The notes below the pieces were generated by a model. It ran no database searches. It saw nothing but the letters and a program-made list of their open reading frames with translations, and was not told the origin of the DNA. A DNA stretch of 63,238 nucleotides, taken from the NCBI RefSeq assembly GCF_001194135.2, contig NC_068996.1, positions 39,385,988-39,449,225 on the forward strand. Reading direction: 5' to 3'. This document shows, piece after piece, positions 1 through 63,238 of the stretch. Origin of the DNA: Octopus bimaculoides. Lineage: Eukaryota. The translations under genes and the position numbers were made by a program. Position 1 is the first letter of the stretch. Each line of letters opens with the position of its first letter.

Positions 1-420
1 TATGTAGACAAAATTCATAACCATAACTTAATGATAGGTGAAGAACCCTGTTTTAATGAAGTTAAAGCATAAATAAAACTCATGTTAAATGTTGTGAATA
101 AACACTTTGTTTGTGTATATACATGTGTGCATATATGTATGTGTATATATATGTATATATAAAGCTTTTTAATTTCAAAGAAATAGCTATGTATTTAAAA
201 AACGGGTTACTTTTTGATCATTTAAAAGAATGACAAATTACGATGCCGAATTACTTTATTTCAGATTTTCGTGCTTTCTTTTTTTTTACCTATTTTTTTA
301 TTATTACATTTTATGGAAATGTATACCTTATCTTTTAATAAGACAAATACTCTAATAATATTTGAGCATTGTTAGATGTTGAATCTCTGTAAACTGTTTT
401 GAATCATTGACTGAGAGTTA

Positions 421-540
421 AAGTGGTATGATTTTCAAACAGGTGGTATGATTTTCAAACAGGTGGTATGATATTCAAACAGGTGGATGATTTTCAAACA
501 GGTGGTATGATACTCAAACAGCTGGATGAGCATGCAAACA
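421..540. repeat. 20-bp minisatellite (aggtggtatgattttcaaac), about 6 decaying copies
   Basis: Units start at 421, 441, 461, 481, 500 and ~520, degenerating to the right. Confidence 0.9.
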
Positions 541-602
541 GCAGAGTTGGCCTATCTACTTTAGTTTAATATTCTGCTGTTTCAGTTCTCTACTTGTATA
601 TA

Positions 603-1892
603 TTGGGTCATCCCATAAATAATGTGGTTTTTATTATACTTCTTTTATTTTTCAAAATTAAGATAAACAAGAGTTCTTTTTTAATCTAAAATATACTCTC
701 TTTCATTTTCTACAATGCTCTTCCATCTATCTGGTAGACTGACAAGGCACCACCCCTTCCAAAATTCGCTCATCTATGACAAAAAATACTCCTTTACTAC
801 TGTTCTGATCTTGTCTACAGAATTCATATTTTTTCCATCTAAATGATTTTGAAGACTGTGGATAAATGATATTCAGATGGGGCAATGTCCAGTGAATATG
901 ATGCGTGGGGCATCATTTCCCATTCAAACTGCTCCAGCCTTATGAATATCATCCTTACTGCATGTAGCTGAGCATTATCCTGATGAAAGAACACTTTTTG
1001 TTTTGAAACCAAAGATGGTTGTTTTTCTTCTAGTGCTGACTTAAGCCTTTCAAGCTACTCACAGTAGATCTCCTTTGTTATCATTTTGTTTGGGTTTAAA
1101 AGTTCAAAGTGGACTAAACCTTTCATATCCCACCAAACAGATAACAATACCTTACCTGGGTGAAGACCTTCTTCAGTCTATGGTAGCAGTGTTTCTCCTT
1201 TCCCTACTGACTGTCTTCAGCACTTGACATTTTATAGAGAACCCATTTCTTGTCACCAGTCACTATTCAGTTCAAAAGAGGTTCATTCGTGAGACTTGAC
1301 AGCAAAGAAGAGCACACATTCACTCTCTGCCCGCGATTAGACTTGGAAAGTTTGTGAGGAACCCATTGACCCGATTTGCTGACTTTTCCAATAGCACACA
1401 AGTATTGCTGAATGATTGAATGACCAAATCCAAACTTCTCTGCTAGTTCTTCAACGGTTACAATGGGATTTTCTTCCACTAGGGTTTGCAGGACATCCTC
1501 ATCAAGCTCTACAGATCTTCCAGGATAAAGCTTGTCTTCTAGGCTGTAGTTTCCAGCTCAGAATTTCTGGAACTACCATTGACACTGGCTTACACTTATT
1601 GTCCAATCCCCATATACTGCATGAATATTCATTGCACTTTCCGTTGCATTGTTCCCTTTATTGAACTCATAAAGCAAAACATGCCATATATGCTGCTTTT
1701 TCCCTTCTATTATAGCTTTGAAAAAATAACTGTTAAAATTGAACTGCACTCTTCAAAACTTACACTAAGAATAAGGACAAGGTAAAAATTACTACCCACT
1801 TTTATAGCAAATCGATGCAAGTAGCTTATCCCGTCCTCTGACTTTTAGTTCATGCAATTGAAAAAAGCCGCATTATTCATGGGATGACCCAA
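603..1892 (-). mobile_element. Full-length (1290 bp) mariner DNA transposon
   Basis: TIRs ttgggtcatcccataaataatgtggttttt (603-) and aaaaaagccgcattattcatgggatgacccaa (-1892); TA target duplication at 601-602 and 1893-1894; transposase motifs inside. Confidence 0.95.
681..1710 (-). pseudogene. Disrupted mariner DD34D-type transposase
   Basis: Minus-strand motifs HVLLYEFNKGNNATE, WVPHKL, IVTGDKKW, HQDNA, YSLDIAPSEYHL and C-terminal ENEREYILD*. Start ATG mutated to ATA; frameshifts present; third catalytic D reads E. Confidence 0.9.
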
Positions 1893-1942
1893 TATATAAA
1901 CGTTATTGCTTTCTCTCTCTCTCTTTCATATCTATCTATACA

Positions 1943-1974
<32 letters not shown>

Positions 1975-2002
1975 CCCCTTCCCTTCTCAAAAATTCTTCG
2001 TC

Positions 2003-2217
2003 TTGCAAAGTTACTTGGTGACCCTGCTAGTGCTGGTGCCATGTAAAAAGCACTTAGCCCACTCTATAGGACACTTGGTGTTGGGAAGGGCATCCAACTA
2101 TAAAGACCCTGCCAAAACAGACACAGCAACTTATGGTAGTCTTCTACCTGGCTGGCTCCTGTCAAACCGTCCAACCCATGACAACATGGAAGACGGATGT
2201 TAGATGATGATGATGAT
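2003..2217 (+). mobile_element. RTE-family LINE 3' end with (GAT)n tail
   Basis: gggcatcc...aaaccgtccaacccatg...gttagatgatgatgat matches the 3' ends of the ORF-bearing copies at 15988-17200 and 51843-53068. Confidence 0.8.
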
Positions 2218-2226
2218 ATGTATTTA

Positions 2227-2517
2227 CACCTCTTCCTTGACTTAAGACCATCCACACTTAGGACCACAAAAAAAATAAGGAAATAAAACAGTAGATAAAA
2301 AAATCAATTTTTGGATGTTGGGCAATTGCATGTACAATATGGCAGCATCTGGCAATGCCGGTCTCTCTCAGACCCAGACACTGCCACTAGCTTGCCTTCC
2401 ACTGTCTCTCACTCAATTTCTTTCAAGCATCAGTTGTGTTTGAATCCGACATATGACAAGATCATCTTACGACCAGTCAGTCAGAATGGAACTTGGTTGT
2501 AAGTCGAGGAGAAGGTG
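2227..2517. mobile_element. pogo/Tigger-like MITE (~290 bp)
   Basis: Imperfect TIRs cacctcttccttgacttaagacc / ggttgtaagtcgaggagaaggtg flanked by TA (2225-2226, 2518-2519). Confidence 0.65.
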
Positions 2518-2798
2518 TATATGGTTGTTTTTGGAACGAGTCTTCACACACACACACAAGTTTTAAAATTCTTATGGCATCAAAACACACACACACACAC
2601 ATGCTACTAATAATGGCATGCAAATATTGTGTCAAAAGTTTTAAAATTTCTATGGCATCAAAACACACACATACACACACACACAAATTATTGATCATAC
2701 ATACTGAATGTATGTACTTTGTCTGTTTGCCAGATTTGCTGCCGAAAAGTGCTTGGGGGCAAAACACCCAAAAGTCATAAGCAGGTGAGACAACTCAC

Positions 2799-2868
2799 CT
2801 TGGATTGAATTCAGGTGAAATATCGTTATCCATCACTCCTGAATTTGATCTGGGGCAAGTTGTCTCAT
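2799..2868 (-). CDS. Candidate small coding exon (one open frame: ETTCPRSNSGVMDNDISPEFNP)
   Basis: Strong donor AAG|GTGAGT at 2799/2798; AG acceptors at 2869-2870 or 2873-2874 after a long AG-free stretch; weak pyrimidine tract; unique sequence. Confidence 0.25.
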
Positions 2869-3036
2869 CTGTCTATGACTTTCAGGTGTTTCAGCACCCA
2901 GTATTATAAGGAAATAGTCCCCAGGTGTTATACCATAGTAAATTCAGTGAACAAGCAAAGCATGTACATTGAGAATGTGTGATTGATGATGTTTACATTC
3001 ATTAACACTGCTTTTAATTTGATATTGAGTATGAAG

Positions 3037-3238
3037 ATGGTGAGCTGGCAGAATTGTTAGCATGCCAGGCAAAATGCTTAGCGGTATTTTGTCTGTCTTC
3101 ATGTCCTAAGTTCAAATTCCACCACGGTTGACTTTGCCTTTCATTCTTTCAGGGTCGATAAATTAAGTACCAGTCATGTACTGGGTCAATGTAACCCTTC
3201 CCCCAAATTGCTGGCCTTGTGCCAAAATTTGAAATCAA
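3037..3238 (+). mobile_element. tRNA-derived SINE family A (gagctggcagaa...gttcaaattcc...tttcatcctttc)
   Basis: A-box/B-box head and shared body; roughly 18 full or partial copies in the window. Confidence 0.85.
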
Positions 3239-3942
3239 TTTGTTATTGTTTATGTATGTATGTATGTATGACAGTTTTTTTTTTTATATGCAAAAAAAGT
3301 TAAATGCCTGACATAAGTTATAATTGCATTTTTTTTTATAACTAGTTACCTCATTTTTTGAGATAAAAAATATATATTGAAGAATGCATGTTTTTATCTC
3401 TAAAACATAACATCTTCAATGAGAAAAAGGCCATCAAAACCATCCAGGAAAACTGTAGGATCCTACTTCTATCTGCAGTCAAGGGTTATATTACAATGGT
3501 CATGAGTTTGATAGAATTACACCAACAGAGGTTTTCTTGTAAGTAAGGTTAATAAGAATTTTAAAAATATCCCAACTGTATCTGCCAAATGGAAGATATC
3601 AGTTCTACTGCAAATGAAATCTGTTTTATTGACTATCAATACTACCAGCTTTATGCAACAGCCATTATAAGTTACCTCATGTGCAGGCTTCCCCTTCTAA
3701 AAGAAAACAAAATCCACAAAGAACTGTTGTTAATCATAGAAATTCAGCACGTCGTCCATTAAGCTATCTCCTGATTTGTATGAACCTGGTACAAGATTAA
3801 TTATATTGTGGTTTAAAAGACGAGACATTGTCTGTTGACAGATCTAGATTAATTTAAATATCAAAATCTCCATAAATATCAAAATAGCAACTGATATTGT
3901 GTTGTTAACATGCTACCAATTAGCAATTAGCTTTCATGTTTC

Positions 3943-4380
3943 ATCATCATCATTTAATGCCTGTTTTCAGTACTAGCATGGGTTGGTTGGTTCAACAGGA
4001 ACCAACAAACCAGAGGACTCTACCAAGCATGGTTTCTTATTTCTTTATTGCCAACAAGGGGCTAAACATAGAGGGGACAAACAAGGACAGACAAAGGGGT
4101 TAAGTCAATTACATCGACCCCAGTGCGTAACTGGTACTTAATTTATCGACCCCTAAAGGATGAAAGGCAAAGTCGACCTCGGCGGAATTTGAACTCAGAA
4201 CGTAATGGCAGACAAAATACCACTAAGCATTTTGCCCGGCGTGCTAATGTTTCTGCCAGCTCGCCGCCGAGCATGGTTTCTATTGCTGGATGCTCTTTCA
4301 AATGCCAACCACTTTACAGATTGTACTAAGTGTTTTATGTGTGTGTGTAGTACAAGCTCTAGTGAAGTCTCCAAGTAACT
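3943..4380 (-). mobile_element. RTE 3' end interrupted by a SINE A copy
   Basis: (CAT)n tail at ~3943; RTE 3' UTR resumes after 4270. Confidence 0.7.
4038..4269 (-). mobile_element. Young SINE family A with 12-bp TSD
   Basis: agcatggtttct duplicated at 4026-4037 and 4270-4281; intact head and A-rich tail. Confidence 0.92.
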
Positions 4381-5068
4381 CAAATCAAGACCTATCAAGT
4401 GAGTGGGGATATAATGCTGAAGGAGGTGAAAGTATGATGAAGTGGAAGGAATAGGTGTCTTGTTGAAGGAACAAAACATAGTGTGTGGTTTTTCTCATGT
4501 TTACATGTTTCAAACTACTTAACCTCTTAATACTTTCCTGTCATTTGTTCTTTGGTAATTGAAATTTACCAAATCAAAGGATAACTATGAGTCATCACCA
4601 GTACTACAAATGAGAATGAAGTCAAACTTCCTGTTTTTATATCAGTTCCACCTGGAGGAAGGTAGCTGGGTCTGTAACCTTCACAGACTATCTAAGACAA
4701 GAAATTGATTCTTTTAGCATTTACAAGTTTAACAGTTGCAGGGAAGGAATTCCATTGGGCCAATAATCTGGAGAGGAAGGATTCGGTGTAGTAGCTAGTG
4801 AAGTGTTAGGATGGTTGAACACTGCAAGTGGAGGTGGCATAAGACCAGCCGCCACTGTGGAAGTAAGACCATGATGATTGTGGTGGAATTGGTTGAGATA
4901 GAAGAAAGTGTGATGGTTGATCAGAGGCTGGAGTGCATTTGCGAGTGACTTCATACAAATCAGTCATTTGTCCTTTCTCTATATATAATCTTGGATGTCA
5001 TAGAAGACTTCAACAACTTAGATTTTAGAATGTTCAACACTAAAACATGCACCCTTGTTAAGATATAT

Positions 5069-5240
5069 AAAGGGGTTGCTGTAAAGTTCCTGGCTTTAAG
5101 GGTATTGTGAAAGGCCTGGCTGGAGGCCCGTCCTTCCGAGTTTTTTTTACAAGGCTTAGTAAAACTGAAAGACTGCTGTAATAAGTATGTGAATCTGAGA
5201 GGGGAATATGTTAAATAAAATCATAATTAACTGATCCTCT
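5069..5240 (+). mobile_element. Mariner-derived MITE (family F), right end missing
   Basis: Homologous to complete copies at 12753, 13806 and 14050. Confidence 0.8.
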
Positions 5241-5242
5241 CT

Positions 5243-5400
5243 CGGAGATTTGACACTTTTGCACTCTGGCAACACCAAAAGGTTGTCCAAAGTTCTTGTA
5301 GGCCATATGAACTCACAAAGTACTTCACTGTCCAGTTTATTCTAGAAAAAGAAAGTAACAAGTGCTTGTCATTCCTTGATGTACAGTTGTTACGAACCAG
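5243..5400 (+). pseudogene. Penelope-like element RT fragment
   Basis: Frameshifted DTFALWQH...HMNSQ...QFILEKESNKCLSFLDVQLLR resembles the PLE RT pattern YVDDTF...HLNS...QFT.E.E....LPFLDV. Confidence 0.65.
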
Positions 5401-5434
5401 CATATTGTGTATCTCACTCTCTACATACTATTAA

Positions 5435-6084
5435 TGTTTTAGCATTTAGATTACTCTGTCAAATGCAAAGCTTATTTATTCACATTGTTTTGAATTGACA
5501 ATCAGAAATTGATAGTTGCTGGGACTGAACCTGAGACCATTTGGTTAGGAACCAAGCTTCTTAACCACACATCCACGTCTGTGCATGGCTCAGTGTTTAG
5601 TGCATCAGGTTCACAGTCATGAGGTAGTGAGTCTGATTCCCAGACCGGGCTGTGTGTTGTGTTCTTGAGCAAGACACTTTATTTCACATTGCTCCAGTTC
5701 ACTCAGCTGCAGAAACGAGTTGCAATGTCACTGGTGCCAAGCTGTACTTGCCTTTCCCCTAGATAACACCAGTGGCACAGAGAGGGGAGGCTGGTATGCA
5801 TGAGTGACTGCTGGTTTTCCATATAAACAACCTTGCCAGGACTTGTGCCTCAGGGGGGAACTTTGTAGGTGTAATCCCAAGATCATTCATGACTGAAGGG
5901 GGTCTTTACCCATATATTTTAAAAATAACTATGTGTTATCTCGTAGCTGCAAGATTTTGATGATGTGATTATTTATTTTTAGAATGACTTTGAAGGGTAG
6001 GTGTGAGAGGCAAGATTTGGCCAGTTTGATAGTAAAGCAGGTAGAAAATTTAGGCTGGATATGGTCAGTTTAAATGCTAAAGGG
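5435..6084. mobile_element. piggyBac-type MITE (family I) split by two SINE insertions
   Basis: Starts after TTAA (5431-5434) and ends aatgctaaaggg; interrupted by a SINE B head (~5515-5584, minus) and SINE C (5581-5911). Confidence 0.7.
5581..5911 (+). mobile_element. tRNA-derived SINE family C
   Basis: Head gcatggctcagtg...gattccc, core tgtgttcttgagcaagacacttt, 3' end gaagggggtctttaccc; second copy at 48436-48992. Confidence 0.85.
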
Positions 6085-6169
6085 TTATGAAAGGAATTGC
6101 CAAATATCTACAAAATCAGTGAAAAGCAACCTGCATCAATGTATCTGATTAAGGAGAAGAAAATTGTTA

Positions 6170-6480
6170 TTTGTAAAGATTATGTGGAAGAAATACAGAG
6201 CTTATCATAGAAGACCTTCAGTTACTGTCATGCACAAAGCAGAGATTAAATTAATGTCTACATTACTGAAAGGGATTGAGAAAATTCAAAGAGTATGCCA
6301 GACCTATAATATCAGAACTGTGTTCAAAAGTAGCACTGCACTTCAAAGATTCTTTATCAAGAGTAATTAAACATAAAAGAGTGTCTCTATAGCATCAAAC
6401 ACATCATGTGGAAAGTAGTGGGGGGGGGGCAGAGAAAAGAAACATCAAATAGCCTTAATGAAAGGGAAAACATCTAAGTT
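6170..6480 (+). pseudogene. Penelope-like element linker / GIY-YIG fragment
   Basis: LLKGIEKIQRVCQTYNIRTVFKSSTALQR...SCGK...KKHQIALMKGKTSK resembles the PLE region LPY.KG.SEKI.RI...YNI...FK...C.CGK.YIG...KEHQ; probably the same element as 5243-5400. Confidence 0.6.
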
Positions 6481-7325
6481 AGGAAAGGCTCGGAGATAAA
6501 AAAAAGGTTTGAGAAAGGAAAATTATATATACTTCTACGAAATGAAATTTCTATATTTGATCGAAGACTGTCTCTTCTTTTGGGAGGTTAAAAATGTCAA
6601 AGAATCAATGCATTCAATTCTTGCTAGTGACCGAGTAAACCCAGCACTGTATGGTTCCTGAAATTGCAATATTAACAATGGTGGCCTAGTGATAAATAAG
6701 AGCTAGTATAGACATGAATGGTGAAAAAATATTTCACTTCTAAAATGAGGTTAACAGCAAAAAAAAAACAAAAAAAAAACTCTGAAAAAATTTTCTTTTC
6801 TAGTATGTCAAAGACTTATTTGTGTTTCACAAAATGTTATTTTGCTATGCTTTCTACTGGAGTGTATAATATTTGTATATAATATTATATATAGGTGTAC
6901 AATATATTTTTTTTATTTTAGTACCATACAGATGTTGGTTTTAATCCCTGCTTCAAGGCATTTTAGTTCATTTTTCAGTCTCTAAGACATCAACCTCAAT
7001 TTCCCATTTATTTCTGTAAATTATTGGGTGTATGACTCTTTTGACTATGCTAAGATTTCTTTTGCGTTGTTGTCTGTAAATCAAGGAAGCTAGGACTTAA
7101 CCTACATTCTGTAGTGCTGTGCAAATGAGGCAGGTTTTTAAAAAATAGTTGCATGTCACTTAAATATCATCATCATCATCGTCATCATCATCATCATCAC
7201 CACCATGCATGTTTTAATATTACATTTTAAAATTATCTCTGCAGGTTTTCTGTAGAAATTAGAACCAGCCCTGATTTACATTATTTACATTTGATGGATA
7301 TTCATCCTCATCTTGTTTGTTGTTA

Positions 7326-7368
7326 ACAACGTTTCGGCTGATATACCCCCCAGCCTTCATCAGGTGTC
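7326..7368 (-). ncRNA. Minimal type-I hammerhead motif (inverted copy)
   Basis: Minus strand gacac-CTGATGA-A-GGCTG..CAGCC-GAAA-CGTT; core perfect, helix I shortened by a 2-nt deletion. Confidence 0.7.
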
Positions 7369-7511
7369 TTGGGCATATGGCGTAGTGGTTAAGAGTGCAG
7401 GCTACTAACCACAAGATTCCAAGTTCTATTCCAGGCAATGACCTGAATAATAATAACAACAACATCAAAAAATACCTTAGGAATGAGAACCCAGGTTCGA
7501 AATTTCTCCAA

Positions 7512-7557
7512 GACACCTGAAGAAGGCTGGAGGGTATATCAGCTGAAACGTTGTGTT
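7512..7557 (+). ncRNA. Minimal type-I hammerhead ribozyme motif
   Basis: Helix I gacac/gtgtt; CUGAAGA 7517-7523 plus extra A; helix II ggctg/cagct; GAAA 7545-7548; palindromic ACGU helix III; GUU cleavage triplet. Confidence 0.75.
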
Positions 7558-7906
7558 AACAACAAACAAGATGAGGACAAATATCTGTCAAATGTAAATA
7601 ATGTAAAAAATTCCTCATCTCTTAAGAATAGAACTGCAACAAAAGAGATCTACTGCAAGCAGCTTGAGTGGCTTAAGTCAGCACTAGAAGAAAAACAGTA
7701 CTGATTTGTTACAATGTTTTGTGTATGAAATATGTCTATGTAATGTTGTAACAAATCTGTGCTGGATCTAATTTTTATAGATAATCTGTAGACATCACTT
7801 TAAAAAGTGATTGAATCGTACTGCTAACACTGGTGAGGAACAGTAATGACTTATACCTTTAAATATATTTGGTAGTAAAAGCAGCAAGTAGACAGAATCA
7901 TTAGAA

Positions 7907-8555
7907 GGTGGAGAGCTGGCAGAATCGTTAGCATGATGGGCGAAATGCTTAGCGGTATTTCGTTTGTCTTTACGTTCTGAGTTCAAATTCCGCTGAGGTT
8001 GACTTTGCCTTTCATCCTTTCAGGGTCAATTAAGTAAGTACCAGTTACGCACTAGGGTCGATGTAATCGACTTAATCCCTTTGTCTGTCCTTGTTTGTCC
8101 CCTCTGTGTGTAGCCCCTTGTGGGCAATAAAGAAATAAGAATCATTAGCATGCAGGGCAAAATTCTTTGTGGCATTTCATCCGTCTTTATGTTCTAAGTT
8201 CAAATTCTGCCGAGGTCAACTTTGCCTTTCATCCTTTCAGAGCCCATAAAAGAAGTATCAGTTGAGAGCTGGCGATTGACGGAATCATCTTACCTCTCCC
8301 CTCAAACTGCTGGCCTTGTGCTAAAGTTTGAAACCAATATCGGAGCTGGCAGATTCGTTAGCATGCCAGGCAAAATGCTTATCAGCATTTCTTCCATCTT
8401 TACATTCTGAGTTCAAATTCCAGTGAGGTCGACTTTGCCTTTCAGCCTTTCAGGGACTATAAAGTAAGTACCAGTTGCAAGCTGGGGGGTCAATGTAATT
8501 GACTTACTCCATCCCCTGAAATCGCTGGCCTTGTACCAAAATTTGAAATCAATAT
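7907..8555 (+). mobile_element. Head-to-tail trimer of SINE family A
   Basis: Units at ~7907-8140, ~8140-8340 and ~8340-8555, with different tail variants. Confidence 0.85.
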
Positions 8556-8723
8556 ACTTGGTAGTATGCTATGGTCACATGAGGAAACACAGTGTACTTG
8601 CTAACAATTAATCTTTATATATAAATATACAGAAATAATTTATTCTCAAATGCACAATAATGCTAATACAATAGCACAAACAGGATAAAACTATCCATAT
8701 ATTGCAGAAAAATTTGTTACCAA

Positions 8724-8793
8724 CCAGCCATGAGACTCAAACTCACGTCCCTGTGATTACACATCAAGTGCTTTACCTTTAAGCTAAACTGCC
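8724..8793 (-). pseudogene. Degenerate tRNA-like sequence flanked by 20-bp inverted repeats
   Basis: ggcagtttagctt..ggtaaagcac..tgtaatc..gtgagtttgagtctca has A/B-box-like segments and a poor acceptor stem; IRs at 8701-8720 and 8796-8815. Confidence 0.5.
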
Positions 8794-9545
8794 CAGTAAC
8801 GAATTGTTCTGCAATTTTAGGATTTATAAATCTATCTTTCAATACATCTTGACGCTTCTAAAGCAAACTTTGTTTACTTTCATCATAAGTTGAATTTATA
8901 TATAAATATTTTTTGTTCCAGTCTTGTAAGTATTGGAGACCTCATTTAAAACAGTGTATTCCCATGTAATCTCTCTTATCCATAACATTCAGTCTTGTGT
9001 ATTTTGAGCTAACTTCTTCACATTCAGTCTTTGAATTCTTCTTTGGTATGTATTTTTCTCACTGTAGTCTTGCACCAGCCAACAGTTTTTTTCTTTTTTC
9101 CTCTTTTTACTTTTAATTTTCTCAAGTTGTTTCTAAACATTGCATCTTGCATAACAACTCTTCCTCTTACACCCCACCTTCTTTTCACTCTCTGCAGAAG
9201 CTCCACATTCACAGCTATGGCCGTGTGTTGTTAAGAAGCTTGCTTTGCGACCCTTTGGTTTTGGGTTCAGTCCCACTGTGCAGCATCTTGGTGCAAGTGT
9301 CTAGAAGAACTGGATCCCCTACAGGGTAGTCAATAATCAGGTGTCCTATGCATATTTGAAAGACTCCACTATTTAATCTCTCTTTGATCCAGCTTACTAC
9401 TGCATCATGCAAGATACCCTCCATGGCTGCACAAACCAAGAAACTGTGATGGTTGCAGTACCATTGTAGGAGAGAAGTCCTTAGTGGAGTCTGTGGGCAG
9501 TAGAGCCTGAAAATTCAGTAGAACAAAAATATGTTGAAGCCTGTC

Positions 9546-10020
9546 CTCATCATCACCATCATCATCATCATCATCATCATCATCATTTAATGTCCATTTT
9601 CTATTCTTGCATGACTTGGATGGTTTGACCGGATTTAGTGAGTAGGAGAGCTGCACCAATTGTCTGCTTTAGCTTGGTTTCTATGGCTGGATGCCCTTCC
9701 TGACACCAACCACTCCACAGAGTGTACTGGGTGCTTTTTACATGGAATCAGCATGGATGCCCTATAAGTGGCACTAGCACAGGTGCTTTTTAAATGGCAC
9801 CTGCACAGGTGCTCTGTGTGTGGCACCAGCACAGGTGCTTTTTACACAGCACCTGCACAGATGCTCTGTATGTGGCACTTGCTCCATATGTGACACCAGC
9901 ACAGGTGCTTTTTACATAGCACCTGCACAGATGCTGTGTATTTGGCACCTGCTCCATATGTGACACCAGCAACCAGCACAGGTGCTTTTCATGTGACATC
10001 AACACAGGTACTTTTTATGC
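9546..10020 (-). mobile_element. RTE 3' end whose UTR has expanded into a hairpin minisatellite
   Basis: (CAT)n tail, ggatgcccttcc motif, then repeated gcacc(t/a)gcacaggtgc units at ~9765-10015. Confidence 0.75.
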
Positions 10021-10885
10021 AACACCAGTGTTGGTCATATATATCTGTGTGTTTGCGTTTATCCCCACTCACCAACTGACAACCAGTCTTGGTTTGTTTA
10101 TGTTCCCGTAACTTAATGGTTCGGCAAAAGAGACCAACAGAGTAAGTACCAGACTTTAATGCAAAAGTACTGGGATTGATCCTTTGATTAAAATTCCCAC
10201 AAAGCAGTGCCCCAACATGGTCACAGTTCAATGACTGAAATGAGTAAAAAAAAATTTAAAAAAAAACAAGATTTCCTTCTCATGCTACACTGCCATATAC
10301 TACCATACAGTGGTGATGATGGTGGTTGGGATTGTGGTTGTGATGGTGATGGGGTGATGGTGGTGATGGTGGTGGTAGTTGTGGTGGTTGTTGTAGTTAA
10401 CCACACCCACACATACCCACTTAAATAGACATCCATGCCTCACTCAATCTTTCCCATATAAGGATGGCAGCTCTTTAGGTATTTTCCGTTATCCACAGTA
10501 CTAAACAACATGCTGTTAATTGCACTTTTCTGGCATTATCTATGAATGCTACTTAGAAGACCCTACTTTTCAACTGCTTTTGGCAAGCAATACAGCCCTA
10601 CCGCAAGTTGGAGTACTCCAATTTTGGTGGGACGTGTGGGAGTCAGGAATTTACTTGAGAATCCTACTGTAATATTCAATTCTTTAAATTAAAACCTTGT
10701 GTGTTAGCTGACAGAAATTCTCTGCTATCATATCCCTGGTCATTATTTGTTATTAAGACATTTACTGAAGACAGCAAACTGGCACAATTGTTAACATGGG
10801 AGACAAATTACTTGGCAGCATTCCTTCTGGCCTTCATGTTTTGAGTTCAAATTCTGCTGACGCTGACTTCACCTTTCACTGTTAT

Positions 10886-11440
10886 CATCGTCATCATCAT
10901 CATCATCATTTAATGTCTGCTTCCATGCTGGCATGAGTTGGACGGTTTCACTGAGCACTGGCAAGCCAGGAGGCTGCACAAAGCTCCAGTCTGATCTGGA
11001 TGCCCTTCCTAATGCCAACCACTCCAAGAGTGTAGTAGATGCTTTTTATGTGCCACCAGCACGGGGGGCAGTCAGGTGGCACTGGCATCGACCACACTCA
11101 AATGGTGCTTTTTACGTGCCACCGGCACAGAAGCCAGTCAGGCGGTACTGGTATCAACCATGCTTGAATGGTGCTTCTTACATGCCACTGACACGGGAGC
11201 CAGTCAGGTGGCACTGGCATCAAACATGCTCAAATGGTGCTTTTTTACGTGCAACTGGCACGGGTGCCAGTCAAGCGGTACTGGCATCAGCTACGACAAT
11301 GATTTCACTTGACTCAACAGGTCTTCTCAAGCACAGCATATTGCCCGACAATTGAAGGGCACTCTTAAATGGGCCAGTTATGTGACACTGGCATAGGCCA
11401 TAGCTACAATCTCACTTGGCTTGCCAGTTCTTCTCAAGCA
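10886..11440 (-). mobile_element. RTE 3' end with about four ~64-bp internal tandem units
   Basis: (CAT)n tail; units tttacgtgccaccggcacgggagccagtcaggcggtactggc...; same UTR variant as 51349-51842. Confidence 0.8.
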
Positions 11441-11569
11441 CAGCACCAGTTGAGGACTGGGGGTCGATATAATTGACTAGCTCCCTTCTCAAAAATTTTG
11501 GGCCTTATTGCTATAGTAGAAAGAATTATGATATTTACTAATTTGGTGAAGAGAACTGCCATTCCGTCA

Positions 11570-12255
11570 GCTACAATGAGGGTTCCTGTTGATCTGATTA
11601 ATGGAACAGCCTGCTCATGAAACTTAATGTGCAAGTGGCTGAGTAGTCCACAGATACATGCACCATTAACCCTTTAGTATTTCAACCAGCTATATCCAAC
11701 TGAAATATTCCACTCATTTTATGTTCAAACTGACCAGATCTAGCCTCTCACACCTACCCTACAATTCCATTGTTAAAATAAGCGATCACATCATTGAAAT
11801 GTCAAAGCTATGAGATGATGCATGATTAATTCAAAGCATTCATTCAATAAACAAGCATTACATTTGGCAGATTAATCTGAATGCTGGCCCATTCTACTTG
11901 TTTTATGTTCAAAGTAGCCAGATCCAATCTCTCACACCTATCCTACAATGTCATTCTAAAAATTAGCAATCCCATCATTGAAATCTCAAAGCTATGCGAT
12001 AATGCATGATTAATTCAAAACAAGGTTGAATAAATAAGCTTTATATTTGACAGAATGCTAAACGGTTAATAAAGTTCTCAGGGAGATTCAGCGTGACACA
12101 GAATGTGACAAGGCTGGCCCTTTGAATTACAGGTACTACTCATTTTTGCCAGCTGAGTGGACTGGAGCAACACAAAATAAAGTGTCTTGCTCAAAATCAC
12201 AATATATCACCAGGAATCAAACTCATGACTTTACGATTTTGAGCTGAAAACTCTA
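11570..12255 (-). mobile_element. tRNA-derived SINE family H interrupted by a piggyBac MITE
   Basis: Body matches 18585-18890 and 58915-59508; split at its own TTAA. Confidence 0.8.
11670..12065. mobile_element. Composite piggyBac-type MITE (family I) with TTAA TSD
   Basis: TTAA at 11666-11669 and 12066-12069; ends ccctttag / ctaaacgg; two partial units inside. Confidence 0.85.
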
Positions 12256-12752
12256 ACTGCACTATCGTAACTACTGTATCACAAACAACCATTACAGTCA
12301 CTACACCACAATTAATTAGCAGTGAAGAGAGCAGTGATAATGGGAATAGTTTGAGGTGAGTTAATTGTGCATTAAATTGTTCAATGAATTCATTGATAAT
12401 CTTGACCTTATTCAGTATCTTAGTACACTACTAAATTGCCTTAACTTATTCAGTCTGAAAGTCTTAATTTCTTTCCAGCTGGGGAGATTGTAATTACACA
12501 CTGGCTGAGCCAGAAAAATCTTCCTTAAATCATATTTGCAAATAAGGACACATTGTTTAATATATTTTCAGATAAACCTAAAAACACAGGATGGTCCTGG
12601 TTAGACAGCCTTTGATCATAGGCCTGCAGAGGTCCTGAAACATCAAGCTGTAGATCCTTTAGTACTAGGTCGCATAGAAAGATACATTTTTATATTTCAT
12701 CTCTATTTTATAAACTATTGTAGTCTGTAGAGAGTTTTTTGCATTATGTGTA

Positions 12753-12965
12753 AGGGAGAGCTTAAAAGTTCCTGGCTTAAAAGGGTATCACGAAAAGCCT
12801 GGCTGGAGGTCCAAACTTCCAAGTTCTTTTACAGGACTTAGAAAAACTGAAGGACTGCTGCAAGTGTTTGAATCTGAGAGGGGAATATGTTGAATAAAAT
12901 CATAATTTACTGATCCTCTTGTATTTTCTTTTATTCAAAGCCAGGAACTTTTCAGCATGCCCTTG
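12753..12965 (+). mobile_element. Mariner-derived MITE family F
   Basis: TIR ...aaaagttcctggc / gccaggaacttttcagca...; TA on the right flank. Confidence 0.85.
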
Positions 12966-12971
12966 TATATA

Positions 12972-13013
<42 letters not shown>

Positions 13014-13618
13014 NNNNNNNNNNNNNNNNNNNNNNNNNNNNNNNNNNNNNNNNNNNNNNNNNNNNNNNNNNNNNNNNNNNNNNNNNNNNNNNNNNNNNNN
13101 NNNNNNNNNNNNNNNNNNNNNNNNNNNNNNNNNNNNNNNNNNNNNNNNNNNNNNNNNNNNNNNNNNNNNNNNNNNNNNNNNNNNNNNNNNNNNNNNNNNN
13201 NNNNNNNNNNNNNNNNNNNNNNNNNNNNNNNNNNNNNNNNNNNNNNNNNNNNNNNNNNNNNNNNNNNNNNNNNNNNNNNNNNNNNNNNNNNNNNNNNNNN
13301 NNNNNNNNNNNNNNNNNNNNNNNNNNNNNNNNNNNNNNNNNNNNNNNNNNNNNNNNNNNNNNNNNNNNNNNNNNNNNNNNNNNNNNNNNNNNNNNNNNNN
13401 NNNNNNNNNNNNNNNNNNNNNNNNNNNNNNNNNNNNNNNNNNNNNNNNNNNNNNNNNNNNNNNNNNNNNNNNNNNNNNNNNNNNNNNNNNNNNNNNNNNN
13501 NNNNNNNNNNNNNNNNNNNNNNNNNNNNNNNNNNNNNNNNNNNNNNNNNNNNNNNNNNNNNNNNNNNNNNNNNNNNNNNNNNNNNNNNNNNNNNNATATA
13601 TAAATATATATATATGTG

Positions 13619-13649
<31 letters not shown>

Positions 13650-13805
13650 GTTTTCCTACTAAAAATGAATTTAATCCTCCAACTCTAAAAACCATTATAA
13701 AGTGCAAAAGACAACCAAAATCGATAAAAGTCTCCTAACACAAGCCTAAGTACACTATATATATACTACAGTATATGTGTGTGTGTGTGTGTGTGTGTAT
13801 CTATA

Positions 13806-14022
13806 TGAGGGTGTGCTGTAAAGTTTCTAGCTTAAAGGGTATTGTGAAAAGCCTGACAGGAGGCCCAACCTTCCAAGTTCTTTTGCAGGGCTTAGAAAAA
13901 CTGAAGGACCGCTGCAATAAGTGTATGAATCTGTGAGGGGAATATGTTGAATAAAATCATAATCAACTGATCCTTCTGCATTTTCTTTTACCCAAAGTCA
14001 GGAACTTTTCAACAGCTCCTCA
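13806..14022 (+). mobile_element. Mariner-derived MITE family F
   Basis: TA TSD 13804-13805 / 14023-14024; interior encodes GLEKLKDRCNKC...GEYVE*, a mariner C-terminus. Confidence 0.88.
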
Positions 14023-14049
14023 TATATATGTAATATGTGTGTGTGTTTA

Positions 14050-14267
14050 CAAGAGGGTGCTGAAAAATTCCTGACTTTAAGGGTGTTGCAGAAGGCTTGG
14101 TTGGAGGCCCAACCTTCTGAGTTCTTTTACAGGGCTTAGGTAAACTGAAAAACCACTGTTATAAGTGTGTGAATCTGAGAAGGGAATATGTTGAATAAAA
14201 TCATAATTAACTTATCCTCCTGTATTTTCTTTTACCCAAAGCCAGGAACTTTTCAGCAGTCTACTTT
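14050..14267 (+). mobile_element. Mariner-derived MITE family F
   Basis: Same sequence family, 27 bp downstream of the previous copy. Confidence 0.88.
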
Positions 14268-15367
14268 TATGTATTATATATGTAATAATTAAGTTATATA
14301 TTGTTATGTCTTGGGAGAGTCATTACAGCAATAGTAATAACACACTCACGGGTTCATTTCTACTTCTTTATTTATTGTTAGTCAATTCGTTGAATATCTA
14401 ATCAGCTNNNNNNNNNNNNNNNNNNNNNNNNNNNNTTACCTTGCGTTTATCTTTTACCTGTTCCTTGTTTCAGTCATTGAACTGCAGCCATGCTGGGGCA
14501 CCACTTTGAATGGTTTTAATCAAACAAATTGACACCAGGATTTATTTTTCAGCCTGGTACTTATTCTGTCGAACTCTTTTGCCAAACTGCTATGTCACCT
14601 CAGATGGAAAGAAAATGAAAAGAGAGAGAGAGAGAGGGAATGAGAGATAGAGATATTGAAAAACTTTCTATTATATTTCATTTCAAAAACTCTAATCTCA
14701 TATCCACCATCTAATATTTACGGCTGACATTCATTGAGTGAAGTTGAAATTATAATCTTAAAAGACTAAAAAAAAAAAAAATTTTGCTTATAATGTTATC
14801 ACTTTTACTATTAAACCTTGGGAGAGGCATTATGCTGGTAATAAACACGTGCACTGGTTCGGTCCTTTATTTATTTATTTATTTATTTATTTTCCCAAAT
14901 ACACTATTTTAAACACCTTCTCTAAACCACGTTTGAGTTCATTCTAAATTGGAATGCTTCTTACTTTCTTGATATCTGATATTAATTAATTCAGACTCCA
15001 TTTTGGTTAACCTGCACTCTTAACAGTTTGCTTAATTTCTTCAGGTCCCTACTTCCATCTCTCTTTTGTTCCAAGGTGTCCTTTATTTAATAGCTTATTT
15101 ATTTATTTATTTATTTACAAAAAATTGCTACCTTCACCTTTTATTTGGTAGTGCCTTGTATTGATTTCCACAAATCTGTTTTTAGTGGTGTCGGTGCTAC
15201 TTGAGTTTCATTTCTATTGAAATAGATTTAGACTTTTTGTTCTTAACCATTTAGCTACTTTTTTCTCCTCTAGTAAAGGCAAAGTCGATTTGGTTTTTGG
15301 TTTGTAAGTAATTGAAAGCAAGTTGTTAGCTGGATTTTTTTTTTAAAGTTTGCATGACAAGTATTAA

Positions 15368-15575
15368 CCCTTTAGCATTTAATCTGGCAATGTCCAACAC
15401 AAATATTTTAACTTGTTTTATGTTAAAACTGATCAGATCCTACCCTATAATGTCAGTTTAAAAATATACAAACACACCATTGAAATCATGAAGCTATGAG
15501 ATAACGCTTGGTTAATTCAAAACAATGTGAATAAATAAGCATTACATTTGACAAAGAAATCTGAATGCTAAAGGG
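15368..15575. mobile_element. piggyBac-type MITE family I, complete monomer
   Basis: TTAA-ccctttagcatt ... aatgctaaaggg-TGAA; further copy at ~17480-17698. Confidence 0.85.
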
Positions 15576-15987
15576 TGAAAGCACTTTGTCTTAGAATTCT
15601 CAGAGCCTTGTTGCACATATGTCTATCTGTAGTGTATCTCTTGTCATGACTATTGCAGATGGAGATGTCCAGTTAAGAATGTAGTTCATAGCATGATACC
15701 TTTGGTAAACATCTTCTAACGTTATGTTATGCAATACTTTGTTAGTGGAATTTGGTAAATGAAGTCCATTGTGTGTGTGTGTGTGTGTGTGTGTGTACAT
15801 ATGTGTAGGCAGAGGCATGGCTGTGTGCTAAGAATTTTGTTTCACAACCATATGGTTTCAGGTTCAATTCCACTGCATGACACTTTGGGAAAGTTTTTTT
15901 GACAATGAATTTGGTAGGGAGAAACTGAAAGAAGCCTGTTGCATGAATATGTGTGCATGTGTTTGTGTCTGTATTACATATATATCT

Positions 15988-17200
15988 ATCGTCGTCGTCG
16001 TCGTTTAACGTCCGCTTTCCATGCTAGCATGGGTTGGACGATTTGACTGAGGACTGGCAAGCCAGAAGGCTGCACCAGGCTCCAATCTGATCTGGCAGAG
16101 TTTCTACAGCTGGATGCCCTTCCTAACGCCAACCACTCCGAGAATGTAGTGGGTGCTTTTACATGCCACCGGCACGAGGGCCAGTCACACAGCACTGGCA
16201 ACGGCCACACTCAAAAAGGTGTTTTTTACATGCCACCTGCACGGGAGCCAGTCCAGCGGCACTGGCAACGACCTCGCTCGAATGATTTTCTAATGTGCCA
16301 TTAGCACAAGTGCTAGAAGGCGACGCTGGTAACGATTATGCTCAAATGGTGCTATTTATGGGCCACTGGCACGGAAACCAGACAGCTGCTCTGGACAGTG
16401 CTGTTAGTGCTCTACTGGTGCAGGTGCCAATTATCGAGTATGGCTCAATTACGATTTCGATTTCACTTTCCCCAACAGGTCTTCACAAGCAGAGTTTAGT
16501 GTCCAATGAAGGAGAGGTTGGCATGGGTGCCAGTTGTTGGATTCGGTTCGATTTCAATTTCAGATTTCAAATTTCAAATTCCAAATTCACTTGCCTCAAC
16601 AGGTCTTTGCAAACAGGGTTTTTAGTGTCCAATGAAGTACAGATACGGATTTGTGAGCTGGCTACACTTCTGGCAGAGATCACAGATTATGCTCTCACTT
16701 GGCTTGCTGGGTCTTCTCACGTACTGCATATTTCCAAAGGTCCCGGTCATTGGTCATTGCCTCGGTGAGGCCTAAAGTTCGAAGGTCGTGCTTCACCACC
16801 TCATCCCAGGTCTTCCTGGGTCTACCTCTTCCACAGGTTCCCTCAACTNNNNNNNNNNNNNNNNNNNNNNNNNNNNNNNNNNNNNNNNNNNNNNNNNNNN
16901 NNNNNNNNNNAACTGCTAGGGTGTGGCACTTTTTCACACAGCTATCCTCGTCCATTCTCGACCACATGTCCATACCAGCGCAATCGTCTCTCTTGCACAC
17001 CACAACTGATGCTTCTTAGGTTCAACTTTTCTCTCAAGGCACTTACACTCTGACGGGTATGCACACTGACATTACACATCCATCGGAGCATACTGGCTTC
17101 ATTTCTTGCGAGATTACGTATGTCCTCAGCAGTCATGGCCCATGTTTCACTGCCATGTAGCATGGCTGTTCGTACACATGCGTCATACAGTCTGCCTTTT
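15988..17200 (-). mobile_element. 5'-truncated RTE-clade LINE (ORF C-terminus, ~700-bp 3' UTR, (GAC)n tail)
   Basis: KGRLYDACVRTAMLHGSETW...RRLRWYGHV...GRGRPRKTWDEVVKHDL are RTE C-terminal motifs. Confidence 0.93.
16695..17200 (-). pseudogene. RTE reverse transcriptase ORF C-terminal fragment (one frameshift near 16950, internal gap)
   Basis: ORF-track pieces 16942-17163 and 16695-17003 join into one RTE C-terminal domain. Confidence 0.88.
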
Positions 17201-17282
17201 AGTTTATTTCAGGACAGTCTTTTTGTGGATTGCATTGTAAATTGTGTGTATGTATGTATGCATGCATGTATGTAAGTATGTA

Positions 17283-17323
<41 letters not shown>

Positions 17324-18104
17324 CAATATATATATGTTTGTAAGTATGTGTGTGTATTTGTATGTAAATGAGTGTATATGTATGCATGTATGTATGTGTG
17401 TGTATGTCTGTGAATGTGTGTGCATGTGTGTATGTGTGTGCATGTGCATGTGTGTGCATGTGTATGTGTGTGTGTATAACCCTTTCACATTCAAATTATT
17501 CTGTCTAACGTAATGCTTATTTATCCACATTGTTTTGAAGTAATCATGTATTATCTTGTTGTAGCCTTGAGATACAAGATACATTGTTTACTTTTAAAAT
17601 TACATTGTAGGGCAGGTGCAAGAGGTCCGATCAGGCCAGTTAGAACCTAAAGCAGGCAGAATATTTGGGCCTTATAGGGCCAGTTTACATGATAAAGTGA
17701 TGTGACAATGATTTGGCTATGTTAATTTCAGGCATGACTGTCAAGACAATCAACCTACCAGATATTGTTATCAAAGAAAGGGATGAAAGTCTACGTTCTC
17801 TGAAACAGATCTTTGTTTCTTTTCGATGAAACATTGGCCAGAGAGAAGTTAAGAAATTGCTAAAACTACAAAATCCTTGAAAAGGAAATGCATTTCATGA
17901 AAGTAAAAAACTGAAAATTTTAATTATTTTCGTGTCTTTGGTCAGTGAGAAATATTTCTTATTTGCTTCTATCTAGAAATCAAAGGAAATGACTACTATT
18001 CCCTTCAAACTTTGCCTTTGTGACCTGGACATCAATGTCTTGAAACTGACCTGTTTTCCATTACATTTCAGACAGATTCAGCACTGAGTTGCTGAAGCAG
18101 AAAT

Positions 18105-18278
18105 ATCATTATAGCAAATATTCTACTGAATACCACAGATTTGTTTGTCAGTTGCTTGATATTAACCACTTTATCCTTTGGTGGTTGACAATATGTGCAT
18201 TTTTGATGATGAGCAGGAGTAGTCGGGGGGAGCATCACAGCTATGTGTTGAGAGGGATTCTTTGGGGGTTTGAATAAA
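18105..18278 (+). repeat. Fragment of unclassified interspersed repeat G
   Basis: Homologous to the reverse complement of ~57830-57990 (ataccacagatttg...gattctttgggg). Confidence 0.7.
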
Positions 18279-18584
18279 TGTAACAAAAGCAAAGTCTGAA
18301 GGAAATATTAACCATTTTTCATACTGTCTAGGGGTTAGCATATAGGATGTAACAGTTGTTACCTAAGGATAAAGATCATGTTAGACAGTGTAATTGGAGC
18401 TTTAGTTATGTTTAAAAACAATATGAACAACAAAAACTATAATTAAAAACCTAACAAAAATCCATATAGTCTAAAAAAAATAGTCCTGCAGCATGCAGCC
18501 TAAATCCTGTCCATGATATTTTCCTTTCAATGGCACAAGTAACACAATTCATGCGACATATGTTTACTATCCAATAAAAGTATA

Positions 18585-18890
18585 GTTGGCACTCCGTCGG
18601 TTACAACGTCGAGGGTTCCAGTTGATCCAATCAACGGAACAGCCTGCTTGTGAAATTAATGTGCAAGTAGCTGAGCACTCCAAAGACACGTGTACCCTTA
18701 ACGTAGTTCTCGGGGATATTTAATGTGACACAGAGTGTGACAAGGCTGACCCTTTGAATTACAGGCACAACAGAAACAGGAAGTAAGAGTGAGAGAAAGT
18801 TGTGGTGGAAGAGTACAGCAGGGTTCGCCACCATCCCCTTGCCGGAGCCTTGTGGAGCTTTAGGTGTTTTCGCTCAATAAACACTCACAA
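18585..18890 (-). mobile_element. SINE family H variant with an alternative middle module
   Basis: 3' part shared with family H; 5' part matches 39362-39534; truncated by a gap. Confidence 0.8.
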
Positions 18891-19712
18891 NNNNNNNNNN
18901 NNNNNNNNNNNNNNNNNNNNNNNNNNNNNNNNNNNNNNNNNNNNNNNNNNNNNNNNNNNNNNNNNNNNNNNNNNNNNNNNNNNNNNNNNNNNNNNNNNNN
19001 NAATGCATAGAAAATGCAATCACTAATTCAATAATCTGGGACAACCAAACTCAATACATCCAACGCAATCACCTTCTGTTAATATAATACAACCTGAACA
19101 GTGCATACTCTATGCAATCACCACTTCAGTAAAATGACATGGCATAATATTGTTACATAATTGATACCTTCTATTGTGATATGTCACCCATACCGCCAAT
19201 CAACAAACAGCTCACGTATAATTCATATTCTGTGCAATCGTCACAGAGGACATACTGTGCATAATCCGTACTTGATGCATAATTGTTATGTCTCAATGCT
19301 ACTGCTATCTAGCACCTTCGGATGATCTCTACTCAACTGCTACACCACTGCTTCTCAACTGCTACTCAACACACCTACCACGGCCAGACTACCTCTATTT
19401 ATATGTCTTGGGTGGATCCTACTTCTTCGCCTGGGAGCGTCGACACAACAATAACGCAACACAACACAACACGGCACAATGCATTATGAAACGCATTCGC
19501 GAGTTGATGAGATAACACAACTTAGACTTGCCAGTGCCAGTGTTTTACGCAACAAATGGGTTAAACTCTAAAAATAACACCAGAAATAAAATAAAAATAA
19601 AACAAAACAAAGCAAAACAAAACAAAACAAACCTGCTGCAACAAAGTGAAACAGGTGTAGAGTAATAAACACAACTTGAATCTTGCATGAAACTATTGAA
19701 AAACATGACAAT

Positions 19713-19713
19713 A

Positions 19714-19757
<44 letters not shown>

Positions 19758-19974
19758 GACAATGATGATGATGATGATGAAGAGGATGAAGACAATGATG
19801 ATGACGACGATGATGATGATGATGATGATGAAGACAATGATGATGATGACGACGACGATGATGATGATGATGATGAAGACAATGATGATGATGACGACGA
19901 CGACGATGATGATGATGATAATGAAGACAATGATGATGGCGACGACGATGATGATGATGAAGATGATGAAGACA

Positions 19975-20013
<39 letters not shown>

Positions 20014-20020
20014 TATGATG
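19713..20020. repeat. Compound (GAT/GAC)n microsatellite with recurring gaagacaat spacer
   Basis: About 7 higher-order units; source of the poly-D/S/H/M pseudo-ORFs. Confidence 0.95.
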
Positions 20021-20332
20021 ACTGGGTCTGGTGACAATAATGACATTTGTTATCTTTAAGGTTATTGTTTTTATGCTTGTTATGAATGGGCATATTTCAC
20101 CAAGTTCTGCTTCGAAGATACTTTCTTCCAAGATTAATCCAAACGAGTGTTTCTTGTTTCTCTTTTGTCAATAAAAGAAAGTCTTTTGGAACGTTTGAAT
20201 GTCCATCTAAGTGCACTGCGGTAGGAAAGCACTACGGTAAACATGTCTTTGACATGTTTATCGTATGTGTAAATACTTTTAGCTAACAACTGTTTTTGCT
20301 TTGTTTATTACTGGCTCAATATGGCAACTTAC

Positions 20333-20391
20333 CTCTGCAGCAGGTGGAAGAAGTGCAAGGCACCGAAAACGGTAGCATTGAGTACACCTGA
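20333..20391 (-). CDS. Candidate internal exon (55 or 59 nt)
   Basis: Consensus donor CAGAG|GTAAGT at 20333/20332; long pyrimidine tract then AG at 20388-20389 or 20392-20393; GC-richer unique sequence; all frames open. Confidence 0.4.
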
Positions 20392-20452
20392 CTAGATTTT
20401 GGAAATTTTTGAAAAACACAAAAATAGATTAAAAGGAAAAGATAAAAAGATT

Positions 20453-20687
20453 AGGTGGCAAGCTGACAGAAACGTTAGCAAGCCGGGCGAAATGATAAGT
20501 GGTATTTCGTCTGTCTTTACGTTCTGAGTTCAAATTCCACCAAGGTTGACTTTGCCTTTCATCCTTTCGGCGTCGATAAATTAAGTACCAGTATGCACTG
20601 GGGTCGATGTAATCGACTTAATCCGTTTGTCTGTCCTTGTTTGTCCCCTCTGTGTTTAGCCCCTTGTGGGCGATAAAGAAATAAGAA
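20453..20687 (+). mobile_element. SINE family A, full length
   Basis: Intact head, body and gggcgataaagaaataaga tail. Confidence 0.9.
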
Positions 20688-20867
20688 AACGATAAAAAGT
20701 AGTAAAATATTGGATTCAAATTTTGGCACAAGGCTAGCAATTTCAGGGGAAGGGGTAAGTCTGTTGCATCAACCCCAGTACTCAACTGGTACTTACTTTA
20801 TTGACCTCTAAAAGGATTAAAAGCAAAGTTAACCTCAGCAAAATTTGAATTCAGAATTTTCTTTTTT

Positions 20868-21120
20868 CTTGCAAGTACTTGGTGACCCTGTCAGTGCAGG
20901 TGTCACTGTGAAGTGGTTGGCATTTGGAAGGGCATCCAGCTGTAAAAAACCTAGTCAAAACTGACCTCACCTGTGCTTGTGCCACATAAAAAGCACCAAG
21001 TCTGCTCAGCTGTAAAAATCCTGCCAAAACAGTCACAGAAGTCTGGTTCAGGCCTTCTGCCTGGCCGGCTCTTGTCAAACCATCTCACCCATGCTGGCAC
21101 GGAAGGCGGATGATGATTAT
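20868..21120 (+). mobile_element. RTE 3' end with (GAT)n tail
   Basis: ggaagggcatccagctgt...aaaccatctcacccatgctggca...gatgat. Confidence 0.75.
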
Positions 21121-21889
21121 GATGACGATGACGACGATGGTAACAGTGATGATGAGGATGATGACAGTGACGACGACGATGATGATGATTATAAAACCTG
21201 ATGAAATGTCGCTAACCATTTTGTCCAGCATGCTAACAATTCTGCCAGCAGGCAGCCTTAAAAAAAAAAAGCTAATAAAATATTACAGTTAAATAAGCAG
21301 GTACACGTATAACAACAATGGAAACACAAATGCAATGGCAATAACAGAAATGCCTCCAGCAAGACCATTTTGTTCTTTCCATATTTTGTAGATCATGTGG
21401 AGCTATTCAATGTCAGCTTGTTGAAGGAAAAGCTGATGGTACAGAGGAAGAACATCACAAAATATAGCCTCTTTTCCTGATGAAGAGCATCCAGTTGTAG
21501 AAACCTTGCCAAATCAGATTGGAATCTGGTGCAGCTCCCTGGCGTACCAATTTTCAGTTAAACCTTCCAGCCCATGACAGTATGGAAAGCAGACGTTAAA
21601 TGATGATGAAGATGATGGTGAAATCCACTCACGAGGCTTTGGTTGGCCCAAGGCTATAATAGAAGATACTTGCCCAAGGTGCCATGCAGTGGGAATGAAC
21701 CCACAACCATGGGTAGCAAACTTCCTATCACACAGCCACACCTGTGCCTGTATTCTTGCAGTCATTACTTCTTTTGTTAATACTGTATACCGTTTGTTCT
21801 TCCTTCCTTTTTTAAAAAATCATTCCATTCTATGTTAATTCTTTAAGTCAGTCTTCATATTGTCTCCCTCATCCATTGCCCTTGTGGCA

Positions 21890-21892
21890 AAT

Positions 21893-21935
<43 letters not shown>

Positions 21936-22432
21936 TATTATCATCATCATCATCATCATCATCACCATAACCGTTATTGTTGTCGTTGTTATAATGAAAC
22001 TCATTCAACAGATTTTAATAAAAGTTCAATTTCTTCTTCTTCTTCTTCTTCTTCTTCTTCTTCTTCTTCTTCTTCTTCTTCTTCTTCTCCTTCTCCTTCT
22101 CCTTCTCCCCCCCCCCCTTTTGGTGCTAATTTATGGGTACAAATTTGGACTTTCTGAGATACAATTCTAATACAGAATCAATCAGGTAGTTTGATCTTTC
22201 AAGAACCATGTAAATGAATTTGACCTAGTTTTTGAATTTTCTTTTTCTTTTCTTTTTTTTTCTTTTTTGGTTCTGGCTCACGAAATAAAGGTGTTATGCT
22301 ATGACAATTTTATAATTATTCTCTATCTATTCCACAATTTCAATACCTCTTTCACTTGCTTCCATCTTCTCTTGGTATTTTTTTTTCCCCCAATTTTCTT
22401 TTCTTTACTTTCACTCACTTTCTCTTTCTTTT

Positions 22433-22475
<43 letters not shown>

Positions 22476-22818
22476 CAATATCTCTTTACTGTTCCTTCCT
22501 TTCTTGTCTTTCTCTTCCATTTCCTCCTCTGTTTCTCTCCAATTCTGTTATACATTCAAAAACACACACACACACAATTCAAATGCACACAATATATGCA
22601 CATACACACACGTGTGTGCGCACAATACAAACACACAATATGCATGCTACAAATGCACACAATACCCATGCACACACACACATGCACACACACACACATA
22701 CACACATAATAAAAATACACAATTCAAACACACACAATATACACACATACACCCGATACAAACACACACACACACTATGCAATTACACATAGACACACAA
22801 TACATACGTGCACACACA

Positions 22819-22852
<34 letters not shown>

Positions 22853-23367
22853 ACAAACACACACAATACACATGTACAAAATACACACACACACACACAC
22901 TATCCATCTCTGTTTTTTCTTAATTTTTTTCCTTTTCTTTTCTTTTTTTTTTCTCTTTTAGTTGCAACACTATTCCATTTAAAAGGGGAGAATGAAAGAA
23001 TTGGCAAAACAAAGCAGAGCAGCAGACAAAAAAACAAAAAAAAAACAAAGAAGAAACAACAAAAAAACAGAAAGAAAAAATTCGACCTGTCATATTTTTA
23101 GTCTTATCTCTTTTTGTTCTGGGTTCAAATCGCATCAGAGTAAACTTTACATTCCATTCACCTCCCGGAATCAATAAAACAATGACAATGACAGTGGAAG
23201 TGGTGGCGGTGTTGGTGTTGTTGGTGTTGTTGTTGGAAGTAGTGGTGCTGACTGTGGTGGAGGTGGTGGCAGCAGCGGTTGAGGTGGCAGTAAAAGAATT
23301 GTGCCCATCACCAAAATTTCTGGTTATCATAGAAATCAATATTCCATTTATTCTTGTGTGTGTATGA

Positions 23368-23398
<31 letters not shown>

Positions 23399-23839
23399 CG
23401 TGTGTGTGTGTGCGTGTGCGTGTGTATTTGTGTGTGCGAGTGTGCATTTGTATGCATGTATGTGTATGTATGTGTGTGTATGCATGTGTCTGTGTGTGTG
23501 CACACATATGTGCCTTTGTGTGTGTGTGTGTGTATCTGTTTGTGAGTGTCTGTGCATGTATTGGTATGTGTGTGTGTGTGTGTGTGTGTGTGTATAGAAG
23601 AAGAAAATTAAAATAATAACAATTACCACAAGACAACAACAACAACAGCAATAACAACAAGAAACGAAGAAAGAAACAAACACCCACTGTATATCAGGGT
23701 GGGCTGATTTTTACATTTTAATTTTCATGAAAATTTAAAAGAAAACAATAAATAAATAAATAACACTAAAAAACAAAGAAAGCTCATATACATACATACA
23801 CATATATACAAACATACATACAAACATACATGCACACAT

Positions 23840-23874
<35 letters not shown>

Positions 23875-23997
23875 TATATGTTGTAGTGCACCTGAGCACT
23901 ATACGCAATAATTTCATTATTATTATATTATTACACACACACACATATGTACATATGTGTATGTACATATATTATTTGTGTATATGTATGAGTGTGT

Positions 23998-24047
<50 letters not shown>

Positions 24048-24209
24048 TTCTTATTGAACACTTGTAACTCCGAGTAATAGCTATTAAAGTTTCCACCTTC
24101 CAATAAATACGATAAAACTATAATAATTCATATTGAAATATGCCCTCTGCTACTTCTTGCTTGCACAATTCTTCTATTCTTAGTGTGTGTGTGTGTATGT
24201 ATATGTGTG

Positions 24210-24240
<31 letters not shown>

Positions 24241-24525
24241 CTATATATACATCTATATATCTATATATATATATCTATATATATATATCTATATATATAT
24301 ATCTATATAGATATACTAATATATACTTTTGTTATTTACACCACCTGTCCTCGTCTGTTGTTATTATTTGTATATTCTCCTAGATATATATATCTATATC
24401 TATATAGATATATATATATCTATATATACATATATAGATATCTATATCTATATCTATATATAAGTGTATATATTTATGTATGCATATATATGCATTTATA
24501 TATTTATACGTATATAAATATATAA

Positions 24526-24560
<35 letters not shown>

Positions 24561-24959
24561 GTATTAATTAATAGTAGGATGTATATATATATATATATAT
24601 ATATATACAGACACACACATATATATATATGTGTGTGTGTATATATATATACATATAAGTATATATGTATATATATATATACATGCATACATATATAAAT
24701 ATATATATATATGCAAACACATACATATATATACATACATAGACACACACACACACACACACTTACACATTCATTACTTCATCAGTGACTAAAAAGATAT
24801 TAATATCTTCCTTTTCTTTCTCACTTCTCTTGTTCTTCATTCTCTTTATTCTTTATTATTATTATTATTATTATTATTGTTGTTGTCGTTGTCGTAGTTG
24901 TTGTCGCTGCTAGTTTTGTCATTGTCAGTGTTGTAGGTGTTGTGGTTGTTCTTATACAT

Positions 24960-24998
<39 letters not shown>

Positions 24999-25733
24999 CA
25001 CATACATATCTATGTATGTGTATATGTGTGTGTATGTGTGTATGCATCTACATGTGTATGTATGTATGCATGTATGTATGTATATATATATATATATATT
25101 TTTAATTTATTGTTGTCAATTCAAAAAATAAAAGCTTTTAGCAGAAAAAAACTCCATGTTTCCATTGTGTTAGAACCTTCTTGCAAGGGCAATGGTGCCA
25201 TGCAATTGCACACACACATACACACACACACACACAAACAGGTACACACACATGCACATACACATGCACACACACACACATGCACACATATTCACATATA
25301 CACATGCGCACGCAAATATACACACAGACACTTTCATATACACATATATATATATATTAACATATACATGAACATACACATACACACACACACACATGTA
25401 TGTATACAAATATATACACAAAGACATGCATACACACAAACACACAAACATAAACTTGTGTACATATATTCATTTTCACAAGTCAGTTATACATAGTGTA
25501 TAGGCGTACATATACTCACACACACACAAGCATTTATATATTCACGTGTGTGTATGTACGTGTGTGTATGTGTGTGTGTGTGTGTGTGTGAGTGTGTATG
25601 TATGTGTGTGTGTTACAATGTAACTGAAAAACAAGAAGAAAGGAAAGAATAAAATTTTTAAACATGACAAATAAAACAAACAAAAATACATGAAATAGAT
25701 TAAACTCTCTTTCAAGTTTGAGAATGATTTCAT

Positions 25734-25772
<39 letters not shown>

Positions 25773-25960
25773 GGTTGCTGCTGATGATGAGGATGATGAT
25801 GATGCTTATGATGTTGACAACAATGATGATAATCTTGACAACAGCAACAACGATGACAACGTTGGTTGATGATGATGATGATGATGATGATGAAGATGAT
25901 GATGAAGAGAGCTGATGATGGTGGTGATGACAATGACTGCAATGACGATGACAACATTGA
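21890..25960. repeat. Dense microsatellite field: (CAT)n, (TCT)n, (CA)n/(TG)n, (TA)n, (CTG)n, (GAT)n
   Basis: Directly visible; explains most ORF calls in this interval. Confidence 0.95.
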
Positions 25961-26509
25961 CAATGACAATGACAATTATAAGAATGACGGTGGTAAATGC
26001 TGAAAGGTGATGTGATGATTTAAATTTTTTTTGAGTTCACTTCCCAAAATCAGTAAATCTGACGGTTCCACTGCGCGTTGCTACAATTAGTTGCTGTTGT
26101 GTTGTTTAGACCCAGGTCAGCTATGACCCAGCAGATCTCAGATGAAAGGCATTCCAAGTATGACCATCACCTTCTTCTTCTTAACGGCCATAATTAATCT
26201 TGAATTATATAATCTAATGAATCTTTTAAATAGTAGAATCTGAAATGAAGAAAATTATTTTAGGGTCAAACAACTGCATAAAATGTTTTGGGAAGTGCGT
26301 TTAATTTCTTTGGGCCCTTGGTGTTTCAGATCAGTTCTCCACGACTGGTATGCCATGGCACACTGGTGTGCCACAGTGGTAACCTGTATATAATTTTGTT
26401 TTTCCCGTATTTTTAGTTATATTTTTAGGTCAGGTGTGCCACCGAATTTTGAAAAGAATATATAAAAGAATACAAGTGAAAAAAGTTGAGGATCATCATT
26501 ATCCTCCTC

Positions 26510-26800
26510 CTCCTCATCATCATCATCATCATCACCATCAACACCATCATCATCGTCATCGTCATCATCATCATCATCATCATCATCATCAACATCTGCC
26601 TTCTTTGCTGGCATGGGTTAGATGGTTTGACAGGAACCAACCAGGCAGAAGACTGGACCAAACTTCTGTGTCACTTTTGGCATGGTTTTTAGGGGTAGAT
26701 GCCCTTCCCAGCAACAACCACTCTGCAAAGTGGACTGAGTGCTTTTTATGTGGCACTGGCACAGGCGAGGTCAGTTTTAGATGTTTTAGTTATTTTGCCA
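26510..26800 (-). mobile_element. RTE 3' end with long (CAT)n tail
   Basis: catcatc...atctgccttc..gcatgggtt..gatgcccttccc. Confidence 0.75.
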
Positions 26801-28072
26801 GGCCTTGAGTTTGGTGATTTTCCTATTGCTTTATTTATAGACAGTAGTAGTAGTAGTAGTAGTAGTAGTATGGGGGGGGGGACATGTGCTGCTTCCACCA
26901 TTTGTTGGTGCTTCCCGACCAACTCCTGGTGGTTGACACCTTTGTATTACTCAAGCAACATCCCTCCAACCCAATGGGTCTGTTTTGGGCAGTCGTTGCT
27001 GGCAAGAGGTTTTTAACGATGTTGGAGTGCAAATCCTAACCCAACTTCTTTTAGTTGCCCTTAACAACATGCAGAGGAAACGTTGGTTCTGTTCTTATTA
27101 CATACAGGTCCATACACAATACTTAGGGCAATGTGAAAGGGAGTGTTTTACTCAAGAATAGAACACACCATCCAGTATAGGAATCGAACCCAGAATCTGG
27201 TGGTTGTGAATGAAACACCCTAACCACTAGACCATGTGTGTCACAAAGGTGCATGGCTGTAGGGTTGAAAGTCTATATTTAATATTTTGAGTTTTTGTTT
27301 TCCTGTGTGGTTTTCCTCAGTGGGAAGAAGGATGAAAAGAGAAGCTGGTTTTGGGAGAGTTTGATCCCAGTGTAAAGAGAAGTAGAACTTCTCCCATCCA
27401 AGGCTGACCATGTATCTATATGTGTTTGGGCTGGTTTGGCCAAGATTTTCATAAGGAAGACTGGCAGTTGTCTATGCAAACAAATATTTCCCTCTCTATG
27501 CCACTGATGTCTATATCCAAGTGAAAGGCCACTGACTCAGGTTCGTACCAGTGTCATCTCAGACATTTACTATCAGAACACAAAGAGCCAGAGGAGATGC
27601 TGGAAGGCTGGAAGCACCAACAAATGGTGGAAGCNNNNNNNNNNNNNNNNNNNNNNNNNNNNNNNNNNNNNNNNNNNNNNNNNNNNNNNNNNNNNNNNNN
27701 NNNNNNNNNNNNNNNNNNNNNNNNNNNNNNNNNNNNNNNNNNNNNNNNNNNNNNNNNNNNNNNNNNNNNNNNNNNNNNNNNNNNNNNNNNNNNNNNNNNN
27801 NNNNNNNNNNNNNNNNNNNNNNNNNNNNNNNNNNNNNNNNNNNNNNNNNNNNNNNNNNNNNNNNNNNNNNNNNNNNNNNNNNNNNNNNNNNNNNNNNNNN
27901 NNNNNNNNNNNNNNNNNNNNNNNNNNNNNNNNNNNNNNNNNNNNNNNNNNNNNNNACTACTACTCTAACATTTCCGCAAATCCATTGCCCTATATTGATA
28001 CTTGTTTTTTTTTACCAACTCCAAGAGGATGAAAGGCAAAAATAACTTTGACAGTATTTGAACTTTAGGTGG

Positions 28073-28450
28073 AGGCATGGCTGTGTGGTGAGAAGTTTGC
28101 TTCCCAACAATGTGGTCTAGGGTTCAGTCCCACTATGTGGCACCTTGCGCAAGTGTCTTCTTCGTTAGTCCCACCCCAACTAAAGCCTTGTAAGTGGATT
28201 TGGTAGACGGTGAATGAAAACCAGTTTTCTCTGTGTATAATTCTGTGTGTATATGTCTGCTTGTGTCTTTTCATTTGTGTTTGTTGCCACCACTGCCTGA
28301 TAACTTGTGTCGATTTGTTTAAATCCCCCTTACCCCTTACTTAGTGGTTTGGCAAAAAGAGACTGATAAAATAAGTACTGGGGTTGATATTTTTAAACAT
28401 AAAGGTGGTGTCCCAATATAGCTATGATCCAATGACTAACACAAGTAAAA
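28073..28450 (+). mobile_element. Diverged CORE-like SINE family B
   Basis: ggctgtgtggt head, gggttcagtcccact, ggcaccttgcgcaagtgtctt core, bipartite body. Confidence 0.75.
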
Positions 28451-29899
28451 TATTAAAAAAGAACTTGAATAAAAATAAAATAAGAAATAAAAGAGTCAGA
28501 ATGAATGTTGTTAGGTATTCTAGCATTCTATTCAATGCTCTAGTGATCCTGATAATTAGTAGCATTTTACAGCAACAACTAAAAAAAAAAATTGTAATTA
28601 AATACCACAAGACATTTTGTTCAATGTTCTACCTTGGAAAAAAATATTTCATCTCCTAAGATGAAGTAAATAAACAGAAAACATTTCATCTTATTGTGTT
28701 AAGTTGTTAACACTAAGCAAAACTATTATTTTGGTATCGCCTGCAAATTAAATTATGTTTGAAGAACTGTAAAAAGAAACACAATTATGAGCAGAGAGTA
28801 TAATGAAAGGGTGTCAGAAAACAACCTTGTGTTACTCCATGTTTATGCTAATAGAAAAAGAAGTGTGACTTCTTAACAGCAATATGATGGTTGATGATAA
28901 GGTGGGGAACAGGCAGAATTGTTAGCATGCCATATGAAATGCTTGCCAGCATTTTGTCCGTCATTACATCCTGAGTTCAAATTCCGCCAAGGTTGACCTA
29001 GCCTTTCATCCTTTCAGGGTTGATGAAATAAGTAACAATCAAGGAGTGGTCAGACATTCTATCCATCATCAATTCTCTACCATTCTCTACACAGAAACCA
29101 CATTCTTGACCTGTTTTTTTAATTCTTTATTATTAACCCACTATCTCCCATAATTCTATTAACTGGAATTTTTTTTATGAAACTTTGATTTCTAGCATAA
29201 AACAGCCTTAGAAACACGCTGGAATGATCAAAATAACATTTTAAATAGAAATAAGTGAGATATTGGATGAAAAATTAGCAAACCTCATTTGAATATCAGA
29301 GAAATATACCTAAGTAGATATAGCAAAAAGGTTAGATATGTGTAAATATTGACTGATAATTACGAAATTTGTAATTTTTAAACGATCTCATATGAGATTA
29401 CTGGTAGGTAATGGGTTAATACCATAACTGGCAGTAAGCTAACAGAGTCATTAAGACCTCAGACAAAATGCTCAGTGGTATTTCATCTGTCTTTACGTTC
29501 TGAGTTCAAATTCCAACGAGGTTGACTTTGCTTTTTATCCTTTCAGGGTCAACAAAATAAATACCAACCGAGGACTGGGGTCAATGTAATCAACTTAGCC
29601 CCCCCACCTCACCTTCCCTGAAACTGCTGGCCTTGTGCCAAAATTTGATGCCAATATGGTGGTTGTTGATTTATTAAGAGTTGTTAGACACAATATTCTT
29701 ATTCTCATTCCGTTATGACTTTGTCACAGAACAGAAAGTCCTAGATAAACCCTGAAAAAATTACCATTTCTTCATAGGCTGACACAAAATTATACAAATT
29801 TCTGAATCAAAGAATATGTTTTTTTTTTTACGTGTGTTGATGTGAATCTCTGTGTCTCTCACTTTATGCCATTCCCTCTCCTTTTTTTTTATCTGTCAC

Positions 29900-30530
29900 A
29901 TGTGTGTGTGTGTGTGTGCATGCGTGCGTGTGTGCACATGTGTGTGCCTGTGTGACTATGAACACATGTATAAAGGATGTGTGTGCATGCACAACTGTAT
30001 GTGTATGCGTGTGTGGTATATGTGTATGTGAGTGTGTGTGTTTGTGAGTATGTGTGAATGTGTGCATGTGTGTGTGTGGGTGTATGTGTGTATGTGAGTG
30101 TGTGTGCATGGGTGGTGGTGTATGAGTGTGTGTGTGTTTGTATGTGTGTGTATGTGTGTGTGAGTATGTGTGAATATGTGTGTGTGGGGAGTGTATGTGT
30201 GTGTGTGTGAGTGTGTGTGAATGTGTGTGTGAATGTGTGTGTGCATGAGGGGTGGTGTATGTGTGTGTGTGAGTGTGTGTGAGTTTGTGTGTGTGTATGT
30301 GTGTGAGTATGTGTGAATATGTGTGTGGGTGGTGGTATATGTGTGGGTGTGTGTGTGAGTGTGTGTGTGAGTGTGTGTGTGTTTGTGTATGTGTGTGTAT
30401 GTGTGAATGTGTGTGTGTGCGTGGTTGGTGGTGTATGTGTGTGTGGGTGTATGTGTGTGTGTGAGTGTGTGTGAATGTGTGTGCATGGGTGGTGATGTGT
30501 GTGTGTGTGTGTGTGTGAGTGCGTGTGGGT
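29900..30530. repeat. Degenerate (TG)n low-complexity tract
   Basis: Directly visible. Confidence 0.95.
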
Positions 30531-31867
30531 GAATCTGTATTTACAGAGTTCCCGTTTGTAAATATGTTTGTATGATACTCCATTTTTTTTTCCTGTCTCC
30601 CTATTTTTCTCACTTTTCACTTACAATGTGTGAATGTTTTTTATACCTTTTTCACGCAGTGAACTGTTCAAAGTATTCAAAGACATATAAACAAGTAAGA
30701 AACCTCTGTGTAAACACACACACACACACGCACACACACACAAACGCACGCACACATATATAAACAAGTAAGANNNNNNNNNNNNNNNNNNNNNNNNNNN
30801 NNNNNNNNNNNNNNNNNNNNNNNNNNNNNNNNNNNNNNNNNNNNNNNNNNNNNNNNNNNNNNNNNNNNNNNNNNNNNNNNNNNNNNNNNNNNNNNNNNNN
30901 NNNNNNNNNNNNNNNNNNNNNNNNNNNNNNNNNNNNNNNNNNNNNNNNNNNNNNNNNNNNNNNNNNNNNNNNNNNNNNNNNNNNNNNNNNNNNNNNNNNN
31001 NNNNNNNNNNNNNNNNNNNNNNNNNNNNNNNNNNNNNNNNNNNNNNNNNNNNNNNNNNNNNNNNNNNNNNNNNNNNNNNNNNNNNNNNNNNNNNNNNNNN
31101 NNNNNNNNNNNNNNNNNNNNNNNNNNACTCCCCCCACCACACACACACACATGTATGTACATATGTTTGTATATACAGAAGTTTAGAGGTGACATTCTTT
31201 ATATAAGTAGGCCTTTTGAATTACATAAGCAACTTCTTTGCCCCTCTTCTTTCTTTTCTTTTCTTTTTTTTTTAGTTTTGATTATATTTTTCTGTTTGGT
31301 CTTCAAAAAACCTTGCATTGAGAAACATCTGGTTTTAGAAATTCTTGATTTAACAGAGAAAGGGGGGAAAAAAAGGGATGTGTAACCCCCCACAAAAAAA
31401 AAAAAAAATGATAAAGAGCAACATGTCGAAGAGAAATTGATGAAATATGTTTCTTTTCCCCATTTCTTGATATGATTATCTTTAACAGTTTCCGCATCAT
31501 TTTATATAAATTTATGAGGTTAACCAATTTTGATAATCCTTCATTTAATTTCTGATGCTGAAATAGCCAGTAGTAGAAATTAATTGATGAAATACAAAGC
31601 ATTGAACCCGTCTATCATTAATCCGTTGTATTGAAAACAGAACGCAGGGTGGCTTAAAAGAAGAATGGTTCAAAAGTCTGGCAGCACCATAATTGCCTAA
31701 TTGTAGAAATCTCAGACCTTCTCAAACTTTGAGGTTTCTGAACAACTGGGGATATAAAAATAAAAACAAGAAAAAAAAGAGAAAAAGAAAAAAAAAGAAA
31801 GAAAAATGGTATGGTTTGAAAATTAGCGCATCATTATTGTCTCTTATTCAAAGGTTCTCGAAGAATC

Positions 31868-31917
31868 CTGGGATTGCTAAAATAAAATTAGTAATATTTT
31901 TATTTCAGCAATCCCAG
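31868..31917. other. Near-perfect 20-bp hairpin in unique sequence
   Basis: ctgggattgct-a-aaataaaa / ttttattt-c-agcaatcccag: 19 of 20 Watson-Crick pairs. Confidence 0.85.
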
Positions 31918-32764
31918 AGACGCTAGAACATTATTCTATTACAAATGGTGTCAGGGTGTCAGTACATATTTCATTAGAATATCAAATAAATAAAAATAAA
32001 ATGAGATAAAATAAAAAAATAAATTTTTTTTTTTTTTAATCGCAGCAGGATACAAACTGAGTAAAGGCATTCTGAGTTCAAATCTGGTGGGGAGTGGAGG
32101 TGGGAATTAATTTTCAGGGTAGGGTAGGGTAGGGTAGGATCGATAAATAAAAGCACTAGGGTCAAGCACTGTGAAATTGGTGGAATCAGTAGAACATTAG
32201 AAGGTATACGCCTTGCTGTATGTATACCAGCTCTTTATGTTCTGAGTTCAAATTCCTTCCCCAGGGATTCAGTTTTCACCAACAGCCAATGCTGGTTGTT
32301 CCCTCCATAGGACCCCGCAGTTGCTTATGAAAGCTACAAAGTGTTGGAGGTGGGTTGTGACCTTGCTTTACTGCAATCCAAAGATGATGATTCAGTATCT
32401 AATTCTGAATTAGATCCTTTATTTCCATGTATAATCATTAAAAAATTTTGTGATAAACCAAATAAGTTCCTCTAAGAAGACACAAAAAAAAAAATAACCC
32501 CAAAAACTGAAACATTAATTTGAATTATGATATATTATATAATATGATTAACAAACAATAACAACATCACTGGTTGTAGGTTTGTAATGGAACAATCACT
32601 GGTTCACTAGATTTTTGAAGGCAAGAGTGATAGGGAAATGTTTGTGACTCAGTCTAGGATTGAGAATACATCAATGGGCTTCATTGAATGAACACAAAAC
32701 ATTGGGCTTTCGTTTTCCTTCTTTTTGATGATGTGAAAAATACATGCATATAGGCATGTATAAC

Positions 32765-32807
<43 letters not shown>

Positions 32808-32824
32808 TGTATATGTTTAAAAGA

Positions 32825-32943
32825 CACCATTTCGAGCGTGGCCGTTTTCGTGCGGGTGACATGTAAAAGCACCCACTACACTCTCTGAGTGGTTGGCGTT
32901 AGGAAGGGCATCCAGCTGTAGAAACTCTGCCAAATTAGATTGG
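32825..32943 (+). mobile_element. Young RTE 3' UTR fragment running into a gap
   Basis: Reverse complement closely matches 16070-16200 and 61200-61330. Confidence 0.85.
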
Positions 32944-33725
32944 NNNNNNNNNNNNNNNNNNNNNNNNNNNNNNNNNNNNNNNNNNNNNNNNNNNNNNNNN
33001 NNNNNNNNNNNNNNNNNNNNNNNNNNNNNNNNNNNNNNNNNNNNNNNNNNNNNNNNNNNNNNNNNNNNNNNNNNNNNNNNNNNNNNNNNNNNNNNNNNNN
33101 NNNNNNNNNNNNNNNNNNNNNNNNNNNNNNNNNNNNNNNNNNNNNNNNNNNNNNNNNNNNNNNNNNNNNNNNNNNNNNNNNNNNNNNNNNNNNNNNNNNN
33201 NNNNNNNNNNNNNNNNNNNNNNNNNNNNNNNNNNNNNNNNNNNNNNNNNNNNNNNNNNNNNNNNNNNNNNNNNNNNNNNNNNNNNNNNNNNNNNNNNNNN
33301 NNNNNNNNNNNNNNNNNNNNNNNNNNNNNNNNNNNNNNNNNNNNNNNNNNNNNNNNNNNNNNNNNNNNNNNNNNNNNNNNNNNNNNNNNNNNNNNNNNNN
33401 NNNNNNNNNNNNNNNNNNNNNNNNNNNNNNNNNNNNNNNNNNNNNNNNNNNNNNNNNNNNNNNNNNNNNNNNNNNNNNNNNNNNNNNNNNNNNNNNNNNN
33501 NNNNNNNNNNNNNNNNNNNNNNNNNNNNNNNNNNNNNNNNNNNNNNNNNNNNNNNNNNNNNNNNNNNNNNNNNNNNNNNNNNNNNNNNNNNNNNNNNNNN
33601 NNNNNNNNNNNNNNNNNNNNNNNNNNNNNNNNNNNNNNNNNNNNNNNNNNNNNNNNNNNNNNNNNNNNNNNNNNNNNNNNNNNNNNNNNNNNNNNNNNNN
33701 NNNNNNNNNNNNNNNNNNNNNNNNN

Positions 33726-33764
<39 letters not shown>

Positions 33765-33912
33765 CTGATGGACAACATCAGCCAAATGTTTTCATGTTAT
33801 TCGTTATTGCTGTATACGATGAGCTTGAGAACCACTGTTCCGAAACAGAATGATAAATTCTTTTGTTTCAGTCATTTGACAGCAGCCATGCTGGAGCACC
33901 ATATATACAAAC

Positions 33913-34229
33913 TCCAATGGGAAAGTGGAGCAGGTAAAATCCAGGCTACATATGTTTCCTAACTAGTAGCTCCTCTGATATAATAATTACTAAACGAGGG
34001 GTATTCCACTAGCTACTCCTCAGGCCGAATATACCTTAGTTATATGGAGATTAGGCTGTCATTAAAGGATCCCAGGTTAACTTGACGAATATATAATTAA
34101 GGAATCTTTGGCCTAATGAGTAGCTAGCTGTGTACCCCTCATTGAAGAATTATTACATCATAGGATCTGCTAACCAGGTAACATATATATAGCCTGGATA
34201 TTTTACCTGCTCCATTCCTTCAATTTGGA
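33913..34229. mobile_element. Foldback / palindromic MITE-like element (~317 bp)
   Basis: Arms ~33913-34047 and ~34091-34229 are inverted homologues (tggagcaggtaaaatccaggcta... / ...tagcctggatattttacctgctcca). Confidence 0.8.
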
Positions 34230-34505
34230 TTTCTTTGCATTGGTAGCAGCTCAAGTTGCTAACTGTGAGCTATAAAAATGTTTTTTCAATTTATTAAACT
34301 TTGGTATTGTAAAAGCCTACAGCTTTCACTGCCGATAAATTATTATTGTTCCTGAATGTTGTTTTTTATACCTGCCATGGACTGCTTGAAGCTTACAAAC
34401 TTCCTACACTTAGATTCTTGGATCTTATAATTTACACACACTCACACACACACACACACACACAATTCTGCTTTGGGACATTGGTTCTCAGAGCTTGTGT
34501 GTATA

Positions 34506-34565
<60 letters not shown>

Positions 34566-35086
34566 NNNNNNNNNNNNNNNNNNNNNNNNNNNNNNNNNNN
34601 NNNNNNNNNNNNNNNNNNNNNNNNNNNNNNNNNNNNNNNNNNNNNNNNNNNNNNNNNNNNNNNNNNNNNNNNNNNNNNNNNNNNNNNNNNNNNNNNNNNN
34701 NNNNNNNNNNNNNNNNNNNNNNNNNNNNNNNNNNNNNNNNNNNNNNNNNNNNNNNNNNNNNNNNNNNNNNNNNNNNNNNNNNNNNNNNNNNNNNNNNNNN
34801 NNNNNNNNNNNNNNNNNNNNNNNNNNNNNNNNNNNNNNNNNNNNNNNNNNNNNNNNNNNNNNNNNNNNNNNNNNNNNNNNNNNNNNNNNNNNNNNNNNNN
34901 NNNNNNNNNNNNNNNNNNNNNNNNNNNNNNNNNNNNNNNNNNNNNNNNNNNNNNNNNNNNNNNNNNNNNNNNNNNNNNNNNNNNNNNNNNNNNNNNNNNN
35001 NNNNNNNNNNNNNNNNNNNNNNNNNNNNNNNNNNNNNNNNNNNNNNNNNNNNNNNNNNNNNNNNNNNNNNNNNNNNNNNNNNNNNN

Positions 35087-35485
35087 CTCTTTCACTCTTT
35101 TACTTGTTTCAATCATTTGACTGCGGCCATGCTGGAGCACCACCTTTAGTTGAGCAAATCGACCCCGAGAGTTATTCTTTGTAAGCCTAGTACTTATTCT
35201 ATCAGTCTCTTTTGCCGAACCGCTAAGTGACGGGGGACATAAACACACCAGCATCGGTTGTCAAGCAATGCTAGGGGGACAAACACAGACACAAACACAC
35301 ACACATATATATACATATATACGACGGGCTTCTTTCAGTTTCCGTCTACCAAATCCACTCACAAGGCTTTGGTCAGCCCCGAGGCTATAGTAGAAGACAC
35401 TTGCGCAAGGTGCCACGCAGTGAGACTGAACCCGGAACCATGTGGTTGGTAAGCAAGCTACTTACTACACAGCCACTTCTGCGCC
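35087..35485 (-). mobile_element. Young full-length CORE-like SINE family B
   Basis: ggcgcag head, ggcaccttg(c/g)gcaagtgtctt core resembling the MIR/CORE motif, central (TA/TG)n, aagagt tail. Confidence 0.9.
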
Positions 35486-36313
35486 TACAATACATATATA
35501 TATAATATTTTTATAACAGGTTCCTGTACCATGGGATCCAGCCCTGAACCTCATGATTCTTAAGCAATACTTCTTAACCACACACACATGCTTGTGCCCA
35601 ATATTTGAGCGAACCGACAAACTTTTGTTTAATGGTATTGATTTTGTATCTTGCCATGCTATGAATAGAAAATATTTAGTCAAGTAGATATTTACTTACT
35701 GTGGAAGTCATATTATTAAATACAGATCTGTTACTCCCCATACCACTTTTGGTATTGGAACTACTCAACCGTGTAAACAATATCTATTCATTAAATCTTA
35801 TTCATTAAAATATTTTCCCATTGCAATTATTAATCTGTCTTGGGAAAAGTATAATTATTACATGTGGTTGATGTCTGTGTAGCAATCTCTCTTGTGTTGA
35901 AATATTTTTACTTTTACCGTTAAACTCAATGTATATTTGCCAAGAATGTTTGTAATTATTACATGCACCAATGAGGAAAGCCACTATGTGGTTGCATGAT
36001 ATAGTAGCCAAATCTGCCTCAAATGCCCACACCCCAACTCTGCCATCTTGAAAAGGGAAATCTACTTTGGGTAATGTAGGCATGAATCATTATAATGGAA
36101 ATTGATAAAATAATTAAATATTAAATCAAAATAAGCTTCAATGGTCATGACTGGAATGTCATTCATCTAAAATCTCTTTCATCGGAGCTGACTTGGCCTA
36201 AAACAATAACAACATTGTAATTATTGAGTCCTTCTTTTTGAACTTCTATGTACCAGTTCATGTAAAAAAATGTTCTTGGAAGATCCAACCTATCTCAGAC
36301 AATAACTGTATTA

Positions 36314-37196
36314 CGTGGTGGAATCAAAAGGTAATCGGACTAATTATGTTTAATAAAAAATAACATATTCACTCAAGTTTTACCGTCTTCTCCTTCAAAA
36401 TAGTCACCTTGCGCAGCAATACAGTAGTCTCAGCATTCCTACCACTTTTGGAATCTGGCCTGGAAGTTGAATTCCATAAGTAAGCCAAGGTTGATTCATT
36501 CTGGATCTCATAAAAAGGTGTTAAAACAGTGACCTTTGAGCTGCATTTTCATCTTGAGGAAGAGATGGGAGTCCATAGGTGCTAAATCTGGTGAATAGGG
36601 CAGGTGTAGAAGTGATACCATGTTGTTTTTGGTAAGAAACCCATGATTGAGGTCAATAATCCAATTCCTTCCACTCTACAGATCTGGTTGCTTTTGCCAA
36701 ATGTCCTCTCTCAAATGCTTCAAAGCATCACAGTAGAATTCTCAATTGATGGTCTGGCCCTGGGGTGAATTTTCAATGAACAATATCACATTTCTGAGGA
36801 GGACACTCATGGCAGGTCTTCCAGAGATATTCAGATATTCTTCTGTTTTTGAAGTGTTTGTGCCACTCGAAACATTGCGTACAACCCATTGCCTTGTCGC
36901 TGTAAGCTCCCCAAAGAATGCTCAATGTCTCTGTAGTAGACTTCCCAAGTTTAGCGTAAAATATCATGTTAGCTCTTTGTTCCAACTTCCTGTCCAAGAC
37001 AAAATCACAGACTACAGCATACGCACATGATCATAAAAAACACAAATTTCACAACTTGCAAAGTAAACACTGTGATGTCACTCAACACACCACCTCATGA
37101 AGGTCACTGCTAGCTCTCATTGCGCACGCAATAGTGTGTGCTGCCATCTGTTGGCATGTTACAGGATTAGTCTGGGGACTTTTCGATACCACCTTG
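36314..37196 (-). mobile_element. Internally deleted mariner (883 bp)
   Basis: Degenerate TIRs with TA TSD (36312-36313, 37197-37198); N-terminal MDRKLEQRANMIFYAKLGKSTTET, then PYSPDLAP and C-terminal QGDYFEG; central catalytic region missing. Confidence 0.88.
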
Positions 37197-38056
37197 TATT
37201 ATATAATGCAGTGGGTGATAAAAGAATTTTTGAGAAATCAAAATTATATCTGTAATGAGAAGAAAAGCCACAAGTACAAATGATAATTCTTTCCAAGGAA
37301 GACAAGGGAGAGAACTCTGAGTTTCAAACATATTCTTTAATTCAGAAATTTATATGATTTTGTGTTAGGAGGTATTTAGGCCTTTCTATTCTGTGACGAA
37401 GAAATAATGGAAAGAGATTAAAAGTGTTGTGATGACCAATTCTTAATAAATCATCAACCCACTAGTGTAGCTAGATAAGGGGGGTGGGGCTGTAGGGGTG
37501 GTTCACCCTGGGCAGCACTTTTGGGTCTGCTGTAGGCAATATGTGTTTTTGTGGGATCTGAGGGTGGCAAACAGACATTTCAACACTTCAAAAAAAAAAC
37601 AAAAAAAAAAACTTGTTTGTTTACATATGATGTAATAATTTTATAATTTATCCATTTATAATTTTGAGTCTGTGCTTGTACTTAATCACTGTTTGAGAAC
37701 CGGTGTTGGTGTATTTACATCCCCATAACTTAGCAGTTTGGCAAAAGAGACTAATAGAATAAGTACTAGGCTTTAAAAAATAAAAAAGTTCTGAGGTTGA
37801 TTCATTCAACTAAAAATTTTTCAAAACAGTGCCCCAGTATGGTCGCAGTCTAACGACAGGAACAAGTAAAAGAAGGCAAATCAGAATTTTAACATTTAAA
37901 CTTTTAGTTTGAATTTTATTTGCTGAATAAAGAGCATTGTCTCACGAACACAATATGGGAGTTTTTCTTGCAGCATAACAAGGAGAGAAGTGTGCATGTG
38001 GTTGCTTGACTAGCTAGAAATAATAACAAATCTTCCTCATTTCATACCCTACCACC

Positions 38057-38470
38057 AGTGGCTGTGTGGTAAGTAGCTTGCTTACCAACCACATGGTTCC
38101 GGGTTCAGTCCCACTGCATGGCACCTTGGGCAAGTGTCTTCTACTATAGCCTCGGGCCGACCAAAGCCTTGTGAGTAGATTTGGTAGACGGAAACTGAAA
38201 GAAGTCCGTTGTATATATGTATATACATATGTATATGTGTGTATATGTGTGTGTGTTTGTGTGTCTGTGTCTGTCCCCCCACCATTGCTTGACAACCGAT
38301 GCTGGTGTGTTTACGTCCCCGTAACTTAGTGGTTCGGCAAAAGAGACCGATAGAATAAGTACTAGACTTACAAAGAATAAGTCCCGGGGTCAATTTGCTC
38401 GACTAAAGGTGGTGCTCCAGCATGGCCACAAGCAAATGACTGAAACAAGTAAAAGAGAGTAAAAGAGAGT
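38057..38470 (+). mobile_element. Full-length SINE family B
   Basis: High similarity to the opposite-strand copy at 35087-35485. Confidence 0.9.
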
Positions 38471-39361
38471 ACTATCTTATATTTGATCAAGATACATTAG
38501 ATTATGCAATTCCAGATATGCCTAAATATGTAGGATGGTCATGTACGGAATGACTTTGATCATGTATTTTTATTTAAATGAGCTGACCGGGAAATAAAAA
38601 TCAAGAACAATAGTGAACAAAGAATCGGTATAGCAAAGAGAATGCCATGTTGATTCCTTGCCTAAAGATTTAGGTGTTTGTATTACATGACTGTACTCTG
38701 GGCAATACAGACATTCCAGTTAGCTGACAGCAGAACAGTAAAAACTGGAATCAAATCAGGATATGACTAAGTTTCTACTATAACAAATTTGAAACAAACC
38801 ACTGATGTTGTGTCGGAACCTGGTAAAAGGACCGAGTAGTCCCTGTTGAATAGAGTTAATACTTAATACATAATAGTGCTGCTTTGATGGTAGTGGTACA
38901 ATGTTCAGTGTAGATGTGTGGGCAGCTGCTGCAAATGTGGTAGTGGTATGATAATGGTTGAAACAGTGGTGATGATGTTGGTGGCTGTGGATTATGTAGC
39001 AGGGTATGCAGTGTTGTAATAATAATGGTAATTGATCAGTGAAGTTAGTGATGGGGTATATTTTGTGGTCATGCCTATTATTGTGAAGATTGGGTTGCAG
39101 ATGTGTGGCGTAGGTTGCAGTGATGGTGGTTGTAGCTGTGCAGGGATGGCTTTACAATTCTGGCTATAGTGCTGGTGTGGCAGCTGCTTGGAAAATTTAG
39201 GCTTTTGGCTCTCCTAAGAGCACTGGTGTGCTGTAAAGAGTACCTTGGGGGAGTTTGAATTTTTAAAAATATTATCTAAGGCTTTAGGAATTCCATGCTA
39301 ACTTTGCAGTATCTTGAAAAGCTTGTCATTCATAATCTTGCTATTTGTAAATATGATCATT

Positions 39362-39534
39362 GTGGAGGTGCAATGGCCCAGTGGTTAGGGCAGTAGACTC
39401 ATGGTCAGAGGATCGTGGTTTTGATTCCCAGACCAGGTGTTGTGTGTGTTTATTGAGTGAAAACACCAAAAGCTCCAGCAGGGGGGGGGGGGTGACCCCT
39501 GTTGTACTCTTTTGCCCCAACTTTCTCTCACTCT
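39362..39534 (+). mobile_element. tRNA-derived SINE head (family H variant), truncated by a gap
   Basis: aatggcccagtggttagg A box, gattccc B box; body matches the reverse complement of 18790-18890. Confidence 0.75.
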
Positions 39535-40110
39535 NNNNNNNNNNNNNNNNNNNNNNNNNNNNNNNNNNNNNNNNNNNNNNNNNNNNNNNNNNNNNNNNNN
39601 NNNNNNNNNNNNNNNNNNNNNNNNNNNNNNNNNNNNNNNNNNNNNNNNNNNNNNNNNNNNNNNNNNNNNNNNNNNNNNNNNNNNNNNNNNNNNNNNNNNN
39701 NNNNNNNNNNNNNNNNNNNNNNNNNNNNNNNNNNNNNNNNNNNNNNNNNNNNNNNNNNNNNNNNNNNNNNNNNNNNNNNNNNNNNNNNNNNNNNNNNNNN
39801 NNNNNNNNNNNNNNNNNNNNNNNNNNNNNNNNNNNNNNNNNNNNNNNNNNNNNNNNNNNNNNNNNNNNNNNNNNNNNNNNNNNNNNNNNNNNNNNNNNNN
39901 NNNNNNNNNNNNNNNNNNNNNNNNNNNNNNNNNNNNNNNNNNNNNNNNNNNNNNNNNNNNNNNNNNNNNNNNNNNNNNNNNNNNNNNNNNNNNNNNNNNN
40001 NNNNNNNNNNNNNNNNNNNNNNNNNNNNNNNNNNNNNNNNNNNNNNNNNNNNNNNNNNNNNNNNNNNNNNNNNNNNNNNNNNNNNNNNNNNNNNNNNNNN
40101 NNNNNNNNNN

Positions 40111-40182
<72 letters not shown>

Positions 40183-40445
40183 CTCTGCTACCACTTGTGT
40201 GTTCTCTGTACTTATCGCACATGCATACATCCATGTTGTACACACACACTTTGTATGCATGACGACCTGTCTATTATTATGTATATATGACGCACATACA
40301 CGTTAACATATCAATAAAACCTTCTACCCTGGTTGTGTCTCTCTTTTCCTTCTGGCACTAATACTCATTTAACCCTTTTCCTTCCATGAACTATATATGG
40401 AATTGTGAAGCACCCAGCAAGTGCTAATCTCATTTTCCTACAAAG

Positions 40446-41130
40446 TATATTCCAACACTGCCCTTATAAGCCTCTCACTCAGCTTCTATTTGTTTCTCTG
40501 TGCTACAGAACAACTAATATTATTTCTCCTTTAAGTACATTCCAACACTGCCTTCATAAACCTCTCACTCAGTTTTGGCTTGTTCCTGTGTGTGACATGA
40601 CAACTAATATTATTTCTCCTTTAAGTACATTCCAACACTGCCTTCATAAACCTCTCACTCAGTTTTGGCTTGTTCCTGTGTGTGACATTNNNNNNNNNNN
40701 NNNNNNNNNNNNNNNNNNNNNNNNNNNNNNNNNNNNNNNNNNNNNNNNNNNNNNNNNNNNNNNNNNNNNNNNNNNNNNNNNNNNNNNNNNNNNNNNNNNN
40801 NNNNNNNNNNNNNNNNNNNNNNNNNNNNNNNNNNNNNNNNNNNNNNNNNNNNNNNNNNNNNNNNNNNNNNNNNNNNNNNNNNNNNNNNNNNNNNNNNNNN
40901 NNNNNNNNNNNNNNNNNNNNNNNNNNNNNNNNNNNNNAACAACTAATATTATTTCTCCTTTAAGTACATTCCAACACTGCCTTCATAAACCTCTCACTCA
41001 GTTTTGGCTTGTTCCTGTGTGTGACATGACAACTAATATTATTTCTCCTTTAAGTACATTCCAACACTGCCTTCATAAACCTCTCACTCAGTTTTGGCTT
41101 GTTCCTGTGTGTGACATTTCTCCTTTAAGT
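40446..41130. repeat. 90-bp minisatellite, at least 4-5 near-identical units, collapsed at a gap
   Basis: Unit acaactaatattatttctcctttaagtacattccaacactgccttcataaacctctcactcagttttggcttgttcctgtgtgtgacatg. Confidence 0.95.
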
Positions 41131-42318
41131 ATAAGTTTGAAAGGTGTGTGAATGGAGAGGAGTTCCAACTAGATGAAATCTCCAGACAGTTTAAAATCAC
41201 AAGCCTCCAGCATACAAGTGTTTAAAAAACGTCAGAGAAGGGCACCTAGGAATCACAACCTGGATGTAGCCCAGCCCCCTTAGAGTGTAAGAAGTTAAGG
41301 GGCCAAGCATTTGCCTGAATGGTGTGGGGTTTCTTCTCTGAAGACCTTCTGCTGTTCAGCTCTCTTGAGGGATTCTTATCACCAATGCTTCTGCTGTCTA
41401 CACTACAACAGCCTAAACTAGTGGTTCTCCATCACTTTGACTTACAGGTGCACTGGAGATCAAAAACAGAATTTACCTGTGTGTTCAGCATTGAAGTTTA
41501 AAAATTACAGTTGCATTTTCCATGGAATTATATTTAAAAGAAAGAAAATGTTTTGATTCAAAATTAATTGTTTTCTTTAAATTGAAAACTATTGCTTGCC
41601 TTGTTGTTTCCTTTTATCTTTTATTTGTTTCAAGCACAAGACTGTGGCCATGCTGGGGCACCACCTTGAAGAATTTTACTCAAACAAATTGATTCCACTA
41701 TGTATTTCATCAGTCTTTTGCCAAAATACTAAATATGGGGATGTAAACATACCAAAACGAGTTATCAAGTGGTAGCAGAGAACACACACACACACACACA
41801 CACACACAAATAAACGCAGACACACACACACACACACACGCATACGCACACACACATAAACGCAGACACACACATACACACACACAGCAGGTTTCTTTTC
41901 AGTTTCCATCCATCAAATCCACTCACAAGGCTTTGGTCAGAGCAAGGAGGCTATATAGTAAAAGACACTTGCCCAAGGTGCCACTCAGATAGATAGATAA
42001 ACAAACAGGCAGACAGGCAGACAGATAGATATACATGTACATATACATACATGCATAAATGAACATTATACTTAGAGATATATACGTGTAAGTGCGTATG
42101 TGTGCATGTGTGTATGTGTGTATACAGTCAAAAGTTGAGCTTTAGAGATGCTCAATATGAAAAACACATAGTGGTGCTCAAATGGTTTGAACTTAGGCTC
42201 TGAAATCTGTATCGAGGTTTATATATATATATATATATGAAGCCTAATCATGTTTATCTGCATCACTATTTTTCTCTCTCTCTCTTTCTCTCTCTCTCTT
42301 TCTCTCTATCTCTCTCTT

Positions 42319-42399
<81 letters not shown>

Positions 42400-43216
42400 G
42401 TGTATGCATGTATGTGTGTGTATATGCCTTAAGTACGTATATACATATGGGCATATATACATATGCATGTACGTACATAAGTGTGTACATATGTATGCAT
42501 GTTTCAATGTTGTGTGTGCTTTAGTATGCATGCATGTGTGTATATCAGTATTTTTATGCATGCCTTCAAGCATATGAACGTGTATATATATGTACTTACA
42601 TATAAAAATTATAGATATGATTGTTTGCATATAGATATCATATGTACGTCTGTTGTTTTTCTTTGAGATGAATTTTTTTGTATTTACTTTGATTAGATAC
42701 TTGCTGAATCTAGTGCAAAATTATTCAAATATAGAATAAATGGCAAAAAAAAAAAAAAAATCCAAACTCTAAGAAATTCCTTGTGGGTCTGCAGCAGTTA
42801 AAAAAAAATGAACAGTAATAAATAAAAATAATTGCAATATAAATGTTTTAAGAAAAAAGTAAATTACCAATGTTTCGGATTATGTCCTTTTACAAGAGAG
42901 AGAAGAAATAGAGTAAAAAAAACAAACAAAAAAAATCAAATCTGTGTTGTTATACAGGAGTTATGGTATTAATAATGGTTTTGAATTGTGGCATAAAGCC
43001 ACCAGTTTTAGGAGAAGGAATAAGTTAGTATCATTGAACCTAGTGCTTGACTACCAGTTATTGTATCTACTCTGAAAGGATGAAAAGCAAAGTCAACGTC
43101 TTTGGAATTTGAACTCAGAATCGAAAGATGGGTAAAACGCTGCTAAGAATTTTGTCCAGTCTGTTAGCAACTCTGTCAACTTGCTGCCAGTTATGATATT
43201 AATAATAAAGTATTAA

Positions 43217-43427
43217 GGCGGTGAGCTGGCAGAAACGTTAGCACGCCGGGCGGAATGCTTAGCGGTATTTCGTCTGTCTTTACATTCTGAGTTCAAATTC
43301 TGCCGAGGTCGACTTTGCCTTTCATCCTTTCGGGGTCGATAAATTAAGCACCAGTTACGCACTGGGGTCGATCTAATCGACTTCCCCCTCCCCCAAAATT
43401 TCGGGCCTTGTGCCTAGAGAAGAAAAG
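43217..43427 (+). mobile_element. Young SINE family A with 16-bp TSD
   Basis: aataataaag(t/a)attaa at 43201-43216 and 43428-43443. Confidence 0.92.
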
Positions 43428-43886
43428 AATAATAAAGAATTAAAGAAATGAGTTAAAAATGTGGTTTCTGTATAGAGAGTGGTGAAGATGGATGAAGGAT
43501 AGAATGTCTGACCAGTCCTTGGCTGGTACTTATTTTATCAACCCCAAAAAGATGAAAAGTAAAGTCAGCTTTAGTGGAATTTGAACTCTGAATGTAAAAA
43601 TGGATGAAATGCCACTAAGCATTTTGTCTGGTCTGTTAACAACTCTTTTAGTTTGCTGCCAGTTCTGATATTAATAATAAAGAATTAAAGAAATGGGTTA
43701 AGTGTGTGATTTCAGTATAGAGGATGGTGGAGATGGATGATGGATAGAATGTCTGACTTACACACAAAGAATAGCAGATAGTAGTAGAGTCGGTGCATAA
43801 ATGAAGTCAGTCTGAGTGTGCAAGCATGTAAGTGTAACAATATGTTCATATGAGCAAGTAAGCAAATAGGTTGAATAGATTTAAAT

Positions 43887-44530
43887 CAGTGGTTCTCAAC
43901 CATTCTTTGTCTGTAGACCCCTTTGATTCTTATTTTACTCAACTGGACCCTCTTAACCATTTGATGTTTTAAAAATATTATAATATATTTTTATAATTAA
44001 ATAACAGTTTATAGCAGAGACTCCAGCAAAGAAGATCTGAAGAAGGAATTGTAATTCCGAAATATCATCGGACTATAAATAACTAAATTACAACAGGTAT
44101 ATAGTCCATTTTTTGTTCTATAGTGCATTGTTATACCATTCTAAACTTTTTATTCTTTACAAACAATACACAATGCTTCAAGCGAACTACAATACTCTCC
44201 TATTTGTAAGAATTGTTTTAAAAAAATATTAAAATATTTTGAGTTTTGTAGAAATATAACCAGTTTATTGCAAATAACTTTTAACAACTAAATGTTATAT
44301 GAACCCTCAAGGGTCATATGGACCCTAATTAAGAATCACTGCTTTAGGGTATAAGTATTCTAGAACATTGTTCAAGTTATGTAATAACTAGTAATATGAC
44401 AGAGATGGGTAGATTACCCATTTGGATATTGTGATTGCCTCAGTTAATTTATTTGTGAAATATTAATTTTAATGACAGAACCTTATATGGATCCCAAAGG
44501 AGTCGTGTGGACCCCAGTTGAGAACCACTG
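43887..44530. mobile_element. hAT (Charlie-like) MITE remnant(s)
   Basis: cagtggttctcaac (43887) and gttgagaaccactg (to 44530), plus a degenerate internal right end at ~44328-44341; no matching TSD. Confidence 0.6.
44034..44069 (+). ncRNA. Minimal type-I hammerhead ribozyme motif
   Basis: gat-CTGAAGA(44037-44043)-A-GGAAT-tgta-ATTCC-GAAA-TA-TC-atc: perfect core, palindromic AUAU helix III, AUC site, 3-bp helix I. Confidence 0.75.
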
Positions 44531-44664
44531 AACCATTGATCTAGATAGATATGCAGGTAGAGCAAGAAAGGAAATGGAAAGTATGAGAGATTATGTAGTT
44601 GGTTGCTGATGCTGAAGGAGAAAACAGCTCAGTTGGAAAACAAGTTGTTGGTAAAGTAATGTAA

Positions 44665-45053
44665 GGCACAGGAGTGGCTGTGTGGTAAGTAGCTCGCTTA
44701 CCACCCACATGGTTCTGGGTTCAGTCCCACTGCATGGCACCTTGGGCAAGTGTCTTCTACTATGGCCTCAGGCTGGCCAAAGCCTTGTGAATGGATTTAG
44801 TAGACGGAAACTGAAAGAAGCCCATCGTATATATGAATATGTATATATATATGTGTGTTTGTGTGTCTCTGTTTGTCCCCCCAACATCGATGTTTGGGTG
44901 TTTACATCCCTGTAACTTAGCGGTTCGGCAAAAGAAACCGATAGAATAAGTACTAGGCTTACAAAGAATAAGTACCGGGGGTGATTTGCTCGATTAAAGG
45001 CAGTGCTCCAGCATGGCCACAGTCAAATGACTGAAACAATTAAAAGAGTAAAG
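44665..45053 (+). mobile_element. Full-length SINE family B
   Basis: Same bipartite structure as 38057-38470. Confidence 0.9.
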
Positions 45054-45989
45054 GAAAGGCAACCAAAGTGTTGCTAAAAGAGTAAGACAAAAATAGTGGT
45101 TGTGTGAATGATCAATAGAAATGAAATGCTGAGCCACAGATGGGAATGGATAGTGAGGAGAAAAGGAAGAGAAAAGAATGTGGTTTGTTAGAGGGCCCGA
45201 GTGGGAATGGATTAGGGTAATTCTTTGGTAGAATTAGAATAGCATAAATGAGACAAAGCAGGACTTCTGAATCATAGGTTCCGTCCATCTCAAGGGCTTC
45301 TACACAGTTTTTACCTATTCACAGATCTTGGATTAACCCAGGGCCACAATAAATAAATTTGTCCAATGTACCACACAATGAGATCAAACCTGAATTCCAT
45401 AGTTTCAAAGAAAACTTCTCAACCACTCAGCTACTCCCATCACTTCACCTGTATTGTTTACACCAAGCTATCTTGAGAGAAAGTATTTGGTTTTTTATTT
45501 TAAAGGCTTAGAAGAAGAAGCTGGCATTTTTGACACTTTCCATGGTCTTTGAGACTGGTGAAGAAGAAGAATAAAAGTTACTCAGACTGGAGATTTTTGT
45601 TAAATGCTTACAACAGACTGGATCCCACTAAAGGCATCTAAGAGCCAGATGGTTGTGTTAAATAACAGGAATTGTTTTTTCACAGTTTCCATCTATAAAG
45701 TTTTGTTCACAGGATTTTCGACAACTCAAAGTTATGCTGGAGGACAATTGGGTAAGGTCTCACACAGTATGATCAAATCCCCAAATCTCAGTAGTGTGAA
45801 GTGAATATCTTGACTACACAGCTGTGACTGCACCAATAGATTTCCAGGAGCATGCTTAACCCCTAAAACAGTGGCCATCATCAATTGATATTTCATTAAA
45901 GAACAATAGACATCACCAACTGATGTTTTGTTTTTTCTGACTTTCCTTCAACATCAGATGAGGCAGATGATGATGACGATGCTCTAGAT

Positions 45990-46119
45990 CAGTGTTTTTC
46001 AACCATTTTACCCTTGCATAACCCTTAAAAAATAAATTACATGTCTCAAGGAACCCCTGAACAAAAAAATTATATACTATATCTTTCTCATATTTTTTTC
46101 ATCATACTTCACATAGTAA

Positions 46120-46185
<66 letters not shown>

Positions 46186-46411
46186 CATACGGTATCCATA
46201 AATTACAGACATCACTAAATATATCCCCAATGATTGTTATATTTTCTTGATAACATAGCAGGTTAGATAGAATGATGTCTATATTACAATAACCAATAAT
46301 ATGTTGTGCATGTATAGTAATACTACAATCATGAAATTAGTATTAGCTTATCTCACTCTTTCTCATGGAAGACCTAAGAACCTTTTGTGGAACCCTGGTT
46401 GAGAAACACTG
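45990..46411. mobile_element. hAT (Charlie-like) MITE, 422 bp
   Basis: TIR cagtgtttttcaacc / ggttgagaaacactg; perfect 8-bp TSD ctctagat (45982-45989, 46412-46419). Confidence 0.93.
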
Positions 46412-47131
46412 CTCTAGATAGGACAGAAGAAAGTGAAGCTTCAACTAGCTCTGGATGGCGATGTACTGATTTTTCTCCATTCGTAGATTAGTTTGACAAA
46501 AACAATACAGGAATCTCAAATGAATTTATGCTCATACCAGGTGCAAAGGAAAGTGAATATTTTGTTTCACTTAGATTTTGTACTTGTTTAAAGTGAAAAT
46601 AAATATTTAAAAAATTACCATTAAGGAAAAGAGACATTTAAAAACTATTTTGCTCATTTGGCACACATTCACACACTCCTTGCCTGCCATTTAAGAGTTT
46701 AAGCAGAGGGCTCGTTAACCTGCCTTGCTATCTTTGATGGGTAAATTGGTTGTTAGATAGGTGAAGCAAATTTACTGCCAAAAGTATTTGGCCTCAAACT
46801 AGTGAAGCTCCGACCTTTTCAATGACCTGAAGTACATTTTTGATATGACCTGGCAGGGTACATCTAAGCGGTGTGTGTGTGAAGAGAAGAGTATGTAAAA
46901 TCAGTGATGGTTAGTTAAAGACTGATGCGAATATACACACACATATATATATGTGTGTATATTTGTAATATGATTATACTTGGATATACACACTGCACAA
47001 ATGTGTATTCAAGTATCCCTAAAGATGTATGTATATGAACAGAAAAGTGTATAGGGTTGAGGGTGTATACGAATGCATGCAGAAGTTATATTTTCTTAAG
47101 TATATGCTTATGAATAACATTTTGTTTCTCA

Positions 47132-47177
<46 letters not shown>

Positions 47178-47185
47178 ATATACAC

Positions 47186-47257
<72 letters not shown>

Positions 47258-48435
47258 GTATGTGTTGGTATATGAATACATGTATAATGTATTTTCTGCT
47301 TTTTATGTTTAAAATGGTATAAAACGATGCATTAAATAATTAAGTATTAATTAACAAAAAAAAAAGGACACTAATTAAATAATTTATTAATTTAGCTCTC
47401 ACATCAGTGATGCCAATAATATTTGTTCTCTCCCATTGTGAGAACTGCAGAGTAAAAAGGTAGACAGCCAGGTGCCATGTCCACAAGGTAGCTTTGATTC
47501 CTAGTCGAAGTTAACTTAATTTTTTTTTTTTTTTAATTCATAGTTCTACATTCGGTAATAATGTCCATTTTTTTCTTTTCATTGTTGAGAATTTTTATTT
47601 TGTTTGATATTGCTTATATTTGCTGATAATATTTGCTTTTGTTAACAACATTTATTTTGGTTGAAAATGTTTGGTATTTGTTAATACCGCTTGTCTCTTT
47701 TTCTTTAATTTTCATTTTTGATTCGTTTATATTTAATTCTTATTTCTAAAATTCCATGTCCTGTTTTATTAATATTTGCTGATATTTATGTTCAATATTC
47801 CCCTTATTTTCTTCAATTCTTTTTTCTTCATATTCATTTTGTTTCATACATGCAGTACTGCAATTTTTATTTGTTAACATACTTCTTTTTTTCTCAAATA
47901 ATGTTTGTTTGTTATTAATGGTGTTTTTTCATTCTTCTTTCTAATTTTCCAGCTCTGTTTTGGAAATGTATTTTGTGTTTTCTTGCTATTTTTTGAGTTT
48001 CTTCTCAAGCTTTATTTTTTTCAAATTCTCGGCTCAGTTCTGCTAATGATGCTTATTTCTTGTTAATAAAATACATACATACATACATTTTTTAAATCTC
48101 TAGTTCTGTTTTGTTCTGTTCGTAATCCTCTTTCTTCATTTTCTTTTCTTTCTTAACAAAAAAAAAANNNNNNNNNNAAAAAAAAAAAAAATGAAGAGAT
48201 AACACATTCTATTATACTGGTTTATCTGTTAGAAAAACAGCAGAGGCTTTAACCTGTAATTACATAAAGAAGATGAAATATGTTGAATTACTAATAGATA
48301 AGACTTGCTATAAAAAAAAAAATTCTAACAGGTAATGTTACCAAGAAACTATTTGCTGCCATCAAATTCAATGATCTTGTTCAAAGAAATCTAATATTGT
48401 TATACCTTGTTATATACTTTGCAGTACTGAGAAAA

Positions 48436-48992
48436 AGTGCATGGCTCAGTGGTTAGAGCATTAGGCTCACAATCATGAGGTAGGGAGTTTGATTCCTGGA
48501 CAAGGCAGCAAGCTGGCAGAAATGTTAGCATGCTGGGCGAAATGCTTAGCGGTATTTCGTCTGCTGCTGCATTCCGAGTTCAAATTCCGCAGAGGTCGAC
48601 TTTGCCTTTCATCCTTTCGGGGTCGATTAAATAAGTACCAGTTATGCACTGGGGTCGATATAATCGACTTAATCCGTTTGTCTGTCCTTGTTTGTCCTCT
48701 CTATGTTTAGCCCCTTGTGGGCAATAAATAAATAAGGGCTGCGTGTTGTGTTCTTGAGCAAGACACTTTATTTCACATTGCTCCAGTTCACTCAGCTGTA
48801 GAAATGAGTTGCCAAGCTGTATCGGCCTTTGCCTTTCCCTCGAATAACATTGATGGTGTGGAGGGGAAGTGGGTATGCATGGGCGACTGCTTATCTTCCA
48901 TAAACAACCTTGCTCAAACTCGTGCTTTGGAGGGGAACTTTCTCGGTGCAATCCCATGGTCATTTATGACTGAAGGGGGTCTTTACCCTTTT
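48436..48992 (+). mobile_element. SINE family C with a nested SINE A (~48502-48735)
   Basis: 11-bp TSD tactgagaaaa (48425-48435, 48993-49003); family C resumes at ggctgcgtgttgtg. Confidence 0.9.
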
Positions 48993-50340
48993 TACTGAGA
49001 AAATGAAAGTGATTTGCAGTAACATTACAGAGGTATTTATGGAGTACTTTAGCAGGTATGTGTGGGGAGGCACTATGTTGATGGTATTTAAATGACCTGC
49101 TCTCTGGTTAGAGGATAACTAGACATCGAAGTGTTGCTTCTTCTCACCACAGCAATCTATGAAATGTAGTTGATTTTTTTCCTTGATGCCAGTCATGGAA
49201 GCTCTGCAAGAAGGTCTTAGTTGTGCTGTTCCATCTCTGCTTATTGTATCCCAAATACCCCCCCCCCCAAAAAAAAATTGATTCTACAGCAAGCAACCTG
49301 TTCTTTTCTGACTCCCTCATCTGCTATCTATCTTTAATCATAAAGGTACTTTCTTTGGGGTTTATAGTTTTGTAAGGTGCATGGTAACCTCAATNNNNNN
49401 NNNNNNNNNNNNNNNNNNNNNNNNNNNNNNNNNNNNNNNNNNNNNNNNNNNNNNNNNNNNNNNNNNNNNNNNNNNNNNNNNNNNNNNNNNNNNNNNNNNN
49501 NNNNNNNNNNNNNNNNNNNNNNNNNNNNNNNNNNNNNNNNNNNNNNNNNNNNNNNNNNNNNNNNNNNNNNNNNNNNNNNNNNNNNNNNNNNNNNNNNNNN
49601 NNNNNNNNNNNNNNNNNNNNNNNNNNNNNNNNNNNNNNNNNNNNNNNNNNNNNNNNNNNNNNNNNNNNNNNNNNNNNNNNNNNNNNNNNNNNNNNNNNNN
49701 NNNNNNNNNNNNNNNNNNNNNNNNNNNNNNNNNNNNNNNNNNNNNNNNNNNNNNNNNNNNNNNNNNNNNNNNNNNNNNNNNNNNNNNNNNNNNNNNNNNN
49801 NNNNNNNNNNNNNNNNNNNNNNNNNNNNNNNNNNNNNNNNNNNNNNNNNNNNNNNNNNNNNNNNNNNNNNNNNNNNNNNNNNNNNNNNNNNNNNNNNNNN
49901 NNNNNNNNNNNNNNNNNNNNNNNNNNNNNNNNNNNNNNNNNNNNNNNNNNNNNNNNNNNNNNNNNNNNNNNNNNNNNNNNNNNNNNNNNNNNNNNNNNNN
50001 NNNNNNNNNNNNNNNNNNNNNNNNNNNNNNNNNNNNNNNNNNNNNNNNNNNNNNNNNNNNNNNNNNNNNNNNNNNNNNNNNNNNNNNNNNNNNNNNNNNN
50101 NNNNNNNNNNNNNNNNNNNNNNNNNNNNNNNNNNNNNNNNNNNNNNNNNNNNNNNNNNNNNNNNNNNNNNNNNNNNNNNNNNNNNNNNNNNNNNNNNNNN
50201 NNNNNNNNNNNNNNNNNNNNNNNNNNNNNNNNNNNNNNNNNNNNNNNNNNNNNNNNNNNNNNNNNNNNNNNNNNNNNNNNNNNNNNNNNNNNNNNNNNNN
50301 NNNNNNNNNNNNNNNNNNNNNNNNNNNNNNNNNNNNNNNN

Positions 50341-50389
<49 letters not shown>

Positions 50390-50739
50390 CTTTGTGTCTT
50401 CCCTGCCCCTGCTATCACTTGACAACTGACGTTGGTGTGGTTACATCCCTGTAACTTAGCAGTTCAGTGGAAAGAGAACAACAGAATAAGTACTAGGCAT
50501 ATAAAGAATAAGTTCCGGGGTCGATTTCTTTTGCTAAAACTCTTTAAGGCAGCATGGCCACAGTCAAGTGACTGAAACAAGTAAAAGAATAAAAGAACGT
50601 GCACATATTAATGCATATTACAATATATACCCAACTTCCATAATTACCATTATTTTTTTTGCATAAGTTAGTTGCAACTGCACAAATGAGTGGAGTGGGG
50701 GATTTCCTGAGTTCTGTGATACATGTGATACTCAGCACT

Positions 50740-51347
50740 TAATCCTTGGTCATTTCCTCTGTGAGCAGCTGATCATCTTGAGATCAGTTTTCTTCCACTT
50801 CATCGCACGTTTTCTTTGGCTTCCCTCTTTAACAGGTTATATCGAATGCAATTTATGGAGCTGTCATGTTCCATATTCATCACATGCCCATAGCATGGTC
50901 TTCTCTCTTAGAGGCAATATCTGATTCCTTTTATGCCGATTGTGCTTGGTCATTCATTCACTTTGCTCATAATCACTTCATTTCTATCTTGTCTTGACAT
51001 TTCATCAGCATTCTCAGCCCACATCTTAATTCTATGCAGCATTCACAGTTCATACACAAAGCATCACACAATCTACCTGTTGCTCTGAGGGTGAAACACC
51101 AAACTATTATACAATCAGAGGTAATAAACTCCTAAAATTTCTCCAGCTTATTTTTTCATTTACAGAGGTTTTTATACATTCAGAATATCAATTGCTGCTG
51201 CTAATTAGACCACCAGGGTAATGGAAATTATCAACTACTTTTAGAGAGCCATCTTAATGTTTTGTTGTCATTATACATCTACTGCAAACAAAGTCTACTT
51301 TTTCTGTTTGCTTGTCTGTGATTCCACTGCACTTCTTGTGCATCCAT
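50740..51347 (-). pseudogene. Old degenerate RTE ORF fragment with a partial PHD-like motif
   Basis: WMHKKCSGITDKQTEKVDFVCSRC...VVDNFHY...YGHVM...GKPKKT.DEV on the minus strand. Confidence 0.75.
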
Positions 51348-51348
51348 A

Positions 51349-51842
51349 TATCATCATCATCATCATTGCCGTTTAACGTCTGCTTTCCATGCTGGCATGA
51401 GTCGGACGGTTTGACTGAGGGCTGGCAAGCCAGAAGGCTGCACCGGGCTCCAATCTGATCTGGCAAAGTTTCTACAGCTGGATGCCCTTCCAAACGTCAA
51501 CCACTCCAGGAGTGTAGTGGGTGGTACTGGCATCAGCTATGCTTGAATGGTGCTTTTTACATGCCACCAGCATGGGAGCCAGTCAGGCGGTACTGGCAAT
51601 GATCATGCCTGAATAGTGCTTTTTAGATGCCACTGGCACAGAACCAGTCAGGCAGCACTGGCATCGATAACATTTGAATGATGCCTTTTATGTGCCACCG
51701 GCATGGGTGCCAATGAGGCAGTACTCTCATCAGCTACGACAACGGCTTCACTTGACGCGACAGGTCTTCACAAGTGCAGTTTATTGCCCAATGATTGAAA
51801 GGTACTCTTAAATGGGCTGGTTATTCTGCACTGGCAGGTTAT
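51349..51842 (-). mobile_element. RTE 3' end with ~64-bp internal repeats, inserted into the older RTE
   Basis: (CAT)n tail at 51349; UTR matches 10886-11440. Confidence 0.85.
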
Positions 51843-53068
51843 GCTGCTCAATCTGTAGAAAAGGCATAGATTAAAACTCCATAAGATGCACCCGGTGTAA
51901 GCTTTGGACACATAAAAAGGTGTAGCAATAGTAGAGGAAGGTTAACAGGGAAAATAGCTTCTGTATGTGGAAGATGCACAGGTACAATTAAAGCTGAAAA
52001 TGGGCAGAAAATAGACATCATCAACTGCCAGGTGGGGTAAGCTAGAGGCAGTAGATAGCTTCTGTTATCAAGGTGACCAAGTTAATAAATAGCTCTGAGA
52101 GTGTAGCTATGAGAATAAGATTAGGCTGGGCAAAGTTCAGAGAGCTTCTACCTCTGCTGGCAACAAAGGGCCGCTTTTTCAGAGTGAAAGGTAGAGTGTA
52201 TGATACCTGTGTGTGAACAGCTATGTTGCATAGCAGTGAAACATGGGCTGTGACAGCCGAGGACATGTGTAGGTTTAAAAGAAACAAAGTCAGTATGCTT
52301 TGCTGGATGTGCAATGTCAGTGTGTATGTTTGACAGAGTGTAAGTTAGTCATAAGAGGCATTAGATGTGGTGTGCAAGAGAGACGGCTGCACTAGTATGG
52401 TCATGTGATGCATATGAATGAGGCCAACTGTGTAAAGAAGTGTTGATCTCTGACTGTGAAGGGAACCTGTGGTAGAGGTAGACCCAGGAAGATATGAAAT
52501 GAGTTGTTGAAGCATGATCTTTGAACTTTGAGCTTCACCGAGGCAATGACTAGCGACCGAGACCTTTGGCAATATGCTGTGCTTAAGAAGACCAGTCAAG
52601 CCAAGTGAAATCGTAGTTGTGACTGATGCTGGTGTCATGTAACTGGCACCCATGCTGGTAGTACGTAAAGAGCACCTTTTGAGCATTGGGCATCATGGAG
52701 GCAAAGTGTCTGAGTTCCTTTCAAGCACTGGGCCTCACAGAGGCGAGTTCCTTTTGAGTGCTGGGCCTCATGGAGGCAATGACCAAGATCTTTGGCATTA
52801 TTTCATGCTTGAGAAGAAGACCTATCAACCTGAGCAAAATCACAGTCATGGCAGATACTGGTGTCACGGAAGTGGCACCCATATCAGTGGCACATGAAAG
52901 CACCCATTACACTCTTGGGCATCCTGCCATAAAAAGGCATCCAGCCATAGAAACCATGCCAAATCTGACAGGAGTCTGGTACAGCCTTCCAGCTTACCAG
53001 CCCTGGTCAAACCGTCTAACCCATGCCAGCATGGACAACAGACGTTAAATGATGATGATGATGATGAT
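51843..53068 (+). mobile_element. 5'-truncated RTE LINE: PHD-like finger, RT end, C-terminal domain, UTR and (GAT)n tail
   Basis: CSIC..CTRCKLWTH..C..CGRC..LEAVDSFCY.GD..LHSSETW..GRGRPRK with stops and frameshifts. Confidence 0.9.
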
Positions 53069-53477
53069 ATATACATATCAATATATTGTCTTTATTCAAA
53101 AAATTTATATCTTTGAATTTCTGTGAGTCTAATAAATATTAGAAGTGGTAACAAGACACTTGAGCATTGGAGTACCAACTGATCAAAGACAGAAAGATTT
53201 GAAATAAATGCAGTTGATGCAAGAGTCCAGTTAATTAATACAGCTTTTAGTCTATAGAATGTTGATGACATATTAACCAACAGAGTTTATTGATTATGCA
53301 AATGTGATGAATTGGTTAACATGCAGAAAGTAAAGCTGCTTAAAGTCATGATCAGAATATTTACATATAAAAGTTCAAATGCCTTATCTAAAAGGTACAC
53401 TAAGTATCTAAGTTGTTTCTATTGTTCTTGTTGTTCTTCTTCTTTAAACCTAGCTCAGCCTATCATTTTGCATATAC

Positions 53478-53639
53478 AGGCGCAGGAGTGACTGTGTGGT
53501 AAGGAGCTTGCTTCCCAACCACATGGTTCCAGGTTCGATCCCACTGCATGACACCTTGGGCAAATGTCTTTTACAATAGCCTCAGGTTGACAAAAGCCTT
53601 GTGAGTGAATTTGGTAGACGGAAACTGAAAGAAGCCTCT

Positions 53640-53691
<52 letters not shown>

Positions 53692-53909
53692 AAGGCGAGC
53701 TGGCAGAAACGTTAGCATGCCAGGCGATAATGCTTACCGCTATTCCGTCTGCAGTTATGTTCTGAGTTCAAATTCTGCCGAGGTCGACTTTGCCTTTCAT
53801 TCTTTCAAGGTTGATTAAATAAGTACCAGTTATGCACTGGGGTTGATGTAATTGACTTACTCCCTTGTTTGTCCTCTCTTTGTTTAGCCCCTCGTGGGCA
53901 ATAAAGAAA
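53478..53909 (+). mobile_element. SINE B 5' half joined at its (TA)n tract to a full SINE A
   Basis: Family B head to ~53640, (TA)n, then aaggcgagctggcag... from ~53692. Confidence 0.85.
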
Positions 53910-54034
53910 TATATATATGTGTGTGTGTGTGTGTATATGTATATGGATATATATATATATGAAATGTATATGTATTTGCATATATGTAAACATATATATA
54001 TATATATATGTATATATATACAACAAGAAATAAT

Positions 54035-54660
54035 ATTTGTCTCTTATTACAGAAACAAAAGGGTTTATAGGATTGCAAAAGAAGTGCTCAAATATAAATG
54101 AAACAAAGATAAAGAAGCATTGGTTATAGAACAAACATTAAACTTAGGTCAAGGACTTCACATATAACACCACCCCTCAAACATTTGATCATATATAAAA
54201 ATCACCATGGTCTACAAACACATAAAAAATGATTCATATACATAAAATCACTGAAGGGAAAAAATATAAATATTCTAATAAAATACAAATAGAACGGCTT
54301 AACAAAAGTTAAATATAATGACTAAAAATTCAAAACTACCAAAAAGCCTAATGGACTAATATAAAATAAATAAAGATAAAAATAAAAAATAATAAAGTAT
54401 AAGCTCTTCATAAAAGTTTTGATCTGTGCATGTTTCATGTTTATCCTGATGAGGGGGTCATCACTGTGATGCAGTTTAATGTAAACGAACTGCGGTGGTG
54501 AGCTCTCGAAAAAGCCATAGATATATGTGAATGTTGAATTTGATCGTACTTTGAACGTACTTATGTGAGGAGAGTAAAAGACTTTTTTCAAGATGTGGAA
54601 GTCTGCTTACATATTAACTTTGGATGTACCTGTTTGAGGGAAGTAAAAGACTTTTTCAAA
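54035..54660 (+). mobile_element. Penelope-like element 3' end (GIY-YIG C-terminus, UTR, hammerhead)
   Basis: RIAKEVLKYK*NKDKEALVIEQTLNLGQGLHI resembles the PLE endonuclease end (ILAKE..KRK.KEA..I....LN...GL); HHR core downstream. Confidence 0.65.
54434..54531 (+). ncRNA. Type-I hammerhead-like motif with a long helix II
   Basis: Helix I ttcatgtttatc/gatatatgtgaa; CUGAUGA 54446-54452; ~19-bp interrupted helix II; GAAA 54508-54511; helix III degenerate. Confidence 0.65.
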
Positions 54661-54742
54661 TATTAAAAAAGAAAGATTTTTAAAATATATTTTTAAAAAT
54701 ATTTCAATTGTATGATAAAATCTTTTTAGTCTGTGGACACTA

Positions 54743-55027
54743 ATTTTATTTTATTTTTATCTTTATTTATTTTATATTCGTCCAGTAGGCTTTCATAGTT
54801 TTGAATTATTAGTTGTTATATTTAACTTTTGATAAGCCGCTCTATTTGTATTTTGTTAGAATATATATATTTTTACATTCTGCGATTTTATGTATAAGTA
54901 TTATTTTTTAAATGTGTTTGTAGACCATGATGTTTTTTTATATATGATTAAATGTTTGAGGGGTGATATTATATGTGAAGTAGTTGACCCAAATTTAATG
55001 TTTGTTCTATAACCAATGCTTCTTTAT
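54743..55027 (-). repeat. Inverted copy of 54109-54392
   Basis: For example aaagaagcattggttatagaacaaacattaaa versus tttaatgttttgttctataaccaatgcttcttt. Confidence 0.9.
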
Positions 55028-55050
55028 GTATATGNNNNNNNNNNNNNNNN

Positions 55051-55095
<45 letters not shown>

Positions 55096-55533
55096 ACGTA
55101 CATACAGATAGATAGATGTGTGTATATATATATGTATGTATGTATTTATGTGTCTGTATTTGTCCCCCGCCCCAACCATCGCTTGACAACCGATGATTGT
55201 TGTGTTTACGTCCCCGTAACATAGCGGTTCGGCGAAAGAGACCTATAGAATAAGTACTAGGCTTACAAAGAATAAGTCCTGGGGTCGATTTGTTCGACAA
55301 AAGGGGGTGCTCCAGCATGGCTGCAGTTAAATGACTGAAACAAGTATAAGAATAAAAGAATATAAGTGACCACATCATTCAATGTATTTTTTCCTATGTT
55401 ATGGCATTAGGACTGTGATTTATGGTGGAGCAGGGTGAGGCAGAGCAAGGCAGGGAATTTGGCTACTTCTTCTAGCATATTGAGTAGTATAAGAGGCTCC
55501 TGTCTTAGCTCAGTAATATTTTTTTTTTGCTAG

Positions 55534-56076
55534 CCCTTTAGCACTTAATTTACTTAATGCTTATTTATCGACTTAATGTTTTAAATTGTTCATGCATTAT
55601 CTCATAGCTTTGAGATTTCAATAATATAATTGTTTATTCTTAGATTGACATTGTAGGATAAGTGTGAGAGGCCACACATAAAACAGGTGAAATATTTTGA
55701 CTGGATATAGCTAGCTTAACCCTTTAGCATTCAGATTACTCAAAACTTTGAGATTTCAATAATGTAATTGTTTATTTTCAGAATGACATTGTAGAGTAGG
55801 TGTGAGAGGCTGGATCTGGCGTTTTTGAACATAAAACAGAATATTTGGGGTTGGGCATGGTTAGATTAACCCTTTAACATGCCAAATGTAACGCTTATTT
55901 ATTCACATTGTTTTGAATTAATCATGCATTATCTCATAGCTTTTAAGATTTCAATAATGTAATTGTTTATTTTCAGAACGACATTGTAGGGTAGGTGTGA
56001 GACCAGATCTGGATAGTTTGAACATAAAACAGGTAGAATATTTGATCCAGATATAGCTAGTTTAAATGCTAAAGGG
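55534..56076. mobile_element. Head-to-tail trimer of piggyBac MITE family I
   Basis: Units 55534-55715, 55720-55865 and 55870-56076 separated by TTAA; only the last has a full right TIR, followed by TTAA. Confidence 0.85.
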
Positions 56077-56615
56077 TTAAAGAAGAAAGACTATATGACA
56101 AGTTAGTTACATTTTAATATACTATCTCACCATATTGTTTTACTTCAATTGATGTTTATAGTTTCATGTTGCAGAACATAAAACAGCCTGCTTCAGCAAT
56201 GTTTCTGATATGGAGATGTTTAATCAGATTCTAGCTGTGTAAATAATATATTTGATGCAACAAACAATGAAATGCTGTTTGCAGCTGTTTATTTTTAAGA
56301 CGAATAAAAGGGAATAAAACAAAAAAGGGGAAAAACATTTCAAATACGAGTGAAAGAGGACTTGACTTTCACTGCCAGTGAAATGTCTGTTGGTGGTGAA
56401 TATTCCATGTTTTATAAAAATTACTAATGCCTGATTAATTGTAAGATCACAGAAGAGATACTAAATTAAATGCTTGCAGGATCAGTAAGATATGTGAAAT
56501 TGCAATTAATTAAGCAGAACTGGATATAATCATGTGCAAAAAAAAAAAAGAAGAAAAAACAGACAAAAACAAATTAAAAAACAAAGAAACAAGTAATTAA
56601 AATTATAGTCATTTG

Positions 56616-56657
<42 letters not shown>

Positions 56658-56705
56658 TGTATTGTTTAAATAATTTACATTTAAGTGTTTAGATATTTCA
56701 AGAGA

Positions 56706-57035
56706 CATCATCATCATTGTTTAACATCTGCCTTCCATGCTGGTGTGGGTTTGATGCTTTGACAGGAGCTGGCCAGGCAGAAATTTGCAGCAGACTTCTG
56801 TGTCTGCTTTGGCATAGTTTTTACAGTTGGGTGGCCTTTTTAACACCAACCACCCTGCAAAGTGAACTCAGTGTTTTTTATGTGGCACCAGCACAGGTGA
56901 GGTCAGTTTTGGTAGGGTTTTTACAGCTGGGTGCCATTTCTAGCACCATCCATCCTGCAAAGTGGACTGAGTGCTTTTTATGTAGCACCAGCACCAGCAG
57001 GGTCACCAAAGTAACTTGCAAGACAAGGAATCATT
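56706..57035 (-). mobile_element. Diverged RTE 3' end
   Basis: catcatcatcattgtttaacatctgccttccatgctgg... Confidence 0.75.
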
Positions 57036-57131
57036 GAGAGGGAGGAGGCTGTGAAATGTTAGAGTGTGACACAGAGACAGAGAAGCAGAAACAGGTATAT
57101 TGCTATGGAGAAGGTACATGGTTAACTGGCC

Positions 57132-57132
<1 letters not shown>

Positions 57133-57220
<88 letters not shown>
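57133..57220. repeat. (GA)n microsatellite
   Basis: Directly visible. Confidence 0.98.
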
Positions 57221-57222
<2 letters not shown>

Positions 57223-57569
57223 AGAGAGTTATTGTTGTTGTCACTATTCTGTTATCATACAGCATTTGTTACTGGTGGTGTTATACAGGTGCCACCTCTC
57301 CACAGTCAGTGGGCTGAGGTGGCACCTTCAATTGCCAAGCATTTCTCTAAGTATTCTGATAACAATAATAAGTGCTTTCTACTTGGAGAGCATCTATTCA
57401 AGGTTGACTTTGCCTTTCATCCTTTCTGGGCGATAAAATAAATATCAGTTGAATATTGGGATCAAAGTAATCAACTTACCCCACTCCTCCGAAATTGCTG
57501 GCCTTGTGCCAAAATTTGAAACCATTATTATTATTATTAATATTATTATTATTAATATTATTATTATTA

Positions 57570-58090
57570 TTGAGTGAGAGAGCAGTGCATGCCATGAAAG
57601 TGACACTGGGGTACAAATATACGACTACTCGTCAGATAAGAGTACACCAGGCACATGCATCACAATAGATGCGCGACATGGTGATCTCATATCAAGATAA
57701 ACAGCACATAACTGATGGGGCTCAGAATTTTCTTCAGGTCGAGTAGCCCATCCTGCTCAAAAGGTCCCTGAATAAGGTTTGTTTAAGGATGTTGAACAAA
57801 GCACCCATGTTTCCAGAGGTGAATTATTCAAACCCCAAAGAATTCCTCTGAACACATGGCTATGATTCTCCCCCACTACTTCTGCTCGTGATCAGAGATG
57901 CACATATCGTCAGCCATCAAGGGACATGCTTAACTGGTTAAGGTCAAACAACTGACAAGCAAATCTGTGGTATTGAGCAGAATATTTGATGTAGCCCATC
58001 TTTTATACCAAGACAAAACAATGTACATAACACTACCAATCAGTTAAGATCAAAAGCCATGAGAGCTACTGCTTGGTACTGCATCAGGGC
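57570..58090 (-). repeat. Unclassified interspersed repeat G (~520 bp) between (AAT)n tracts
   Basis: Partial second copy at 18105-18278; bounded by gccctgatgcag and ctctctcactca-(ATA)n. Confidence 0.65.
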
Positions 58091-58140
58091 AATTATTATT
58101 ATTATCATTATTATTATTATTATTATTATTACTACTTTTA

Positions 58141-58172
<32 letters not shown>

Positions 58173-58914
58173 TTTATTATCATCATCATCATCATCATCA
58201 TTATTATTATTATTACTGCTATCGTTATTACTTATTGTTTGCTTCTTAATCTTTTGGGGCAATAAAATGAGTACCAGTTGAACACCAGGGCTGATGTAAC
58301 CAACTGAATCCTTCTTTTAAGATTGCTGGCCTTGCGCCAAAATTTGAAACTGCTGTTGTTATCATTATTATTATCATCATCATTATTATTATCACTGTTG
58401 TTATTATTATTATTGGTGTTGTTGTTGTTCTTATTATACTCTTTGCCATTAATTTTCCTTTGGTTTCACGATAAGATCAACTGATTGTCTTGATTCTATT
58501 GAGACAATCAATAGATGCTAATGAATGCATATTATGAGCCAGCAGTAAATAAATATATACTATTGTCGCTGTCTTTCATCAGTAATGTGCGTTGTTTGTA
58601 ATGTGTTCCATTTGAAATACGTTTTCTTCTTCTTCTTCTTCCCTCACCCCACCGCTACCGTTATGTGTTACAAGCAATCTGTGCCACCATTAATGTATGG
58701 TGTAACGTACTGTTATATATTACTGGTAAAATATTTTTGGTTAAAATAAGCTGCATAACCCTCAAAGACACATCGCCAGTAAACTTAGATGTGTTTTTCA
58801 TAAGACACGACAATGGAGGCAATCAATATACACTGCATTTACAGCTTTTATAAACAACAGGGATTTATGGTCATTCAGTTGCTGCTTTGTTGGATACAAT
58901 GACTTGGGTTCCAT

Positions 58915-59508
58915 TACATCCAATCAATGGACTAACCTGCTCATGAAATTAATGTGCAAGTGGCTGTGTACGCCATAGATATAAGTGTACCCTCGTTGTA
59001 GTTCTCAGGGAGATTCAGCATGACTGAGAATGTGACAAGGCTGGTCCTTTGAAATACAGGTACAAATAATTTTTTGCCAGCTGAGTAGACAGGAACAACG
59101 TGAAGTGAAGTGTCTTGCTCAAGGATACAATGTGTTGCCAAGTATCAAATTCAGGACCTAACAACCATGAGCCAAATGCCCTAACCATTAAGCCATGCAT
59201 CTTCACAAAGAGGGTTCCAGTTGATCCAATTGACCAAACAGCCTGCTTGTGAAATTAATGTGCAAGCGGCTGAGTACTCCACAGACACGTGTACCTTTAA
59301 CGTAGTCCTCAGGGAGATTCAGCATGACGTAGAGTGTGACAAGGCTGGCCCTTTAAATTACAGATACTACACATTTTTGCCAGTTGAGCGAACTGGAACA
59401 TATGAAATAAAGTGTCTTGCTCAAAGACGGAATGCACTACTGAGTATCAAACTCACAAACTTACAGTCATGAACCGAATGCCCAAACCACTAAGCCATGC
59501 AACTTCAC
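58915..59508 (-). mobile_element. Tandem dimer of SINE family H
   Basis: Units ~58915-59207 and ~59210-59508, each with a tRNA head (gtgaag..atggcttagtgg) at the right end. Confidence 0.88.
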
Positions 59509-60099
59509 AGTATCTAACAGTAAATATCTTAACATAGTATCAAAGCAGCAATCAACAATCCCAGTTCATAGTTCTCTGATAAAAATCCTTATAGGCTACC
59601 ACCTAAGCATCATCATCTCTCTCAACATCACTTCAAATTTAGACACTAGCAGTTATCTTCCATTTTAAAAACTTAATGAGTAATTGATATCATCAACACT
59701 GGCTCGAGCTATTCACCTTCTGTCATTAAGAATTTATTCAAAAACATCTGAATATGCTTATCAGGTATCGTTTTAGAATGAAGCTTCATACAATAGCATA
59801 ATATTCTGTAATTATTTTTTTTTCTCTTTTAATGTTTGGTGATGCAAACAAAAAACAAAAAAAAACAGAACTCAAAACATAAGTGTCTATACACACACAC
59901 ACACACACACACACACATTAATATTTAGCAGAACCAATATGCCGAGAGTTTCATACATTAACACTTATCAAACTAGTTATACATACATACATACATACAT
60001 ATATATATGTACATGTGTGTGCAAACAGGCAAAATAGAACTCAAAACACGAGTGTATGTATATACTCTATACGTTTCTTTTTCATTCTCTTTCTCTATT

Positions 60100-60485
60100 T
60101 ATTTCCTCTTATTCTTTTCTGTCAAAGAGCATAGGCTCGAAACGTAAAAGACTTTTCCATTTTTCCCGAGCATCAAACTAATACACCTGCTTGTTGTTCC
60201 TTCACCTGTCTTCATCTTTTGTTTTTCTATATATTTGAACTATATATATATATTATTATCATTGACCGTTGACTGAACACTATTCAATTTTTTTTTCTCC
60301 ATCAATTTTTTTTCTCAATCAATTTTTTTTCTCCGTGTTTTTCTCCTTGTCTCCGTATTCTTTCTGTTGAAGAGCGTAGCTCGAAACGTCAAAGACTTTC
60401 CGTATTCCTGAGCGTCATACTAATACATCCTTTTGTTATTTACCCCACCTGTCCTCGTCTGTTGTTGTTTTTTCGTATATTCTCC
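60100..60485 (+). mobile_element. Two tandem diverged units of a hammerhead-bearing (PLE-terminus-like) repeat
   Basis: tctttctgttgaagagcgtagctcgaaacgtcaaagac and ttttctgtcaaagagcataggctcgaaacgtaaaagac; a tail fragment also occurs at ~24322-24383. Confidence 0.75.
60359..60395 (+). ncRNA. Minimal type-I hammerhead variant (U at position 6)
   Basis: Helix I tcttt/aaaga; CUGUUGA plus extra A; helix II gagc/gctc; GAAA; ACGU palindrome; GUC site at 60388-60390. Confidence 0.65.
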
Positions 60486-60597
60486 AATATATATATATAT
60501 ATATACGTATATATATGTGTGTGTGTGTGTGTGTGTATGTGTATATGTATATATATATATATCAAATGGATGTGTTATAAAACTATTTCACACTTAC

Positions 60598-60708
60598 AAT
60601 AACAGCCATACCAACAATCCAACATACTTCCATCATCAGCTGCCCTACGGATATCACAATGGTTTCGACACCAGGGCAGTACCATTCAATCCGGCGGTGT
60701 CAACAGCA
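60598..60708 (-). other. Candidate 111-nt exon (possible start exon: MMEVCWIVGMAVI)
   Basis: Acceptor ttattttAG (60709-60710), donor GTAAGT (from 60597); every frame has a stop; ATG at 60636 is open to the donor. Confidence 0.3.
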
Positions 60709-61101
60709 CTAAAATAAGTGTTGTTTGGGAACAAACATACCTTAGATATCACCACATTCATTCAATCTTCATTCTAGGAAGGATTAAACACTAACATTAT
60801 TAATTAAACTACAACAAAGAAACACATTTACCCTATGTACAAAAATAGTATCTGTAAATAAATTCAATAAGTAAACCTATAGCTAACTCCTAAATTATCT
60901 AACTAAATAACAGATTAGCTCTTGAACTCCATGCAGATAATATTCCTACTAGTCTTCCATAGTTATTAATATAAAAGTGAAAGCTTTTATATTCTATTCA
61001 CTTCAAAACAAAACAAACTTGATTGAACTTAACTAATAATATAACTAATTCTGAGTGATTTACACTATTTCATAATCCAAAAGTTAATAATCAAAACACT
61101 C

Positions 61102-61400
61102 ATCATCATCGTCGTTTAACGTCTGCTTTCCATGCTAGCATGGGTTGGACGATTTAACTGAGGACTGGTGAAACCAGATGGCTACACCTGGCTCCAATCT
61201 GATTTGGCAGAGTTTCTACAGCTGGATGCCCTTCCTAACGCCAACCACTCTGAGAGTGTACTGGGTGCTTTTACGTGCCACCCGCACGAGGGCCAGTCAG
61301 GAGGTACTGGCAACGGCCACGCTCGAAATGGTGTATTTTACATGCCACCTGCACAGGAGCCAGTCCAGCGGCACTGGCAACGATCTCGCTCTCATTACCC
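61102..61400 (-). mobile_element. Young RTE 3' end
   Basis: Closely matches 15988-16280. Confidence 0.9.
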
Positions 61401-61906
61401 TTACATGCTTTAATGTTAAACTTATACCAGTAACTCAGTAAATAATACTAAAATATCCTTATAAATAGGAACTAATAAAAGAATACCTGTAATTAACAAT
61501 TATTTGAGAAACCTTGTTACGATTAAAGCTAAATATATAACCTGTTGTTTACTGCTCAACTTAGGCATTTTCAATTTCCACAATTTTTTATTTTCACTCC
61601 ACCCTAATATTCATATTGTTTGCTGTATTCTGTGTATCTCATAACAGTGCAAGTATAATGTATTATACATTTTGATTTCTGTAGCATTTGTAAGGAATTG
61701 GGCAACAAGAGTAACTCTCAAGGAATTGCTGAGACATTGGTGTTGATCTGTCAGTCAAAGAGGCTTTGAGTCTTTTGAAGATGATAGAGAATGCAACACG
61801 TTCTATGAATGTTGACCGTTCAGTCTCTTTCAGTTACATAAGGAAAAGGAAAAAAAAAACTCACTGATTTCTCACCACTAAGTAATCCAATGCAAAATGA
61901 CATGTT

Positions 61907-61940
<34 letters not shown>

Positions 61941-62692
61941 GAGACATACATGCATGCACACTCACATACACACACACAGATGCACACAAGTGTACATATA
62001 CACTCACATACACACATGCATGCATACACACATGCGTGCACATATACACAAACACATATGCACACATGCACATATATGCAAACACAATGCACACACACGT
62101 GCGCACATGCACGTGCACACACACATGCACGCATATGCACGCACATGCACGCACACACACACACAAATATGCCTTTTTCTTTTTTTTCCAAAGTATTTTT
62201 CTTTCTTCCAGTTATTAAATCTGTGGTTAAAATGAGCAGCAGAAACCAAAGAAAAGCTAATCAGTTGAGAGAAGTAATTCAAGTTTGGTTTCTATACCTG
62301 CTGTACATGACAGTCAAGCTATTTCACTCTTTGTTTCATTGATTCTTTGGTTAAACATTGTATGGCTGATGAATCAACGAACCATGGCAGTTTCAAGGCA
62401 AATCTGAAAGTGAAACAAAATATTCAGATAACTTCAAAACTGGAATATTTTAAATCACCAAAGTGCAAGTTTCAAAATAATCCAATGAACACAACTATTT
62501 TCTCTGCACAAAATGCAACCAGTTGTTGTACATACTGAAGTGTGACTGTGTGGTTGAGAGAGAAAGCTTGTTTTCCAGCTGTATGGTCTTGCTTTCAGTT
62601 GCACTGTGCAACACCTTCAGCAAGTGTTCTCAGGCTGATTGAAATTTGTGGGTGGACTTGGGGTAGACACAAGGAAACCAAAAAGAAGCCTG

Positions 62693-62729
<37 letters not shown>

Positions 62730-62742
62730 AAAACAAACTACT

Positions 62743-62930
62743 TGGAGGCAAGGATGTGTAGTAAGAAGTTTGCTTCCCAACCATATGGCCTTAGGTTCAG
62801 TCTCACTGTGTGATACCTTGAGCAAGTGTCTACTACTATAGCCACGGGCCGACCAAACCTTTGTCAGAAAATTTCTAAGTGGATTTGGAACACAGAAACT
62901 GAAAGAAGACTGTCATAGATATATACACAT
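62743..62930 (+). mobile_element. SINE B 5' half
   Basis: Head and core end in the TA-rich centre, where the RTE begins. Confidence 0.8.
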
Positions 62931-62932
62931 AT

Positions 62933-63238
62933 AGGGAGCGAATCAATTTAGATGAGATGCAGTTTGGGTTTGTGCCAGGTAAAAGCACCACTGATGCCTT
63001 ATTTCTAGTGAGACAGCTGCAGGAGAAATATCTAGCCAAGGATAAACCTCTGTACCTGGCCTTCGTTGACATGGAGAAAGCCTTTGACAGGGTCCCCCGA
63101 TCCCTTATCTGGTGGTCAATGAGGAAACTTGGGATAGAAGAATGGTTAGTGAGAGCTGTGCGAGCCATGTACAGAGATGCTGTCAGTAAGGTGAGGGTTG
63201 GAAATGAGTACAGTAATGAATTCCGGGTAGAGGTAGGG
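62933..63238 (+). CDS. Uninterrupted RTE reverse transcriptase fragment (5'-truncated, runs off the window)
   Basis: RERINLDEMQFGFVPGKSTTDALFLVRQLQEKYLAKDKPLYLAFVDMEKAFDRVPRSLIWWSMRKLGIEEWLVRAVRAMYRDAVSKVRVG: QFGF and F.D.EKAFDRV RT motifs, no stops. Confidence 0.93.

What the first reader, a model, noticed from the sequence alone, without database searches (positions are those of the whole stretch)
7276..7638. tRNA-headed SINE-like element carrying a hammerhead ribozyme and a PLE-style inverted 5' arm
Seen: a tRNA-like Pol III head (7371-7435), an (AAT/AAC) spacer, a minimal type-I hammerhead (7512-7557) and a 3' hairpin, with no T4 terminator on the plus strand. A ~98-bp inverted copy of the hammerhead tail is fused directly to the first base of the head through GGG microhomology. 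No RTE-type (GAT)n tail or TSD is evident. Known: minimal HHRs with a palindromic helix III and inverted partial terminal duplications are typical of Penelope-like elements, and HHR-containing SINE/satellite units exist in schistosomes, newts and crickets. Inference: this is a non-autonomous Pol III retroelement copied by PLE rather than LINE machinery. I do not know of such a family described from cephalopods.
Basis: partly seen in the sequence, partly recalled or inferred. Interest (0 to 1): 0.9.

Follow-up and report, generated by a model that had tools for sequence, protein, structure and literature searches.

The report
Octopod retroposon scar with Penelope-type hammerhead
This is a decayed cluster of retroposon copies in an octopod genome that carries a Penelope-type minimal hammerhead ribozyme motif next to a tRNA-like SINE head; the motif is real, but this kind of element is already known and no second head-plus-ribozyme copy was found to show it is a family.

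Summary
Arms 7275-7372 and 7508-7607 are inverted copies (91 of 98 aligned bases identical). Each carries a minimal type-I hammerhead, at 7512-7557 (+) and 7326-7365 (-). My descriptor gave no hit this good in 400 shuffles. The same core and helix II occur in 18 invertebrate-derived metagenome contigs, one of them 1.5 kb downstream of an RT+GIY-YIG (Penelope-like) ORF. The head (7371-7443) has an exact A box and a two-mismatch B box at the spacing seen in other SINE heads here, but tRNA finders reject it.

The inverted copy continues to a (GAT)n tail (7166-7203, minus strand), the same kind of tail as the window's abundant LINE/SINE family. A third, older tail copy lies at 7719-7863.

The best reading is one double-primed insertion of a head-plus-hammerhead-plus-(GAT)n RNA next to an older copy. 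The hammerhead module is of Penelope type. Which reverse transcriptase moved the element is unresolved, and the tail points to the LINE.

I found no other copy in any sequence I could reach, so head-tail linkage as a family is untested. A tRNA-derived SINE with a hammerhead is already known from schistosomes (Sm-alpha). Interest is modest.

The parts
7156..7165 (.). Candidate left target-site duplication, TCACTTAAAT (weak)
   Evidence: Read directly from the sequence. It resembles TCTCTTAAGAAT at 7618-7629. The sequence is AT-rich and the match is not statistically convincing.
7166..7203 (-). (GAT)n 3' tail of the inverted copy, seen as (ATC)n on the plus strand
   Evidence: (D1). Older copy B ends in a decayed version of the same tail. 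The two tails point in opposite directions, so they belong to the copies rather than to a target microsatellite.
7204..7274 (-). Distal tail of the inverted copy, absent from the direct copy
   Evidence: Alignments. It is 73% identical to copy B at 7754-7826.
7275..7372 (-). Inverted arm: a 5'-truncated copy of the hammerhead-bearing body
   Evidence: 91 of 98 aligned bases are identical to 7508-7607.
7326..7365 (-). Twin minimal hammerhead: CUGAUGA, bulged A, GGCUG/CAGCC with G10.1-C11.1, GAAAC, GUU. Helix I is reduced to 2 bp by a 2-nt indel.
7371..7443 (+). Degenerate tRNA-derived SINE head. A box at 7378-7388, B-like box at 7422-7432.
   Evidence: Searches support it. Searches are negative for a tRNA call or cloverleaf fold.
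7444..7507 (+). Linker: (AAT)3(AAC)3..A6 at 7446-7472, then 34 nt containing GGTTCGAAA (7494-7502)
   Evidence: No homologue in the window.
7508..7607 (+). Direct arm: the hammerhead-bearing body of the head-linked copy
7512..7557 (+). Minimal type-I hammerhead of the Penelope class, with predicted cleavage after U7552. The 10.1-11.1 pair is G-U, through a CpG-to-TpG change.
   Evidence: 0 hits in 400 shuffles; the MFE fold reproduces helices I and II; same core in 18 metagenome contigs
7570..7619 (+). 3' hairpin GATGAGGA / TCCTCATC. Its 3' half lies in 11 nt of filler (7608-7618) just beyond the arm.
   Evidence: 7610-7623 resembles the reverse complement of 7566-7580.
7618..7629 (.). Candidate right target-site duplication, TCTCTTAAGAAT (weak)
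7619..7714 (+). 96-nt fragment of a mariner transposase gene, from the same family as the copy at 600-1900 (-)
   Evidence: 90% identity over 60 nt, E = 1e-17; extended alignment
7719..7863 (+). Older 5'-truncated tail copy (copy B) of the same family, ending in a decayed (GAT)n (GGTGAGGAACAGTAATGAC)
   Evidence: It is 66-73% identical to the inverted copy and significantly more diverged than the arms (Fisher p = 9e-4 and 5e-5).

Best explanation
The locus records at least two insertions of one retroposon family.

The retroposon body carries a Penelope-type minimal hammerhead. Its 3' end is about 100 nt of distal tail followed by (GAT)n.

The younger insertion (about 7166-7618) came from an RNA that ran, 5' to 3': degenerate tRNA-derived head, A-rich linker, hammerhead body, distal tail, (GAT)n. 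Reverse transcription was primed twice.
- One cDNA started at the (GAT)n tail. It stopped just upstream of the hammerhead and is now the minus-strand copy 7372->7166.
- A second cDNA started inside the RNA, near the position now at 7607. It ran to the RNA's first base, G7371, and is now the plus-strand copy 7371-7607.
- The two ends were joined over a GG microhomology. The roughly 100 nt copied by both cDNAs became the inverted arms.

This is 'twin priming' in LINE terms and 'inverted 5'-truncated copy' in PLE terms. The insertion landed beside an older, decayed tail copy (7719-7863) and a mariner fragment.

By sequence the hammerhead belongs to the PLE minimal class. That class can form an active site only when two copies pair through the ACGU palindrome. 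Both copies here have decayed: G-U at 10.1-11.1 in one, helix I lost in the other.

The module is of PLE origin. The enzyme that copied this RNA is not settled; the (GAT)n tail points to the LINE that moves the other (GAT)n elements in this genome.

Shown: the anatomy, the motif class, the tails, and the relative ages of the copies. Inferred: the single RNA, the double priming, Pol III transcription, and the mobiliser.
For: - Arms, junction and head start.
- Only the inverted copy carries the distal tail and (GAT)n. The direct copy stops at 7607 and runs into filler and a mariner piece. This is the asymmetry expected if the direct copy was primed internally.
- The head begins exactly at the inner junction, as expected for a cDNA that ran off the 5' end of the RNA.
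- Copy B is significantly older than the arms, so the tail-bearing unit inserted more than once.
- Hammerhead: it matches the descriptor with 0 hits in 400 shuffles. The same CCUGAnGAAGGCUG..CAGCCGAAACG core occurs in 18 metagenome contigs. Helix I pairs more often than in cross-paired controls: 64% versus 13% reach 3 bp or more.
- One of those contigs (L006) has an RVT_1 + GIY-YIG ORF 1.5 kb upstream on the same strand.
- The class features match PMC4209133.
- Head: A and B boxes 44 nt apart, as in other SINE heads here; 0 such pairs in 200 shuffles. It is similar to another SINE family's head.
- (GAT)n is the tail of at least 10 LINE/SINE 3' ends in the window. One of them lies about 820 nt downstream of a LINE RT C-terminus, with the same spacing in L003.
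Against: - There is only one head-linked copy. No other copy of arm, head or linker was found in the window, in the Argonauta locus or in other loci. A single RNA carrying both head and hammerhead is therefore inferred from one event.
- The TSD is weak.
- The last ~60 nt before (GAT)n do not match the 3' end of the abundant (GAT)n family, so LINE recognition is not demonstrated.
- The inverted copy has a T4 run (minus strand, 7232-7229) 26 nt before its tail. That would stop Pol III short of the tail if it was present in the source RNA.
- An older tail copy of the same family lying 110 nt away is a coincidence this model does not explain.
- Twin priming is documented for L1 (my own knowledge), not for this LINE clade.
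Confidence: 0.42

Rival explanations
1. This is one copy of a true SINE family: tRNA head transcribed by Pol III, linker, and a PLE-derived hammerhead tail. The family is mobilised by a Penelope-like element, and the PLE's peculiar integration produces the inverted 5'-truncated arm.
For: - PLE-class minimal hammerhead (PMC4209133).
- An inverted 5'-truncated copy abutting the 5' end is the described PLE insertion pattern (PMC8557442).
- Dual minimal hammerheads on opposite strands are reported for truncated PLEs (PMC4209133).
- Non-autonomous PLE derivatives are known: MRC1 in Chlamydomonas (PMC8557442) and animal retrozymes (bioRxiv 10.64898/2026.07.22.740005).
- There is no T4 run between the head and 7717 on the plus strand.
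Against: - In the PLE pattern both copies keep their 3' ends. Here the head-linked copy lacks the distal tail and (GAT)n.
- The (GAT)n tail is the LINE-type tail of this genome.
- There is no PLE ORF in the window, and no PLE sharing the tail.
- There is no second head-plus-hammerhead copy.
- In the one PLE-linked family I could delimit, the repeat ends about 15 nt after the cleavage site, unlike the ~155-nt tail here.
Confidence: 0.22
2. Nesting or chimera without a family. Two 5'-truncated, hammerhead-bearing retro-copies lie head to head. The 100-135 nt tRNA-SINE piece between them is unrelated. It either inserted into the centre of the palindrome or was picked up by template switching from the element's RNA to a SINE RNA.
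For: - The (AAT)n(AAC)n..A6 tract directly after the tRNA part looks like the 3' tail of a simple SINE.
- The head resembles heads of other SINE families that carry quite different bodies.
- Two of the three tail copies have no head.
- The same locus also holds a captured 96-nt mariner piece, so mosaic joining did occur here.
Against: - The head's first base coincides with the inner end of the arm. For an independent insertion that would be a coincidence.
- No clear TSD flanks the head-plus-linker; the only candidates are CTTGG and CTTAGG.
- No separate copy of this head-plus-linker is in the window.
Confidence: 0.23
3. An old inverted duplication, not a double-primed insertion. A single ancient palindrome of the tail (7166-7372 against 7508-7607 plus 7757-7863) was later split by an insertion. 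Gene conversion then homogenised its inner part, so that part looks younger.
For: The outer parts of the two sides are 73% identical and the inner parts 93%. Both outer ends carry (GAT)n-like tails pointing outward.
Against: 38 nt (7719-7756) of copy B duplicate 7570-7607 at only 66-71% identity, so B overlaps the direct arm rather than continuing it. The model does not explain the head at the centre.
Confidence: 0.08

Closest known systems
Minimal hammerhead ribozymes of Penelope-like elements (Cervera & de la Pena 2014, PMC4209133)
   Same: Type I topology. [quoted passage not shown] Two motifs lie on opposite strands 147 nt apart. The core and helix II sequence are the same as in contigs from other invertebrates, one of them near an RT+GIY-YIG ORF.
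   Different: No PLE ORF or pseudo-LTR is present here. The motif sits about 155 nt upstream of a (GAT)n tail and downstream of a tRNA-like head. Activity is untested, and both copies carry decay mutations.
Sm-alpha / Sj-alpha SINE-like retroposons of schistosomes (PMC2770079 and references therein)
   Same: A tRNA-derived SINE-like head combined with a hammerhead motif in the body.
   Different: Sm-alpha carries a canonical hammerhead that Rfam detects, and it has over 10,000 copies, partly in tandem. Here the motif is the minimal class without helix III, Rfam finds nothing, only one head-linked copy is known, and there is no tandem array.
Animal non-LTR retrozymes (PMC7229834; bioRxiv 10.64898/2026.07.22.740005)
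   Same: Short non-autonomous elements with type I hammerheads, thought to derive from PLE pseudo-LTRs.
   Different: Retrozymes are head-to-tail tandem repeats of about 170-400 bp that yield circular RNAs. This locus has an inverted repeat, not a tandem one, together with a tRNA-like head and a microsatellite tail.
5'-inverted LINE insertions by twin priming, and 5' chimeras made by template switching (L1; from my own knowledge of Ostertag & Kazazian 2001 and Buzdin et al. 2002, not checked here)
   Same: An inverted 5' segment that reaches the RNA's 5' end, joined by microhomology to a direct 3' segment that alone carries the tail. The overlap of the two cDNAs appears as an inverted duplication.
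   Different: This is documented for L1 with poly(A) tails. Here the tail is (GAT)n, the partner LINE is unidentified, and the TSD is weak.
Composite tRNA-SINEs whose bodies are built from pieces of other retroelements (Kojima 2018, PMC5786205)
   Same: A head, body and tail of independent origin, with a microsatellite-type tail as in RTE-mobilised SINEs.
   Different: That survey found bodies derived only from RTE and Vingi 5' UTRs. A PLE-derived hammerhead body is not among them.

Membership tests
PLE-type minimal hammerhead (min-HHR) | Conserved core: C3 U4 G5 A6 N7 G8 A9 ... G12 A13 A14 A15.1 ... U16.1 H17 | tested here: met
   CUGAAGA..GAAA..C-G-U-U at 7517-7552 (+), and CUGAUGA..GAAA..CGUU in the minus-strand copy
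PLE-type minimal hammerhead (min-HHR) | [quoted passage not shown] | tested here: met
   Bulged A7524 in both copies. The pair is G-C in the minus-strand copy and G-U in the plus-strand copy, through CAGCCG changing to CAGCTG.
PLE-type minimal hammerhead (min-HHR) | No helix III or loop 3; positions 15.2-16.2 palindromic, so that two copies can pair | tested here: met
   A-C-G-U at 7548-7551 with no loop
PLE-type minimal hammerhead (min-HHR) | Helix I of 4-5 bp and an extended helix II | tested here: inconclusive
   Plus-strand copy: helix I 5 bp, helix II 6 bp. Minus-strand copy: helix I only 2 bp. Helix II is shorter than the 7-8 bp reported for schistosomes (PMC4209133).
PLE-type minimal hammerhead (min-HHR) | Located in the pseudo-LTR of an element encoding RT + GIY-YIG | tested here: not met
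   tblastn with a PLE ORF finds nothing in the window. The association is seen only in a foreign contig, L006. Most reported motifs are likewise solitary (PMC4209133).
PLE-type minimal hammerhead (min-HHR) | Self-cleavage, as a dimer | not testable with these tools
   Needs in vitro transcription of monomer and dimer constructs.
tRNA-derived SINE (SINE2) | Internal Pol III promoter: A box and B box at tRNA spacing | tested here: met
   A box exact at 7378-7388. B box with 2 mismatches at 7422-7432, starting 44 nt after the A box. 0 such pairs in 200 shuffles, and the same spacing in other SINE heads of the window.
tRNA-derived SINE (SINE2) | Recognisable tRNA cloverleaf or score | tested here: not met
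   ARAGORN finds none, even at an 80% threshold where two other SINE heads are found. Rfam gives no tRNA hit at E<=10. The MFE fold is not a cloverleaf.
tRNA-derived SINE (SINE2) | Many dispersed copies sharing head, body and tail, each with a TSD | tested here: inconclusive
   No further copy in 58.7 kb of window sequence or in about 180 kb of fetched loci. No octopod genome could be searched. The TSD is weak.
tRNA-derived SINE (SINE2) | 3' tail shared with a partner LINE | tested here: inconclusive
   The (GAT)n repeat is shared with the window's LINE 3' ends, but the preceding ~60 nt are not.
PLE-style insertion architecture | An inverted 5'-truncated copy immediately adjacent to the 5' end of the main copy | tested here: met
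   Minus-strand copy 7372->7166 abuts head base 7371 (PMC8557442).
PLE-style insertion architecture | Partial tandem (pseudo-LTR), with both copies retaining the 3' end | tested here: not met
   There is no direct repeat of the unit. The head-linked copy lacks the distal tail and (GAT)n.
Non-LTR retrozyme | Head-to-tail tandem repeats of about 170-400 bp, each with a hammerhead | tested here: not met
   The only direct repeat at the element is the (ATC)n microsatellite, and the two hammerheads are on opposite strands.

The most novel reading that the evidence does not exclude
Octopods harbour a Pol III-driven tRNA-SINE family whose body is a Penelope-derived minimal hammerhead module, but whose 3' end is the (GAT)n tail used by the resident RTE-like LINE. 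That would be a ribozyme module moved from the PLE world into a LINE-mobilised SINE. It would show that minimal hammerheads spread as independent passengers between retroelement classes, and it would be the first such family in cephalopods.
Probability: 0.2. Interest if true: 0.55.

Novelty: new member of a known kind. Interest (0 to 1): 0.32.

Why it matters
If the head-to-hammerhead linkage holds genome-wide, this would be a second, independent case after schistosome Sm-alpha of a tRNA-SINE carrying a hammerhead, and the first with the PLE minimal class. It would give a testable system for two questions: whether minimal hammerheads serve their carrier or merely ride on it, and whether a PLE or a LINE copies them.

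If the linkage does not hold, the locus is ordinary debris of PLE-derived and SINE sequences. One practical point stands either way: Rfam models miss this ribozyme class, so cephalopod annotations will overlook it. A second, independent motif at 44034-44069 suggests it is not rare in this genome.

Tried and rejected
Searches for more copies that found nothing:
- blastn and nhmmer of head, linker, arms and a three-copy tail profile against the window and all fetched loci found only the three local copies.
- Translating the ORFs that cross the element and searching the protein collection gave no hit. The ORF is also not on record by exact sequence.
- An exact 22-mer scan of JGI metagenomes found nothing.
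- The pattern scan of GTDB genomes found nothing.

Attempts to reach octopod DNA through TE proteins:
- An RT query gave ENA contigs of other animals and one Argonauta hians locus. That locus shares SINEs with the window but lacks the element.
- A mariner query gave only 5 JGI contigs, which share nothing but the mariner.
- There is no PLE ORF in the window or in the Argonauta locus.

Tools that failed on the motifs:
- Rfam at gathering thresholds and at E<=10 gave no hammerhead and no tRNA hit.
- ARAGORN at default and relaxed thresholds did not call the head.

Ideas rejected:
- The (ATC)n at 7166-7203 is not a target microsatellite of a PLE insertion, because the two tails point outward in opposite orientations.
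- The left flank is not recognisably mariner, so the mariner copy cannot serve as an empty-site reference.
- The element body is not a relative of the abundant SINE I call SINE-X. Only the heads are similar.
- Paper searches with stretches of the sequence itself found nothing relevant.
Full report
WHAT IS THERE

The window is a draft octopod scaffold with 13 N gaps and 37% GC. A 20-kb locus of Argonauta hians shares several SINE families with it at 70-91% identity.

At the reported site, the repeat finder and blastn confirm two inverted arms, 7275-7372 and 7508-7607. They share 91 matches and 7 mismatches, 6 of them transitions, plus one 2-nt indel. The arms are separated by 135 nt.

THE HAMMERHEAD

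I wrote a descriptor from the published definition of the minimal hammerhead of Penelope-like elements (PLEs). The definition is: helix I, CUGANGA, an optional unpaired base, helix II, GAAA, a 15.2-16.2 pair with no loop or a very short one, U16.1, H17, then the return strand of helix I (PMC4209133).

The parts are GACAC | CUGAAGA | A | GGCUGG-loop-UCAGCU | GAAA | C G U U | GUGUU, with cleavage predicted after U7552.

It also returns the twin in the other arm, 7326-7365 (-). The twin has CUGAUGA and a G10.1-C11.1 pair, but helix I is cut to 2 bp by the 2-nt indel.

A third, independent motif appears at 44034-44069 (+).

In 400 dinucleotide shuffles of the window no hit had helix I of at least 4 bp. 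Hits with helix I of at least 2 bp came at 0.0175 per shuffle.

The minimum-energy fold of 7508-7560 is exactly helices I and II. The energy is unremarkable, at z = -1.2.

Rfam finds no hammerhead even at E<=10. That is expected for a motif without helix III.

The features that Cervera and de la Pena list as not imposed by their descriptor yet recurrent are all present (PMC4209133). They are the extra base between positions 9 and 10.1, G10.1-C11.1, and the palindromic 15.2-16.2.

THE SAME MOTIF ELSEWHERE

A pattern built from the core and helix II (CCTGANGAAGGCTG N6-14 CAGCYGAAACG) has 23 fixed bases plus one two-fold (Y) position. It matched 18 JGI/ENA metagenome contigs and no bacterial or archaeal genome.

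The contigs are animal-like DNA falling into several unrelated sequence families.

Helix I, which the pattern does not fix, pairs over at least 3 bp in 64% of distinct sequences. When 5' and 3' strands are cross-paired between sequences the figure is 13%. The paired sequences differ between families: GCC/GGC, UUCC/GGAA, CGGC/GCUG, and GACAC/GUGUU here.

In contig L006 the motif lies 1.5 kb downstream, on the same strand, of a 477-aa ORF with RVT_1 and GIY-YIG domains. That is the PLE domain pair.

So by sequence the motif belongs to the PLE minimal-hammerhead class.

THE HEAD

ARAGORN finds no tRNA in the window. It does not find the head at an 80% threshold either, where it does find two other SINE heads. 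Rfam gives no tRNA hit, and the head does not fold as a cloverleaf.

Three things still support a tRNA origin.
- It has an exact A box (TGGCGTAGTGG, 7378-7388) and a B box with two mismatches (AGTTCTATTCC, 7422-7432) that starts 44 nt later.
- A strict A box plus a B box with at most 2 mismatches occurs four times in the window, three of them with this same 44-nt spacing, and never in 200 shuffles.
- The head aligns with the heads of other SINE families of the window. Against the consensus of an abundant family I call SINE-X, the score is 33 where the 95th percentile of shuffles is 24. The bodies are unrelated.

I accept it as a degenerate tRNA-derived SINE head.

Aligning the reverse complement of the left side with the right side shows that the inverted copy does not end at 7275. 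It continues through about 70 nt of distal tail to (GAT)n, which appears as (ATC)n at 7166-7203 on the plus strand.

The direct, head-linked copy stops at 7607. It is followed by 11 nt of filler and then by a 96-nt piece of a mariner transposase gene (7619-7714). That piece is 90% identical over its central 60 nt to the mariner copy at 600-1900.

A third copy of the tail (copy B, 7719-7863, plus strand) ends in a decayed GAT run. It is only 66-73% identical to the inverted copy. That is significantly more diverged than the arms (Fisher p = 9e-4 and 5e-5), and it overlaps the end of the direct arm by 38 nt. It is therefore a separate, older insertion.

The two tails point outward in opposite orientations. 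They belong to the copies, not to a target microsatellite.

(GAT)n is also the tail of at least 10 copies of the family '...CCCATGCCAGCATGGAAAGCAGACGTTAAAC(GAT)n' in this window. One copy, ending at 53068, lies about 820 nt downstream of a LINE RT C-terminus. The spacing is the same in contig L003. The window's RT fragment is an ordinary RVT_1 LINE type. Its RTE affiliation is my judgement from the motifs and was not tested.

HOW IT MOST LIKELY AROSE

The asymmetry is the key observation. One copy has the tail but no head. The other has the head but not the distal tail. They overlap by about 100 nt, and the head's first base sits at the junction, which has a GG microhomology.

This is what double priming on one RNA produces. 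One cDNA starts from the 3' tail. A second is primed internally and runs to the RNA's 5' end. This is twin priming as described for L1 (my own knowledge). PLE insertions also show an inverted 5'-truncated copy at the 5' end (PMC8557442), but in that pattern both copies keep their 3' ends, which is not the case here.

I therefore favour a single double-primed insertion of an RNA with the order head, linker, hammerhead body, tail. The hammerhead module is of PLE origin. The enzyme is unresolved: the motif and the inverted arm point to a PLE, and the tail points to the LINE.

WEAK POINTS

- The TSD candidate is unconvincing (TCACTTAAAT 7156-7165 against TCTCTTAAGAAT 7618-7629).
- The ~60 nt before (GAT)n do not match the LINE 3' end.
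- The inverted copy has a T4 run 26 nt before its tail.
- An older copy of the same family lies 110 nt away, and the model does not explain that.

WHAT COULD NOT BE TESTED

Testing it needs a genome-wide search, and no octopod genome was searchable.

Every route to more copies failed.
- There is nothing else in the window or the fetched loci.
- There are no protein-level traces.
- There is no exact match in metagenomes.
- TE-protein look-ups gave only non-octopod contigs and one Argonauta locus without the element.

Of three local tail copies, one has a head. That fits either 5' truncation of a SINE or a one-off chimera.

COMPARISON WITH WHAT IS KNOWN

- Minimal hammerheads are reported to be massive and widespread in metazoan genomes, mostly solitary and sometimes paired on opposite strands (PMC4209133).
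- Animal retrozymes are regarded as non-autonomous PLE derivatives (PMC7229834; bioRxiv 10.64898/2026.07.22.740005), but they are tandem repeats.
- Sm-alpha and Sj-alpha of schistosomes are tRNA-derived SINE-like elements carrying hammerheads (PMC2770079).
- SINE bodies assembled from pieces of other retroelements are well documented (PMC5786205).
- A full-text search for hammerhead ribozymes and octopus found no report for cephalopods.

VERDICT

The thing is a new member of a known kind, at best a new SINE family, and possibly only debris. Interest is modest.

Noticed in passing
window 44034-44069 (+), inside 43886-44531: A third, independent minimal hammerhead-like motif: GAU|CUGAAGA|A|GGAAU-UGUA-AUUCC|GAAA|U-A|U|C|AUC. 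It lies within a ~650-bp element bounded by a perfect 15-nt inverted repeat, TCAGTGGTTCTCAAC / GTTGAGAACCACTGA. The chance expectation for a hit of this quality is about 0.02 per window.
   Followed up: partly
window 600-1900 (-): A mariner-like transposon copy with ~30-nt terminal inverted repeats (TATATATTGGGTCATCCCATGAATAATG...) and a transposase ORF broken by stops. Related copies at 79-83% identity occur in two JGI metagenome contigs, L022 and L023.
   Followed up: partly
window, e.g. 53048-53068 (+), 10884-10910 (-), 51350-51367 (-), 61102-61113 (-): At least 10 copies of a retroposon 3' end, '...CCCATGCCAGCATGGAAAGCAGACGTTAAAC(GAT)n'. At 52.1-53.07 kb it follows a LINE RT C-terminus by about 820 nt, and the same layout occurs in ENA contig L003. 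This is the dominant LINE/SINE tail type of the window.
   Followed up: partly
L004-L021 (metagenome contigs): 18 animal-like contigs from JGI/ENA metagenomes carry the same hammerhead core and helix II, CCUGAnGAAGGCUG..CAGCCGAAACG. Several have G at position 17 or C at 16.1 and are probably dead copies. In one family the shared repeat ends about 15 nt after the cleavage site.
   Followed up: partly
window 7608-7625 compared with 7566-7580: The filler after the direct arm (AAATTCCTCATCTCTT) resembles the reverse complement of 7566-7580 of the same arm and gives the 8-bp '3' hairpin'. It may be a small snap-back at the priming site.
   Followed up: no
window 7696-7714 / 7746-7764: A 19-nt hairpin (89% complementary) joins the end of the mariner fragment to the start of older copy B. 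Rfam gives only sub-threshold microRNA-like hits there, for example mir-499 at 20.6 bits against a gathering score of 60.
   Followed up: no
window 39374, 48442 (+), 45433, 27234 (-): Other tRNA-derived SINE heads whose A and B boxes start 43-44 nt apart, each followed by a different body. At least five distinct tRNA-SINE head types occur in 63 kb.
   Followed up: partly
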